Origin: Anthoceros angustus
Taxonomy: Eukaryota > Plantae > Anthocerotophyta
Assembly (NCBI GenBank): GCA_010909165.1
Contig: VJWM01000221.1
Location: 124,001-188,000 of the forward strand
DNA: 64,000 bases
Reading direction: 5' to 3'
Under the pieces are notes generated by a model. The model worked only from the letters and a program-made list of their open reading frames with translations, had not been told where the DNA came from and did not search any database. The translations under genes and the position numbers were made by a program. Shown here piece after piece: positions 1 through 64,000 of the stretch; the first letter of the stretch is position 1; every line of letters begins with the position of its first letter.

Positions 1-961
1 ATCGGAATGAGGAAGTTGCTCGTCTTGCTGATGAACTTGAAAGGTCGGCCCAGCTGAAACAGCGTGAAGATGTCCAAGAAGCTCTGGTGGTTGGCCACGT
101 AAACAGCTCCCTCGTCCTCGGCTGGCAAGTTTTCCCAGCCAGATATTTCTGTCTTGTAAAAGGGAAATGTCGTCATTTGAGCCCAAACCTTATTAACCAG
201 GTGATGTGCCTTCCGCCTTGCTTTGTCAAAGAGCATCACAAAGGGGTGTAAGACGAGCATCACAATCAGCAAGGGAGCAGCAATGACAAGAGTCGTTGTG
301 TAGAAACATATAGCCCGCACCTTCTGCCACACAGATGCATCTGCAAAGCAGCATCCACTAACAGAATCTGAGAACAGTGAAAGCCCTAACAGCATCCGGA
401 AACCTCAAAATTAAATCCCTCCCTTCCTTCCATCACCAGAAGGACCAAGCCTCACCTTTGCTCGCGGGCACAGTAAAATCCCATCCTCCACCCTGCACTG
501 CAGCACCTGCTACCTGGCAGCTAATCACCGCCCTGCCGCTCCTCTTTCCCCTGCCGCCGGCCTCGGCACGTTTGGCCGTCAAAAAAATTCCTTCCTCCTT
601 GCCAAAAAAATCAGAACCGAGGACTGCAACGCATGCGCCACCTCCTCCGCTCCATCTCGTGCTGCTCTTCCTCACTTCACAAGAAATAGAAAACAACTTC
701 ACACAAAACATCCAAATTCCACAGGCTCCACATTCCACAACAACACACAGTGTGATCAAGATCTCTACTTTGAAACCTACATTTCAGCACGCCACCTCTG
801 CCAACCCTATCCTCAGCCCCGCCGCTCCTCTTGCAGCACAGCACGCAAGGCGGAGGCAGATTCCTGCTCCCGCCGCTCCCCCGGCTCCCATTTCCCGCCA
901 CCAGCACCGCGCCTTGAAGAAGCCGCTGGTGCGGCCTCGCTACCGCATCGAATACCTCCAT
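1..961 (-). CDS. LPAT1: Plastid 1-acyl-sn-glycerol-3-phosphate acyltransferase (LPAAT), 5' part; gene runs off the window start
   Basis: Minus-strand exon 340..1 reads DASVWQKVRAICFY...HPFVMLFDKARRKAHHLVNKVWA...GWENLP...AVYVANHQSFLDIFTLFQLGRPFKFISKTS, containing the NHQSxxD acyltransferase motif. An upstream exon ends at a donor at 456/455 (G|gtgag) in matching phase. The transit-peptide start near 961 (MEVFDAV) is tentative. Confidence 0.9.
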
Positions 962-1284
962 CACCGGCTCCTCTCTCCAATTCGTTGCGCTCACCTTCCG
1001 CACGGCCGCCGCAATCGCATTGATCCTCCACACCGGGCCACACCGCTACGCCGCGCAGAGAGCGGCAAGCTTATCCGAAGGCGAAAAATACGGTATAATC
1101 GTATCAAACGAGAATACGAATCAGAGTCCCAATCCTATCGTAAAGATTCCATGGAAAGTATACACATGCATATATAATAAAAACAAAACAAAGTATACAT
1201 GTGCTGGAGAACGGGTGTTTTCACATATGCCTTAGGCCAAATGGACACACATTTGTAAGAACATGGCTGTTAAGATTTAGATGG

Positions 1285-1800
1285 AGTGCTGGAAGCGGGT
1301 GGATGAGCTTCGTGCTAGTAGTTTAGATATACTATGGTATAAGTTATTAAGTATAAATTTTTAAGATAAAAAAGTTCTATCTTAACTGGATTATTATAGA
1401 CTTCTTCTTTTTCTTCTTCACACCGTAGAAGACTAAAAAAACTTTCAGATCTATGTCCTTTGGAATCAGCGATCACAAGGATCAACAATATTGAAAAAGC
1501 CATTAACTAAAAATCTTAAATATCTCTAAAACAAAAATTGGTGTCTATTTCTGGAGGGAGTGGATGCCCTTAGTGCTAGTAGCTTAGACACAAGCTGTTA
1601 AGTATAAAGTTTTATGATAGAAAAAAATTCATCTTATGTGGATTAAAATAGATTTTTTCTTTTTCTTCTTCACAACGTAGAAGACAAAAAAAACTTACAA
1701 ATCCATGTCCTTTTAAAATTAGCGATCACAAGCAGCAGATCAAAGATATTTAAAATCTTTATTATAAAATAAAAATATTAAATATCTCTAAAACAATTAT
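1285..1800. repeat. AT-rich imperfect direct duplication, about 265-bp period
   Basis: gtggatg..gtgctagtag..cttcttcaca.cgtagaagac..gcgatcacaag occurs at about 1300-1500 and again at about 1560-1740. Confidence 0.75.
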
Positions 1801-2400
1801 GGGTGTCTATTCTAGGGTTGACCCCACTTTAATCGTTGTCCAATATTCATCGGTGAGATAACATCAATACCTCCGGTGTAATGAGTGATGTTGGTCCCAC
1901 CAAACATAGTTTAAAATATTAGAATATAGTTGAAAATTAAACAATTAAGGTAGTACGCCTCAATATGTCTCAATATCATAGGAAGCTTTGTCTCCAAATT
2001 GGAATCCTATGTGAAAACAGACTCGGAGTCAGCTATAGATTCATAACATGAATCATCAATAAACTTACTTAAAAAATAAAATACCATACATAAGAAGAGA
2101 TAAACATTAAAAAAATACCATACTCATTTGGAGATAAACTTATATCTTGCAAGAGGTTGAAGATTTGTTATTGTAGACAGCTCAATTTTTCTATATTTTT
2201 TATTATCTGTAAGATTATTTAATAGAAAACTAAACCTTGAGCTTGGAAATAGAAATTTTCAGTATTATTGAAAAATAATTATTCTAAGTATGTTTGAACA
2301 TTATACCAAATCATGTCTGCTTTGCTCCAAAATTCCATCTTTGGCAGAGGCATTTCAAGTAGAGTATGAGTATATTGATGGTGTATCCTTAACATCTTAT
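1800..2400 (-). pseudogene. Highly decayed GDSL lipase relic
   Basis: 2280-2345 resembles the GDSL exon-2 end and donor at 37140-37200 (gaacattataccaaatc...ctccaaaattcca; reads GILEQSRHDL|gtataa versus [10 protein letters not shown]|gtataa). 1800-1910 resembles the last GDSL exon region at 36075-36230. Confidence 0.45.
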
Positions 2401-2482
2401 TTTCATGTAATAAAAAGAGATGGATAATCTCATTTAAACTAATACAAAGTGAAACAAAGACACGTAAAGGAGTAGAGTAGAC

Positions 2483-3912
2483 TTATTAATAGGCGAGATG
2501 GGAAATCCCATCTACCCCTGAAGTCCGAGGAGGAACAACCCAAAAAGGGCTAATACTAAAAGGGGAAGTCCTAGTCCCCTCGAATGCCTTTCCCGTAACT
2601 ACCTACTGCATCAATGATATCGTGATCCCTGTGCACCAATGATATCGTGGTCAGGGATGATGAAGTGCCTACCTACCACCGGTGCCGAAAAAGCCGCTAG
2701 TCCTGCGCGTGGCGTCCTATAAGCAGGCTTGGCGCTTTCTGAGCAATGAAACCCGGCGAAAGCCACCACAAAGGAAAGGGGGAGGCCCCTCCAATTCCTG
2801 TGGCTGTGATAGGCTTTTGCGCACTCCTTAATTAACCTAGAGAAGTCCTTGCCCATAGCCCCTGAGTCTCGAGGGCGGGGGGATGAAAATATGGCCGTCC
2901 TGCATAGGAGAGTACTTGTGAGTCTTGCTGGTTGCGCATCCTTCCGCCGCCCAGCCCGGGGGGTTGATGATGACGTTCTCGCATATAGAGTCTCTCGTGG
3001 GATCCGTGACAACCACATTAGCGATATAAATTTGCTCCCCCCTAGTATAAAAAAGGTCCGCCCTGAGTGACACGCCATTACACAATGTATATGGGCGCTC
3101 CCTGTGCGGAAAAAATTCGCTCTCCTTAGTTATCGAAAACATGACGTCGCGAACGGCGTCATGCATAGCAATACGTTGCGCCCCCATGGGACTACGGGCC
3201 AAATGGGATCCGAAATCGTCGATGGCAGCTTCACAACTGCACGTGGAAAGAGAAGAGGCCAGAGGATGAGCCAAACCGAGGTGGACCCTCATCGCGATCG
3301 AAAAGGATGCCAGTGCGATTCGGAACGCCGAAATGCAAGGCCGAGCCAAAAGCTAGGAGCCTGCCCCCTTCCCCGAACAGGAACGCAGGCAGGCCTGCGA
3401 AGACCTGGGAATGGAGGAGTCCAGAAGGAGGGCCCTTTGCGCTTGTAAATATTGCTTCTCCTGGAGAGAGGCTTGAAGGCCACGCATCCCTTCCTCAGAG
3501 AAAGAGGAAAAAGGAGGCATGGCTTCCCTAGCCTATGAGAAAAGGGAGTCCCTAGCCTATGAGGAAAGGGAGTCCCTAGCCTATGAGGGAAGGGAGTCCC
3601 TAGCCTATGAGGAAAGGGAGTCCCTAGCCTATGAGGGAAGGGAGTCCCTAGCCTATGAGGAAAGGGAGTCCCTAGCCTATGAGGGAAGGGAGTCCCTAGC
3701 CTATGAGGAAAGGGAGTCCCTAGCCTATGAGGGAAGGGAGTCCCTAGCCTATGAGAAAAGGGAGTCCCTAGCCTGCCTGAGAGAGACCTGCAAGGGGAAG
3801 GCCCCCTCCTCAACACTCGAGATGAAGGTTTCCAGGAGGGGGGAGTCTTGCATTAAGGACCGAGAGGCCAAAATTGGGGCAGAGAGGGCCCAACCCACAT
3901 ATAAAGGGAAGC
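2483..3912 (-). mobile_element. 5'-truncated CRE-clade non-LTR retrotransposon (restriction-like endonuclease end), copy 1, degenerate
   Basis: Minus ORFs 2837..3349 and 2611..3078 give TCSC..IDDFGSHL..S...MHDAVRD..RADLF...NVVVTDPTRD...GWAAEGCATSKTHKY...FIP, a CCHC-like finger plus RLE motifs. Homologous to 27630-28700. Confidence 0.85.
3525..3774. repeat. 24-bp tandem repeat (TCCCTAGCCTATGAGRRAAGGGAG) x10 plus a partial unit, inside CRE copy 1
   Basis: Units are contiguous at 3525, 3549 ... 3741, with a partial unit at 3765-3774. There are no spacers. Confidence 0.97.
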
Positions 3913-4979
3913 ATCAATACGAGAACTACACTACATGAAGGTTCGTCAAAAGTCTCGTACCGCACTAACCTCTTTTAGTGCACCTTCTATTGAGAACCTT
4001 GAGACTTCGTATTGCAAATGATTACAATATTAAATTAATAAGATAACAAGGTGATAATAACATGTAAAATATACCTTATTGCTGGTTCATATAAATAAAA
4101 AAATATATTCATAAAAATTATTTTTTTTGATTGTAGTTTTATAATATATGTAAAATGACCTTTTACATATGAATTTTTGCATATATAATACGGATTTATT
4201 AAGCCAACCAATTTAATACTCTTATATACTAGGACGATTGCCATAACCTGCCATGATCCCATGAGCTCTGAACATGAGGTTGAGACCATGAATACATAAC
4301 CAGTTTAATATTTCTATGTAGTAGAAAATTTAACAAAACTTGGAATGATCCATAACCTCTAGCGGCCAGGAGTGAGAGAAGAGGAAAAATCAGGAAAGAC
4401 TTAAACTAAGCTTGAGCGCGTACACAAGGCAAACTATGGAGTTAGAGTAGTTGGAATAGAGAGAAGAAGACAAGGTTTCTTAATGTGGTGGTAAAGTCTT
4501 CCTTACAGGTTTCCTAATATTACCAACTTCAACCCATCTCTAGTGAACAAAGTAGAATACATCCAACCGTGTCTCGCAACAAGCAACACATGAGTTCAGA
4601 AAACAACGAACAGGTGGGCGTTTGAAACAAGATGCCATGGGCTGACGGCTCTTCAGCCATATTGATCAAATTTTGCCTGGGAATACAGCAGTTGCATTCA
4701 ACACAAGGAACAGAGTGGCTCCTAACTAAGAGTTCCTGGTTAACAATTACATTGCTGCAAACTTGGAGTGAGATATACACTCCAAAGAGAGGACCTGAAG
4801 GCCGGAGCGTGGAACCCCAAAGAAAGTCATGCGCATGAGTACACGATCTTGCACATCATCGTCTCCAGGAGTGGAAAAGGGGCTCCCTCATCTCACATAG
4901 TTCGAAGGTGGTTGCCCACATGAATTGAAAGGTGGTCTTCCGCCTCGCAAGGGACTGCGGTTTGTCAACTGGTCAATGG

Positions 4980-7900
4980 TCAATGTGGCCACACTTTCGA
5001 GCCTCTGATTCCTCGCTTCCATTCCCCTAAACTCCGGAAATCATCTTTGTCGATCCAGTTGAACTCCATCTGGGTTGTAGAAAATCAGCCAAGCCTGAAT
5101 TTAGCTGAAACCCACTTACAACAAACATTGTAGAGAAGGAGGGGATTATAAATGATGACAGTGGTGTACCTGGCCGACAATCACAGTGTCACCTTCCTGA
5201 ACTCCCTGTTCTCTGAGTGCTTTGCTCACCCCGCTAGCATTCAGAACATGCTGAAATCTTCTCACCGCTTCAAAGTACCTGAAATGCTTTCATTCTCAAT
5301 GAAGGTGACTGGTGGAAGAAGATTCCAGGCGAATGGAGGTAAACAAGTCTAAAGTTTGAGAACATACTCCCAATTCGTCATTTGGGTGAACCGTTTTAGT
5401 CCCGCTCCATCAATATACCATGTGCGCGTGTGTTTGTCACATGTTATCTTGAAGTCCTCTATAGGGGCACTCCGCTTCTGTTTCACAATCTCACCAACTG
5501 AAGGGCCTTTGACTTCCACATCTGATACAGTTTTCACAAGGCCACAAGGAAATCAAAACCGATGCTTGCAGGAAAAGGAACTTCTGCTTTCACATGTAGT
5601 GAAATGAACTTGCCTGCATCTGCCTCCACAGGCTGTGTACTCTGCTTCAGGAGCTCATAAGCTGCATCAACAACCTCCTTGGTGCCTTGCTGGGTCGCTG
5701 CGCTCATGCACAAGGGCTCAACTCCCTTGGTTCTCAGAAACCTCTGAAAATTCTCCCATCGGTCGGCGGCCTCTGGGACATCCATTTTGTTATAAGCCAC
5801 CACAAAAGGCTTGTGCTGAAGTTCGGGGTTGAAAAGCTGCAGCTCCAAGCGAACTGCTTCATACTCGTGCTCTGCTTGCTGACTCATCCCATCTACAACA
5901 TGAATCTACAAACATTTCCAAACACATCCGCTGTTACCGCAAAGTGACTTGCAAACACGCATCGACGGCACGAAGGTGCACACACTAAGAAATCGCGACC
6001 AAAATGAAGATAGGGGCAACCAAAGAGAAGCAGCAGATATGGAAAAGCACAGGGAAGGATCATAATAAGGCTTACAAGGACCCGACACCTTTCCGTGTGC
6101 CGCAAAAATTCATGGCCAAGTCCATATCCAGTATGTGCTCCCTCAAGCAAGCCAGGTAGATCAGCCACCACCATAGATGCATCAAACCCCAAAGCCACCA
6201 CCCCCAAATTTGGTAAAAGAGTAGTGAAGGGGTAGTTAGCAATCTCTGGTCGAGCTGCACTGATGGAACTCAACAGCGTGCTTTTTCCAGCGTTTGGCAC
6301 CCCTATGATACCAGCGTCTGCCACAAGCTTTAGCTCCAGTTCTACCCACCTGAAAGTTGACAGTCCAGAGCTACAGGTGAGCCTCAACAACCAGAGAAAA
6401 GAGCTCCACGGTTTTTCAGGCCCCATAACCAACATCTAGGTGACAATACAGCAGGCAGCAGGTATCTTAAGACAGACATTTCTGCTCCTTCTTCGCCATT
6501 TTCAGCAATTTGTGGAGCTTTGTTGCGACCTGACTTGAAGGCCCCATTTCCCCGCCCACCTCGCCCTCCTGGCAAAAGCAACTCTCGCTGTCCAGGCCTT
6601 GACAGGTCCAAAAGAATATCCCCATTGCCTTCGGAATCTTTGACAAGGGTTCCTACAGGCACCTTCACAATGCAATGCTCACCCGTAGCCCCTGTCTTGC
6701 CCTTCCCCTGCCCATGGCTACCTCTTGTGGCTCTGAAATGTACAGTTCTTCTGAACGGCAAAAGCGAATTTATAGCAGGGTCTGCTTCAATGTACACGTC
6801 ACCTCCATCTCCACCATTACCCCCCGAAGGACCTCCAAACGGCACAAACTTCTCCCTTCTAAACGCTACAACTCCATCACCTCCATCTCCAGCTTTCGCA
6901 TAGATTTTGGCTCTGTCGAAACATCTCATTACAGCTGGAATACCTCTCTTATCCATATCTAGGTCGTCCACATCTTCATCCTCTTCATCCTCACGAGGTG
7001 CTGCAGTTATTCGTCGCTTCTCTGGAAGGAAGCTCATGGCTTCTGTGGTCAGGTGTTCTGAGATGTCTTCCGAACTGCCATCATCCTCAGAATCCTCCAG
7101 AACAAGTCGAGAAACTGTTTTATTAGTGGGGGCAACGGGGCTGGTGTGCCTCTCCTTACCCCTCCTCCTCACAATCCCTTGATCCTTGTCCCACTTGTAC
7201 GCCTCGAGAAATTTTGAGGGAGTAGGCTCCGTTGGAATTTCCAGACTATCTTGGTCTTCCTCGCCATTGTCAGATAGAGATGCTGACGGTCCAGTGCCAC
7301 TGCTACTCCCTTGACTTTTTTCTTTTGCTATTTGTTCCTCCATCTTGCCAACAAGCTCCTTGAGCCTGGCTAACTCTTTCTCCATTTCAGTAACGTTCTC
7401 TTTACCGCTCGCCCCCTGACCCTGCAACCTCGGAGTTGATCAAGCTGATGCCACCATAACTGAGTAAGAAACTTTACTGCACCAGGTGTGACACTTACCG
7501 GGGATTGCTTAGAAGGAGAAGCAGCAGCTGAAGACGCACGTCGTTCTTTCTCTGCTCGTTCCCTTTCTAGCTCGGCAATCTCCTCCTCCGCTTCCAACAA
7601 TAGAGCAGCTTCTTCTTCAGCAGTCATGGGTCCTAAATCCCCCTCCCACACTTCCACAAGCTCCAGATCCTCATCGCCCTCGGCCAGCCTCCTGTCCCAT
7701 TCCTCGTCATCTATTTCCACCCACTCTTCCTTCTCATCTTCACCATCCACACCTTCCTCCGCACCTTCCTCTTCACCATCCACTCCAGCATCCCCTGCAT
7801 CCTGGTCCCGGAGAAGCACGTGCTCACGAGCCCGTTCCTCGGACACTCTCACACCCCCAGAGCCTGAATCTGTTTCAGGGTCAGGACGCTTCGAACTTTT

Positions 7901-8308
7901 CCATCCACCTGGATTCCTAGCATACCATGATGCCAACGGCAAATTCTCCTCTTCCCTGGGCTGCAAGGCAGTGACTGATGCTCCAGCAGACCATAAATCC
8001 AGTACCACTGGCTCACTTTCCTTCTTCACTGAAGGCACATTATCCTTCCTCCTCTTGTCTAGAACGGCCTGCTTTCCTGTGCCGTCGACTTTTTTGGAAC
8101 CACCTTTCCCAGCACAAGTCACAGATACATGTCGTCTTGTTCCACATGAATTCTTGCCCATGAAATGTGCGTTCCACCGATCCAGGTTCAGAGCTGAACC
8201 AATCCCAGAGGACCTGCACAAAGGTGTGAGTGCCTGGCCTCCATGGCTGGAGCCGTGGACTCCTTGAGGGGCCACACCCGAGGCTGCAAATGGCAGCAAC
8301 TTAGCCAT
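4980..8308 (-). CDS. OBGC: Chloroplast Obg-family GTPase (ObgC/CPSAR1), 7 exons
   Basis: Obg fold [19 protein letters not shown]...GGRGGRGN, G1 [23 protein letters not shown], and C-terminal [12 protein letters not shown]...GVQEGDTV...WPH* (TGA at 4982-4980). N-terminal transit peptide and acidic region. Confidence 0.96.
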
Positions 8309-8381
8309 CGCAACACTTCAGCCGAGACACATCACTGAGTCTGGGATACTGTGAGGTCTGGGAGTCCTGTCGAGCCTGGAC

Positions 8382-8389
8382 TAGGGTTT
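8382..8389 (-). promoter_or_regulatory. Telo-box (AAACCCTA) in the 189-bp divergent interval between ObgC and ZNRD2
   Basis: tagggttt at 8382-8389 lies between head-to-head start codons at 8308 and 8498. Confidence 0.45.
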
Positions 8390-8497
8390 AGCTAGCTCTT
8401 GTCCGGGGTTTAGGCTGATTTTGGGCATCTATCGTAGGGCGAGCTATCGTTGATGCTGGGAGGAATAAGGTGGTGACATTCAAGCTACGCACGCAAT

Positions 8498-9697
8498 ATG
8501 GGATCTGAGCAGAATGAGGTGGGCATGGTGGACACGCACATGGAGGAACAGGAGGCGGCAATGGCCGAGCGGCTTCAGAAATCAGCAGATTGCAGCGCTG
8601 CTTTGGCTGAGAAGCTGCTGCAGGGGTGGACACTGATGGGTGTGCATTGCCCCCAGTGCATCACGCCTCTGATGCGGAACAGGTGAACTTCTCTACCGGA
8701 CTGTTTTGCAGTTAACTGGCAAGGAGCGGCATGATCATGTGGAACTTGTGCTTGATTTGGAACTCTGGTTCTTGTCATCTTGTTACAGGCAGAGGCAGCT
8801 ATATTGTGTGTCTTGCGTTCAGTGGGTGTTGACAGAGGAAGAGGCCGCACTCAGAACGGGAAAGAACCATGAGGGACGCAGCCATCATTTTGACAACCCT
8901 CATATTGCCCGATCTCTAACCAACACGGCTGTCCCTGCGGTCCAGGATGAGGTGCTGCATGTCGGGGCCAATGGTAACGAGGGGGCAGAAGAAGCATATG
9001 CATTGGCGGCAGCTATGAACGAGAGGCTGCAGGCCTCCAGGCACGGACACCGATCCTCCGACACCCCTGCTCCCGCAATGCAAGATGAGGTGCGCAACGG
9101 TGGAGGCAACAACCCAGCAGCTTATGATCAGGTGTCAGCGGAATCACATACTGCTACTCCTAACGGCCTACGACCTCCCACCTATGGCAAGCTGCCGTCT
9201 CTGGTCCTTCCTAAGGTATGGCCCCAAATGGTTTCATCGTAAGCTGAGCGAAGGCAGTGGCCATGTTGTGACACCAACTGCATACCCCAGGTAATTGTGC
9301 CTCCGAAGCCAGAAACTGTACAAACCCAGACTGTGAAGACACTCTTCCTGAAGATGGAGGTAAGTGGGTACCATGCGTTGATTTCTTCCATCAGCCACCG
9401 TTGGATCCGACACCCTGAGTCTCATTGGCATTGTAACGCAGGAAATCCGAAGCCGGATTGCCATAACCCAGGATGTGGAGGAGCTGAAACAGGTACGTAC
9501 TTGGGCTTGGGCATCTGAGCTGAGACTCTGGCAGCACCCGAGTTACTTCTGAGACTCCATTTTCCTTGCTGCAGCTCTTCCAGGTCCTTTCTGTTTGCGT
9601 AGACACCATAAACGTTGTCAAGAGCATTTCAAGTGAGGAAACAGCGTTCGTAAAACCCTGGAAGGCTACCACTTGGAAGGACGATGAGGGCCAGTGA
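8498..9697 (+). CDS. ZNRD2: SSSCA1/ZNRD2-like zinc-ribbon protein (Auto_anti-p27), multi-exon
   Basis: LAEKLLQGWTLMGVHCPQCITPLMRNR|QRQLYCVSC across a GT-AG intron. Later exons TVKTLFLKME and LFQVLSVCVDTINVVKSI...EGQ*. Internal exon boundaries are approximate. Confidence 0.85.
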
Positions 9698-9966
9698 AGC
9701 AGCCACAGCTGCGAGAATGTTCTAGTGTATTTGCTTTAGAAGCATCGAGCTACAGAGCAGGTTGCGTATGTACAGGCGGACAAGGCTAGCTGACGTTCAG
9801 TAGTTTTAGTCACCTTCCGTTCCAACCTAACGGCGGCCGTTATGTCGTCCTCGACCCCGGCATGTGCGCACCCTGCGGTTGCATGGCAGGGCATCGCGAG
9901 GATCGCATCAGAACAAACCACCTGCCCTGCTGGTGGAAGGAGCACCGCCCAGACACCTCGGACAAG

Positions 9967-12900
9967 ATGGCCGGCCGGATCATTCCTGGTTTGATGTTTC
10001 TCGCGTTGGCAGTGCGCCATGCGATTTGTAATGAAATCATGAGGCAGTATTTGCTCACCAGCAGTGTGGTCGGCGATTGTGCGACCGCTTCGAACGCACT
10101 GGATGGCCTGAGTTGCACTGAGTTCCTTTGGGCGACGTTTGCGGTTCCTTCCAAGAATGTGAGAGGGATTGCTTCCTGATCCTGGGTTTCTGAAGAGGAT
10201 GCTTTTGAGCGCAGTGGAATTCTTGTCTTTTGTGCAGACCCAACAAGGAACCTCGTATGCGATAACGTTGGACGAAACGTTTGTGCTCAGCACTGGGCAG
10301 ACAGAGAAATTGAAGTACCCCATCACCATCTCCTTTACGCTTGGGCCAACTGCCTTCACTCTGCCTGCAACTTTCGTGGCTGTGAGTAGCTCTGCTATGA
10401 CGGATGGACGGATGGATAAGGCATGGCATGGCATCCCATCCTCCTCACTCCAGTTGGAACGTGAACTAGGAACATAATGCACAGCCCTACGAAGAGTCCA
10501 TCGAACGATCTCCTTGCGTTGCTTACACTGGTTCCGGCACGTTGGCCACTTGTGGATGGTAATGCTGGCTGGTGCCTCAGGCTGGGCCATATTTCATGCA
10601 AACTCACGCCTTGCTGCAGGTGGCCCTAATCTGAAGATCTGCTTGCAGGGCTACGGATGCTGCCGGAAATAACATACCCAACAGTGAGGTCAGCACACAA
10701 GAACCGTTTGCGAATCACACCTGATTGTGGCGCCTTGCAAAATTTACCTCAGCCTGATGCTCTGCCTGTGCTGTAACAATGCAGGGTTTCTGCTGCTCCA
10801 ACTGTGCTACAAGCTCAACCAGCCGGGGCTCGCAATGCACTGACTCAGGTGACTATGACATGTGCACTGCTTCTTAGATATTGAGCTGCTTAACCATGAG
10901 CAAGTTTCTAAGGTCGATGACACTTGCTTAGTCATGTACAAATGAACAGACTCTTCTCCAGTAGCATATTGTCTAAGGATGAGCGCAAACTGGTGAGTGA
11001 GTGCTATTGCTTGGCTTGGAATCTGTCCATCCAGGTTTCGTTTGCCCTCATATTGGGCTTTTGGGTTACATTCAGGTTTCAAACTTACTCTCTGGGCGGC
11101 TACTCGGCGTCCTTGGAGTTTGCCACCGTCGGTGTCAGACGTTACATCAGTGGGACCAAGGTGCTGTGGATGCCACTTCTGCTACATTACAAGGAGCATA
11201 GTTGAGGCTGCTCGTGCTTCATTCTCTGTAATCTGCGTATGCTTGCCGGTTGTGCAGCCCAGCTCCGAGAATTTAACAATTTCAGGAGATACTCCTACAG
11301 CCGTCGACAGTGAGGGCCAGTGGAAGATTTTGCTTACTAAAATCACTTCCCCCACCTTGGATGCCCTCCATTCATCGTATCTGTCCATTCCCCTGTCCCC
11401 GGTGAGATTTACATTGTTCCTTGCCGCTGTTCCTTGCCTTGCTGCAATGGCAGTACAAGAAATGCTGTGATATGGACGTCTGACGCGCTGTTGTCGAAAA
11501 TCAGCCTCCTTCTATGGTGCAAGATATTTCTGGGTGGCTGGCCTTGGACTCTTCGTTGTACGGAAGCAACGACTCCTGCAACTTGGTGGGTTCGTCGTAC
11601 GATGGGTATGTCGCCCATCCGAATAAGTGCTCAGCACCTCTGGGTGACTGCACAAACAACCAACTAAACAGCTATGTCCAGGTAACTGTTTGATGCTGTG
11701 GGCTCGTCCGACCTTGGCAGTTCCAAAACGCTAACTGCAGTCTCCGTCCTTCCAAATGTCTTGAGCAGAAAAACGCTGCTGCACAACGTCATGGTTCTCC
11801 GGGACCATACTCGGCAACCACAACCTATGGATCCTTCCACGTAAGTTTCAGAAGACGTCGTGACTGTTGACAGCAAAGAAGGGCCTGTTCTGAAGGTCAT
11901 CTGATCACCTGTCAGGCGAATATGACGGATGACCGTAGCACACTTTACTCCATCACGGTGCCGCAAAGTGCTCTAGTGCTCTCCTATACCACCTTTGCCG
12001 TAGCCATTGTTGCTGACAATATTGAATATATCCCAACAGTGTAGACACCCTCCCTTGGCTTTCCTTCCTTCTATTTGAACCACCTTGATTGGATGGCTGA
12101 CTCTTCTACGTTCTTGTCACATGATCAGGTACAAAGGATCGATCGTGGATCTCAAAGCTCTCGGATACAATTCCAGTGACATTTCCACCAGAATTGTGAC
12201 CGTGGACGTCAAGAGCACAGGAACAACTGCTACCAATTACACTCTCACCGTAAGTAGCCCACGGGAAGGCAAGGACGTTGGTGGTGTTCAGGGCCCAAGT
12301 GCTTTTGGCAGTGGCTGATTCACTGTTGTGTGCATATTTTCATAGGCCAGCTCCAGTGCACAAGTGGAATGGCTTCTTCTCAGGTGATTCAACCTCACCT
12401 TCACCGTCACCGTCACCATCACCTCACCCCTCGTCACCTTCCACGACACGGAAGTATTGCAGAGACGTGATGCCATAAATGCTCATTCTTGTCACCCGGT
12501 TGTGAGCCCTCATCTCAGTCTGTCACCCTAATGAATCTGCTGCCGAACAACCCGAAAGGTGTCAACTTCACACTCCATTTCGACACCAACGTGGCCCCGG
12601 CCTTCAACTGCTCAGGTGTGCATCCTGTTCTTGTCGAATGCCTAGCTCCGTCATAGAACACAGATCCTCATGGTTTTACTGTGTATCCAGCATATCTGTT
12701 TGACATCCAAAGCCACCTGCAAGACTGGCAGACTGTGACGGCGTATCCGGATGGAGTGACTAAGTCGGTAAGCTCTCGAGCCACCCAGGCAAGGGTCCCT
12801 TCCCTGCACACACATCCACATGAGTACTAACCCTGGCTTGCTGAGCAGATCAGTGAGAAATTCCCCCCGCTACAGATCTCCTCCCTCCCGAGATGGATGC

Positions 12901-13941
12901 AGTATCCTGTCCAGTTCCTGGCCATCCAGCTCAAAAACTGCAGGCATGAGCTCACATTCCCCCGCCCTGTGCTGGCATTTGCAATTTTTCAATTTCATTT
13001 TCACTCCTCGTGTATCCGGTTTTCTGACCGGATGGCAGGAACTGCACTTCAGCGGAGGTTGCGCGAACTCCACCGCCGTCAACTGCCAGACTTTCCACAC
13101 ATGTTGGTCGGCCGTGATGACCATGGTGGGAGCACTGGCGTTGGCGATCGTCAGTAAGTTCATCGTTCGCAACCAGGATCCAGGCCTCCAGAACGTGTAG
13201 TCGTGAATCTGATTGCGTTCCGTTCCCGCAGCAATTCTGACGCTGGTGGCGCTGATTCGGCACGGGAGGCTAGGGTTCTTCGTGTCACAGTGCGCGCTGT
13301 TGATGTGCTTGCCCTGCTGGCTGGGGTTCAAGCACAGTGGCAAGCTCGCGGATCTCCTCCGGCTCAAAGCTCTACGGGGTCGCGTCGCTCCAGCAGCTCC
13401 AGCTGCCAAGGTCTGGAAGCCATTGCTGGGCCCTGGCAGGGAGGCGGCAGCGGAGGACGACGAGGAAGACGGCATGAGGTCGGACGACGAGCAGGATCAC
13501 AGGGCCGGGCCGGGCGATGAAGGGGACCAGGAAGAAGCGCCCGGGACCGGGCTGGGACACCGGGCCTCGCTGCTGGCGCCGCCCCCGCCGGGAACTCCCT
13601 TGCCGGGGAAGGGGAAAAAGCCCTTCATCCCGCCGCGACCAGTGGTCCCCGACCAGCCTCCCCTGCTTAAATCTCCCACCCCCTTGCCGAAGAAGGCATT
13701 AGACACGCCCCGACCAGTGGTCTCCGACCGCCCTCCTACGGGGACTCCCTGGCTGAAGAGATTGAAGAAGGCCTTCAAGCGGCCCCCACCAGTAGTCCCC
13801 GACCTCCCCCACCCGGTCGCCGGCAGGGCTCTGGGTCCGGTGGGCCCGGGCACCTTGCCTATGCCTGCTGGCCGGGGACCAAGAATGGTGCGCTTCGAGG
13901 CGCCTTTCAATGGACGCAACCTCTCTCTGGGCAACTCCTGA
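9967..13941 (+). CDS. HAP2: HAP2/GCS1-family class II fusion protein (fusexin), divergent, 18 exons, about 800 aa
   Basis: Hand-spliced exons, all phase-consistent: 9967-10158, 10238-10381, 10470-10558, 10649-10688, 10785-10848, 10950(or 10962)-10992, 11076-11160, 11258-11401, 11505-11681, 11769-11840, 11916-12040, 12129-12249, 12351-12383, 12519-12615, 12691-12767, 12849-12943, 13053-13153, 13232-13941. Product has a signal peptide; LLTSSVVGDC..LSC..FAVPS; NAQPYEE; TCGW..SEGFCCSNC..RG..C..AYCLR..W; YLSIP; W...SCNLVG.SY...PNKC..P.GDC..NQL; ADNIEY; an Ig-like domain III; C..GC..NC..TCW; and a TM segment followed by LIRHG. The exon 16 donor is GC and less certain. Confidence 0.88.
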
Positions 13942-14666
13942 AGGGCGCCCAGCAGGCCATCGCCCTTGAGACTGCTTCAGCGAGTATTTGGCGAACCCAG
14001 AATTGAGATTTCAAGACACCCATGAGCGGAAATTACAAACAAAAGCGCAACCGAAGAGAAATATTTATCACTTGGCTAAGCTGCCACGAGTCTCAGCATT
14101 GTAATATCAAGGATTGTCTACGTGCAATTTGGACTCCTCACAACCTCAATTACACCATGCACAACCTGCAGTAGGTTTCCGTTGGAGGCTACACGTCGTG
14201 CAACTAGGACAGTAGAGAAAGGAACAGAACGGTAGACTAAGGGAGTAGGAAACTTCAAGTAGCTGCTGTAAAGCAGGTGACACTCATTTACACCTGTGCG
14301 CCTTGGCCACCTGCATCCACAGAGCTTGCAGTACAGGCACCGGTGTTAGAGGAAGCGCAGCTGGGTCTCTGTTATTCTCAGCAAATAAAACACACTTTAG
14401 ACGAGGGCAAACAAAAAAAGGAGCTATATTCCCCGCTGCTTCAATTGTACAGACAAAAACTGGCCTCCTCAACATACTTATATAATGAATGGGAAATAAG
14501 GTCAAATCGGAAAACCATTGTATTATCCACATCATACGGTAGCTCGGTCCATAGACCACTCCACAAATCAGCTCTCCATAGGCGCTCCAGCCAAAAGAGC
14601 CATTTCTGGAAGTAGGTATTGCGATGGTACGAGTATCAAAGTAGGCGAATTCACAGACGAGGTGAA

Positions 14667-17600
14667 TCAGGAGAGGTCGAAGGAGCCTTGCCCCTCCGAA
14701 ATGGCATATAGCAACCTTTCACGCATAACCTCCTGATAAAAACACAAGGAGAAATCGGCTGAGTAGGGGGCACAACGCACTCCAGCACGTCTAGAAGCTG
14801 CTTATGTCATTAGCTTGCAAAATTGAAATACCAACACACGGAGCTTTACTCACCTTGCTTGAATATGGTGGCAGCTTCAGATAATTAGCACAGGTCATGA
14901 CACTTGGGAGGTCACCATCTGCAAGAGTAGTTCCTAGGCCTGACACGGGTCCAGGTGGCGTGGTCCCCAGAACCGGGATTATTGTGCTTACTCCTGTTGG
15001 ATGCTGTCAAAAAAACCAGCATCACACAATAAGACTGTGTGGCGCGAAGTTGCATCATCCACAACTAAAATCCAGTGCTTCAGCTCACCTTTCTCACAAT
15101 AGTGAGCTTTGGAGTTAAAGCCGACAAACCACCAGGTGGAAGACGTGGTGCTCCAGTCACAAATCGTAAGAACGATCGTTGCTCTTCAGCAGAGAATTCA
15201 CCCATAATCTCCAGAAGCTGTTCAAATCATCCAAATTAGGTGGATACAACGAGTACAACCCAGTGAAACCACGCTATACACAAACCATACAACTTACATT
15301 TCGAATTGGTGGGCTCGATGCAGTGTACCCATGGTCAAATTTAATGAGATCCGCCAGAGAATCGGGCTGCCCAGAACCCAACATCAAAAAGGTCACACAG
15401 ACATTTATGAGGTGCAAATTCACTAGCTTTCAAACTTCCATCCAAACACTTACCGTCCATAGTTCACAGCGACCACACAGCAGAGAGTCAAGTTCGTCCT
15501 CAGAAAATATTTGCAAAGATGACAGCTGGAAGACCTGAAAACCAGAGAAGGATTATCAATACAGACATTGGCACCGAATCGTAAAGAAATGTCAACACAG
15601 ATATCAAATCAGGGTAGAACCGAAGAAGCCAACCTGATTGAATCCTGCACGAAAAGCCTCCATCTGAGGGAGGATACCTGTCTTTACAGTTGCATCCACT
15701 ACCAGTGATATGTAATCCTCTAGGTTGCTCACGTCCACCTGCACCATACATTGAAAGGCCCATCCCCATCCATTAAGAATACGATACCAGAAGTGATAAG
15801 TCACCAACCTTGAGTGGAACAAAATAGACTGGGTCCAAGAACAAACTTCTAAGAGAACCAAGATTTTGCATACCAATATTTCACTTCCATTTGGCCTTAG
15901 AAGATAATCAGGATACCCAGGAAGGGTGAAGTCAAGACACAGGTCCTCAACCCTAGAACCACGAAAGCGCAGTTGAGAGAGTGCATGCTTTTTCTCTCCA
16001 GGAGTGACTTCCAGATACTGTTTACGACGTACAAGAACTTGCAATTCTTGCAAGGTCTTCCCAAGCTCATAATCTATAGACTTAACATCATACAAGTCCA
16101 GATCCTGCACAAGATCAACAAAATCAAAATAATCACTCTACAGTAAGAACCATCAGACTGTACTGAATTTCCACAGCAAATTAAAATCATGAAACTCCAG
16201 GTACTCTGGCAACAGACTACCACTGGAGTGTTTGCAATTTAGAGCGAAAGTACACAATACCTGGCCTAGCACCAGCTTGTAGAATGCAGTGGAAAGAGGT
16301 AAATCCAGGAGTCGCCCATCCTGAAGAGCCTTTGCCATAACACGACCAAGCAGGCGGAAATGCTCGACCACCTTAGCGTACCTGTTGTTTGAGGTACCTA
16401 CATTGGAGGGCCAAGGCCGCGGGAAAAGACCCTGTGACGCTTGGACATAATCTCCTGCCATATTGGAAGAATCGGCTGTACCCCTGCTTCTGGCTGATGG
16501 ACTCTCCGCCACAGGTTCCCCTTCAGCATCTTGCATCTCAACATCATCCTCACCACTACTCACTATGTCAGTTCTCCAAAGATCCAAACTCGCCTTTTGC
16601 AGCTCATGGCTCAGCAAGGTATAAAACTCCAGGGTCGGTCCAAGCCCAGTCCCAACCTCCCCGAAGTACTCCACTTCCAAAACAGCCTTGTTACCGGAGT
16701 ACAACTCCATAACCTTAGCAGCTGAATCCAGGATCCTATTCCTTGATACCCGCACCTTCTGCCGCTGTAATCTCCCAACGCGTAATTCACGATCAGTTGA
16801 CACAGATTGCCCATCAGCAGTTTGCTGCTGTTGTAAACGTTGAAGAGCTCTAGACAACCCGAAAGCAGTAGCATGAAAATACTGTCTTCTCGTTTCAAAA
16901 GGAAACAAAAAGGGGCACGCCTTTGTCAGCTGATGGCACCATGAAGGTAAACCCCCACTGCACAGTGCTAGTGCGTCCTGCATCTGCCGAGCTAGCTTTG
17001 GAGTGAGCTTACTGCTCAAAAATTCCTCTCGTGGAACAAGGGGCCCATATCCCCTGATATCTTCATACTTGGTAACTTTGCCTTCTGCAAAAGCATCAGC
17101 AGCTTGCTGTGCCCTCAACCTAGGAGCAATGCGGTTCAGCCCTTCCAACACCCGAAGCAAAAGGAGGATGTTATAAGTGGTGTTTGATTTATCCAAGTCG
17201 CAGGGAAGCTCCCCTTGCAAGATACTATCCAACAGGGAAGCTTGCTGCCAAGAACCCTCAGTGCAACTTGAGCCAGCATTCACTGCTCTGCTTTGAGGAT
17301 TAGTTTCCAACCTTTGAGAGCCACTGCCAGATGACGATGCTGCCGGTTGATCTGTAGTATTGGAGTCTGCTCGTTGGTATGTGATGGTGTATATTTCCTC
17401 CCAAAGTCTTCTACCAGCTCCTACTGCATCAGTCCCTGCATATCTCTCCTCGTCCTCATCGTCAGCAACTATTTGACGCTGAACCGCTTGAAAGATGGTC
17501 AAAGACCTGTTCAATGGTTTTCCACCAAGCGAAAAGACCAACTTGGGCGGTAGATTGGCAGCAACTAATGAAGCCATTGTAGTTCTCCGATCACGCGCAA

Positions 17601-20600
17601 CACCCCGTCCCCCACTGCCACCTACTGATGTGCCTCCTGCCATGGCAACAGCAGCAAAAGATAAAGAGCCCTTTGCCCACACAGATGATCCTGTCCGCAA
17701 GCCACTGGTTTCAGCTCCTGCTCCTACAGCATTCGACCTACCTCCTAAGTTGACTCCAGAAATGCCTGAGGCAAATCCAGATGCCTGCAGTAGTGCCTCA
17801 CTTCCAGTCACACTAGATGAGGCCAAATTCCCCACATCATTCCCATCCCCCAACTGTACATCATGAACCCGCTCCCCAATGCAAACAGGTGAAGGTTCCT
17901 CGCCAAAGACCTGAGTTCCATGAAGAATCGATTTCCATAAGCCAGAATGATCACCAGACTCAAGGCACAGCTAGCAATCATGAAGTTGTCAGCCCAAAGA
18001 AGGTACAGAAGGGGAGAAAAGAAACGGGCCAAAAAGATATTGCCTACCTCTTCATCAGCCTGATCATCATCAAGTTCATCATCCTGGAAAGGACCAATAA
18101 CATGGGTTAGACGAGAGTTTTTTTGTACCCCATTGCAGATGAACCCACGTTCACAGAACACTACCTCTTCATGCTCCTCTTCATCTTCATCATCCTCTGA
18201 TATCTCATCCTCTTCCATTGCAACAGCCTCCTCAAGCTCTGCAGGAGAAGCATCAACCTCTTCATCCTGTCATAACAAGGACACAGGACTGAGAATTCTC
18301 CAAAGGCAGGTTCAGAACAGAGTTGAAGAAGGAATGCTGAACGTCAAAAACAGTTCTGTATTCCCAGAAGACTTTAACCACCCACCTCACTTTCCATTGA
18401 AGAGGTGCCTTCTGCTTGCTTCTGCAAAGAAGCTTCTGCAGCTGACGCTCTTCTCCGCGCCGCGGCATTCCTTGTTTCAGGGCCCCTATGCTCTTCTGGA
18501 CTCGGTGTCTCAACAGTGTTCTTGGTGCAAACTTTCCCTTTTCCTTTTGAAGAGGTTATACTCCCCGCAGCTTCTAAATTTCTTCTAGACCCAGCTGTTA
18601 CTGATGCTGATGCTGAAGCAGGGCCTGATACAGATGCTGATGCAGATGCGGATGCAGTTGCAGTTGCAGCTGCAGAGGCTACGACAGCTGCAGTTCTTGA
18701 ACGGGTTGAAGGACGACGCTCGGGGACTAGAGGTGCTGTCGTGGAAGGAGTAGTGCCAGGCACTGAGTCAGTCGCTGGTACTGCATCACCTGCCTCAACA
18801 CTATTTGCAGCAGATGTAGATACAGCTTCATGCCTCTTCACCCTGGGCCAAAGGAAGTCTTCAACCGCAACAAAGGTAGCCAACGGTTCAATTAGAACAA
18901 CATTTGAAGAGTAGTCCCGCAGAACTCTTTCCCCGGGTGCTCTACATAGCCGCAGCTTGAAAGGCTGAGCTAGAGCACTCAACCCTGCAGCAATGCTAGC
19001 ACCACTAGTAGTTGACCTGGGGGAATGGCTAATTACTACTGGGAAGCGCTCCAAAGAAGCTAGTGCATTTTGCAGCTTTTGCACCAGCATTGTCAAAGGA
19101 ACCTCCTTTCCCTCATCTACCATAGGCAATGCAAGTCCAATGAACTCCTTAAACCTCTTCAGCGCCTGTTGCCTCAGCCTGGTAGAATTTGGGTCAGTGA
19201 TGTTCTCCTTGGTAAGATTCCCACAAGAGAAGAAATGTAAGAGGGAACCAACAACTCCACTTCCCACGAACTCGAAGGTTGACACCCCATCCCCACCACC
19301 CAATTCTACAAGTATTTCTTGTATGAGCCCTAGAAGTTGCTCGTCACTCAATGAAGGTGCCTGTGAAGCCTTTCCTTTCCCTTTTCCCTTGCCTTTTACC
19401 TCCACAACAGTGTCACCACTGAGCTTAGAAGAGAGCCCCTTCAACTTGCACAGGCTCTCTGTCAACCCAGCATCAGTTAAACCAGAATCCCCCGAAAAGT
19501 ACTGTTCCTTGAATCTTTTAGCACTGCTAATATAAGCTGCCCGAAGCCCTGAACGTGCAGACCGGAAAGCTGGTTCAGGGCCTCCAGTAGGAGGTGACCC
19601 AACAGGTGCACTGCTAGACCCTCCAAGCTCATCTGCTGGGTCGGTCAGTGCAGCTCCTCGGCGCCTTCCGGGGGCTCCACGCCGTGGCCTTGATGTGGCC
19701 ACTGAGGAGGCACCCGATGCATCTGTGCCCCTGGCAGAAGCTGAGCTTTGTTGAGGAGCTCCCTGACTATGCTCCGATGCAATCAACAAATCAATTGCGT
19801 GGACAACACCCTCCTTCACAAACACCTTTGTGAAGACGTCAGGGAGTTTCTGCATTAGCATTTCCGCTATCTGCAAAGCTGTGATCAAAACTGAAGCATC
19901 TTTAGATGCCAGGACCCCGGACAAGAAGCTGCATCACATGAAGCAAATGTAAGCAGGATGTTATACTTTGCATATGAGTTCATGGCTTTAAAGGTGTCAA
20001 CTCCTTATACATCCAAGACAAAAGAGCTGGTCTGATTCATACCTGGAGATGTTAGACTCCTTCAACAACGTCCGCAACATGTCAGCTGTGCTGAAGTGAA
20101 GAAGCTTGTTAATGGCAGCAATGCACTTGTGCCGCACCGGTGGATTGACACTAGAACCATAAACCTGGGTGATCAAAGAAAAAGTCAGCAATTTGGCTCA
20201 ACAAAACATAATGCGCATACTGCCTAGGTTTAAAGCCATACCTGAACAAGCACTGGGAATAGATCCGCCCCAAACTGCACCAACAGTTCAGGCTGACAGC
20301 GCAGCAACTTCTCTCGAGGTGAGATCTCTGACACAGTCACATCCCCTTCTTCTGTTTTACCATGCTTTTTTGCACTCTTCCCACCATTTGAGGTCGATGC
20401 AGTTGTTGCCCCAGGGACCCCAGGCATGGGTGGTAGAAGCTCATTGATAAGCGTCACAACTTCATAGAGCTGTGAGGCCACAATGTCAGAGAATAAGAAA
20501 TCCTCCAGAAAGGTTCACAAGTCAAACATGCTTGCATGCTTCTAGCAGAAAGCAAAAAAAAAAACCAGTCTGTGCATTTCCTAAACGAGTATGACCAGTG

Positions 20601-22663
20601 GAGAACTTCAGGGGTAAAAACCTGTTCTGGTGGGCGGTTGACAGATGAGGGAGACACAGAGGTACTTGAGACTAGTCCAGATCCAGCTAGAATGTCCTTC
20701 AAGATTCTGCTGATACGGAGATCAAGCAAGCTTTCAGCTGCTGCTGCAGACCCAGAGGTGCATGTTGAAAGTAACCGGATCAAACCCTGCAAGACCAGCG
20801 ATACACCGTCACCTTTAAACTCCCAACTTCCACACATGGTCAACAGTATTTAACGTGCTGGCGACGTACTGTGTATGTTGCATTGCCCAACGATGCTTGT
20901 GGTATTAGACTCCCGCTGGAGCTCCCAACAGAGATCAAACGTGCAGTCTGTGTAATCAGACCATGGGAGCAAAGGGTATCCAGCTTCTCAGGAGATGTTG
21001 CAAAAGCCTCAGCGATTCGTGTAAGGCACACTGAAGCTTGCTCAACCACCTGCAAGAGAAGAGCTTGCAATTAGGCACCAATAAAGAGGTTACATGCAGC
21101 AGCAACACAATCATGTTCCAAATGAGCCCACCTTTGAATCTTGATATTGCAAAAGACTGGTTAATATGGGAACAGCCTCCATCACAAAGTCTGAAGCATC
21201 AGATGGCAACTGCCTGCATATATTGGCAGCAGTGGAAACTGCTACTCTCTATAGTACAAATCCACGAGTCAATGTAGCGACAAGACTCCCAATTCCCGAA
21301 AACAAGCAAGCGTTTCTTCCAGGCAAAACAGCACAAAGAAACACTTAAAGATCTTACTTGAACGCCAGTTGAAAAGAAGTCCAAGTACGAGAGCACTGCA
21401 ATGAGAGCTCCAGCACGAAGACAAGCTGTAGGATGCTCGTGAGAGATCTTTTCTAGAGCTTGCAGAGACTGCAAAGAGAACACAATTCTGCTAAATAAGC
21501 ACACATCTGACTCGGGAATACAGTGTTTCAAGTCTCAGCCCAGGCAGGTCTAGCAATACAAGTAAGACGAGGAAGGCCAGGGTGGGTACTCCAAAAGAAA
21601 CCTTTGCACACATCACACGAGACGAACTAAATCACATGACGAACTAACCAAGAGCTTTGGTGCAGAACATACCTGCTCTGCAAGGTCAATGTACTCGATA
21701 GTCAGTAGACGTGCACAAAAGCATGGAACAGCCCCATAGTGCACGACCGCTGCACATGAAGAGGGAAGCACATCGCATAGATGAGTCAAAGCCCTAGCGG
21801 CTAAGAGCATCATGTCAGGATTGTACTCGCAGTTCAGTAGCCCAACCAGCACCGGCACAAACGAGTCGACAGAAAAGCTGCTCAGGGACTCTTCTGTTCC
21901 AATGGAAAGCAATTCACAAAGCTGAGAAAGAGCATCCAATTGCCGGCCCACTTCACCCTCCGCCCGGAGGCCTGACAGAATTTTCTTCAACCGACTATTC
22001 TGGTGAGACGAAGGAGTGGAGGACGGCATAAGATCATCCAGCCCCGCACCCAGCTTCCTCAGCAGACCATGCAGGGCGCTGCTGGCGGACGCCAGATTCA
22101 ACGTGCTGCCACCCTCCCCATCATGATCGTCATCAGCAAACCCTGCTACAGCTGCTGCCGCAGCGGCAGCGGCCGCCCTGTCCCTCTCTCGCTCCCTGTC
22201 CCTGTCCCTGTCCCTGTCCCTATCCCTGTCCCGAGCTCGCTCCTTCTCCTTCTCAGCCTCCTTCTCCTTTCCCTTGTCCGTATCCCTATCTTTCTCATTC
22301 TCCTTCTCCGCAGCGCGCTGCTCCTCTTCCCGCTCCTGGTCCCTCTTGGCGGCCTTCTCCAATTCCCGCTTGGCAGCCTTCTCCGATTCCCGCCTGCTGG
22401 CCTTGTCGCTCTCCCGCTTGGAGGCCAGGGCCAGGGCGTCGTAGGCCGGGTCCATGGGCGCGGCCTCCAGAGATCTGGCAGCGGCAGCAGCGGCGGCAGC
22501 AGCTATGGAAGTGCGAGTTGGCGGACGAGGTCGGGGCGGAATCGGAGCAGAAGCTGCGGCGGCTGACGAGGATGCAGAGGCGGGCTCGCTTGGACCGGGA
22601 GGGCCGAGCAGGGGATGGCCGATGCGACGTGGCCTCCGCCCGCTTGCGGCTGCGCGTTTCCAT
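14667..22663 (-). CDS. UPL3: HECT E3 ubiquitin ligase UPL3/KAKTUS (ARM repeats plus HECT), multi-exon; apparent 1-nt frameshift near 22580
   Basis: N-terminus [11 protein letters not shown]; [32 protein letters not shown]; HECT region [12 protein letters not shown]...[17 protein letters not shown]; catalytic [14 protein letters not shown]; ends EGQGSFDLS* at 14667. Confidence 0.96.
22178..22230. repeat. (CCCTGT)n coding microsatellite giving an RD-dipeptide run in UPL3
   Basis: ccctgtccctgtccctgtccctgtccctatccctgt encodes [10 protein letters not shown] on the minus strand. Confidence 0.8.
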
Positions 22664-23529
22664 AAAGGACTCCAATCCCCCGGGGCCGGCCCCCTGCCCC
22701 GCCTAGGCCTGGGCCTGGGACGCAGATCTCACACGCAGTGACCGCAGCACAAGCCTCTCAGCCGCGCCAGCGCTCCCTCCTGCTGCGCTCCCATGAAGCC
22801 AGGCCAGGCCCGGAATTGGGCCTGCCTCCAATCCTCCCCGTCCCGCCGGGGTCACAGCATGCGCCAGCACGCAGATCCTCGCTCCCCTGCCCCCGAGGGC
22901 GCCGATCAAACCCTGCACACCCTGCAATCCGCGGCCACCACAGGGCGTGCTGTCGCACCAATTGCTCACAATCTGAGCCCGGAGCCCGATTCCAGCGTCT
23001 CCCAGCAGGCTTCTGCTCCCACAGCTGGCCAGCAATGGCGGTCGCCGGGGTACCGTGCTGCAGTGCTGCGGGGCTCAGGGCACAACACGCACCCACAGCA
23101 CAAGAGCAATACAAAGGTGAAGAGCGGGTTTGAGGGGAGCTTTATAAGGCTCCACCTTCCCACCTGCATACTACATATACAGACCGCATGGGCTCGACAT
23201 GCGCTCTACGGAGGCCACCACACAAGGGATTTTTCAATTACCTACAATCTACAATCTACGCATGCCTACTACGTAGGTATTTCCTTGTGTAGGTAAAAAG
23301 TCGCAGCTACTTTCTGTATGGAGGCTTGCATTGCTATCACGATTCACGTCATGTGGAGTCTACCTATTTATTGAATTCGACGCCACATTTTTCCAACTTC
23401 TTCCACCCAGCATTCTGAAGCGCAAACTACCCCCGTGCCGAAGACCTTTTTCCAAATTCTACTAGACTGCAGACGCTCCAACTACCTAGAAACTATACGC
23501 TACTACGACTTGTTCTTTCAAGTTCGGTT

Positions 23530-24227
23530 TGAAAAGAGAATTGGAGGGTCCCTTCAAAGTGCTTGAAATGTATGTTTGTGTGAAAATAACCTTCAAGTAT
23601 TGAAAAACCGAATATGTATAATAATATTATCATATCAATAAACTCAAAAAATGGCAAAGCTCTGTCTTTCTTTTCACTCACATCTTAGTAGCCCCACCTA
23701 ATTTGTTTTTAGAAAGGCTCTGATTCCCACTAAGTGTGGGCAATGTACAACAAGAGATACACGATAGTACTACCACCCTCTTATTTCGACCAGATTGGAG
23801 TAAGCTAGCATAGCAAGTGTTATTCTGATGAACCCGAGACTTAGCGACTCTCTCATGTCCCCAGGAAGAGATGGAAGGACATGCTTGGAATACATGAAGA
23901 ATTGTGCCCCTTGTCACTTACCACATGTGAATCCAACAATAGATTTGCTTGCATTTGCTCCTAGAAAAGGATTTGCATGTACAGGATGTGATGATTATTG
24001 CATGTTGCTTTGTGATAGATGTAATGATGGATGGCGCATCTATTGTTTAGAACCACCATTAGAGGTAATACCAGAGGAACAATGGGTTTTGTCCTATGTG
24101 CACAACAATTGAAAAGATGTACAAAGATGAATGAGTAAGTAAATAATTGATTATCAATCGTGCTTATAAATGTGTTATTGTCCACAGATTAAGGGGGGAA
24201 TGAGGGAGAGACCCTTAAATCAGAATC
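23530..24227 (+). mobile_element. Decayed Ty3/Gypsy-like 3' end: GPF integrase tail, PHD finger, polypurine tract and TG LTR start
   Basis: RELEGPFKVLE at about 23536-23567; C..C....MLLCDRCNDGWRIYCLEPPLEVIPEEQW at about 23975-24090; AAGGGGGGAA at 24191-24200 directly followed by TG at 24201. Confidence 0.55.
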
Positions 24228-27200
24228 GCACAGGCTGGCACATTCTTGCCGTTCTCGCCTAACTGCTAGCTTTCGTGTGGCCATGGCTACAAAAATTCAC
24301 CCGGCCGCAGGCTGCCAAAGCTGCCAATTTCCTTCCAATACCGGGACGGCCGCGTTTGTCATAAGTGATCAAGGGCGGCTGGGAATTCTGTTCGGTTCGG
24401 ATGTGGGCTGCGCTTCTATGGTATATACATTCATGGCGAAGGCTGCGTAAGGCGAAGGCGAAGGCCGCAACGGCCATTGGTTGGGACATTCAGGCTATTC
24501 TAGCTTGACTGCAGGCTTTGGTATTGTTGGATGTGTTGTTTTGGTGTGGCCTACGATTTGGTATCGGCATTACAGGCGAAGGCTGCGATGCACGAGCCGG
24601 CACACTCTTGCTGTTCTCGCCTAACTGCTGGCTTTCACGTGGCCACGGCTCCAAGAATTCGTCCGGCTGCAGGCTACCAAGGTTGCCAATTTACTTCCAC
24701 TTCCGGACGGCCGTGTTTGTCAAAAGTGATCATGGGAGGCTGGGCACTTTGTTCGGTTCAGATGTGGGTTGTGCTTCTATGGCTTTGGTATGACCACGGG
24801 GCATGCTTGCTACAATAGGAGGGGCGTGCATGCTATTTGCTCAAGGCTCTATAGGGGCTGATATTTTATTTCTGGACGTTTGCTGAACCCATCTGCCTGC
24901 TGGCTGCAAGTGATGGCTCATTATATCTGTTCCAGGCTATGTATGGGCTTATCTTCTTTGCGTATACATAGGCTTAATTCTGCAGGCTACAGGCTGCAAT
25001 CTTCTATCATCGGCCTAGTGGATGCCACTGTTGGTTATATGTGTGGATGCTAAGAAATCTGGGCAAAAAGGTTGTCATTCTTTTCACGAGCCGGCACATT
25101 CAGGCTGCTCAAGCTTGACTACTGGCTTCTCAAGGCTCTGCAGCCAGTGCCGGGGTATATCCATCGAGCTAGGTCCTCTCTAAGCGCTAGGTTCAATACC
25201 ACATCGTGTGTGCCTGGCCTGCTCACATTCCAGGGACCTGCACTTACTCGGCACCAGCCTAATATTTCCTCTACGATCCTATCTTCTACATGCCAGCAAG
25301 TCTCCTTCTATCTTCCGTACACGTTTTTTTCTCTAACAGCCACCTTGGTTTGAGACTGCCCGGCCGGTGCGTGTGCGTGTGCTGCTGCGATGGCGGTGGG
25401 AATTTATTTTTCCTAGATTTTGTTGAGTTTCTTTCCAGTAGCTGGGGGATTTCCTACCCCCAGCTTTTGGTTGCGGGTTGCAGGTGCAGGAGCTTGTTTG
25501 GTGGGTCGGCAGTGGTTCTGTGGGTAAAGGTTGGGGTCGTTTTGTCTCCGGTCCCCGGTACCTCCTTGGCTCTGTCACCCTCCTACTGGCGTTTGCAGGC
25601 TCTTTTAGTGCCCTACCCAATGGGGCGGTCTACATCTTTTGTGACTGTCAAGGACACTCCGTGTCTTGTATGTGCTCAACTCTATTGCGCTATCAAGGGA
25701 GTGAAAACCCACATTGGGCACATGCATAAAGACTTCGACCAGACTACTTGGGCTGCCCAAGTGCACATTGCGACTGGGGCTCCGCAGGCGGCCCCGATCG
25801 CCTCCTAGGTGCCTCTCTCTTCCTGGGAATGGCTGCGGGGTCAGCTAGATCACATCCTTGGGATGTTTGAAACTCACTTTCCATGCCCGTGCATCTCGCA
25901 GGCTTCCCCGCCACCTTCATGATGATGCCTGTTTGGCGTTCCGTCTTCCCTTGGATCGCCTTGCGCTCGATCCCCAGGACGAGTTAGCTTGGTGCCTTCT
26001 CCTGCTTCTCCCCCGGTGGTGTCTTCGATGTACTAGGGGTGGGGCTTCTGGGCATCAAGAAGTTGTTAGCCGTCTTGGCTTTGGTGTGGTGGCTTCCCTC
26101 GGGAGGAGGCTTTGCGTGCTGCCAAGGCTCGGGCGGAATCCGCATAGCAGTTGGAATAGGTCCCGGGTAATGCAACAAACCTGCGTCGTTGCAAGTTGCT
26201 TGGCCAGGCAGGAGAATATTCTCGCGCTGCCAGGGCTCTTTGACCTATCCCCCTAGCCCCCGCTTCTGAAGAGACCATTGTTGCCCTCCGTGCCCTCCAT
26301 CCAACACCCAAGGATGCCATCCCCCTGGACATATCCGACTGTGTCCCGGAGGATCCCTTCTCCCTGGATCGGGCAGCTTTTGCTCTGGCACTTTCTACGA
26401 CCCCACGTCTTTCATCTACCGGGTTGTCAGGAATGGTGTTTGAATACCTCAAGGACCTTTTTCTCCCCGAAGATCCATCTAGTGGCTTCCCATAGCTCTT
26501 TTCTCTGGCCGCTGTGGTGGCTCGTGCTGAGACGCCTCACCGGATTTACCATGTTCTTGCAACTAGCAGGCTTGTCGCTATGGACAAGCCTGCCCTAGGC
26601 TCGGGCGTGCGCCCACTCGTGGTCGGGGATGCCTTCATGCGACTTCTCAGCCGCACTATTGCCCTTCAATGCCGCTCCTTTCTCCAGCAGCACCTCAACC
26701 CCCTACAATTTGGCATTGCCACTCTGGGGGCCTATGAGTCTGTGGTGCTTGGAGTGAAGGCATGCCTTGATACCCACCCGGAGTGGGTGGTCTTACAGGT
26801 TGATGTCGAGAACGCCTTCAATACCATCTTCGAGGAGCTTAGGGGTGCTAGCGGCGTCTTGGGGAGCCTTATACCTTTTGTCCGGTGCTTCTACGTAAGG
26901 TCCTCCAACCTCTACTACCAACACAAGAACATCTCTTCAGGATTTGCTGTCTCTGTCTTGGAATCGCCCACATGTACAAGGCAAGGCGACCCCTTAGGAG
27001 GTGCTCTCTTTGCCATTGCTCACTATAGGGCCCTATCTAGGGCCGCCTTCTCAGCACGCGAGTGTGTCTTCCCTTCGCCACCAGACGATTCTCACATCCT
27101 CGGGCCTAGGGATAAAGTCAAGGAGGCCTTTGAGCTCTTCTCTCATAAGCGTTCTTTAGTGGGCTTGAAGGTCAAGCTGTCCAAGTGCCGCGTCTGGTCT

Positions 27201-28806
27201 CCGTCGGGGATTCTACCTACTTTGCAGTTTCCTGCTGTGGAGATTGCTCCGGCCTTGGGACTACAGATTCTAGGGGTCCCCTTCGGTTCCCCTGACTTCA
27301 TTGGGAGCTTCTTGGACTAGGCTCTCGCAGAGGACCTCTCCCATGTCGAGGACCTCCCTTTGCTGGACGATACACAGGTGGCCTTTGGAGTTCTTTCCTC
27401 TTGTTTTGCTAGGCGCCCTGGTTACCTCATCCGCACGCTGCCTCCGTCCCCAACCCTTTTGTCCCGGTTGCGGCGATTTGATAGGAAGATTATGGATACT
27501 CTTGGGGACATCTTGGGCTCAGGGGCTTTTGAGCCCCCTATGGGCGATCTGGCCCGTTGGCAAGCGTTCCTTCTTGTGCAATTTGGAGGCACAGATTTGC
27601 TCTCACTGGAGGTCTCTTCCCCGGCAGCTTTCCTGGGTAGTTGGGCCCTCTCCGCCCCTACTTTGGCTTCTCGCTTCATTCTCCATGATAGGCCCTTTCT
27701 GGAGGATCTCGTATCAGGTGTGGAGGAGAGAACCTTCTCTCTCCAAACGTCCTTGAGGCAAGCTAGGGACATGTTATCAGTGGATACTCGGAAGGACTTC
27801 CCTCCTTTCTCTACATTTATTACTGATAGTTTCAGGGGGTTGCAGGCATCCCTACTGAAGAAGCAGCTCGACCAGGCTTTCAAGTCTGTTATTCAGGACC
27901 CCTCCATCCCCAGGTCCACAAGAGCACGACTCCGCTCTTGTTGGGAAGGCGAGTGTAGCTCTTGGCCCGCCCATGCATCTGAGGGTTTTCACATCGCACC
28001 AACCACCTTCACTATTGCGATGCGATTAGTCTTGGCCTTTTCGGTGGCTTCTTCGCTCCTTACTTGCAGTGCGGCTCATGATGATTACAGGGTACACCTT
28101 GCTCGTTGTCCCCGAAGTCATCGCATTACCACTCACGACGCCATCCGCGATGTCATGTTCGCCATCGCTTGTGAAAGCGGCTACATGGCCTGGAGGGAGC
28201 GGGTGTATACTCTCCGTACAGGTCGTTCAATGAGGGCTGACCTGTACCTTGTCCGTGGTGACCAGGTTTCGGTGGCAGATGTGGTGGTTACCGATCCTAC
28301 ACGTGACACCATCTCCGCTCAAGTCATCACTAACCGTCCAGGTTGGGCTGCTGCCGGAGTAGCGGCTCTTTAGGTCCGCAAATATAGCAAGATGCAAGCA
28401 GGCCACCTCTTTATTCCGCTTGCACTAGAAATGTATGGGGCAATGGCTGAGGACTTCGACAAATTTGTCAAGTCCTGTGCCAAAGCTACCATCTTGTATG
28501 AGACACGTCGGTGATCCCTCTTGTACTTCACAGCATAGTTCCGACAACGGGTTTCAATTGCCCTTCAACAGGCGCTCTCCACGGCGATCCTTCACAAGGC
28601 GGCGACAGTAGGTGACGCATCTTACTCTACCTCCGTGGTTTGCAGGCCGTTTATTCTTCCTGCATATGATATTGTGGGTGCAGTAGGTGACTTTAGGTAG
28701 GGAGCTCAGTTGCTCCTCTCCACCTCGACCCCCTGGTCCCCTCTGGTTGTCCCCTCCTGGATGGGCTCTTCCCATCGTTTTTTCACCTCAATTAACTCTC
28801 TCATTT
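24228..28806 (+). mobile_element. Apparently full-length but inactivated CRE-clade non-LTR retrotransposon, copy 2 (C2H2 finger, RT, CCHC finger/RLE)
   Basis: ORF from ATG 25620 includes CLVCAQLYCAIKGVKTHIGHMH (C2H2). RT motifs RPLVVG, LQFGIA, LQVDVENAFN, TRQGDPLG, PPDD (decayed YxDD) and ILGVPFG. RLE region HLARC..THDAIRD, RADLY, ADVVVTDPTRD, (K)VRKY, FIPLALEMYG. Stops and frameshifts are present. Flanked by the 14-bp direct repeat CTTAAATCAGAATC at 24214-24227 and 28807-28820. Confidence 0.88.
24237..24783. repeat. About 185-bp imperfect direct repeat, 362-bp period, in the 5' region of CRE copy 2
   Basis: ggcaca.tcttgc.gttctcgcctaactgct...gatgtggg.tg.gcttctatgg at 24237-24422 and 24599-24783. 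A further shared motif cattcaggct..t..agcttgact occurs near 24487 and 25097. Confidence 0.85.
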
Positions 28807-28820
28807 CTTAAATCAGAATC

Positions 28821-28975
28821 ATGATAAGAATACAAAGAGAGAATCAGAGCATTCTTGTTGATATTGTATTATTTAGAATATGATAGGTCCAATGATAAGA
28901 ATGCAAATGAGAGAATGCTATGATATTGTATTAATTCTTAAGAATATGACAAGTCTAATGAAAAGAATGGGAAAA
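28821..28975. repeat. Degenerate 62-71-bp AT-rich tandem units between CRE copies 2 and 3
   Basis: atga(t/a)aagaat at 28821, 28892 and 28958; gatattgtatta at 28860 and 28922. Confidence 0.6.
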
Positions 28976-28982
28976 TAATACT

Positions 28983-29935
28983 TTATTATAAAAAAGAGAT
29001 GGGAAAAACCCATCCACCCCAAAAACAAGGGGGGAAAAATCCAATGAAGGGCACCATGCCAGGGGGACTAGCCCCCATGATCACGCATTTCAAAACTACT
29101 AACTGACTGAAGAACTTCGTGGTCAAGGATGTGAAAAAGCCTACTTACCACTGGTCTCAAAGAAGCTGCATTTCCGTGCTCGCTGTCGTTCTATATACTG
29201 CGTTGGCCAACGCCTCGGATAAAAGCCCTCCGCCGGAAGAAAGCAACAATGGAAGAAAGAGGAAGGCCAATCCCATTCTTGCGGCTATGATAAGCCTTGG
29301 CGCAGGCCTTGACGAACCGAGAGAAATCCTAGCCCATGGTTATGTGAGTCTCGATGGCAAGGGGGACGAAGGCGCGGTCGTCCTGCATAGGAGAGTACTT
29401 GTGGACCTTATATTAGCCGTCGCGCATCCCTCCGCCGCCCAACCTAGAGGGTTAAGAATAACATGTTTGCAGACACTGTCCCGGGTGGGATCGGTTACAA
29501 CTACATCAGCTACCGAAACCTGATCCCCCCGGGTCAAAAATACATCAGCCCTAAGCGAAACCCCGTTGAGCAGGGTGTAAGGGGGCTCCCTAAATGGAAG
29601 GAACCCGACTTCCCTAGCAATAGAGAGCATGACGTCCCGAACGGTATCATGCGTAGCGATACATTGCCCACCTGCGGGACAACAAGCCAAGTGCGTCACG
29701 AAGCCATCGAAAGGGGCCCCGTTGCTGCAAGTTGAAAGAGAGCAAGCGAGAGGATGGACCAAGCTCAGGCGAAAACGCATCGCGGTGGAAAAAGTTGCTG
29801 GTGCAATGCAGAACGCTTGAATACTGGGTCGACCTAGAAGCTAGGAACCTGCCCCCTTCCCCGAGCAAGAGCGGAGACAAGCCCAAGTGGGCCTAGGAAT
29901 GGAGGAATCCTAGAGGAGGGCCAATTGTCTCTGTC
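28983..29935 (-). mobile_element. 5'-truncated CRE-clade retrotransposon, copy 3, tail-to-tail with copy 2
   Basis: Minus ORF 29340..29780: TCSNGAPFDGFVTHLACC...THDTVRD...RADVFL...ADVVVTDPTRD...GWAAEGCATAN. Aligns to copy 2 at 27890-28700. Confidence 0.85.
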
Positions 29936-30699
29936 CATACTATTTCTCTAGGAGGGACGTGTCATGACACACATGGTGTTGTGTTGATTGAGTGTTTATG
30001 TGTGGTCGGGTGTGTATGTGTCTAGCATGTATGCCCACATGTGGGCATACATGCATGTGTGAGGATGACGTATGATGGATATGCATGCAGTGATGTGCAT
30101 GTGTTCGTGTGAGGCATAAGGGTGATCAAGGGTCAAGTTTAGGCAACGAGCATTAAAGCCAAGACGGCCGCAGTTATGGCGGATTTATTGTTCGTTGAAT
30201 CCACGGGCGGCGTCGCGCGGTTTTCTAGGTGCGTGCCAAGGCACGCCAAATAAGCGTCTGTGATTCGGCAAGACAGCGCGCCAAGCGCATAGGTAGTATA
30301 AAATGGCAAGCAATCCGCATCGGTAGGCGGATTGCTGATGTTTGTTCATAGGGGCAGTCATACGGATCCCACGGTAGAGGGGTTTCTTTTCACGGTAGGA
30401 GCTGTTGGGAAAGAGGGACATACGGGTTCTGCCTAGCGTCCAAGTGAGAATGATTTTGCCATTTGCGATTTTGGCTTGGACATTGTATTTAACGGTTCAA
30501 CTTGGGCATGGGCTCTCTTGGAAAATCTTTGATTGAACGGTGCAGGAATCCCGATGTGTCATGAACGCTATGCAGCCATGGCGCGACAGACGCCTAAAGC
30601 CCCAGGAGCCCAACCTCGGGAAGCGAGGAAAGACGGCATGGCAGCCCTCGCCTCGGAGGATAAGGAGTCCCTGGCTAATCTTATCGAGGCCTGCATGGG

Positions 30700-31460
30700 A
30701 GGAGTTAGCTATAATATTGTAATAGGAGTTGTTGGTAAGCTTGAGTTTTAGTAAGAAGAAAAATAGAAAAAACCACATATTCCAAGAAGTAAAGCAAGAA
30801 AGCAGTAATACATACCATAGTGATCAGGAGATGAAGTTATTTATTCTACTACGCGGAAAGTATTAGAGACTACTAAATATGTATTATTGGACTTTAGATT
30901 CAGGTCAAAAATTGCATTCATTAAAGCATCATCGAAAAATTTCACAAGATCGTTGACAAGAGTAATGTAGGAGCTATCAGGACTCTGCCCTTTATTCAAA
31001 GCTTGAGGAGAACATCCAAGAGGACAAACACCTATAAATATGAATCTTCTACCCCAGCCGAAATAAGTCTCTGAAGATGTAGAGAGTGTGATTAGCACAT
31101 GGTGAAAGTTTTAAAATTTATAATTTAAATACAAATCTATTATTATATAGTCCTAGAAAGGTATGTTTTAACAATTACCTAAATTTGTTTGACATATTTT
31201 GTGACCAGCGTATTACTAAAATCTTCGATTGAATGAAGAGGGATAGTTTTGTTTAATGCATGGTTGGTATAGTTCAATAGATAGTTGTGTAGAAAATCAT
31301 TGTTTCCAATAGAGAAATAAAATAATGAGTTACAGATCAACTTATTTGCTACTGCGGATCCAAGTGTGGCATTGAGACGACCATTCCAAGAGGTAAAGCA
31401 AGAAAGCACTAATACATACCATAGTGATCAAGAGATGAAGTTATTTGTTCTATTACGACA
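30700..31460 (-). pseudogene. GDSL lipase pseudogene (exons 3-4, in-frame stop, truncated at both ends)
   Basis: [16 protein letters not shown] (31179..31409) and RRFIFIGVCPLGC (30841..31098, stop at VVE*), paralogous to the gene at 36095-37768. A short repeat of the exon-4 end and intron occurs at 31385-31460. Confidence 0.85.
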
Positions 31461-32202
31461 GTTGCAGCCGCTTTCCAAACTTGCATAACCAACACCACCC
31501 GCCTAGCCAAGCTAGCCGCGCACACCTAGCGCTAACAAGGCTCTTGATTTCTTTCCTGTGGACATGGTGCCTAGGATTCATTACCTTAACCACAGGCATG
31601 AGTGATTCCAATGCCCTTCTGTTGTAGGTAACACAAAACCGGCTACCAACCAGTCTTTTTCCTTTAAAAACTTGCGGGGAGAAGACTCCCTCAGACTTTC
31701 AGCTGAGATTAATACTTGTCCCCAAGTCTTACACAACATGACTTCCAAAGATAGAGGCTTGTTGCCACCATAAACCACAGAAGTCTAGTTGACCCACAAA
31801 GAAAACAATTTAGAACTCCACACATGCCCCCACCACCGGAGGGAAACTAGTAGTTTACTAGACCCCTCATGCAATCCAAACAAGGTGGATTATTGAGTGA
31901 TTTGAATTTGTGATGTAGGACAAATCTGCTGTAACAACCTCTCAAATGCTGCCCACACTCTACCCACAGAGTCACAGTGGAAGGAGTGTTGGCTTTTATG
32001 TGGAGCCCCTACTTCACACAATCTACAAGAGTTCTTCCTAGTGAGGACCAATAGTCCATCCCACCTGTCTGCATTTGGTTAGGAAGCTTGGAAGAACATC
32101 CATTCTATAACTCGGACCTCTTGAAAAAATATCTATACTGACAAATCATAAGCACTATATAGGTCAATTTATCAATAAAGAATAATTACGTTATATACAT
32201 CG

Positions 32203-32275
32203 AGAAAGAACAACACACCTTGCTCATGAAGAAAGAACAACACACCTTGCTCATCAAGAACAACACATCTTGTTT
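32203..32275. repeat. 27-bp tandem repeat, about 2.5 units
   Basis: agaaagaacaacacaccttgctcat at 32203 and 32230, then a decayed third unit. Confidence 0.8.
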
Positions 32276-32639
32276 ATGCATGAAAAGATAACTTAACTAA
32301 CACAAAAAAGCATATCTATTCACCAAGCGACGTAACAAATGGGTATTTATAAATAATTTTAAGTACCTACACGTGCCTCATCTACGGGATAGTACCTACA
32401 CCCTAAACCCTTACCATAATCCCAAAACTCTATTTCATCACTCCTACTTGTTGAATAGGGCTGTTCTGTTACCTCCGGGGGACTCAGGTGGTAAAAAAGC
32501 TCAGTGTGTCCTAGGCCAATGAAGATTGTGTGCCATGCTCACGACCTTGGGAGCCACCAGGGAGGAAAACTGTGGCATGGCTTTCGGAGTCACTGTGGCA
32601 GCCTTGCAAGGAACAAGGGTGAGGAGAAAACGTGTGGCA

Positions 32640-32780
32640 CGGCTGTGAAGACGTCTCTGGGCCAGTTTCGAGCTTCTCGCTTCGCATACATGTTCACCAA
32701 GCTGCTGAACACTCCGTCATCCATCATTCCTCTTAGAACAACCTGTACTGGAGCTGCTAGCCCAATGCATGTCCAGCAAA
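32640..32780 (-). pseudogene. Possible PLS-class PPR fragment
   Basis: QVVLRGMMDDGVFSSLVNMYAK, then frameshifted SSKLA/RDVFTAVP, resembling the LV.MYAKCG...A..VF motif. One motif only. Confidence 0.3.
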
Positions 32781-32954
32781 CGTAGCCAAAGGACTTTTGG
32801 AAGAAAAACAGGTGCTACACGAACCGAGGAATCGAGGAGAGGTGGTGCGAATTGAGCTCTAACAAGTGGTCGATGTATGCATTTTACCTATCAAACGGGT
32901 GAAGTGGAATCCTAATTTGCTTGCAATTGCGATTGCAGTTGTGATTGCTCGGCG

Positions 32955-33225
32955 ATGGCGGCCGAGAGCACTGTCGCGGCCAGAGGGACATCGGAGTCGT
33001 TGATGTTCTCCCAGACGGATGTGGAGCGAGCGGAGCAGCAGGCAGAGGGAGCTCTGGCGCATCTGAAGGCGCAGCTGCGCGTCTGGAACGGTTTGCGGAG
33101 GAGAATTCTGCGCTGAGCAAAGTGGTGAGGCAGCTGCGGAGTCGGTGTCGCACCAGGTGATGGCGCCGCTCGGGAAGGAAGCCGGGGCGGATTGTGCACA
33201 CTAACGAGTTTCTGGTGCTGCTAAG
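32955..33225 (+). pseudogene. Frameshifted 5' fragment of a URI1/RMP-like prefoldin-domain gene
   Basis: Across three frames: MAAES...DVERAEQQAEGALAHLKAQLR / FAEENSALSKVVRQL / HQVMAPLGK / GRIVHTNEFLVLL|gt. This matches the URI prefoldin signature (VMVPFGK..F.PG.lvHTNE.lVLLG). Downstream exons were not found. Confidence 0.6.
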
Positions 33226-33348
33226 GTCTGGATGCTCTTGTTATGTTAAGCAAGAGGGCTTGGGGTTGGACCACTCCGGCTGGGGCCTCTCCCTCCCTCA
33301 ACCCTTGGCTCCACCATCATCAGGCTTCGAATTCTTTTGCTCTGTCCG

Positions 33349-36300
33349 AAATTTTTGACCTCAACATCACCGGACCAAAGGCCTGTCACCTTAGACTCTC
33401 TCACTCCCGGCACACAATAGCACAATGAAGGCAGACACACTTCCATCAGGCACTCGGGCACTGCAGTTAACCCCACACGACCACGGCCCCTCGGGATTTT
33501 CCATCAGATAACTCGGGAAAGCACGTTTCCCGATCCCCCTGTCCGCCACACGCACCGCAAACTCTGGGAATATAGGAGCACTTCGAAAGCTCTTTCAGAT
33601 GACCACTTTGTGTGAGCGTCCGCATTGTGCAAACCCATCTAACCGAGGGAGGAAGGAAACGAGGGAGAAAGCGATCCTTTTCTTCTCGCGAGGAAGTGAT
33701 AGGCTGCACAAATCCATCTCATAAAGGATGGATTCTCAACGGATGCCGACTTGGTTCATACCTTTACCATGCCCTTCCTTTGCCGGTCACAATCATGTTC
33801 AAATCGAGTGCAACACATCAAAAACGAGATCAAAATTTCGACCAGCAGCTCAACTCCAGTGAAGGACACATGCCGATCTCCTTGACCGTTCGCCGCGGAG
33901 TTGTGAGTATAGCAGAAGGCTCTGTTACGGGGAGATCTGCAGCAGACCGAGCATTACACATGCATGCATGCAACCTAGGGCAAGAAACTCAGTAACCCTC
34001 GAGACGGGGTATGCCCCCAGGACCAGCCCTCCAAGGCTGCCATCTCTCCACGCAGTTTATCCGCGAGGCGAAGGCGGAGGCTGGCACTATGGCGATGGTA
34101 CAGTTCGTGAGAGTTCTGCAAAATCGCACCACTGGTGTGGAGTCCAGAGCCATCCCACCATCATAAATCTCAAAGCTTTCCACCAAGGTTTTCTTGAGGG
34201 AGGCCACAAACAAACGGCGACTGTTCCTAGGCATCGCAGGCGGTGTCAGACGGGTCGGAAGAACCAACCAACCAGGGGGGGACGGGAGAATTCTCACTTG
34301 ATTGATTATGAAATGCGCATGTTATCCGTTCTCAGATTTTCCTACCCCAAAACCAATAATAAAATTGGTGGGTAAAATTAAAACAAAGAAATCCTAAACT
34401 ATCTTGACAAAAATTATGGTGTCCATTCCCTTCAGGTTAGAGAGAATTTAGCTCTAACAGTTGTTTCAGATTCATTGGTGAGATTATATCAAGGCCTTCT
34501 GTCCAGAGACGCGAGTTAATCAAACCATTGGCTTTGTGTGTTGGGTGATATTGATCCCACCAAAAATAGTTTGACACATGAGGACAAACCTCCATGTTAT
34601 AGAAACAAAGTAGTGCGCCATTATAAGGTCCACACCACAACATGCTCTGTCTCCAAACACGAATTCTACGAAATAAACAAATGGGAGTTAGCTATAATGT
34701 TTTAAGATGAGTTATTGGTAAGCTTGATTTTTTAAAATGACAACCACAATTGTAAGAGATAAAGTAAGAAAGTACTAATAAATACCATAGTCACGAGGAG
34801 ATGAAGTTATTTGTTCTATTACGCGGAAAATATTAGCGACTACTAGATATGTATTAGTGAACTTTAGATTCGTTCAAAAATCGCATTTGTTAAAGCATCA
34901 TTGAAAGTTTTACAAGATCGTTGATAGGAGTAATGCAAGAGCTATCGGACTACGCCATGTATTGAGCGTCGAGTGCATCCAAGAGGACCAATACCTATAA
35001 ATATAAATCTTCTAGCCCCAAATTTTTGACCTCAACATCACCGGACCAAAGGCCTGTCACCTTAGACTCTCTCACTCCCGGCACACAATAGCACAATGAA
35101 GGCAGACACACTTCCATCAGGCACTCAGGCACTGCAGTTAACCCCACACGACCACGGCCCCTCGATTTTCCATCAGATAACTCAGGAAAGCACGTTTCCC
35201 GATCCCCTGTCCGCCACACGCACCGCAAACTCTGGGAATATAGGAGCACTTCAAGCTCTTTCAGATGACCACTTTGTGTGAGCGTCCGCATTGTGCAAAC
35301 CCATCTAACCGAGGAGGAAGGAAACGAGGGAGAAAGCGATCCTTTTCTTCTCGCGAGGAAGTGATAGGCTGCACAAATCCATCTCATAAAGGATGGATTC
35401 TCAACGGATGCCGACTTGGTTCATACCTTTACCATGCCCTTCCTTTGCCGGTCACAATCATGTTCAAAATCAGTGCAACACATCAAAAACGAGATCAAAA
35501 TTTCGACCAGCAGCTCAACTCCAGTGAAGGACACATGCCGATCTCCTTGACCGTTCGCCGCGGAGTTGTGAGTATAGCAGAAGGCTCTGTTACGGGAGAT
35601 CTGCAGCAGACCGAGCATTACATGCATGCATGCAACCTAGGGCAAGAAACTCAGTAACCCTCGAGACGGGGTATGCCCCAGGACCAGCCCTCCAAGGCTG
35701 CCATCTCTCCACGCAGTTTATCCGCGAGGCGAAGGCGGAGGCTGGCACTATGGCGATGGTACAGTTCGTGAGAGTTCTGCAAAATCGCACCACTGGTGTG
35801 GAGTCCAGAGCCATCCCACCATCATAAATCTCAAAGCTTTCCACCAAGGTTTTCTTGAGGAGGCCACAAACAAACGGCGACTGTTCCTAGGCATCGCAGG
35901 CGGTGTCAGACAGGTCGGAAGAACCAACCAACCAGGGGGACGGGAGAATTCTCACTTGATTGATTATGAAATGCGCATGTTATCCGTTCTCAGATTTTCC
36001 TACCCCAAAACCAATAATAAAATTGGTGGGTAAAATTAAAACAAAGAAATCCTAAACTATCTTGACAAAAATTATGGTGTCCATTCCCTTCAGGTTAGAG
36101 AGAATTTAGCTCTAACAGTTGTTTCAGATTCATTGGTGAGATTATATCAAGGCCTTCTGTCCAGAGACGCGAGTTAATCAAACCATTGGCTTTGTGTGTT
36201 GGGTGATATTGATCCCACCAAAAATAGTTTGACACATGAGGACAAACCTCCATGTTATAGAAACAAAGTAGTGCGCCATTATAAGGTCCCACACCACAAC

Positions 36301-36692
36301 ATGCTCTGTCTCCAAACACGAATTCTACACAGAAATAAACAAATGGGAGTTAGCTATAATGTTTTAAGATGAGTTATTGGTAAGCTTGATTTTTTTTAAA
36401 AATGACAACCACAATTGTAAGAGATAAAGTAAGAAAGTACTAATAAATACCATAGTCACGAGGAGATGAAGTTATTTGTTCTATTACGCGGAAAATATTA
36501 GCGACTACTAGATATGTATTAGTGAACTTTAGATTCAGTTCAAAAATCGCATTTGTTAAAGCATCATTGAAAGTTTTTACAAGATCGTTGATAGGAGTAA
36601 TGCAAGAGCTATCAGGACTCTGCCATGTATTCAGAGCGTCAGGAGTGCATCCAAGAGGACCAATACCTATAAATATAAATCTTCTAGCCCCA
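33349..36692. repeat. 1.67-kb head-to-tail duplication (33349-35020 and 35020-36692)
   Basis: The units are near-identical. Junction ttctagcccca|aatttttgacc at 35020. They differ mostly by 1-2-nt indels. Confidence 0.95.
34437..35020 (-). pseudogene. Duplicated 3' half of the GDSL gene (exon 5 and most of exon 4)
   Basis: [33 protein letters not shown]...ELNSL* is identical to 36095..36319. Exon 4 is truncated at the duplication junction and carries indels. Confidence 0.85.
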
Positions 36693-37768
36693 GCCCAAAT
36701 AAGCACCTGAAGATGTAGAGAGTGAGATTAGAATGTGATGAAAATTTAAAAAATATTAAATTAAATACAACACTATGGTATAATCTAAAGAAAGTTAAGT
36801 TTTAACATAGACCTCAATTTGTTGGATGTATTGTGTGACCAGAGTACTACTGAAATCTTCGATTGGTTGAAGAGGGACAGTTTCATTCAATGCATGGGCG
36901 GTGTAGTTGAGTAGATAGTTATGTAGAAAATCATTGTTTCCAATAGAGAAGTAAAATAATGAATTAGAGATCAAGTTATTTGTTGCTACGGGACCAAGTG
37001 TGGTATTAAGACGCCCTTGCATATGAATAAAGTATTGGATTTGTTCCTTGAATGTGATTCTATTGCCCTACAAAACAAAACCAAATATTTAAAAATATTT
37101 TATAAAATAAAACTAAATCATTAACCTTGAAATAAATTTCTAAGATATGTATGAACATTATACCAAATCAAATCCACTGTGATCCAAAATTCCAGCCCCT
37201 GAGGACGCAAAATTTACTCCCTTGAAGTTGCCATAATCAATAGTATGTGTAAGGCCCAAGAAGGGAGGTGGGAAAGGAAGACCCATACCCTCAGCTGAAA
37301 CATAACGTTCAAAAGCATATTAGAAATATCAACTAACATAAACTTGACATATTCACTCTACTAGAGCAATATTAAGAAATGAGGCTTCTCATATATATTA
37401 CGAATAATCTACATTGATACGTTCATCTACATGTACATACCTAGATAATCAACACCCAATCTGCCATTGGAAAACCTTCCGGTTGGTCTATGAGTGTCAA
37501 AATCCCTTCCATATGGTGGATGATCAGCATTGGCTAATGCTAAGAATAAATGAGCATTATTTCCCACATCTGCGGTGGAATCCCCAAAGACAAACAGGGC
37601 CTGTAATGAGGTATTAGCTCTTGGAACCTGAAATTCGAGATCGTGTTTTGTGGAATTTTTGGACACAAGAGGTCGAGAATTGACCCTTGTAGTCCACAAA
37701 ACAATCAGAATAACATAAATCAAAATAAGGTATGAAGAGCTTAATGATGTTTTGGTGACCATCTTCAT
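36095..37768 (-). CDS. Secreted GDSL/SGNH esterase-lipase, 5 exons, intact
   Basis: Signal peptide; block [28 protein letters not shown]; block [14 protein letters not shown]; block III SIGNND; GPLGCTP; block V WDQYHPT. Splice phases are consistent. Confidence 0.93.
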
Positions 37769-39045
37769 TGTGCTCTTCAAATCTGATCGATTCAAAGATT
37801 TCGTGATCCTCCTGCAATAACAGAATTAGAAGAAAAATTACAGCTGCATAGAAAGCTTGAGTACCTTGGTTAGTTCGAGTTAAAAAAGACCAACACGCAA
37901 TGTTTATATAGAGATCTTCCTTTTAACTTCTATTTCAAATTATACAATGAATAATAAAGAGAAAAGAGAATTTTCTATGTGGAGTATTCTTGAAAAAGGT
38001 AATATATGTACTTATACTTACGATATATTTTAAACTTAGAAGTTATATATTTTAGTATTATATTAATAATTTTAAATATATTCAGATGGTAATACGGAAC
38101 ATCTTAATAATACTTTGTTGCTGGAAAGAAGATTGTAAAAATGTTGAATTGATTACAAGGTAGTATTTAAATCGTGTGACATCTGAATAAATAAAAGCAT
38201 ATCAATAGTCCAATGCAGTGGGGCAAAACGGAACGTGTGCCGGTCGTGCAAGGAGTGGGGAGTAGCGCGGCCCACGGGGAGTCCGCTGGACATTAGTCAT
38301 TGGCGTTGTTGTGTTGCCCCGGCTCCCGGGCGTGACCCACGGACGGGAAGTGGAGTCATACTGCCGGCGTGTAATAGTCGGTTGCCGGCGCTCCCGGTTA
38401 AACATTGGCGCAAGAAATGGGGCCACAAGCGTACGCTACACGTCGCACAGACATTGCAGTCCAGTCCATTCCCCGGTTCCGGTGACAGCCAGCCCATCGC
38501 AGGCCAGGGCCCGGGCCAGCCCCGTCCAGTCGTGAGCCTGTCGCCCCACGCGCTGCAGCCCGGCCCGGGAGGGGCGCTGCCGCTGCCGCTGGCGTTGGCG
38601 CTGGCGCTGGTTGGCGTCTTCCGCCTCCTGCGGCTCCAGCCGAATGATGCACCGGAGCCGCATGGCTTGCAGGACCGAGTGAAGTGACGCACTGCTGCCG
38701 CCTCGGTGCTGCCTGGCTTGCGCGCCGCCGGCTCCGCGGGTGCAGGGGTCGTGAAATCTGCTCACTTCTGCTCGGCTGTGCTCTGCGTAGATCTGCGTGC
38801 GGCGTTGGTGCGATCCGGGATCGGGATTGGGATCGTGATCGGGGCCGGGATCGGGACGCGGGATGGGAGGAAGGGGGAATGTCTGAGCGGCAGAGGGGAG
38901 CTGGATCGAGCGAGGCGCGAGCTTTTGCTTGTGCTTGTGCTTGTTTCGGTCGGAAGGCGGCAGCTGCGGCGGCCGGACCGGCAGGCGCTTCTGGTAGGGC
39001 TACTCTGCGGAGCGGCTTGATGGTACATTGGTGAGGACTGGGAGG

Positions 39046-41796
39046 ATGGAGAGGTGTTGCAAGATGAGGTCGGCATTGCATCGGGCGATCGTGTTGTTCG
39101 TCTTGGTTGCGAGTTTGTCGTGCCTTGGGAGCGGGCGGAAGTACGGTCCGAGTGATGTCGCGGTGGTAGGGCGGGGAGGAGGTGTGGAGGTGGAGGGGTT
39201 TAGAGGTGTTGGAAATGCGGATCGGCTGCTTTTGCGGTCGGGGGAGCGGGTGAGAGGGAGATTCTTGCTGGAGGATCAGAATTCTGGTGAGCGGAAGGAG
39301 GAGGAGAGGAAGGACGGGGAGCGCAGGATGTGACGGCGGAGGAGAATCAGGACTGGTCGGCGGAGAAGGAGGGGAGAAGGCGGGGAGAAGAAGGAGGAGG
39401 GGAGGGGAAGTGATGGAGGGGAGGATAAGGACGGGGGGAGGGGAGATCAGTCGTCTGGTGCGGGAGAGTGGAAGGACGGTGAGGAGCAGAAGAATGTGGA
39501 GGCTGCGGCGAGCGGCGGTGGCCTATCGGGAGGCGTGAAGGAGGAGTGGAAAGAGGAGCGTAAGGAGGAGGAGCAGAAGCAGCACAAGTCGGAGGATAGT
39601 AAGGATGATTGGAAGGCCGAGAGTGAGAAGAAGGAGGAAGAGAAACGCGAATGGACGGAGGAGAAGAAAGAGCAGGAGAGAGGGGAGGAGGTGAAGGAGG
39701 AGAAAAGTGAGCAGGAACCGCAGGAGCGGAAGGAGAGCGGAGGGGACAAGGGAGACGGACAGGAAGGGAGAAAGGAGCAGAAGAAAGAGGACAGTGCAGA
39801 GGTGGTGGAGGAGGTCAAGAAGGAGGAGTCCTCCAAGGAGCATTGGCAGGAGGAACAGAAGAAAGAGGAGAAAGCTGAGGGATGGAGTGACGAGCAGGGA
39901 CAGAAAGGCGGGAGAGAGGAGGGGCCTGAGTTCGCAGAGGAGAAGAAGGAAGTGCGGAAGGAGGAGGAGCAGCCGAAGGGAGCGGCAGAGGAGAAAAAGG
40001 AAGAGTGGAAGGAGGAGGATAAGCCGAAGGCAGCTGTGGAGGAGAAGAAGGAAGAGTCGAAGGAGGAGGAGGAGGAGGAGGAGCAGCCGAAGGAAGCGGC
40101 GGAGGAGAAAAAGGAAGAGTGGAAGGAGGAGAAGAAGGAAGAGAGGAAGGAGGAGAAGAAGGAAGAGTGGAAGGAGGAGAAGAAGGAAGAGTCGAAGGAG
40201 GAGAAGAAGGAAGAGTCGAAGGAGGAGAAGAAGGAAGAGTCGAAGGAGGAGAAGAAGGAAGAGGAGCAGCCGAAGGAAGCGGCGGAGGAGAAGAAGGAAG
40301 TGTGGAAGGAGGAGGAGCAGCCGAAGGATGTGGCTCAAGAGAACATGGGCGCGCGGAGAGAGGAGCAAGAATTGAACGAGGGCACAGAGAAGAAAGAAGC
40401 ATGGAAGACGGAAGAGGACGAGGAGAAGGAAGAAGAACCAGCAAAACAAGAGTGGAAGAAGGAGCCCAAGGAGGAGCAGTCGCAAGGTGACGAAGCCGAC
40501 GAAACGAGGGTGGAACTTAAGAGTGATCCGGCAGAAGAGCGCAGGGAGGAGCGGGTTGAGGAGAATCAGGAGTGGAACGACGCAAACGATGAGGGAATCA
40601 AAACAGAGAACAGAGGAGACAGGGCTGACGAGTCCAAGGAGGAGCAAGAGACTAAGGATACCAATCGCAAGGAGTTCACAGAGGAGAAAAAAGTGGTTGT
40701 GGAAAAGGTTGAAAAGTGGGAGGAGAATCCGATTAAGGAGATAGGCGGTGAGAAAGAGCAAGAGTGGACATCAGATGGAAGGGTTGAGAAAGGCAACAAC
40801 GAGCAGACTGAACAGGGTGATGGTTCTGAGAAAGGCGAGGGTAGACAAGCTGAAGGAGATGATGAGCAGGAAGAAGAGAAACAGGGGGAGGGTGAGGCGG
40901 AAGATCAGAAAGAAGAGTCAGAGCACGGGCAGCACGAGTCCCACGCAGAGGAAGAGGTCAGATTGCCGGGCGAGAGGCAGGACGGTGACGATGTGGACCT
41001 TGGAAAGCTGGTCACTGACCCACAAGATGCCGGGGCTGAAGATGAGAATGCTGCCGAAGTTGCGGGGGCTGACTTTGACCTCTCTGACAACCTGAAGGAG
41101 TTTGGTCAGCAACTTGAGAAGACAGCAGGTTCGATTACCAACATTATCAACCCTGGCTTACAAAAGGGGGCTGAAATAGGAAAGCGGCTCATTGAGAGGG
41201 GCCACACACAGGTTACTGAGAGTTTCTCGCCCCTTATTGGACGAGAGTATGCTCCCCTGGTTGCCTCACTTATTTCTTATGGCATTCTGTTGGTACCTTT
41301 GGGGCTCGTGGTGTTCATTTTTGAGCGGATCAGGGCAGTTCTCTCTTTGCGCAAAGTTATCCTCTTCATCAACATATATTTGGCTGCTTATTTCGCCTCT
41401 CTTGTTCTTGCATCCTTGGCACTCAAGAATGAGCCGATGGAGCTGCTGTCTAAATACTCTCCATCCAGCTACCTCTTTTTGCAGATTCTGCAAGCATTGG
41501 GCTATGCCCTTTACTTTGTTCTGCAGAACATCTTCCTCATATCTACCTGTTCAACTGAGGAGTTCTGCCACAGATTCTCAGCTCTCCTACAATGGGTGGT
41601 TGCAGGTACGGTTGGTCTGCACTATTATATCATGGTGTTTCACAGAGCCATGGTGAAGAAGCCTCCACGCATCTCTTGGGAAGTTTATGGCATCTATAGT
41701 GTCGCGTTTGCTGTATTGTGCCTACTGGCAAAGCTTAAAAGGGGTAAGAAGGAGTATGTGCCCATTGGAGATGATACCACGGACAAGAAGAACTGA
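39046..41796 (+). CDS. Single-exon protein: signal peptide, long Glu/Lys-rich low-complexity region and C-terminal multi-pass TM domain; apparent assembly frameshifts at about 39325-39385
   Basis: ORFs 39028..39333 (signal-peptide-like ALHRAIVLFVLVASLSCLG) and 39496..41796 are in the same frame. The C-terminus has about 6 hydrophobic segments (YAPLVASLISYGILLVPL...VGLHYYIMVFHR...KKPPRISW). Confidence 0.75.
40100..40265 (+). repeat. 24-bp coding repeat (EEKKEE[W/R/S]K) about x6
   Basis: gaggagaagaaggaagag(tgg/agg/tcg)aag units. Confidence 0.85.
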
Positions 41797-42821
41797 GAGG
41801 GTATTTTCTCTCGCCTACTATTTGAAGGAGGCTTTCCAACATCCGTCATTTATTCAGAGACAACCAGCATAGTCGGGATATGCCCGACTTCGGACTCTAA
41901 TGCTGGGAAACTTATACACCATAATTTTTGCATGTCCGGTTCGACTTGCCAGCATCCGTGTAGTCACGCAATAGGTGTTAGGTGTGTAGATCATCCTGCT
42001 GTACTAATGTGCAGAGTAGACTCAAAGAGCCGACAAATTCTGCTCTAGGAGGTGTGCTGATTACCGAGGAATTTACTTCTGACAATTATTTGTTGCCGGT
42101 TCCACCGCCCTCAAAACTGCCAGCCTGATTCTGGTTGGCGCAACGTTCACACATGCGCGAATTGATGAGCGTGCGGCGGAGTCACTCTTGTAACTCTAAT
42201 CAATATTTTGATTCTTTGGGTTGTTCGTGGAGCAGTATTCCCGTTGATGCATTCTCCTCTGTCTCCTTTGTCGCGGTTAACAAATAAAGATCTAGCTCAT
42301 TTGTCATACCAGTCCTGAACAAAAGCATCCAGTACATCGTACATTGGCGTGCATTAGGCCCCCCTTAGCCAAGGTTTACCCTCATTGCAATACAAACACC
42401 ACAACTATTCCACGCCGGATTGGAGTTCTCCAGGCAACTTGCTGCGGTGCGCTGCAATACCTGTTGAACAGATAAAAAGATGCAGAAAGCAAAAGCATTT
42501 GAACTACCAGCAACTGCAAGACAGCTTCAAGTTCAAGACGACGAGAGAAGCTTGGCCGGGTGCGCTAGGGGGCAACTTTTGACTCACCAACACAGACCTT
42601 CACGCCTCATCTCAAGGTCGTCCACCGCAATCTGTAACAGGAGTTCGCATAAGCCAGAAAGCTGTTCCGCGCCGCACACAGTCGCCTTGCCTTCATGTAT
42701 GCAGGTGATGGATTCGTACAGTAGTGACAGAAGCACGGGCAGCAGCAGCTGCATAACCTGGCAGAGGCCAGAACCAAATCATCTCCTACCTTGCGACGTC
42801 CTTGTACAACCGTCCGATTTT

Positions 42822-43423
42822 CTACGTCTCCTTCTCATCGTCTTTCCCGAGGTTCTCATACTGACTATAGTCTTCAATACAGTCCAGGTACGACTCTGTC
42901 ACAATTTCACCAGCACCTTCGTTGATCCTATTCGCAATGGCCTTGAACACCGGCTTGTGTGTGAGAGCAGCCTCCTTGTTGTTTCGCAGAAACTCGTTTG
43001 CTTCCTCGGAGAGCTGCAGCGCAAGGCCATACTTGTTGGAAGACTGAGCTATTAGACGCTCCACGTCAATCAACACCTGCTTTCCTTCCTCCCTGATAAG
43101 CCGTTTCTGAGCGTCCAGGAAGGGAAAATCTTGCTCCTTGTCATCTAATCTGGGATCCCTCCTCCGCTGCCAACACACGCAAACATATGTCAATCCAGAA
43201 CGCACTGAGGCCAGCCTCCTGATTCCTCACTCTCAGCGAATTGTCCACTTACTGCTCTCCTCCGCCTGAAGCTCACGGAATCCTTCCCGCCATTCCAGTT
43301 TCCTGGCCTGGACTTGCCTGATGGAGAGCCACTAGATCCGCGCTGCGACGGCGTAAAGGGGTCCGGAGCTGCCGCCGCGCAGATGCGCAAGCGGTGGCAA
43401 GCCGATAGAGTCGCTGCAGCCAT
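42822..43423 (-). CDS. PTAC7: Plastid transcriptionally active chromosome protein 7 (pTAC7/PAP12)-like, 2 exons
   Basis: Transit peptide, then FLDAQKRLIREEGKQVLIDVERLI...NKY...EEANEFLRNNKE...KPVFKAIANRINE, which parallels the angiosperm pTAC7 core recalled from memory (FVEEQVRKIREVGKVMTMDIEQLL...AEATEYV...KAIFHVLSNRVND). Confidence 0.72.
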
Positions 43424-43971
43424 ATTGGCCACCAGACCGACTGAAGCTTAGGGCGGCATAAGAATGTACCAGAAGAAGGAAAACGGGAATAATTTGGTTG
43501 GCCGCATTTGCCACTAAATAATTGGGCGTGATTTCATCGTTCTAGCTCCCCAACGAAAATTCCTCGCATCAGCGAGCGCTAGATTTCGCCGGTGTTCTCG
43601 GCCTGGCCGAGCTTTGTTGCGGCAGGCGTGTGCGATTTCGTTGCGGCGCAGTCGATCTACTGCTCGTGGCTTGGCAGGAGCAACTGTTTGGGGACGGCAG
43701 TGTCTTGGAGCAGATCGGGGGTGTAGTAATTTCAGTCCCGAGGTGGATGGGCAGCTTCTGAGATTAGGTTAGGAGATCGAGGCAGCTGCAGGCTTCAGGT
43801 GCGAAATCCTTGAGAAAGACGGAGGATTTGAAGCATGGTGGCAGTGCTGGGGAGGTGGCGGAGATTGCGTGCGCAGGTGCGAGGGGAGTTCGATCGCATT
43901 GGTCGTGGTACTCGGAACGACGGATATTGAGTTTCTCCCTCCCGCATACGGTTGCTGAGAGCTGAGGAGTA

Positions 43972-46900
43972 ATGGGGGTGCCGGTGGATGGCAAAGTTGT
44001 CCGCGAACTGGAGCTGTACAAGTGGAGACCTTTCGCTTGGCGGCTGAATATCTGGACGTTTGCCGTGCTGTATGGTGCATGGATGGTCTTTCTTGTTCCA
44101 AGCCTGGACGTCACGGATGCAGGATTTGTTGTGGGGGGGTTGATATTGCTCCACATCCTGACGTTCCTCTTCACGGCGTGGTCTGTTGATTTTCGCTGCT
44201 TCGTACAAGCTAGCAGGGTTGGTCGTCAGCTCGCCTTACAGACTGAACTATCTTCGTGTCGTCTTCGGTTTGTTTTCACTTCTGCACATGGGTGAATGAT
44301 TTTGTGGAATGGTACAGGTTAAGGACGTCAGTGAGGCAGACATTTGTAAAGTAATACCCTCCAAATTTTCGGGTTCCAAGGAGGTTGTCCCTCTGGAACA
44401 TAAAAAACATGTTGGGGTGAGTTTGGTTGCGCATGCCAGTGCTTGGGCATATGGCTCATGCAGTGGTTCCTTTGGACTTCATGTTTTAACAGTAGGAGCT
44501 CATTCTCCTGGGGAATTTCGCGTCTGATTTGGGTTTCTGTTGCTCTGAATTTAAGGTTGGTAGTGAGGGTCTAGGCTCAAGGCAACTAGGAGGTTCTACT
44601 GTTGCGGAATTGGGTTTCGGGTTTCGAAAGCAACGTTTCATCTATCAAGAAGAGCATCATAGGTTCCGCAAGCTGGATTATCCATCGAAAGAGACATTTG
44701 GAAGCTACATGAAAAGCACAGGATATGGATCAGAGGCGAAGGCTCAAGCTGCCTTGGAAAAGTGGGGCAGAAATATGTACGTATAGATGTTTCTGGATGT
44801 GTGCATTTTGGGTCAGGTGAAGGGTAGCTATTACTTGAAGGAATCTGACATGTGTCTTGTTGGTATGTGTAGCTTTGAGTTTCCGCAACCCACGTTCCGA
44901 CAGCTTATGACAGAGCATATGCTGGAGCCCTTCTTTGTGTTTCAGGTCTGTGTGTCTAGGTTTTGACCATTGTTGCCGTCGCTGCAGAAGAATCCAAATT
45001 TTTATGCTAATACCTCTGGTTTTGTGGCAGGTCTTCTGTGTTGGCCTCTGGTGCCTTGACGAGTATTGGTACCACAGCCTCTTCACTCTTTTCATGCTCA
45101 TCTTATTTGAGTCAACGGTTGTGAACAGCCGCTTGAAAACTTTGACAGAGCTGAGACGGGTCCGTGTTGATACACAAACGCTGAATGTACACCGGGGTGG
45201 AAAGTTAGTGAACGTCCTTTGTCTTTGACACATCCTTTTGTGCTTCACCAACTTGTGGGTTAATATCTGATGAGATTCCGTCACTCGTTTGCTGACAATG
45301 TATCTGTGCTTCTTTGCTTGGGTCTCAGGTGGGTCAAGATGTCTGGGATAGATCTTCTCCCAGGCGATGTTGTGTCTATCGGCAGGCCGACAGGGGCTGG
45401 AAGTGAGGAGAGAACTGTTCCAGCAGATATGCTACTTATAGCAGGAAGTGTGATTGCAAATGAGGCGTTGCTTACAGGAGAATCCACACCCCAATGGAAG
45501 GTAGAGCCATCTGTCTTGAAATTGGGGGTGTCGGTGTTGAGTGTCGTAAGAATTGAACTTAAAATCGACCCTTGGTGGTGGCCAATTGGAATATAAAATT
45601 GTTCTTTTGCTTTTTGTTATTTTTCCTCAGGGACCTATTACAGGTAGGGAGGTAGGTGAGAGGCTGTCGATCAGGCGTGATAAAAATCATGTGTTATTCG
45701 GCGGTACCAAAATTTTGCAACATACTCCAGACAAGGTCTTCTCATTAGTGTTTCGTTCTGAAAGTGTGTCAGCTTTTTGAAGCTGTTGAGCAGAATTATC
45801 TCATCAGCAGATGTTTTTCTCCAAGTGCAGCAGGGATCAGTTTTGAAGGTTCCTGATGGAGGATGCTTAGCTGTAGTATTGCGCACGGGCTTTGAGACTA
45901 GCCAAGGAAAGCTTATGCGGACCATCTTATTTTCAACTGAAAGGGTATGTTTGTTGCGCTTCTGAATGTAGGCTGTAGATTACAGGAGAGTGTATTTGAG
46001 TACCTGCTTTACATTTGTGGGGAGAGCGCTCTAGCCATTGTGGGCAAGACATCTGCACAGCTGAGTTGTGGTGCGTTTGCAGGTTACGGCCAATAACTGG
46101 GAGAGCGGCCTCTTCATTCTCTTTCTTGTTGTCTTTGCTGTAATTGCTGCTGGGTATGTCTTGAAGCAGGTCAGTATTTTTGGACTGCATGCTGGATGGG
46201 CCTTTGACAACTTCTCTGTCTGGGTTCATGAAGTACCATGTGAGCTCTGGTATTGAGGTAACTTTTGCGTTGTGGCTTTGATGTTAGGGCTTGGAGGATC
46301 CAACGAGAAGTAAATATAAGCTGTTTCTGCATTGCACCTTCATCATCACATCCGTCATTCCTCCGGAGCTGCCAATGGAGCTATCCATTGCAGTTAACAC
46401 CTCCCTGCTTGCTTTGGCCAAAAGAGGAATATACTGCACAGAACCATTTCGTATCCCGTTTGCTGGCAAGGTATGTCATGAAATGGTCGTACATTTAGAT
46501 GTTATGTCCAAGAATATTGCTGGCCGTGGAGGTTTTAAGCTGGACCCTCAATTGGAAACGGATATCACCACATGTAGGTTGATGTCTGCTGCTTTGACAA
46601 GACTGGAACGCTGACAAGCGACGACATGGTATGTAGATGTGGTGCCCTTTTAGTGCCACTTGGTGTCTATGATCTGCTTTGTCCTGCTGGGTGCTCATGG
46701 CTGCCATTTTCCTTCCAGGAGTTTCGTGGTGTGGCTGGTGTGGAGGAAAGCTCTGAAGTGGTTGATGATGTTACAAAGCTGCCAGACCGTGCTGTTCATG
46801 TGCTAGCAGCATGCCATGCCCTTGTCTTTGTTGAGAACAAGCTTGTAAGTTCCAAAATTGTTGAAGTTGGAGGAGGCATTTGTAGTGTCGAGTCACAACT

Positions 46901-49877
46901 TTGACAGCATTTCTGTTGAATGTGATAAGGTTGGCGACCCGCTGGAAAAGGCAGGTCTGAATGGGATTGATTGGTCGTACACAGCGGATGAGAAAGCAGT
47001 GCCTCGCAAGTAAGGTTTAGAAGATGACATGTATTCATCTTATGTTTTCAAACCAATTAAAGGATGGCAATATCCAAGTAACTTGGTCACTGTCATCCTT
47101 CATGTGATGGTCAACACCTTCCTTCTGAAGGTGTGTGTGATGGTAAGGGTACCCTGGTTGGTTTTTTGATGTTCATCTTCAATTGTTGCAGGGGTTCTGG
47201 GCATCCAGTACAAATCCTGCAGCGGCACCATTTTGCGTCACATTTGAAACGTATGGCTGTAGTTGCACGCATCAATGAAACATTTGTTGCACTTGTGAAG
47301 GTAAAATCTGGGAACATCAAGAATCTAACAGCATGTACCCAATCATGAAATCAAACATGGCATGCTGACTATTGCCGATGTGCAGGGTGCGCCAGAAACC
47401 CTACAGGAGAGACTAGTGGAGTTACCTGAAGGCTACGTTGCAAAGTATAAGCACTATACACGGCAGGGTGCCAGAGTGCTGGCTTTAGCTTACAAGGAAC
47501 TGCCTGATATGCCTGTAAGTACTTTTACTGCTTGGATGGTTCAGTACTTAAAGTGTTTGGTTTAAGCAAGTATACAGTGCACAGGATGGCTAGTACTTGG
47601 ACCATGAAGACAAACTCCTTGTTTGTGGCAGGTGGGTGAAGCCCGAGACTTGGAACGGGATGTGGTGGAAAGCGATCTTAACTTTGCCGGTTTTGCGGTA
47701 TGTTGCATGCATTGATGTGAATGCGCTTCACAATCAAGATTCACAAGCAGGAAGAGTTGTGATTCTCGTTTCAATGCAGGTCTTTGCATGCCCTATGAGG
47801 AGTGATTCTGCAGAAGTGCTCAAGGAGCTGAAGGACTCTTCCCATGACCTTGTACGGTTCTACGGTGCAAACAGTCGTTTGGTGCTTTACCCCGGTTTAC
47901 TCCATAAAGCACGCGGTTCTAAGAAATGCTGTGATCATGGTATGCACTGTCTGTAGGTCATGATTACAGGGGACCAAGCCTTGACTGCCTGCCATGTTGC
48001 AGCTCAAGTTCACATTGTGTCTCGGCCAGTTTTGATTCTTACCCTAAAGAGAGGGATTTCAGGACCTGAAATATTCCAATGGATTTCCCCAGATGAGGTG
48101 GTGACAATTCCATTCAGGTGAGAACTGTTGCGTTGGGTGCTAAGTCAGTGGCACAGCAGGAGAAGTGCTTTGTAATCTGGGTGGCTGCTCGTTAAATCAT
48201 CATATGTGGTCTTCTATCAGTGAAGAGGAAGTTTATTCTTTATCTGCGGACCATGACCTCTGTATTGCGGGTGATGGCCTGGAAATGCTCCAACGGATTG
48301 ATGCCTTACATGATGTCATTCCTTTCACAAAGGTGCGCCTAGTTTGTCCTGCCCCGGAATGTGTAATTCTTCCCAGTGTTTCGTTGTCGCTTAAAATGCA
48401 TCTTGATGCAGGTATTTGCCAGGGTAGCACCAGACCAGAAGGAGCTTGTAATGACAACTTTGAAAGCTGCTGGTAGAGTTGCTCTCATGTGCGGGGATGG
48501 GACAAATGATGTTGGTGCTCTTAAACAGGTTCGAAATGGTTCAGTGTCTTGAGCACTTTTGGCCAGGTGCTTTAAGTGTGCAGGATCGTTGTATCATGAC
48601 TTACTGGAGAGAAACCATGCAGGCACAAGTGGGTGTCGCCCTTCTAAACGTGGTGACACCATCTACCACTGGACAGAAATCTCCTCCTGGAACTGCTACA
48701 GGTATTTCTCAGGAATACAGCTAGCCTGCACTGGTTGCTTTTGCAGGTTCTAGTTCTGTTGCCTCTTGGAATGCATCGATGTGAAGGAGTCTGCTTTTAT
48801 GTATACTTAGGTGTGGGCAAGGCAACTAAGAAGACGAAGAGTGCTATGAATGGTCCGGCTAGTACACCTCCAGCTGCGCCATCACCCTCGGGGTCAGGCC
48901 GCTCACCAAGACTCGGAGCACCTCCGAGTGGGCAACTCATTGCAAGCAGCTCAGGAGGAGCCCTTCAATCACCTACTGGGCGGCCACTGAATGCCGCTGA
49001 GATACAGAGGATGAAGCTGCAGAAGATGGTGGATGAGATGAACGACGACGGAGATGGTCGAACAGCCCCGGTTGTGAGGCTTGGTGATGCATCAATGGCG
49101 TCACCTTTCACAGCGAAGCATGCATCAGTTCGACCCACAACCGACATAATCCGGCAGGGAAGAAGCACTCTTGTGACAACGCTGCAGATGTTCAAGATCC
49201 TGGGGCTGAACTGCCTGGCGACGGCGTATGTCCTGAGCGTGATGTACCTGGACGGAGTGAAGCTGGGCGACGTGCAAGCCACCATTCTGGGCGTCTTCAC
49301 CGCAGCCTTCTTCCTGTTCATCTCCCACGCCAAGCCCCTGAACTCCCTATCAGCAGAGAGGCCACACCCCAACATCTTCAGCCTGTACGTGATCCTCTCC
49401 TTGCTGGGACAGTTTGCCATCCACCTAACCTTCCTCATCATCTCCGTCCGTGGAGCCAAGCAGTTCATGCCAGAAGAGTGCGTAGAGCCCGACTCGGAGT
49501 TCAGCCCCAACCTTGTCAACACAGTGTCCTACATGGCCAACATGATGATCCAGGTAGCCACCTTCGCTGTGAACTACATAGGCCATCCCTTCAACCAGAG
49601 CATCCGAGAAAACCGGCCCTTCTATTTCGCCCTGACCTCAGCCTTCATCTTCTTCACGGCCATCACTTCCGACAAATTCCGGAACCTGAACGACTGGCTC
49701 AGACTGGTGCCCCTCCCCCAGCCCTTCGGCCACAAGTTGCTGGCCTATGCCGGAGCCATGCTGGTGAGCTGCTATGCCTGGGAGCACATCCTGAGACTGC
49801 TGTTCCCCGTCAAGATGCCCAGTCTGAAGCCAAGGCAACGCAGAAAGGCCGTTGAAGGCAAGGATAAGGCTGTCTAG
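43972..49877 (+). CDS. PDR2: P5A-type ER P-type ATPase (PDR2/MIA/Spf1), many exons
   Basis: [14 protein letters not shown]; NEALLTGES; PPELPMELS; [13 protein letters not shown] (about 46590-46630); VKGAPE; MITGDQ; [14 protein letters not shown]; [11 protein letters not shown]; C-terminal TM segments. Confidence 0.97.
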
Positions 49878-52134
49878 ACCTCGTCATCAGCACGGGGCGG
49901 GCATGCTCCCCTTGCGAGAGCAGGATTCAAGTAGGAACAGAGCTCCAGTTTTACTCACTCCTGGTGCATAATTTTGCTTCTACCAGACTTGTAGATGTAC
50001 TTCATTCTCCTGCTATTTTGCAGGCCACTCAGAGTTGTCTCCCCCAATTCACTCAGAGTTGTCTCTCGCACAATGTTCCACCCGGTCTGAGTCCGGCAAC
50101 ATCATCACCCCTCTGGCCGCCGGTACATACATAACGTGACACATGGAAGCTGCTGCTACGGGCATTCCGTCTCTCGCTCACCCGTCCCCTTCGGTGGATG
50201 AATGCATATCTGGCTTGCATCCAGCTGTGACGAGCCCGCTTTTCACCTTTGTGACGGCAGTTGCGAGGACACAGCATGACCTCGTATGCACAAGCACCAG
50301 CGGCAGCAGCAGCAGTAGCAGGGGTGCAGGGCAGCCACTGCATCTGCTGCTTTTTCGGCACTACAGCCTGCCCTACCCTGTCCTGTGCCTGCCTGGCGCC
50401 TGTCGCCTGCCCCCAACTGATGAGGGAAACTGACTGCTGCCTGCCACCCCGGATCCCAATCCCGCTGCCCCAGGCCCTGCTCTGCCAGAGCGCCAGATTC
50501 CATATCCAGAAACAGCCTGCACTGCAATGCAGTTACCTCTAGCTACAGTACAGTACAGTCTGCTGCACCGCAGTATTTGCGCGTCGTACTACACTACCAC
50601 AGCTACTACCCTTTCTCCTTCCGTTTCCGGGCGCCGGCCAAAGCAGCGCGTCATCTGGAGTAACACTGAAGCCTCCCGCCACGCCCGACTTCCCTTCCGA
50701 TCATGCAATGTCCTGCCCTCACAGGCTCACAGGCTCACATGCAACCTGGCCCTCCCGCTCTCTCACTGCACGCCAGGTGCCACGAGCCGCCCCACGTCGC
50801 TACTGCTATTCTCGTTTTCACACTGCTAAGCTCCAGATCCCCGATTCCGCTAACGCGTCACGACGGACAGCGCACACCCCTCGGAGCGATCGGAACAGGA
50901 TTCGAACCCGCGCCATCTTCCTGGCGCGCAGACGCGGCAACCAGCACGCCAACCTGGAAAGCCACCAACCAATGTTCCGTCCGAGCATCTCCCACTGTAC
51001 CGCCCGCCAGTCCGCTCTGTCAGGCCAGCCCCGTCCCGTTCCGTTCCCACGGCCTGGCCGGGCCCCACCCCAGCCGTTTGAAAATTTGAACGCAGCCCGG
51101 GCGCCGGGCGGGGGAGCCCGGGCTCTTTCGCCACCTTTGCAGCTGGCCGCTTGTCGTTTCTCAACAGCCTCTCTTCCAAGTTAAGCTAACGACGTATGCA
51201 GTCACGCTGGAAACGGGAATCTGGCTCGTCAATGTCTGAAAATGCGTGGGAAAAGCACGCAAATAAAGGAAAATTCGTAAAGCAAATAGATATCGCGTCC
51301 TCCCCAGCCCCGCTCGGCTGGAGGCTGGAGCCGAGCCCGGCGCTGTGCGGAAAAAGCCAAGAAGGCCCGCTAGCTGGCACATGGGATGCCATGCCTGGCG
51401 CCGCGCTAATGCAATGAACTAACGCGGCTTAACAGCCGCCACCTCGTTAACTCAGCTGCGCCCGTTATTATATTATTGGCGTTACCATTATTTTTAGGGT
51501 GGCGTAAGTTGCCGGTTCCTGTTGGCCACGCCCTGGGGGAAGTTGGAACCCGGGAAGGCATGTGGTCGCGGGCCCGGGCTGCCCCCCAGCTGGCACTGCC
51601 CGGGGCTCCTCTTACGGACCCCTCGCCCGCTTCGCACATCACTCCCGCCTTCAGTCCTCTCTCTTCTGCCACTCCCGCCTGCCAGCGCCGAAGCCTGCTC
51701 CTGCGCCTGCCTTGTGCTACTGCCTTCTGCGCCTTCTCGCCGCTGCCTCAGCCTCGCGCGATCTCTTCCGCGCCAGCTCCCGCGGCCTCCTCCTCGTCGC
51801 GCGCCTCTGCCGGGTCGAGCTAGCGTCTGCTGCGGTGAGCGAGTGCAGCGTTCAGCGCTTTCTCGGCTTTCCGTGCTTCTGGTGCTTGAGGCGCTGTTTC
51901 GTTTGTGTTGTTTGAGGTTTGGTTGCATGCTGGTGCGGGAGTGGTGTGGAGAGGAGTTAATTTGGTAAGATTATGGAGAGCGGTAAGAGAGGACTTGTCC
52001 GGTGCTTGGTCCGAGCTCGGTCCGCGGTTTCTTATCGTGCGGCTTGTGTTGCCAGGTCGACAAGACAGCGGCGGGTACTTTCCGCTAAGGCGTAGCTGCT
52101 CTTCGGCTCTTTGCCGTACCGAATCTTTGCAGCA

Positions 52135-52568
52135 ATGGCCATGTTCAGGCGGATTGCTCTGATCGCCATGCTGGTCTTCCTCGTGGCTGCTGCATTCCCC
52201 GTGGCGCAGGCGGCACATGCCCCTGCTCCTGCCCCGGTTAGCGATGGTACGCTCTCCCTCTCGTGTTGCTCTGCTGTTAGGTTGGCGGCCTTGGTCTTGA
52301 TCGATCGGTTGGGCGGGATTTCGGTGTCCCTGTTGTGTTTTCTTCTAGTTTGAGACTCTTCAGTGATTTCTGCTGTTTCATGCACCGGCTTCGGTATCGG
52401 AAGATGTGCTCTTTGTCGCTTCGGCTGCTGTTAGCTGACTGAGATCCGGGTCTCCTTTCAGGGACTGCCCTTGGACAGGGCTTCGGCGTCGTTGCTTTGT
52501 TGGCGGCCTTCGTAGCCGTTTTCCTCGTTCAGCCGCTCGGCGCTTTCTCTTCCGGGTTTCTTCAGTAG
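52135..52568 (+). CDS. Arabinogalactan peptide (AGP16/20/22-type), 2 exons
   Basis: Exons 52135-52246 and 52462-52568 give MAMFRRIALIAMLVFLVAAAFPVAQAAHAPAPAPVSDG|TALGQGFGVVALLAAFVAVFLV...*: signal peptide, AP repeats, the SDGT motif split by the intron, and a hydrophobic GPI-type tail. Confidence 0.88.
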
Positions 52569-53819
52569 GCTGGAGTATTAGAGATCTTAAGGCGCCAATG
52601 AGGAAAAGGCGCCCTTATGTTATTTGTGCTTCAGGTCATTAATTTGAGAGCCGTCCAGCAGCAGACTGCGTCTGCAGAGCTGGTGGTTGAAGCTCAGTTT
52701 TCCTCCATTTATTCTTTTTGTGACATTTCAGAGCTGTGGTGCTCTTATTCTTGTATACAGCTTTCAGCTTTCATATTTCTGGTTCGCACGTTTTGTCTGT
52801 GTTGATGTTATGTATTACGGATTATGAATAATACAGGTTATTGAATAATATTTGCGTTGAGCAGACCTCAGTTTCTTGTTTCGGATGTTTGCACTGTGGT
52901 CCAACTTGGTTTTCGAGCTTTTCGCGTTTCTGAACGAGTGATTCTTGTTCATGTATCTGACCGCGTGGATCCGCAGTAGCTGGCCCTCTTAAAAGTTTGG
53001 AGAATACTCTATTATTGCAAGATGTTCGCCGGTCACTAACCGCATCCTTCCTGGCACGGACAGGACTGGGCCCCGAACTCACATATCGTACTTGTCACGG
53101 AATCAGGGCCGATAATATAACGAAAGAGTAAGAGGGATGCTCCTTTTCATTCCTTCGATCCAACGGCGATTTAATGATACAGTCGATCCCAAGAGGTAAA
53201 TTTCGAGTTTCGATCGGTCCCGAGGTGATCCAAGGCCGCCGGGAGATGTTTGGACGTTACAATTCCAGGCATTATGGTAAGCTTCTTTTCCTGTCGTGCT
53301 CAAAAAGGGGTCAGGGAATTAGATAGTAATGTCAATGGATGTGAGCTTGGCTGGTCAAAAACAATCACACCACACGGCCGGTGGCCGAGAAGTCACGACG
53401 CATATCGTCAGTGGGCAAAGTGTCTTTATTTCTAACGGTAAGAAAAGGGAAGTTGTCGATTATCTACGTTCGTACAACTCCTCGCTGAGTAAATATCACA
53501 TTCAACCATCTACCAAGAGAGAATTTGCACTAAGTTCAATTAAATTAGAGAGGCAAGTCGGGCAGTAAACTATGGGAGCTTAAAAGCCAAAATCTATGGG
53601 AGCTTAGAAGCCAAAACTAAAAAAAAGGCATTCATAAGATCACAAAATAGAGTAAAGGGCATGCTCTCATCACCCTGCTATCCAAACTCTTGGGGGCTTG
53701 GGGGAGAATTTGGACCTTGGCAAGGAGTTTCCAAGGTTTTATTAAGGGTTGCGCTTAAACCTATCACACCTGTAAGAACAGGATAGGTTCCTGTGTCTAT
53801 ATGGTGGCGGCAACAAAGC

Positions 53820-53970
53820 CACTTGCAGAGGGCGTTGGAAAACGCTGTTTTCATGGTTGAATCGCTTATAAAGGGCATTGGAAAATGCTATTTTCATGGT
53901 TGCATTGCTTGAAGAGGGCATGGAAAACGCATCGCTTGCATAGGGCGTTGGAAAATGTTATTTTTTTGAC
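53820..53970. repeat. Degenerate ~45-bp tandem repeat (gggc.ttggaaaa.gct.ttttcatggttg) x3-4
   Basis: The motif recurs near 53830, 53875, 53915 and 53943. A 25-bp doublet ctatgggagctta.aagccaaaa lies at about 53570-53617. Confidence 0.6.
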
Positions 53971-55979
53971 AGCTGCAAATGCGGGAGCGGTTGCTTTTTC
54001 AACTCCGGTGATAAGTGGGGCCTTCCCTATTCCATATTAGAACATCTTGGGAGCAGTAGACTTGAGAGCAGTAGGTAGCTCCAGGGCTAGTCCTAAGGGC
54101 TCTTTACCAGGCTGTTTTTTTACCACCTATGTTAGATGGAACTTCCCATCCCTCCGTATTTTATAAAGTCTCTATATTTCTTCCAAAATAGAGCAATGAA
54201 TTAGAGATGCAACTGCAACCGATCAAAATGCTACTCTCAACTAGTATATATAGTTGACCTAACTAAGATGATGGACAATATTTACAGCCTATCTAGATTA
54301 TTATTTTTCCAAAACCAAGCTTAACAATCACATAGATAAAACCTTTATCTCTCTCTTCTCGTCGCTCTTCTTTATTAGACCAAAGCACTAGGTTCTTTTT
54401 CTCTCTTTTGTGCCGCCACCCGTTCGCGTTACAGTTTCATCTCATTTCCTCGAAGTAGATAAAAAACCCCACCCGCAAACTGATTACCACCATAAATGTA
54501 TCAGATAGATTAGCAAATATGTTTGCTTCCACGAACCTTACTGCACACAAAACTGCATCTTGCACTCGTAATCGCGATGATATTAGCCGTAAGGGCGCCG
54601 CTATGTGACCAAGTTGCATATTGTTTAAGGTTTTTTAGTATCCCTTGCACTATGACATGAGCACCTGACTCATTCTGTGCTCGTTAGTCCACCTCTTAAC
54701 CTAAAATGTAAGTCACGTAACCTGCACATTTATGATTGTACCAAGTTTTCTGCTCACATCATATCAATTTCGTCGTATTGCTTTCATCACATTCTTCCTC
54801 CTTACATCAGAGCTGTGTTAGGTATCCACACATCCGTCAGGCACTCTAACACTCGTGCAATCTCATCATTCTTAACTCAACACACATATGTTTTACTGCT
54901 CCTAATGATGGTACACAAGGAAGACCAGCTACCAGCTACTAGACTCATCTCGATAGATGGTCTTATACTTCTGCGTCGCGCAATTTGCTCTTGCTCCAAC
55001 TCGGCTTCATGCTCTAGCGCGGCAATAGCAACCTTTAATGTGAGCTCAGTGCTCCTGTTCCCAACCCATCTCGTAGTAACTTTGCCCTAACAATTACTAT
55101 TTCTGCCACATGTAGAGAAACTACATAAAACGATCTCTGTTATGATTGCTATGAAACAATACACATTTATAACCAACCGAAAATGGTTATTCTCAATATT
55201 GGCACACCTCACCCTTGACTCTTTTGACCTCATCATAAATTTTTAAATCTAGATTTTACAAGTCTCTCACCCTCTTTTACACACACGCGGACTTCCCATA
55301 TGGTAAACATCGAAGAAGGAATATAATTTCATAAATTTATGATATACACATAAATGCATCTATGACTATATGAATGAAGAAAGATTTAAGAAGATGAATA
55401 TAAGAATAATATATTAAAATCCATAGTACTAAATTCAAGAAAAGGAAAGAAAAATAGAAGACAAAAGTGAACCATGTTTAATCTATACAATCATAAATTC
55501 TCGAGTCATACAAGATTGTTGAAAGAAGACAAAAAGAATAAATTGGAATGAATGACCTTTTGGTCATTCATTCCAAATGAATATTGTTAAGAGTATTTAT
55601 ACATGATGTGGTATTTCATGACACTCAATTACACTTCAAACTGCAATCGCAAATGCAATATATTTCACCGTTTTGGTGGGTCATTGACCCACTTCTTTCC
55701 CTCTAGATATTGTGTAGATTAAGATAGTCTTTAGAATGCATGATCTTCCTCATTTAGATACACTAGTAGGAGCTATGCATTAGCTAAGCTACATATGTAA
55801 ATCCACCATCTCAGTGAGTCATATTTCTGCTTTCCCTCTAGTATTCTGTAATACATATATCCTTTATCAAATTTTAAACGTTTTCAGAGCGGTAGAGGAG
55901 TTAAGTCTTTAGAACCTAAATCTTGATCTCTAGTCTTTATCTCAAAACCTACTTATATAAAGCAATCGATGTCTTCTTT

Positions 55980-56210
55980 GAACCTAGCTCCACATAGACC
56001 TCCACGTCTTTACAAGCTTTAGCTGTCCATATTTTCCTTGAATCTAGCTCCAAATCTTCCTTCAACCTAGTTCAGGGTCATCACATCTCATAGCTCCACA
56101 TCAACCTCCACGTCTCTATAAGCTTTAGCAAATGTCTTCCTTTAACCTAGCTCCAAATCGGTCTTAGCCCTTGCTCGGGGTTGTCACATCTCATAACCTA
56201 GCACTACAGG
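55980..56210. repeat. About 105-bp imperfect tandem repeat, x2+
   Basis: tagctccacat.acctccacgtct.ta.aagctttagc at about 55985 and 56091; gggt..tcacatctcata at about 56074 and 56179. Confidence 0.7.
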
Positions 56211-56648
56211 AGAAATATCGCTGTTTTCCCTCATAACTCACCTCCGGATCACGCTAAAAAGCGGAAGGAAGAGAGTTGCCCTTGCATGTTGTATCCTTTG
56301 ATGGGCAAGCCCATGCAGTTTGGATTACCGAAAGCACAGGCCTACTTTGATGTTTACGAAATAATAAATACTCAGCCACCATTCAAGTGTTACACCTTAG
56401 TATTCGTTAAACAATTAAATGCTCTACTCTCGTTTCTCCAGAAGAAAATCGCCACACACTCTTCTTTGGTAGCTAGCACAAAGGTCTGTCCGAGAACAAG
56501 AGCCATCGAACTCGACGTGCACATGCAGATTGCAGCGATACACTGGCTAGGACAGGTATGAGACAAAAAAGCATAAATCGACAACATGGTCCAACCGCAG
56601 CCTGATCTATCCATCGCCAACATGCTGGCATTGCTAGGCATTATGTTG

Positions 56649-58811
56649 TCATCCGAGGACAAGAATTCGGGACGCCTCCAAGCGTAAACCACCGTTCACC
56701 CTCTGAAAGAAAGCCATGCAAATGACAAAAATGACAACCGAGCCTAGCATACAGGTTCCGACCACACCGTAGAAGTAGCTGTCGGGCGTTTCTGGCTCGA
56801 AAATTTTGAGGTCAAAATTCATCCCAAACACCCCTGTTACGGCAAAGACTACGCTGAATGGAAGGAGTACCGTGGTCAGCAGCACTTGGGTTTCCAGGAG
56901 CCAGTTCTGTCTATCATCTAGTAGGATTCGCATGAAGTTTTTCGTATCAGACACTGTCTCTGAAAGCTGCGGAGACAAACCGGTTGTATTATAATCAAAT
57001 ACTCAGTAAACGGTTATGCACCAGGCAACATCATCTGCATCCCAGATTGTCATGAGGTACAAGGAGTTGTCCACTCACAGTATGCAACCTGTTCAGGGTA
57101 GCGTAAATTTGCCGGAGGTGACACTCTAGAAGCATTTCAAGCTGCTCCACATTCCGAACCCTCCTCCCACTGCTTCTGCGGTACCATCGCATTTACACTG
57201 ATATCAAACAGGGTTTACTGTTGTGCCACGTGCCCAACTCAACTCAGTCGGATGTGCAACTGACCAGCACAGGGCACCCAAAAATCAGGACCAGGCCCTT
57301 CTTGGGGAGCACGAACCCTCACCTGCGTACTCCACCGTCGCCGGCAAGGTCACCTTTCTCGGTACTCTTAAAATGAGGGTCATGAATCTCTGACAAAGAA
57401 GGGCTGCCAGGATCCTCAGTGAGCTTCTCACTAAGATACATCTGCTCCATGTCCTCATCATCATTCAGCAACCTTTCAACTTGACACTGGACCTGCATCC
57501 AGCATCTTGCAAATTATAGCTGGAGATAAACTTGATAAGGCAAGTCATCAGGCAAAAGAGACTGTTATCCCTAACCCCATAATGAATTACCTGCTGGACA
57601 CGCGCTGAAACTCGGGAAATGGTCACCTTGATATGAAGTAAGCGTTTGAGACTGTGTGTGTTCACATCATGGACGCTGGTGATTTTTTCCAGAAGTGGCT
57701 GAAGCTCATCCTCCAGTTTCCTAGCCTGAGGAGTCCAGCTACAAGGCTGAGTACTGATCACATCCACAGAGCCGCACAGAGAATGAAAACGCGTCTACAT
57801 AACATTTTTGTATCTATGCATCACAAAAGGAACGCAGAAATTTTATAATGCTCCTTAACAAACGACAGGGAGAAGACGAGAGAATGAACCTCGTTGTCCA
57901 AACGACGACATGTTGAGTCCAAGCAAACTTCCAAGGCTTGAAATACAAACGTTTGCTCAACAAAGTCTACTTCCTGCGACGGGCTAGCGTCACTTGCTCT
58001 TCTTTCAAGAAACTGTTCTCCCCCAGCGCGCTGCAAATCAGGTGTAAGAAACTCTGGACTTCTCCCAAGAAAACTGCACTTCTCCCATCCAAACTGCAAA
58101 TCATACGTCGAGCTCTTTCACTTGCGAACATTGTCGGCAGCATAACTTCGCAGCAACTGAGCAAAGGGGAACACTCAAGTCACATCGGAGCGTCCGTTCT
58201 AGATCGCAAACGCATAACTCGTTGCCTGACTCACAAGAATCTAGTGATCCATCAGAACTTCCAGGAGCAGTCTAACCTGCTGAGAAGTTGCATCATCACA
58301 AGTTCGAAGCCGCCGTTGAAGCTCGGCAGCGAAGGACGCCACAGCAGGGTCTCTTGCATTGCGAAGCAGAACCTTGTTTGCTGTGATGCGAGCTCGGATA
58401 TGCTCCAAGAGAATCAGGATGGCTCGATCCCTGCCCAGAATGGCGGCCGAGTTGGACAAGGAACGATCCAGCAGACGCAAATCTGTCCTCGACAAATCAG
58501 TTACCCGCATGATCTCATGAGTTGCAACAACCTGCCAGCATCAGACCAGCTCGCGTCACTCTCTTGGGCACAATGTGAAAGGATGCAGCCCAGCTTCTTG
58601 AAGGTGTCCGCTGCTCCCACCACAAAATATATTGTTCGTGATAAGGGGAGGAGTTCACCTGAGAGCGGCCCTGGCCATCAATCAGCAACCACAAAGGATT
58701 GCCGGCATCCTTTTTGCGAGGCCGCAGCACAGGGACTCCCAGCTGCGCCTCCTCCTCATCAGCCATGCCATTGGACCAATGATACTCAACATTGCTTGGA
58801 GGCATCCCCAT
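56649..58811 (-). CDS. MRS2: MRS2/CorA-family magnesium transporter, about 7 exons
   Basis: WLLIDGQGRS; DLRLLD..ILGRDRAILILLEHIRA; FVFQALEVCLD; LLNDDEDMEQMYLS; VEQLEMLLE; two TM segments with the GMN motif (GVFGMNF). Confidence 0.93.
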
Positions 58812-59106
58812 CCACCATCGATCGGAATGAGACTCAACCTGCTACTCTCACAGTTGTTCCCGAGTCCAATTAGGGCGGAAGCCAAACAGTAGTTCGGCCG
58901 TTGGATTCCACGGACGCATGCATGCGGAAACGAGCAAACCCACCAAAACTACTCTCCAAAAAGGGTGAGCGGTGGACCAGTAACAGTGCACACATGCAAC
59001 GACGTGATGTATGTCAAGCACATCAATGACTCACACGCAAAAACCAAGCCAACCGCAACAGAACTTTTACAACAGGTACGTACATCAGGTGATGTTGCTG
59101 CACTAA

Positions 59107-59907
59107 CTAGGGTTCCTCCTCACTATCCATGCTCACAGCCTGCTCAAACTCGGAATCCATGAGAGCACCATCCACGACGTGGATCACATTGGAACCTCGG
59201 AATATGTCCGATACCAGGCATGACAGGTTGTTTGCTACAAGCCCACGTTGAGGATCGGAGGCCACATACACAATGTACCCGGAAATGGATTCCCACACGG
59301 TCTCACTGCCAGAAGGCGTCGCAGCTGCGAGGATCCTGCTGGGAATGGCGCTGAAAGCCAACAGCCTTGAAACGACTGCTCCCACTGCTTCCACTTTCGC
59401 ATCATCTGCTGCGGAGGACACCCGTTCCCCTGTTGCAGTTAGCCCGGAAGCTTGTGCAGAGTCCCTCAAGCTCTTGCGAGAACCCTTCACAGACACGGAA
59501 TCCTGCTCGGCAACTGCCAATATGGTCGAGTTGAACTGCGGGGGAGTGCGGCCATCCAAATCGGGATCCAACGCCGCCTGGATAGTGTACTTGAGGATCT
59601 GGGAGAGCGAGGCTTCCGAAGGGACGAAAACAGTAAACGGCAGCTCTCGGTTCAGCATCTCCACCATCATCGTCTGCCATTGTCCCAACCCAGGAGAGCC
59701 ATCGCCAAGCTTCTGGTGCACAACAGGCCTGACACCCGTCGCAAAGGGCCCGCCATCTTCGTAGGGCGAGACCCCGGACAGCAGCAAGAACGCCAGAGAC
59801 CCTACCAACAGCACCGCCAGCAACAAGGTCGTTCCCACGGACGCCGTGGACAGCATTCGGGACGCATTCCGCGGTCTCCTCGGCTGGATCGTCGTACCGT
59901 GATACAT
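59107..59907 (-). CDS. Single-FAS1 (fasciclin) domain protein with N-terminal signal/anchor
   Basis: Hydrophobic N-terminus; H1 motif FTVFVPS; H2 motif IHVVDGALM; single exon. Confidence 0.88.
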   Translation of the reverse strand: MYHGTTIQPRRPRNASRMLSTASVGTTLLLAVLLVGSLAFLLLSGVSPYEDGGPFATGVRPVVHQKLGDGSPGLGQWQTMMVEMLNRELPFTVFVPSEASLSQILKYTIQAALDPDLDGRTPPQFNSTILAVAEQDSVSVKGSRKSLRDSAQASGLTATGERVSSAADDAKVEAVGAVVSRLLAFSAIPSRILAAATPSGSETVWESISGYIVYVASDPQRGLVANNLSCLVSDIFRGSNVIHVVDGALMDSEFEQAVSMDSEEEP

Positions 59908-60094
59908 GCCACCGCTGCATCAAAGAACGGCAGCTCCTTTCCAACATCCACCAGCTCCGAATTGCGCACCATCTCAGCTCCTACCCCTATACCCTAACCT
60001 TACTCCGGCGCCATAGCTGCAAGATAACCTAAAACCGCGCCATGCTGCACCGCCACGATCGAGAGCGCAGCTGCGGAAGAGCAAGCTCGCAGCG

Positions 60095-60442
60095 TCACTT
60101 GCAGTAGCGATCAGCCTTCTTCTTCACCCGCTCGTCCAGCGCCGTCTCCCGAGACGTGAGATTCTCCGGCATTACGTACCCAAACCTCTTCGTCTCCACA
60201 GGAAACAGATCCTCGTACTTCTTACTCTTCTTGCCGTCGGGGGCATGCCCCGTGCCGGTGTCTATGGTGTCCGTCACCTCCGCCGCCTCTGCACCGGTAT
60301 TCTCTGCCACAACCGCTGCTGCATCCTGGACTTCCTTTTGTTTCCTCTTGGTGCTCTTCTTGCTGATCTTCTTAGCCGGTGCTAATCCACCCTTGAACAT
60401 TAGCTTCCCACCCCGCACCTTCTCATACGACCCCGACGACAT
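60095..60442 (-). CDS. Small basic protein carrying FRG1-like N- and C-terminal motifs
   Basis: YEKVRGGKLMFKG plus a Lys-rich NLS at the N-terminus; ends LDERVKKKADRYCK*. Confidence 0.8.
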   Translation of the reverse strand: MSSGSYEKVRGGKLMFKGGLAPAKKISKKSTKRKQKEVQDAAAVVAENTGAEAAEVTDTIDTGTGHAPDGKKSKKYEDLFPVETKRFGYVMPENLTSRETALDERVKKKADRYCK

Positions 60443-60726
60443 TGCGCAAGCCTTCCCGGTTTCAGTGCAAATCTTCTCCTCTTGTCATTAAAAGGATCCA
60501 AGCTGAAAACGAAGATCCTTAGCTCCTCTTGCAATTCAAAAGATCCAAACCGGAAAACGATGATCCTTGGCTCGGACAGAAAGTAGCTGAATGATCAACA
60601 GCAACAGCAATATCCTTAACTTGGCCAGCCTACCGCTGCCTTTCACACGCTTCCGAGCCAAGTTCCACCGAAACTCCTGTTCAGATAAGGTTTTGGCTGA
60701 GTTCGAATAGACTGTCTGTCGTGAAT

Positions 60727-60734
60727 TAGGGTTT
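60727..60734 (-). promoter_or_regulatory. Telo-box in the divergent promoter between the FRG1-like gene and EIF1AD
   Basis: tagggttt at 60727-60734; start codons at 60442 (-) and 61017 (+). Confidence 0.45.
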
Positions 60735-61016
60735 GGCTGGTGCCCAGATGCGCAAACGATGATGCTGTGTGCGGTGCTTGAGAGGAGGAAGGACGAGGAA
60801 TTTCAAGGAAGTAATGGCCGAGGCTCAACGATTTGGTGGTTCTGGAGAGGCCTTCGCCTTCGGCCATGTAATAGCAGATTTGGCCCTCGAATGGCATCTT
60901 CCTTGGCCCTCGCTGGCATAGTGTCTCTATATATGCAGTGGAAGAAAGAAGAAGTCCATTAGCAAGTCCTGGTCGAGGCAAAATCGAGACGTAATCGTGT
61001 ATCGAGGTTTGGAGAG

Positions 61017-61526
61017 ATGGGGAGAGGAAGGAAGAGCATGAAGCAGGAGTTGCTCCTGGGATGTCCGCAGCCAGGAAAGGGGCAGAAGGTGATGCGGGTG
61101 CTGGCGCTGCGGGGATCCAACGTGATCGAGGTGGAGGACAGCCAGGGCCTGACGACGCTGTGCAAGCTGCCGTCCAAGATGATCAAAGTGCTGTGGGTGA
61201 AGAGGGGCACGTTTGTGATCGTGGACGAGGGAGACCGGGAGATGCTGGAGGCCCAAGGCTCCAAAGTGACGGCCACCGTGGCGCAGGTGCTGTACGAGGA
61301 GCACCGGCGGGTTCTGGAGAAGACGGATTGGTGGCCTGCGGAGTTTAGGTCGAGTGCTCCGGCGCAGGAACAGCCGCAAGCGGCAGCAGCGCGTGCCGCG
61401 GCCGGCTCGGATCAGGATCAGGATGAAGAGGACGACGATGGCTTGCCTCCCTTGGAGATGAACAGCAACAGAGTGGAGCCTGTTTGGGACTACGTTGAGT
61501 CGGATAGTGACGAAGCAGAGGAGTAG
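61017..61526 (+). CDS. EIF1AD: eIF1A-domain (OB-fold) RNA-binding protein
   Basis: VLALRGSNVIEV...LCKLPSKMIKVLWVKRGTFVIV...KV.A.V..VLY...L....WPAEF, plus an acidic tail with PPLEMNSNR. Confidence 0.92.
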   Translation: MGRGRKSMKQELLLGCPQPGKGQKVMRVLALRGSNVIEVEDSQGLTTLCKLPSKMIKVLWVKRGTFVIVDEGDREMLEAQGSKVTATVAQVLYEEHRRVLEKTDWWPAEFRSSAPAQEQPQAAAARAAAGSDQDQDEEDDDGLPPLEMNSNRVEPVWDYVESDSDEAEE

Positions 61527-62893
61527 ACCTCTCTTGGACGTCGCCTTGCCATGGCCACCAATGCAGCTGGTCCGGAAGGAAGAGGAGTGCCCGCAGGCTA
61601 CAGCAAGCCGAATCGGAACCAGTTCCATGGTCTGAGTCCTGCGGTTGGAGCATGGGAATTCTGAGGTGGATGGGATAGGTGCAAAGCTAAAGCCTCTGTG
61701 TAGCTGAGAATACGACGGAAGCTTTGCATTCTCAAACTGCTGCCAAGAACGGAATGGTGAAGCCATCCGATCAGAGAACCTCGGTGAAGGATGTGCGTGT
61801 TTGTGTTTGTAGAATTGATCTGCTGGATTAGGGTCAGATCCGGCTGACATTGTGGGAGCCAAGAGTCCAGCTGTTGTCCTGGAGCACGCTTCCCAGGTTA
61901 CTTATGTCCGGCATTTTGCCCGTACCGACAGCACAGGTTGCTGGATGGCACCAGCAATGCGTTCATAAGCTTCGTAGGCTGGACTTCAGCCATAGAAGGA
62001 AGGGAAGCTCATGGTTACCATATGCCAGCTTACCTCCCAGTGTTTTCAGATGTAGGTAGTGTACCTATTGGCATTTCTGCAAGCGCAAAATCGATGGCAG
62101 GTCCGTCTCCGCTCTGACGGACAGAGAGCAACTTTGTGCGCTTGCTTGTGGAATTCGCTGTGTGGAAAACCATGACAATACACTTCGTTAATAAAGTGTT
62201 TAACATATCTCTGCGTAATGTGAAATTCGATGTGGGTTTAACTTACATTCTTAAATACAGAGTTTGAACTGGACTCCCGGGTTTGTTGGTTGGAATGGCG
62301 CGACTGACAATCATACATACAGTATGCGCAGCTCCCGAGTTGGCGCCCCCGCCATGCCTTCGCGTTTTTGAATGCACAGAGGCCCACCTCAGATCGGAGG
62401 TTGTCTCTGCTCGCGGAGCCCACACACTTTTGAAGGCTCGGTTGCGCGCTCCAGGCGCCTCAGGTTTGATTCTCTGCCTGTCCTTCTCTGCGGCTTCGAA
62501 ATGCTGCTTGCCGCTCCCTCTGTTGCGATGTTTCTCTCCTTGAGCCCTTGAGCTCAGCCCGGAGATACATGGCGGAGGCGTGAAGGTCCATTCCAGCTTC
62601 TGATGCTTGCGGCATTCTGCTGATTGATCGTGTTTTGCTCAAGGATGGAGATTGCTGCTTGCTTTCCCTGATCAGTCTGACATCCGTGACGAGGGCACGG
62701 GAATCTGAAATCGCGTCTGGCAGTTTAGAAATTTGGTCTAGGCAGATCCAGCGGGTGAGGCAGGAGTGCGCGTGCGGGTTGCGGATCGGGATTGTGGAAG
62801 GAATAAGGGGCCGGGAACGGGACCGGGGCGGGGCCGGGGTGGAGAGGAGTGTGGAGCATGATTGAGGTGTAGAGAGTCTCCTCTTGAGACAGA

Positions 62894-64000
62894 ATGAGGA
62901 AATCTGTGTTGATACAGGCTGGACGGCGGCACTTGGATCTGGAAAGAGTAGACCTGATTGACATTTGTCACGAGGATGACGATCTTCTGCTGGCTGGCGG
63001 GGGCGAGGAGGGCGGGAGTTATCCGCTGACTGAGAACCACGGGTCATCGTCTCCGCGCCGAGGCACGGAAGAGAAGGAGCCTTTCTCGTCCAGAAATATG
63101 AACGTCATCGAGGAGGGATTCGTTGTTGAAGGTCGCTGTCAGTCTTCGTTGCTCAGGGATTAGTATTTGGTGGTTGATTGAGGTGACGTGTGACTGATGG
63201 CTGCGCAACTGTCACCAGGCACGCTTTGTTTGTGTTTGAGAGGGGCTGTAGCAGTTGTTTGGAGTGGCTGATTCAGGATGTGTCTGTTGCTGCAGGAATC
63301 AATGTCAAGAACGGCCAGGAGGCCCTTGCTCGTAGCAAGAGCTTCCGGCAGTCGGAACCAGCCGGTGTTCCGTCCAGTTTGCCTGACACCGTGGAGGATG
63401 TGGCCGTGAAAAAGAAATTGAAAGGACGGACCAACCTGCGAAAGAGTTTAGCTTGGAACAAAGCATTTTTCACTGACGAAGGTGAGGTCGTGGTGTGCGT
63501 GTTTTCAGGATGTTTGGAAGAGGTTTTAGGAGATCTGGAGCTGAGCTGCTGGAAGTACTTGGTGCAGGGGTGCTGGATGTGGATGAGCTTCAAATCATGT
63601 CCAAGACTCCCAAGAAGCCTGTGCGGCTGCCGGTCATTGAGATCCCTGACCTACCAAAGCCTTCTGGAAGGGTGACATCCAGGGAGGCTGCTGATACGTT
63701 ACATTCTTCGGGGACTGTTGTGTTGGCTGCTGAGGCTTCAGCCCCTGCAACTGAGAAGTTGGATTTGGCTACAGAGGCCTCGGTTGTTGCACCTGGGAAA
63801 TTGATTAGTACTGGTGTGGCTGTGGAAAGCTCTGAAAAGCTGGAAGTCGCCCATTCTACTAGCTCTTTGAATACCTCTCTCAGGGACGTCATGCCTGAAG
63901 GCTCGAAAGTGCCACCGAGGAGTACGGCGACGAGGAGTGCGGCTTCAAGCATTGGTGGTGGGAAGCCGAGTTCGTCAAGTCTGCAGGGTAACAGTAGTAA
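62894..64000 (+). CDS. Plant microtubule plus-end protein-like gene (GPT1/GPT2-type), 5' part, runs off the window
   Basis: DLIDICHEDDDLL near the N-terminus; NLRKSLAWNKAFFTDEG|GVLDVDEL across an intron; followed by Ser/Ala-rich sequence. The start codon is uncertain. Confidence 0.65.

Follow-up and report, generated by a model that had tools for sequence, protein, structure and literature searches.

A streptophyte HAP2/GCS1 gene whose predicted domain II tip is short, polar and acidic

It is still a matter of debate whether HAP2 drives fusion from one membrane or requires partners on both. In all HAP2 proteins studied to date, binding of the target membrane, trimerisation and gamete fusion depend on bulky nonpolar residues at the tip, and nonpolar tip residues are required for liposome binding, trimerisation and fusion in the proteins of Arabidopsis, Chlamydomonas, Tetrahymena and Cyanidioschyzon (PMC6089408, PMC9279424, PMC8777248, PMC11187246). 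Nine invariant anchors and three variable insertion hot spots were defined by Fedry et al. 2018 (PMC6089408); the membrane-contact hot spot of the bc connection, known as variable region 1 or FL3, lies before bc Cys1 and is occupied by V129 in T. cruzi and by W147 and L148 in Cyanidioschyzon (PMC6089408, PMC9279424). The nonpolar tip residues that have been tested or defined by structure, whose published numbers we reproduced by counting along the solved chains, are V129, L167, L168, I183 and F184 in T. cruzi (PMC6089408), I171, F172, M175 and I176 in Arabidopsis (PMC6089408), and L194, L195, L197, L210, L211, F213, W147 and L148 in Cyanidioschyzon (PMC9279424). The one fusexin known to have an acidic, non-hydrophobic cd loop is EFF-1, for which a bilateral trans interaction has been proposed (PMC8784728, PMC11187246).

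The gene described here lies in a 64-kb stretch of DNA (the window, whose coordinates are used throughout) and is a single HAP2/GCS1 gene on the + strand at 9967-13941, with 18 exons and a product of 800 aa (the window protein). Chaining GT-AG introns gave a gene from the ATG at 9967 to the stop at 13941, RNA contigs then corrected the exon borders, and the 800-codon reading frame is uninterrupted across all 18 exons. Four RNA runs were aligned to 9900-13990: X1, which matches the window at 100% identity, is from the organism of the window itself, and the others come from two close relatives that are 95-99% alike (X2 being from relative B). GT..AG joints seen in X1 are 10688|10785, 10848|10950, 11160|11258, 11401|11505 and 11681|11769 and, in the 3' part, 12615|12691, 12767|12849 and 13153|13232; several of these are repeated in the close relatives, with the same joints recurring in four runs from three organisms. 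Elsewhere in the window, positions 38001-42000 show a strong GC skew (+0.31 to +0.39) together with an AT skew over 4 kb, unlike the remainder.

Exons 1 (9967-10158) and 2 (10238-10381) precede the tip. Exon 3 (10470-10558) encodes the strand-b Glu (PYE), variable region 1 (ESIERSP) and the segment bc Cys1-VAYTGSGTLAT-Cys2; its acceptor at 10470, which is seen in X2 and replaces a candidate at 10485 that is not seen in the RNA, adds the residues EHNAQ and so fills a 5-aa gap relative to the homologues. Exon 4 (10649-10688; ATDAAGNNIPNSE) leads into strand c and is joined to exon 5 by the GT..AG joint 10688|10785 of X1 at a depth of 5.1. Exon 5 (10785-10848) holds GFCCSNC, variable region 2 (ATSSTS), the conserved Arg (SRG), a Cys and TDS, and exon 6 (10950-10992; DSSPVAYCLRMSANW) completes variable region 3 and starts strand d. 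Exon 7 (11076-11160; FQTYSLGGYSASLEF...) continues from strand d onward and was placed by homology to the family pattern W-Y-x-x-Y-x-I-G; the joint 10992|11076 that connects it to exon 6 occurs in no RNA run and rests on this homology only.

The remaining exons are 8 (11258-11401), 9 (11505-11681), 10 to 12 (11769-11840, 11916-12040 and 12129-12249), 13 to 15 (12357-12383, 12519-12615 and 12691-12767) and 16 to 18 (12849-12943, 13053-13153 and 13232-13941). Intron 13 includes, at 12384-12445, a short repeat of the CACCGTCACC type, which reads as a Ser/Pro-rich run in another frame. Exons 16 and 17 are separated by a GC-AG intron (12944-13052), as seen in the X2 joint 12940->13050 (with 3 ambiguous letters) and in the contigs of X2, X3 and X9, all of which stop at 12943. 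Given this RNA evidence, the GC-AG intron was preferred to a model with a GT donor at 12969; a GT-only model of the border would insert 13 wrong residues. Hydropathy gives the protein a type I topology, consisting of a hydrophobic N-terminus (signal peptide), an ectodomain, a single TM helix and a cytosolic tail. The helix (aa 549-573, spanning intron 17; top Kyte-Doolittle 19-residue window 2.76 at residue 555) and the juxtamembrane Cys cluster CALLMCLPC are encoded at 13105-13317, and the cluster is followed by a basic tail rich in Pro, Lys and Arg.

The window carries a genuine, spliced class II fusexin gene of the HAP2/GCS1 family, from a streptophyte. The core of the Pfam HAP2-GCS1 domain, with the ij loop, lies in exon 9, which by itself matches PF10699 with E=1.1e-10 and 41.2 bits (gathering cut-off 27.4) and retrieves the solved HAP2 chains 7S0K, 5OW3 and 5OW4 from the PDB. 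A family HMM of 18 diverse HAP2 sequences, from which the window protein was left out, scores the whole protein at 253.5 bits over residues 18-634. These two matches bear out the assignment to HAP2 that an earlier reading had made from the sequence alone (hereafter, the sequence-only reading). The best blastp match is the HAP2 of Spirogloea (26% identity over 586 aa, E=4e-31), and from homology to 5OW3, 5MF1, 5OW4 and 7S0K we infer a class II three-domain fold. All nine of the invariant tip anchors (seven Cys, the strand-b Glu and the cd Arg) are present and aligned, the Arg of exon 5 falling opposite Cr R185, At R163 and Tc R176; of 29 positions that are nearly invariant in the family, nine differ.

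Protein collections hold little that resembles this gene. Among 1.84 billion representative proteins scanned with exon 9 there were no close relatives: the best real match in the scan was the HAP2 of Closterium (46 bits), and its six matches included two spurious repeat proteins (P0001, P0002) and the short fragments P0004-P0006, two of which come from metagenome contigs (0.7-1.8 kb) that are too short to include the loop. A similar protein was likewise absent from a collection of 15 billion proteins. Within the window, exon 9 is the sole exon of the 18 that tblastn can detect, which, taken with the lack of a close relative in the protein scan, suggests that the gene is unannotated. Exon 5 by itself (21 aa) gave no match in the PDB, an atlas search returned unrelated YHYH clusters only, and a profile search for homologues, whose candidate list was filled by low-complexity words, yielded 12 proteins. 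Among the best 120 of 463 matches to the HAP2 of Datura, all those with names were from angiosperms, and no bryophyte, fern or lycophyte HAP2 was among them. The literature that we searched contained nothing on a hornwort HAP2, nor on a HAP2 without nonpolar loops.

The sequence of the tip depends on how exons 5 and 6 are joined. The sequence-only reading had placed exon 5 at 10785-10848 and the end of exon 6 at 10992, with GT-AG borders, all of which agree with the present model, and had set the intron between them at 10849-10961 with the residues DSSP as an optional part of the loop. The start of that intron holds, but not its end: the joint in X1 (10845->10947, cut +3, that is, 10848|10950) gives a GT-AG intron 5 of 101 nt at 10849-10949, without an exon inside, and X2 has the equivalent joint. 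DSSP thus belongs to the loop. The RNA check across exons 5 and 6 that had been proposed therefore returns a direct joint at acceptor 10950 and no extra hydrophobic exon; and since exon 4 is also joined directly to exon 5, the mRNA reads GFCCSNCATSSTSRGSQCTDSDSSPVAYC.

If the polar loop were a product of faulty gene modelling, the fusion loop would have to come from a hydrophobic mini-exon or from a different splice form. Nothing of the kind was found, the sole alternative being a tandem acceptor at 10961/10962, which gives a shorter variant: 10950 is the only acceptor seen in X1, and use of the second AG at 10961 would remove DSSP. The RNA contradicts an artefact, in that X1 joins exon 4 to 5 and exon 5 to 6 directly, X2 also joins exon 5 to 6 directly, and the depth over the joint equals that of exon 5. 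We regard this explanation as barely credible, in line with the earlier judgement that a hidden mini-exon is absent.

The spliced cd loop is GFCCSNC-ATSSTS-R-GSQ-C-TDSDSSPV-AYC. As had been claimed, the cysteines and the Arg are kept, although their spacing is altered, CCxC having become CCxxC (GFCCSNC) through one inserted residue. The loop also ends, as had been noticed, in AYC in place of the usual AHC, but this position reads ASC in T. cruzi, Klebsormidium and others. The Arabidopsis and Chlamydomonas loops that had been cited for comparison agree with retrieved sequences (angiosperm CGNFFDKM.KGK.NTAHC; Chlamydomonas VWDDTF...CDFWSDPLDILIG). In the predicted protein all three of the known membrane-insertion hot spots are short, rich in Ser, Thr and Asp, and net acidic (region 1, ESIERSP; region 2, ATSSTS; region 3, TDSDSSPV).

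We compared this tip with those of 137 other HAP2 sequences (20 non-angiosperm and 117 angiosperm). The cd connection, which the RNA shows to be as polar as had been proposed, contains no F, W, L, I or M, against 2-12 in the other sequences; and its best 5-residue window scores +0.62 kcal/mol on the Wimley-White interfacial scale, on which the others range from -0.87 to -3.6, making the window protein alone in having a positive (membrane-unfavourable) best value. Both comparisons place the polarity of the loop beyond chance. When the bc hot spot is added, there is one F/W/L/I/M residue, where the 87 distinct tips have at least 2 and a median of 5; the three regions together carry a net charge of -2, a value below that of 98% of other tips. 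Every nonpolar tip residue of the Arabidopsis, T. cruzi and Cyanidioschyzon proteins falls on a position that is polar or absent in the window protein. At the level of sequence, the nonpolar tip of a functional fusogen is lacking.

A possible explanation for such a tip is that the protein is still a unilateral fusogen of the canonical kind, inserting by a minimal surface that consists of its few remaining nonpolar or aromatic residues (I121, V129-A-Y131, L137, V181 and Y183). Three copies of these per trimer would then suffice to hold it in the egg membrane, perhaps with contacts to lipid head groups or cations. V181, Y183 and I121, or V-A-Y and the L of the bc connection, may come together at the apex as a small patch of nonpolar character. 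Shallow, short loops suffice for the HAP2 of T. cruzi (PMC6089408); the V-A-Y just after bc Cys1, which takes the place of a nearly invariant x-D-G, could be a compensating change; and the scaffold and selective constraint are retained. Set against this, liposome binding, trimerisation or fertility is lost when two or three bulky residues are removed from the characterised HAP2 proteins (PMC6089408, PMC9279424), the hot spots here are without such residues, and the best interfacial window is unfavourable. Moreover, no solved HAP2 has a defined fusion loop in the segment that follows bc Cys1. The suggestion that the bc loop PCVAYTGSGTLATC might insert as a substitute is weakened, because the known bc hot spot precedes bc Cys1 and is here the polar ESIERSP; as a candidate fusion loop, the segment after Cys1 is neither supported nor excluded by these observations. 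We consider a minimal insertion surface rather unlikely.

Of the solved proteins, that of T. cruzi (5OW4) resembles the window protein in having a short-loop tip, the same Glu-Arg salt bridge and the same cysteines. Its region 3 is of the same length (C-DIFRGAALAS-C, against C-TDSDSSPVAY-C here), but the equivalents of its apex residues V129, L167, L168, I183 and F184 (PMC6089408) are S/P, absent, D and S, and its region 2 has 13 residues and an extra disulfide, whereas that of the window protein has 6 residues without the disulfide. The HAP2 of Arabidopsis and other angiosperms (5OW3) shares with the window protein a very short region 2 and a basic cytosolic tail; it differs in its amphipathic helix alphaF (GNFFDKMxKGK), needed for liposome binding and fertility, in place of which the window protein has TDSDSSPV. 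The window protein also keeps the algal GFCC motif, which is TCC or ICC in angiosperms. Chlamydomonas (5MF1, 6E18, 6DBS) and Cyanidioschyzon (7S0K) have in common with it the domain II scaffold, the PF10699 core and the pattern GFCC.C...R...C...AHC, yet each carries 8-11 bulky cd residues, of which the window protein has none, and Cyanidioschyzon additionally has FL3 (W147, L148), which is missing here (PMC9279424). The best sequence matches and nearest tree neighbours are the HAP2 proteins of zygnematophytes (Closterium, Spirogloea), although identity to these is 26% only and their loops are long and rich in W, F and L (CSLWRQKLFFGGVP), as opposed to the polar loop of the window protein.

The likeness to EFF-1 and AFF-1 of C. 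elegans is functional only: these are cell fusogens of the class II fold that have an acidic, non-hydrophobic cd loop and a proposed bilateral action (PMC8784728, PMC11187246, PMC8777248). They form a separate family without detectable sequence relationship, and act in somatic rather than gametic fusion. Nor does the window protein itself belong to the FF fusexins, every one of its sequence matches being a HAP2.

Evidence of expression and of constraint bears on whether the gene is decaying, with transcripts that are mostly unproductive and retain introns and a polar loop that arose from relaxed constraint. A fully spliced mRNA appears in none of the RNA runs, and X1 contigs retain introns over 10947-11160, 11766-12615 and 12848-13153 (introns 6, 10-13 and 16), implying that the sample contains pre-mRNA or DNA besides spliced RNA. 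The introns flanking these retained blocks are spliced at about half the depth. Retention of intron 6 brings a stop codon directly after exon 6, at the end of the cd loop (...SANW). Decay would also fit with the lack of a similar protein in the 15-billion-protein collection and with a 12-nt indel that changes the length of the loop between close relatives. However, the reading frame is intact over 800 codons and 18 exons, the loop indel is in frame, splice joints are identical in four runs from three organisms, and synonymous changes exceed non-synonymous ones. Exonic differences from the relatives are synonymous in 6 of 10 cases, the other 4 being A>D, Y>F, I>L and T>R, for a rough dN/dS of 0.22 (binomial p=0.019, on ten changes only). 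The gene looks selectively constrained, within the reach of these ten changes, and we consider its decay very improbable.

At the 5' end of the gene, an X1 contig of 4480 nt with a depth of 45, ten times that of the rest of the HAP2 gene, extends from upstream sequence across the start codon of HAP2 and stops precisely at 10158, the donor of exon 1. The transcript of a highly expressed upstream gene thus seems to overlap HAP2 exon 1 (9900-10158).

Parts of the tip-coding DNA were found by a run search in four related organisms. In relative B, for which coverage of the tip extends to region 3 only, the X2 contig across the junction shows 10 letters more than the window, the insertion amounts to 12 bases, and the loop (CTDSDSSTDSSPVAYC) carries a 4-aa in-frame insertion, DSST, which is again polar. 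The window has two acceptors 12 nt apart at 10938-10962 (AG at 10948-10949 and 10960-10961), and a further 12-nt unit (ACTCTTCTACAG-like) occurs in this region in the close relative. Together, the tandem acceptors and the relative's additional unit indicate that the loop grows by DSS(T/P) units.

A maximum-likelihood tree gives the window protein a terminal branch of 3.83 (family median, 0.93) and places it weakly beside the Zygnematophyceae (SH-aLRT 80). Monophyly with angiosperm HAP2, or with all streptophyte HAP2, is not rejected: in AU tests, whose power is limited by long branches, grouping with angiosperm HAP2 had a p-AU of 0.55 and grouping with all streptophyte HAP2 one of 0.54. Because the constrained trees are not rejected, the data are compatible with vertical descent as a land-plant orthologue, and the sequences are consistent with a window protein that is its lineage's own HAP2, inherited vertically along a very long branch, and not an additional paralogue.

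The length of this branch, the alteration of 9/29 near-invariant positions and the presence of spliced reads in many RNA runs would all fit a protein that is a non-fusogenic derivative, one that has lost insertion and is kept for adhesion or recognition, or for regulating a second, canonical HAP2 elsewhere. No such second HAP2 was found, either by tblastn in the 64-kb window or in the literature; and the structural cysteines, salt bridge, TM helix and tail, which are unnecessary for simple adhesion, have all been kept. We therefore view a non-fusogenic role as unlikely.

The reading that we prefer, to which we assign a probability of about 0.5, is that this polar-tip HAP2 engages the egg membrane through protein, by a trans interaction with itself or with a partner, and not by lipid insertion of the Arabidopsis type. 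The protein keeps the tip scaffold with its disulfides and salt bridge, its TM anchor and a basic tail rich in Cys, and the tip would be unable to insert into the target bilayer as do the proteins of Arabidopsis, Chlamydomonas, T. cruzi and Cyanidioschyzon. With a tip unable to insert, engagement of the egg would most likely be mediated by protein, in the form of a trans interaction of HAP2 with itself or with a partner on the other gamete, and the conserved fold-back of the trimer would still supply the force. If the cells are still fused at all, our comparisons would favour an engagement of the membrane that is EFF-1-like or dependent on a partner. The stronger proposal, that this is the lineage's only HAP2 and that it fuses gametes without a hydrophobic fusion loop, through an EFF-1-like trans interaction or a partner on the egg side, we advance tentatively, at well under even odds.

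These results also show that homology-based annotation can miss a HAP2 entirely, in that only 1/18 exons was visible to tblastn and no matching protein was present in large public collections. Methods for transformation exist for the hornwort Anthoceros agrestis (PMC8717380, PMC10952725), and a knockout would be feasible if the plant is that species or a close relative of it. An expressed, apparently constrained HAP2 with an acidic tip rich in Ser and Thr offers a natural experiment on the question of one membrane versus two, and it comes from a plant that we take to have swimming sperm. If it is true that this is the sole HAP2 and that its action is protein-mediated, nature would here supply an example of a gamete fusogen changing from lipid insertion to protein-mediated engagement of the membrane.

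Follow-up and report, generated by a model that had tools for sequence, protein, structure and literature searches.

Contig VJWM01000221.1 of Anthoceros angustus, analysed here over a window of 64,000 nucleotides to which all positions refer, carries a HAP2/GCS1 gene on the plus strand at 9967–13941. The gene comprises 18 exons that join in one reading frame from the ATG at 9967 to the stop codon at 13939–13941 (Table 1). It is an intact, transcribed land-plant HAP2/GCS1 gene; its product, a type I membrane protein, measures about 800 aa (802 aa in the best model, and 797–813 aa across two alternative splice choices). A first model, built with GT–AG introns only, gave 813 aa, and comparison with homologs moved three boundaries to arrive at 802 aa. 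The exon 12 donor at 12253 and the exon 13 acceptor at 12346 were replaced after comparison with poplar. The same comparison replaced the GT donor of exon 16 at 12969 by a GC donor at 12944; GC–AG is preferred at intron 16 because it restores the C-x3-C spacing and places the intron at the column and phase seen in poplar, Closterium and Klebsormidium. The GT donor is kept as an alternative which, paired with an acceptor at 13039, adds 13 aa. Finally, the exon 3 acceptor at 10485 was replaced by 10470 on the basis of homology and poplar exon length, and is likewise kept as an in-frame alternative that shortens the protein by 5 aa.

Table 1. Exons of the A. angustus HAP2/GCS1 gene in the preferred model (window positions).
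Feature	Position	Strand	Remarks
Exon 1	9967–10158	+	192 nt; start codon, signal peptide, first two conserved Cys; RNA contig ends exactly at donor 10158
Exon 2	10238–10381	+	144 nt, the length of poplar exon 2; no RNA cover
Exon 3	10470–10558	+	89 nt, as in poplar; ends T-C-G-(W); acceptor chosen by homology and poplar length; no RNA cover
Exon 4	10649–10688	+	40 nt, as in poplar; ends ...IPNSE; junction 10688/10785 RNA-confirmed
Exon 5	10785–10848	+	GFCCSNC, conserved Arg, conserved Cys, start of polar loop; both junctions RNA-confirmed
Exon 6	10950–10992	+	Remainder of polar loop (DSSPV), A-Y-C-L-R-M (AHCLR in other HAP2); homology; acceptor RNA-confirmed
Exon 7	11076–11160	+	Donor RNA-confirmed; intron 6 at column and phase of poplar and Closterium
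Exon 8	11258–11401	+	Both junctions RNA-confirmed
Exon 9	11505–11681	+	Core of Pfam HAP2-GCS1 signature; Pfam and PDB matches; both junctions RNA-confirmed
Exon 10	11769–11840	+	Acceptor RNA-confirmed
Exon 11	11916–12040	+	...IVADNIEYI..., end of domain II; homology; intron 11 at column and phase (2) of poplar and Closterium
Exon 12	12129–12249	+	Start of domain III, ...TGTTATNYTLT; GTAAGT donor; intron 12 column and phase alike in all four genes
Exon 13	12351–12383	+	33 nt, as in poplar; start revised from 12346 by poplar comparison
Exon 14	12519–12615	+	Donor RNA-confirmed; homology
Exon 15	12691–12767	+	Both junctions RNA-confirmed
Exon 16	12849–12943	+	Stem; acceptor RNA-confirmed; preferred GC donor 12944
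Exon 17	13053–13153	+	101 nt, as in poplar; stem Cys, first half of membrane span; junction 13153/13232 RNA-confirmed
Exon 18	13232–13941	+	Second half of membrane span, juxtamembrane Cys cluster, acidic block, basic Pro-rich tail, stop; RNA contigs cover 13232–13985

RNA contigs from one run match the model to the base at eight introns (4, 5, 7, 8, 9, 14, 15 and 17). Introns 6, 10–13 and 16, six of the 14 introns with RNA cover, occur only unspliced in this run, and each of them brings an in-frame stop. RNA depth in the run is low, and introns are covered as well as exons. With six introns seen only unspliced and exons 2 and 3 lacking cover, no full-length mRNA was seen in this single run. 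The gene is conserved in a related species. In a relative of about 92% identity, all 12 of the listed indels (12 of 33) fall within introns of the model, including indels in introns 6, 11 and 13 with lengths not divisible by three, and comparison of exon 1 with its organism-B ortholog gave a dN/dS of 0.45, with the frame and Cys residues kept. The first-pass annotation had proposed 18 exons in consistent phase encoding about 800 aa, a structure now confirmed by the eight RNA junctions, the indels of the relative and the profile match described below. It had also dismissed an antisense reading frame as a shadow: the 284-aa minus-strand ORF at 9736–10590, considered here as a candidate gene, has no Pfam match and is rejected, as RNA depth is zero over 10174–10447.

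The gene encodes a member of the HAP2/GCS1 family, in agreement with its original assignment. Exon 9 alone matches Pfam PF10699 (HAP2-GCS1) at 43.4 bits (E 2.4e-11; cutoff 27.4) and the PDB HAP2 entries 7s0k, 5ow3 and 5ow4. Nine other stop-free pieces searched against Pfam gave no match, these pieces being too short or diluted by intron translation. Against a local HMM built from 22 HAP2 sequences, the spliced product reaches 273 bits (E 2e-85) in one stretch (HMM 8–591, protein 13–598), and 200 shuffles of the same product all scored 3.8 bits or less. Homology is collinear over all three HAP2 domains in both the sequence alignment and the profile. The protein has type I topology, with a hydrophobic N-terminus serving as signal peptide, a large ectodomain, one membrane span marked by a single strong hydropathy peak at residues 553–575, and a cytoplasmic tail. 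This tail of 227 aa carries a juxtamembrane Cys cluster, is Pro-rich with a net charge of +12, and includes three P-x-P-V-V-x-D-x-P-x motifs encoded by exon 18. All 18 conserved Cys, defined as columns occupied by Cys in 12 or more of 15 non-embryophyte HAP2 sequences, are kept, the sole change to the Cys scaffold being CC-x-x-C for CC-x-C. The conserved Arg (TSRG) and Glu (PYEE) that brace the domain II tip sit in conserved alignment columns, and 48 of 76 family-conserved residues are retained, compared with 55 of 76 in angiosperms.

Poplar HAP2 (P0028) also has 18 exons, and all 17 introns of the two genes correspond in order and phase. Ten lie at the identical alignment column and seven are displaced by 1–23 columns (five of them within 6) in gap-rich stretches, and exons 2, 3, 4, 13 and 17 are identical in length to their poplar counterparts. 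Introns 3 (phase 2) and 15 are common to poplar and this gene and absent from Closterium and Klebsormidium. The gene thus has an embryophyte-type exon structure and very probably descends from the embryophyte HAP2 gene; the exon-by-exon match with poplar shows that the organisation of the HAP2 gene has remained stable from the earliest land plants onwards. Intron 1 occupies the identical column, in the same phase, in poplar, Closterium and Klebsormidium.

The motif TCGW spans the exon 3/4 junction and NSEGFCC the exon 4/5 junction, with GFCC opening exon 5. Among fetched sequences, PTCGW...SQGFCC occurs in HAP2 of Closterium, Spirogloea, Klebsormidium and Apatococcus, and ICERL...(S/T)QP(L/I)CCPC in that of poplar, Nelumbo and Nicotiana; the first-pass description of TCGW...SEGFCC as alga-type therefore holds for streptophyte-algal and chlorophyte HAP2, as does its account of the angiosperm motifs. 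TCGW and GFCC are ancestral states that were retained here and lost by angiosperms, and as such they provide no evidence of an ancient lineage.

Identity to every HAP2 homolog is 21–27%, with pairwise scores of 63–120 bits, whereas other HAP2 across lineages mostly score 100–300 bits against each other. The top pairwise scores, up to 120 bits at 26–27% identity, are with streptophyte-algal HAP2 (Spirogloea P0010, Closterium P0003/P0008 and Klebsormidium P0145), which share 39–47% identity among themselves and only about 26% with this gene. These algal proteins have the TCGW, SQGFCC-like and AHCLR-like motifs in common with it; they differ in that CC.C and the conserved Arg are separated by 13–18 residues and the loop, 15 residues long, contains six bulky hydrophobics. 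Angiosperm HAP2 (Arabidopsis HAP2, PDB 5ow3; poplar) is alike in its 18 exons, introns and five exon lengths, its short CC.C-to-Arg segment, conserved Cys, single membrane span and net-basic tail. However, identity is only 21–23%, angiosperms carry ICERL and QP(L/I)CCPC in place of TCGW and GFCC, and residues that they keep, L-GD, AF and CL-NQL among others, are lost here.

In a tree whose rows include no bryophyte, lycophyte, fern or gymnosperm HAP2, the gene sits on an end branch of 3.9, compared with a tree median of 0.52; angiosperm HAP2 stands on a stem of 2.45 in the same tree. The free tree places the gene beside the Zygnematophyceae with support of 30/52, and the AU test does not reject a clade of the gene with angiosperm HAP2 (p 0.53). 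The phylogenetic check proposed at first pass bears out an abnormally long branch, and it finds the angiosperm clade and the placement beside the Zygnematophyceae equally good. A branch of this length might be normal for hornworts.

An exhaustive search of a representative library with exon 9 returned six matches, of which two were repeat proteins and spurious; among the true matches the best are 34–43% identical. Two fragments on short metagenome contigs, P0004 and P0005, are 43–45% identical over exon 9. This exon 9 search of the representative library found no ortholog or annotated copy of the gene, and nothing similar outside near relatives. A Closterium query gave 20 matches, mostly algal, a Jatropha query gave eudicots among its best 120 matches, and a profile combining algal HAP2 with the exons of this gene gave 11 matches, adding Klebsormidium; HAP2 from a bryophyte, lycophyte, fern or gymnosperm was among the matches of none of the three (for Jatropha, among the best 120).

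The most distinctive feature of the protein lies at the tip of domain II. The loop between a conserved Cys and A(H/Y)CLR reads TDSDSSPV, eight polar or acidic residues with one bulky hydrophobic (Val) and no aromatic, and the preceding variable tip segment, ATSSTS, is also polar. The same loop contains 2–7 bulky hydrophobics together with a pair of F, L or W in all 132 other HAP2 sequences, and a loop such as TDSDSSPV is unique to this protein among the 133. At the level of sequence the amphipathic fusion helix is lacking, TDSDSSPV standing in place of the angiosperm GNFFDKLMKGKANT. The segment from CC.C to the conserved Arg measures six residues, compared with 2–3 in angiosperms and 13–18 in most non-angiosperms (minimum 9). 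On this alignment, the nonpolar membrane-insertion element of the domain II tip appears to be absent. In Arabidopsis, liposome insertion and fertilisation both depend on the nonpolar face of this helix, and every plant and algal HAP2 examined in the same study is reported to have a predicted amphipathic helix (Fedry 2018, PMC6089408). HAP2 membrane-insertion motifs are nevertheless highly variable, Trypanosoma having three small loops (PMC6089408), and another surface could take over insertion. The missing hydrophobic loop hints at a role other than fusion.

HAP2 is, to our knowledge, the one gamete fusogen described in plants and in many protists, and we know of little about its control outside Chlamydomonas and Arabidopsis. 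We propose, as a probable though by no means firm reading, that the gene is a fast-evolving extra HAP2 copy of embryophyte descent, loop-less, and acting as a modified partner or regulator, or with a helper for insertion, rather than as a stand-alone fusogen. As a candidate paralog it would most likely exist beside another HAP2 locus, and its product would most likely reside in the sperm membrane, folding and trimerising as HAP2. With the fusion-element loop cut to eight polar or acidic residues, the protein would lack the means by which other plant and algal HAP2 enter the egg membrane; it could then modify or regulate gamete fusion, or rely on another protein for membrane insertion.

Less probable, although a serious contender, is that the gene is the ordinary hornwort HAP2 ortholog, a fast-evolving sperm fusogen that inserts via another part of the domain II tip. 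Gamete-surface proteins often evolve fast. The embryophyte-type exon structure, the retention of every conserved Cys together with the Arg and Glu, the unrejected angiosperm clade, a core-residue retention not far below that of angiosperms and conservation of the gene in a related species are all consistent with an ordinary ortholog, as is the known diversification of insertion motifs (PMC6089408). Against it stand the two tip segments ATSSTS and TDSDSSPV, which, unlike those of all 132 other proteins, hold no bulky nonpolar residue except one Val, and pairwise scores about half of those among other green-lineage HAP2.

More doubtful still is a specific form of the extra-copy interpretation, in which a second land-plant HAP2 retains the entire class II fusogen scaffold without the inserting element and, itself non-fusogenic, serves the canonical sperm fusogen as partner, brake or specificity factor. 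Excision of a fixed set of retained introns (6, 10–13 and 16), restricted to the male germ line, might control its production.

The unspliced introns with their in-frame stops could also point to a copy in decay, still transcribed but without function, which would be on its way to becoming an unprocessed pseudogene and whose transcripts would mostly be left unspliced and destroyed. The low RNA depth with covered introns, a fusion loop stripped of its hydrophobic residues and a fairly high exon 1 dN/dS fit such a copy. We consider it quite improbable, as the 18 exons keep a 2.4-kb frame open and have usable splice sites, splicing of eight introns is precise, all 18 Cys are kept, dN/dS is below 1, and the relative keeps the exon 1 frame, with its listed indels confined to introns. 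Least probable of all is the suggestion made at first pass, that of an ancient or second HAP2 lineage, of alga or protist type, whose separation from canonical plant HAP2 would predate the land plants: the alga-type motifs, the free-tree placement by Zygnematophyceae rather than angiosperms and the very long branch agree with it, but the motifs are shared ancestral states, the placement has a support of 30/52 and joining angiosperms costs no likelihood, all 17 introns match poplar with two of them missing in Closterium and Klebsormidium, the CC.C-to-Arg length is closer to that of angiosperms, and the exon 9 search of the representative library found no similar sequence outside near relatives.

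A hornwort HAP2 with every structural Cys but without the hydrophobic fusion element would provide a natural test of the role of that element. If the gene is a second copy, as we favour, it would point to a division of labour within the HAP2 family in a land plant; if it is the sole hornwort HAP2, a plant HAP2 can fuse membranes without an amphipathic helix. Anthoceros is transformable, so the division-of-labour reading is directly testable. In our literature search, neither a second or loop-less land-plant HAP2 nor a hornwort or bryophyte duplicate was described. Among protists, Dictyostelium has two HAP2-GCS1 homologs (PMC4910948), and HAP2 paralogs have been discussed for Leishmania and Plasmodium (PMC10630298). 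These would be comparable if the gene here is a second copy, with two family genes of which one is strongly diverged, although they represent independent duplications in other kingdoms.

The gene model was assembled from a three-frame translation of 9800–14100, joining short stop-free, GT/AG-bounded blocks that lie in changing frames. The joined reading frame comprises 18 exons, from an ATG at 9967 to a stop codon at 13939–13941, with introns of 75–135 nt; the preferred product of 802 amino acids agrees with the first-pass annotation, which had described 18 exons splicing in phase into approximately 800 residues. Three boundaries were revised after comparison with homologs and the poplar gene.

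Exon boundaries of the HAP2 gene, with alternatives, and the neighboring gene
Feature	Position	Strand	Remarks
Exon 12 end	12249	+	GTAAGT donor
Exon 13 start	12351	+	Revised by comparison with homologs and poplar
Exon 3 start, most likely	10470	+	Preferred
Exon 3, alternative acceptor	10485	+	In frame
Intron 16, most likely	12944–13052	+	GC-AG; preferred; family C-x3-C spacing restored
Intron 16, alternative	12969–13038	+	GT-AG; 13 additional residues
Obg-type GTPase gene	5534–8308	-	Pfam GTP1_OBG, E 1.6e-52; MMR_HSR1, E 1.4e-18

The proposed assignment to the HAP2/GCS1 family is secure. Exon 9 alone clears the 27.4-bit cutoff of Pfam HAP2-GCS1, scoring 43.4 bits (E 2.4e-11), and shows weak matches to three solved HAP2 ectodomains (7s0k and Arabidopsis 5ow3 and 5ow4). 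Against a local profile built from 22 HAP2 proteins, the spliced product scored 273 bits (E 2e-85) over a single stretch (profile 8–591, protein 13–598), while shuffled controls (n = 200) reached at most 3.8 bits. The alignment runs from a signal peptide through domains I–III and the stem cysteines to a membrane span, with a single hydropathy peak at residues 553–575. Cysteines occupy all 18 columns at which cysteine is conserved in non-embryophyte HAP2, and the Arg and Glu conserved in the family are both kept, within TSRG and PYEE, respectively. C-terminal to the hydropathy peak come a Cys cluster and an acidic block, and then a proline-rich tail of basic character. This cytoplasmic tail (exon 18, 13232–13941, + strand) carries three copies of P-x-P-V-V-x-D-x-P-x, spaced 25 residues apart (residues 701–760), with Lys/Arg-rich stretches in between and the acidic block N-terminal to all three.

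Turning to the fusion loop, Arabidopsis HAP2 forms an amphipathic helix between a conserved Cys and AHCLR, the nonpolar face of which is needed for liposome insertion and fertilization; such a helix was predicted in all plant and algal HAP2 proteins examined in that study (PMC6089408). Across 132 other HAP2 sequences, the loop spans 8–17 residues with 2–7 bulky hydrophobics, always including an F, L or W pair. The loop of the present protein, TDSDSSPV, is unique against this set, with one Val, two Asp, and no aromatics, and the variable segment preceding it, ATSSTS, is likewise polar. Judged by sequence, the protein would be a class II fusogen scaffold with no obvious means of entering the target membrane.

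The exons of HAP2 genes from poplar (P0028, locus L005), Klebsormidium (P0145, L006), and Closterium (P0003, L007) were mapped by exact spliced translation, and their introns were projected, together with those of the window gene, onto one alignment. Poplar HAP2 also has 18 exons, and all 17 introns pair one-to-one between the two genes, alike in order and phase: 10 share an alignment column, and 7, in regions rich in gaps, are offset by 1–23 columns (by no more than 6 in five cases). Exons 2, 3, 4, 13, and 17 are equal in length (144, 89, 40, 33, and 101 nt). Introns 3 and 15 are common to these two genes and absent from Closterium and Klebsormidium; intron 3, in phase 2, lies within the TCG|W codon run. 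The window gene structure is that of embryophyte HAP2. The motif TCGW...SEGFCC does resemble the algal PTCGW...SQGFCC rather than the angiosperm ICERL...(S/T)QP(L/I)CCPC, as first proposed and as seen here in the aligned sequences. The simplest reading is that TCGW/GFCC would be an ancestral state kept in the hornwort gene and changed in angiosperms. Six residues separate CC.C from the conserved Arg, compared with 2–3 in angiosperms and 13–18 in most non-angiosperm sequences (minimum 9).

Identity to every homolog compared is 21–27% (63–120 bits), whereas HAP2 proteins of streptophyte algae, chlorophytes, angiosperms, and metagenomes mostly score 100–300 bits among themselves. The maximum-likelihood tree comprised 28 rows, seven of them angiosperm, without bryophyte, fern, or gymnosperm rows to break long branches; in it the window gene has an end branch of 3.9 changes per column (median 0.52), and the angiosperm stem measures 2.45. 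The gene adjoins Zygnematophyceae with support of 30/52, and a forced clade with the seven angiosperm rows comes at no cost (lnL 0.28 better, p-AU 0.53), so the tree cannot place it. Of 76 columns in which at least 12 of 15 non-embryophyte HAP2 proteins agree, it keeps 48 and angiosperms 55; it is more diverged than angiosperm HAP2, though not by another order. The ancient, separate lineage suggested at first pass is not supported, given the retained ancestral motifs, the embryophyte-type intron set, and the weak tree placement.

If the same genome holds a second HAP2 locus, the likeliest picture would be a duplicated hornwort HAP2 of which the window gene is one fast-evolving copy; if it does not, the long branch would belong to the canonical gene itself. 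Our literature search found no description of a hornwort HAP2, nor of a second or loop-less land-plant HAP2. The gene may be a diverged copy whose role is possibly altered.

RNA run X2 and DNA run X1 derive from one common sample. The GT..AG joints in X2 coincide, exact to the base, with modeled introns 4, 5, 7, 8, 9, 14, 15, and 17, and the gene is therefore transcribed and spliced. Single unspliced contigs cross intron 6 (10947–11160), introns 10–13 (11766–12615), and intron 16 (12848–13153), which occur in X2 only in unspliced form beside precisely spliced neighbors; each meets a stop codon on read-through. Three lines of evidence still mark these stretches as introns: the flanking exons shift frame and align to HAP2, poplar introns occupy matching positions, and the listed insertions and deletions of a relative (run X3) sit inside modeled introns. 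RNA depth is zero over exons 2–3 and present in intron bins throughout the gene. We read this pattern as a partly processed transcript from what may be a tissue not making sperm. Introns 6, 10–13, and 16 may be retained (detained) as a fixed set.

Run X3 comes from another organism, with ~92% identity across the entire locus. Of its insertions and deletions, the 12 listed (there are 21 others) all fall within modeled introns, among them ones of 8, 1, and 10 nt in introns 6, 11, and 13, respectively. Exon 1, the one part of the locus with a full list of substitutions, shows 30 nucleotide differences that change 16 of its 64 residues, with the frame and both cysteines kept (dN/dS 0.45).

Upstream of HAP2, the Obg-type GTPase gene lies head to head on the opposite strand. 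A 4480-nt RNA contig of depth 45 (4–25 in the rest of the HAP2 gene) stops precisely at 10158, the donor of exon 1, and on the upstream side extends 4222 nt beyond 9900, in the direction of the Obg gene or across it; it may be an upstream + strand transcript sharing exon 1 or an unstranded merge. The 284-residue antisense ORF over exons 1–3 (9736–10590, - strand) has no Pfam match and zero RNA depth at 10174–10447, and is, as first proposed, a shadow, one that reflects the composition of the coding strand. Finally, in Closterium sp. NIES-64 HAP2 (L007:6600–7200), the exon for the PF10699 core is embedded in an array of ~175-nt tandem units, present in at least three or four copies that are 85–100% identical. 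The annotated protein (P0003) contains two array copies, a 32-residue duplication absent from the Naga37s-1 protein (P0008); alternative exons, genuine duplication, or an artefact of assembly could each account for the array.
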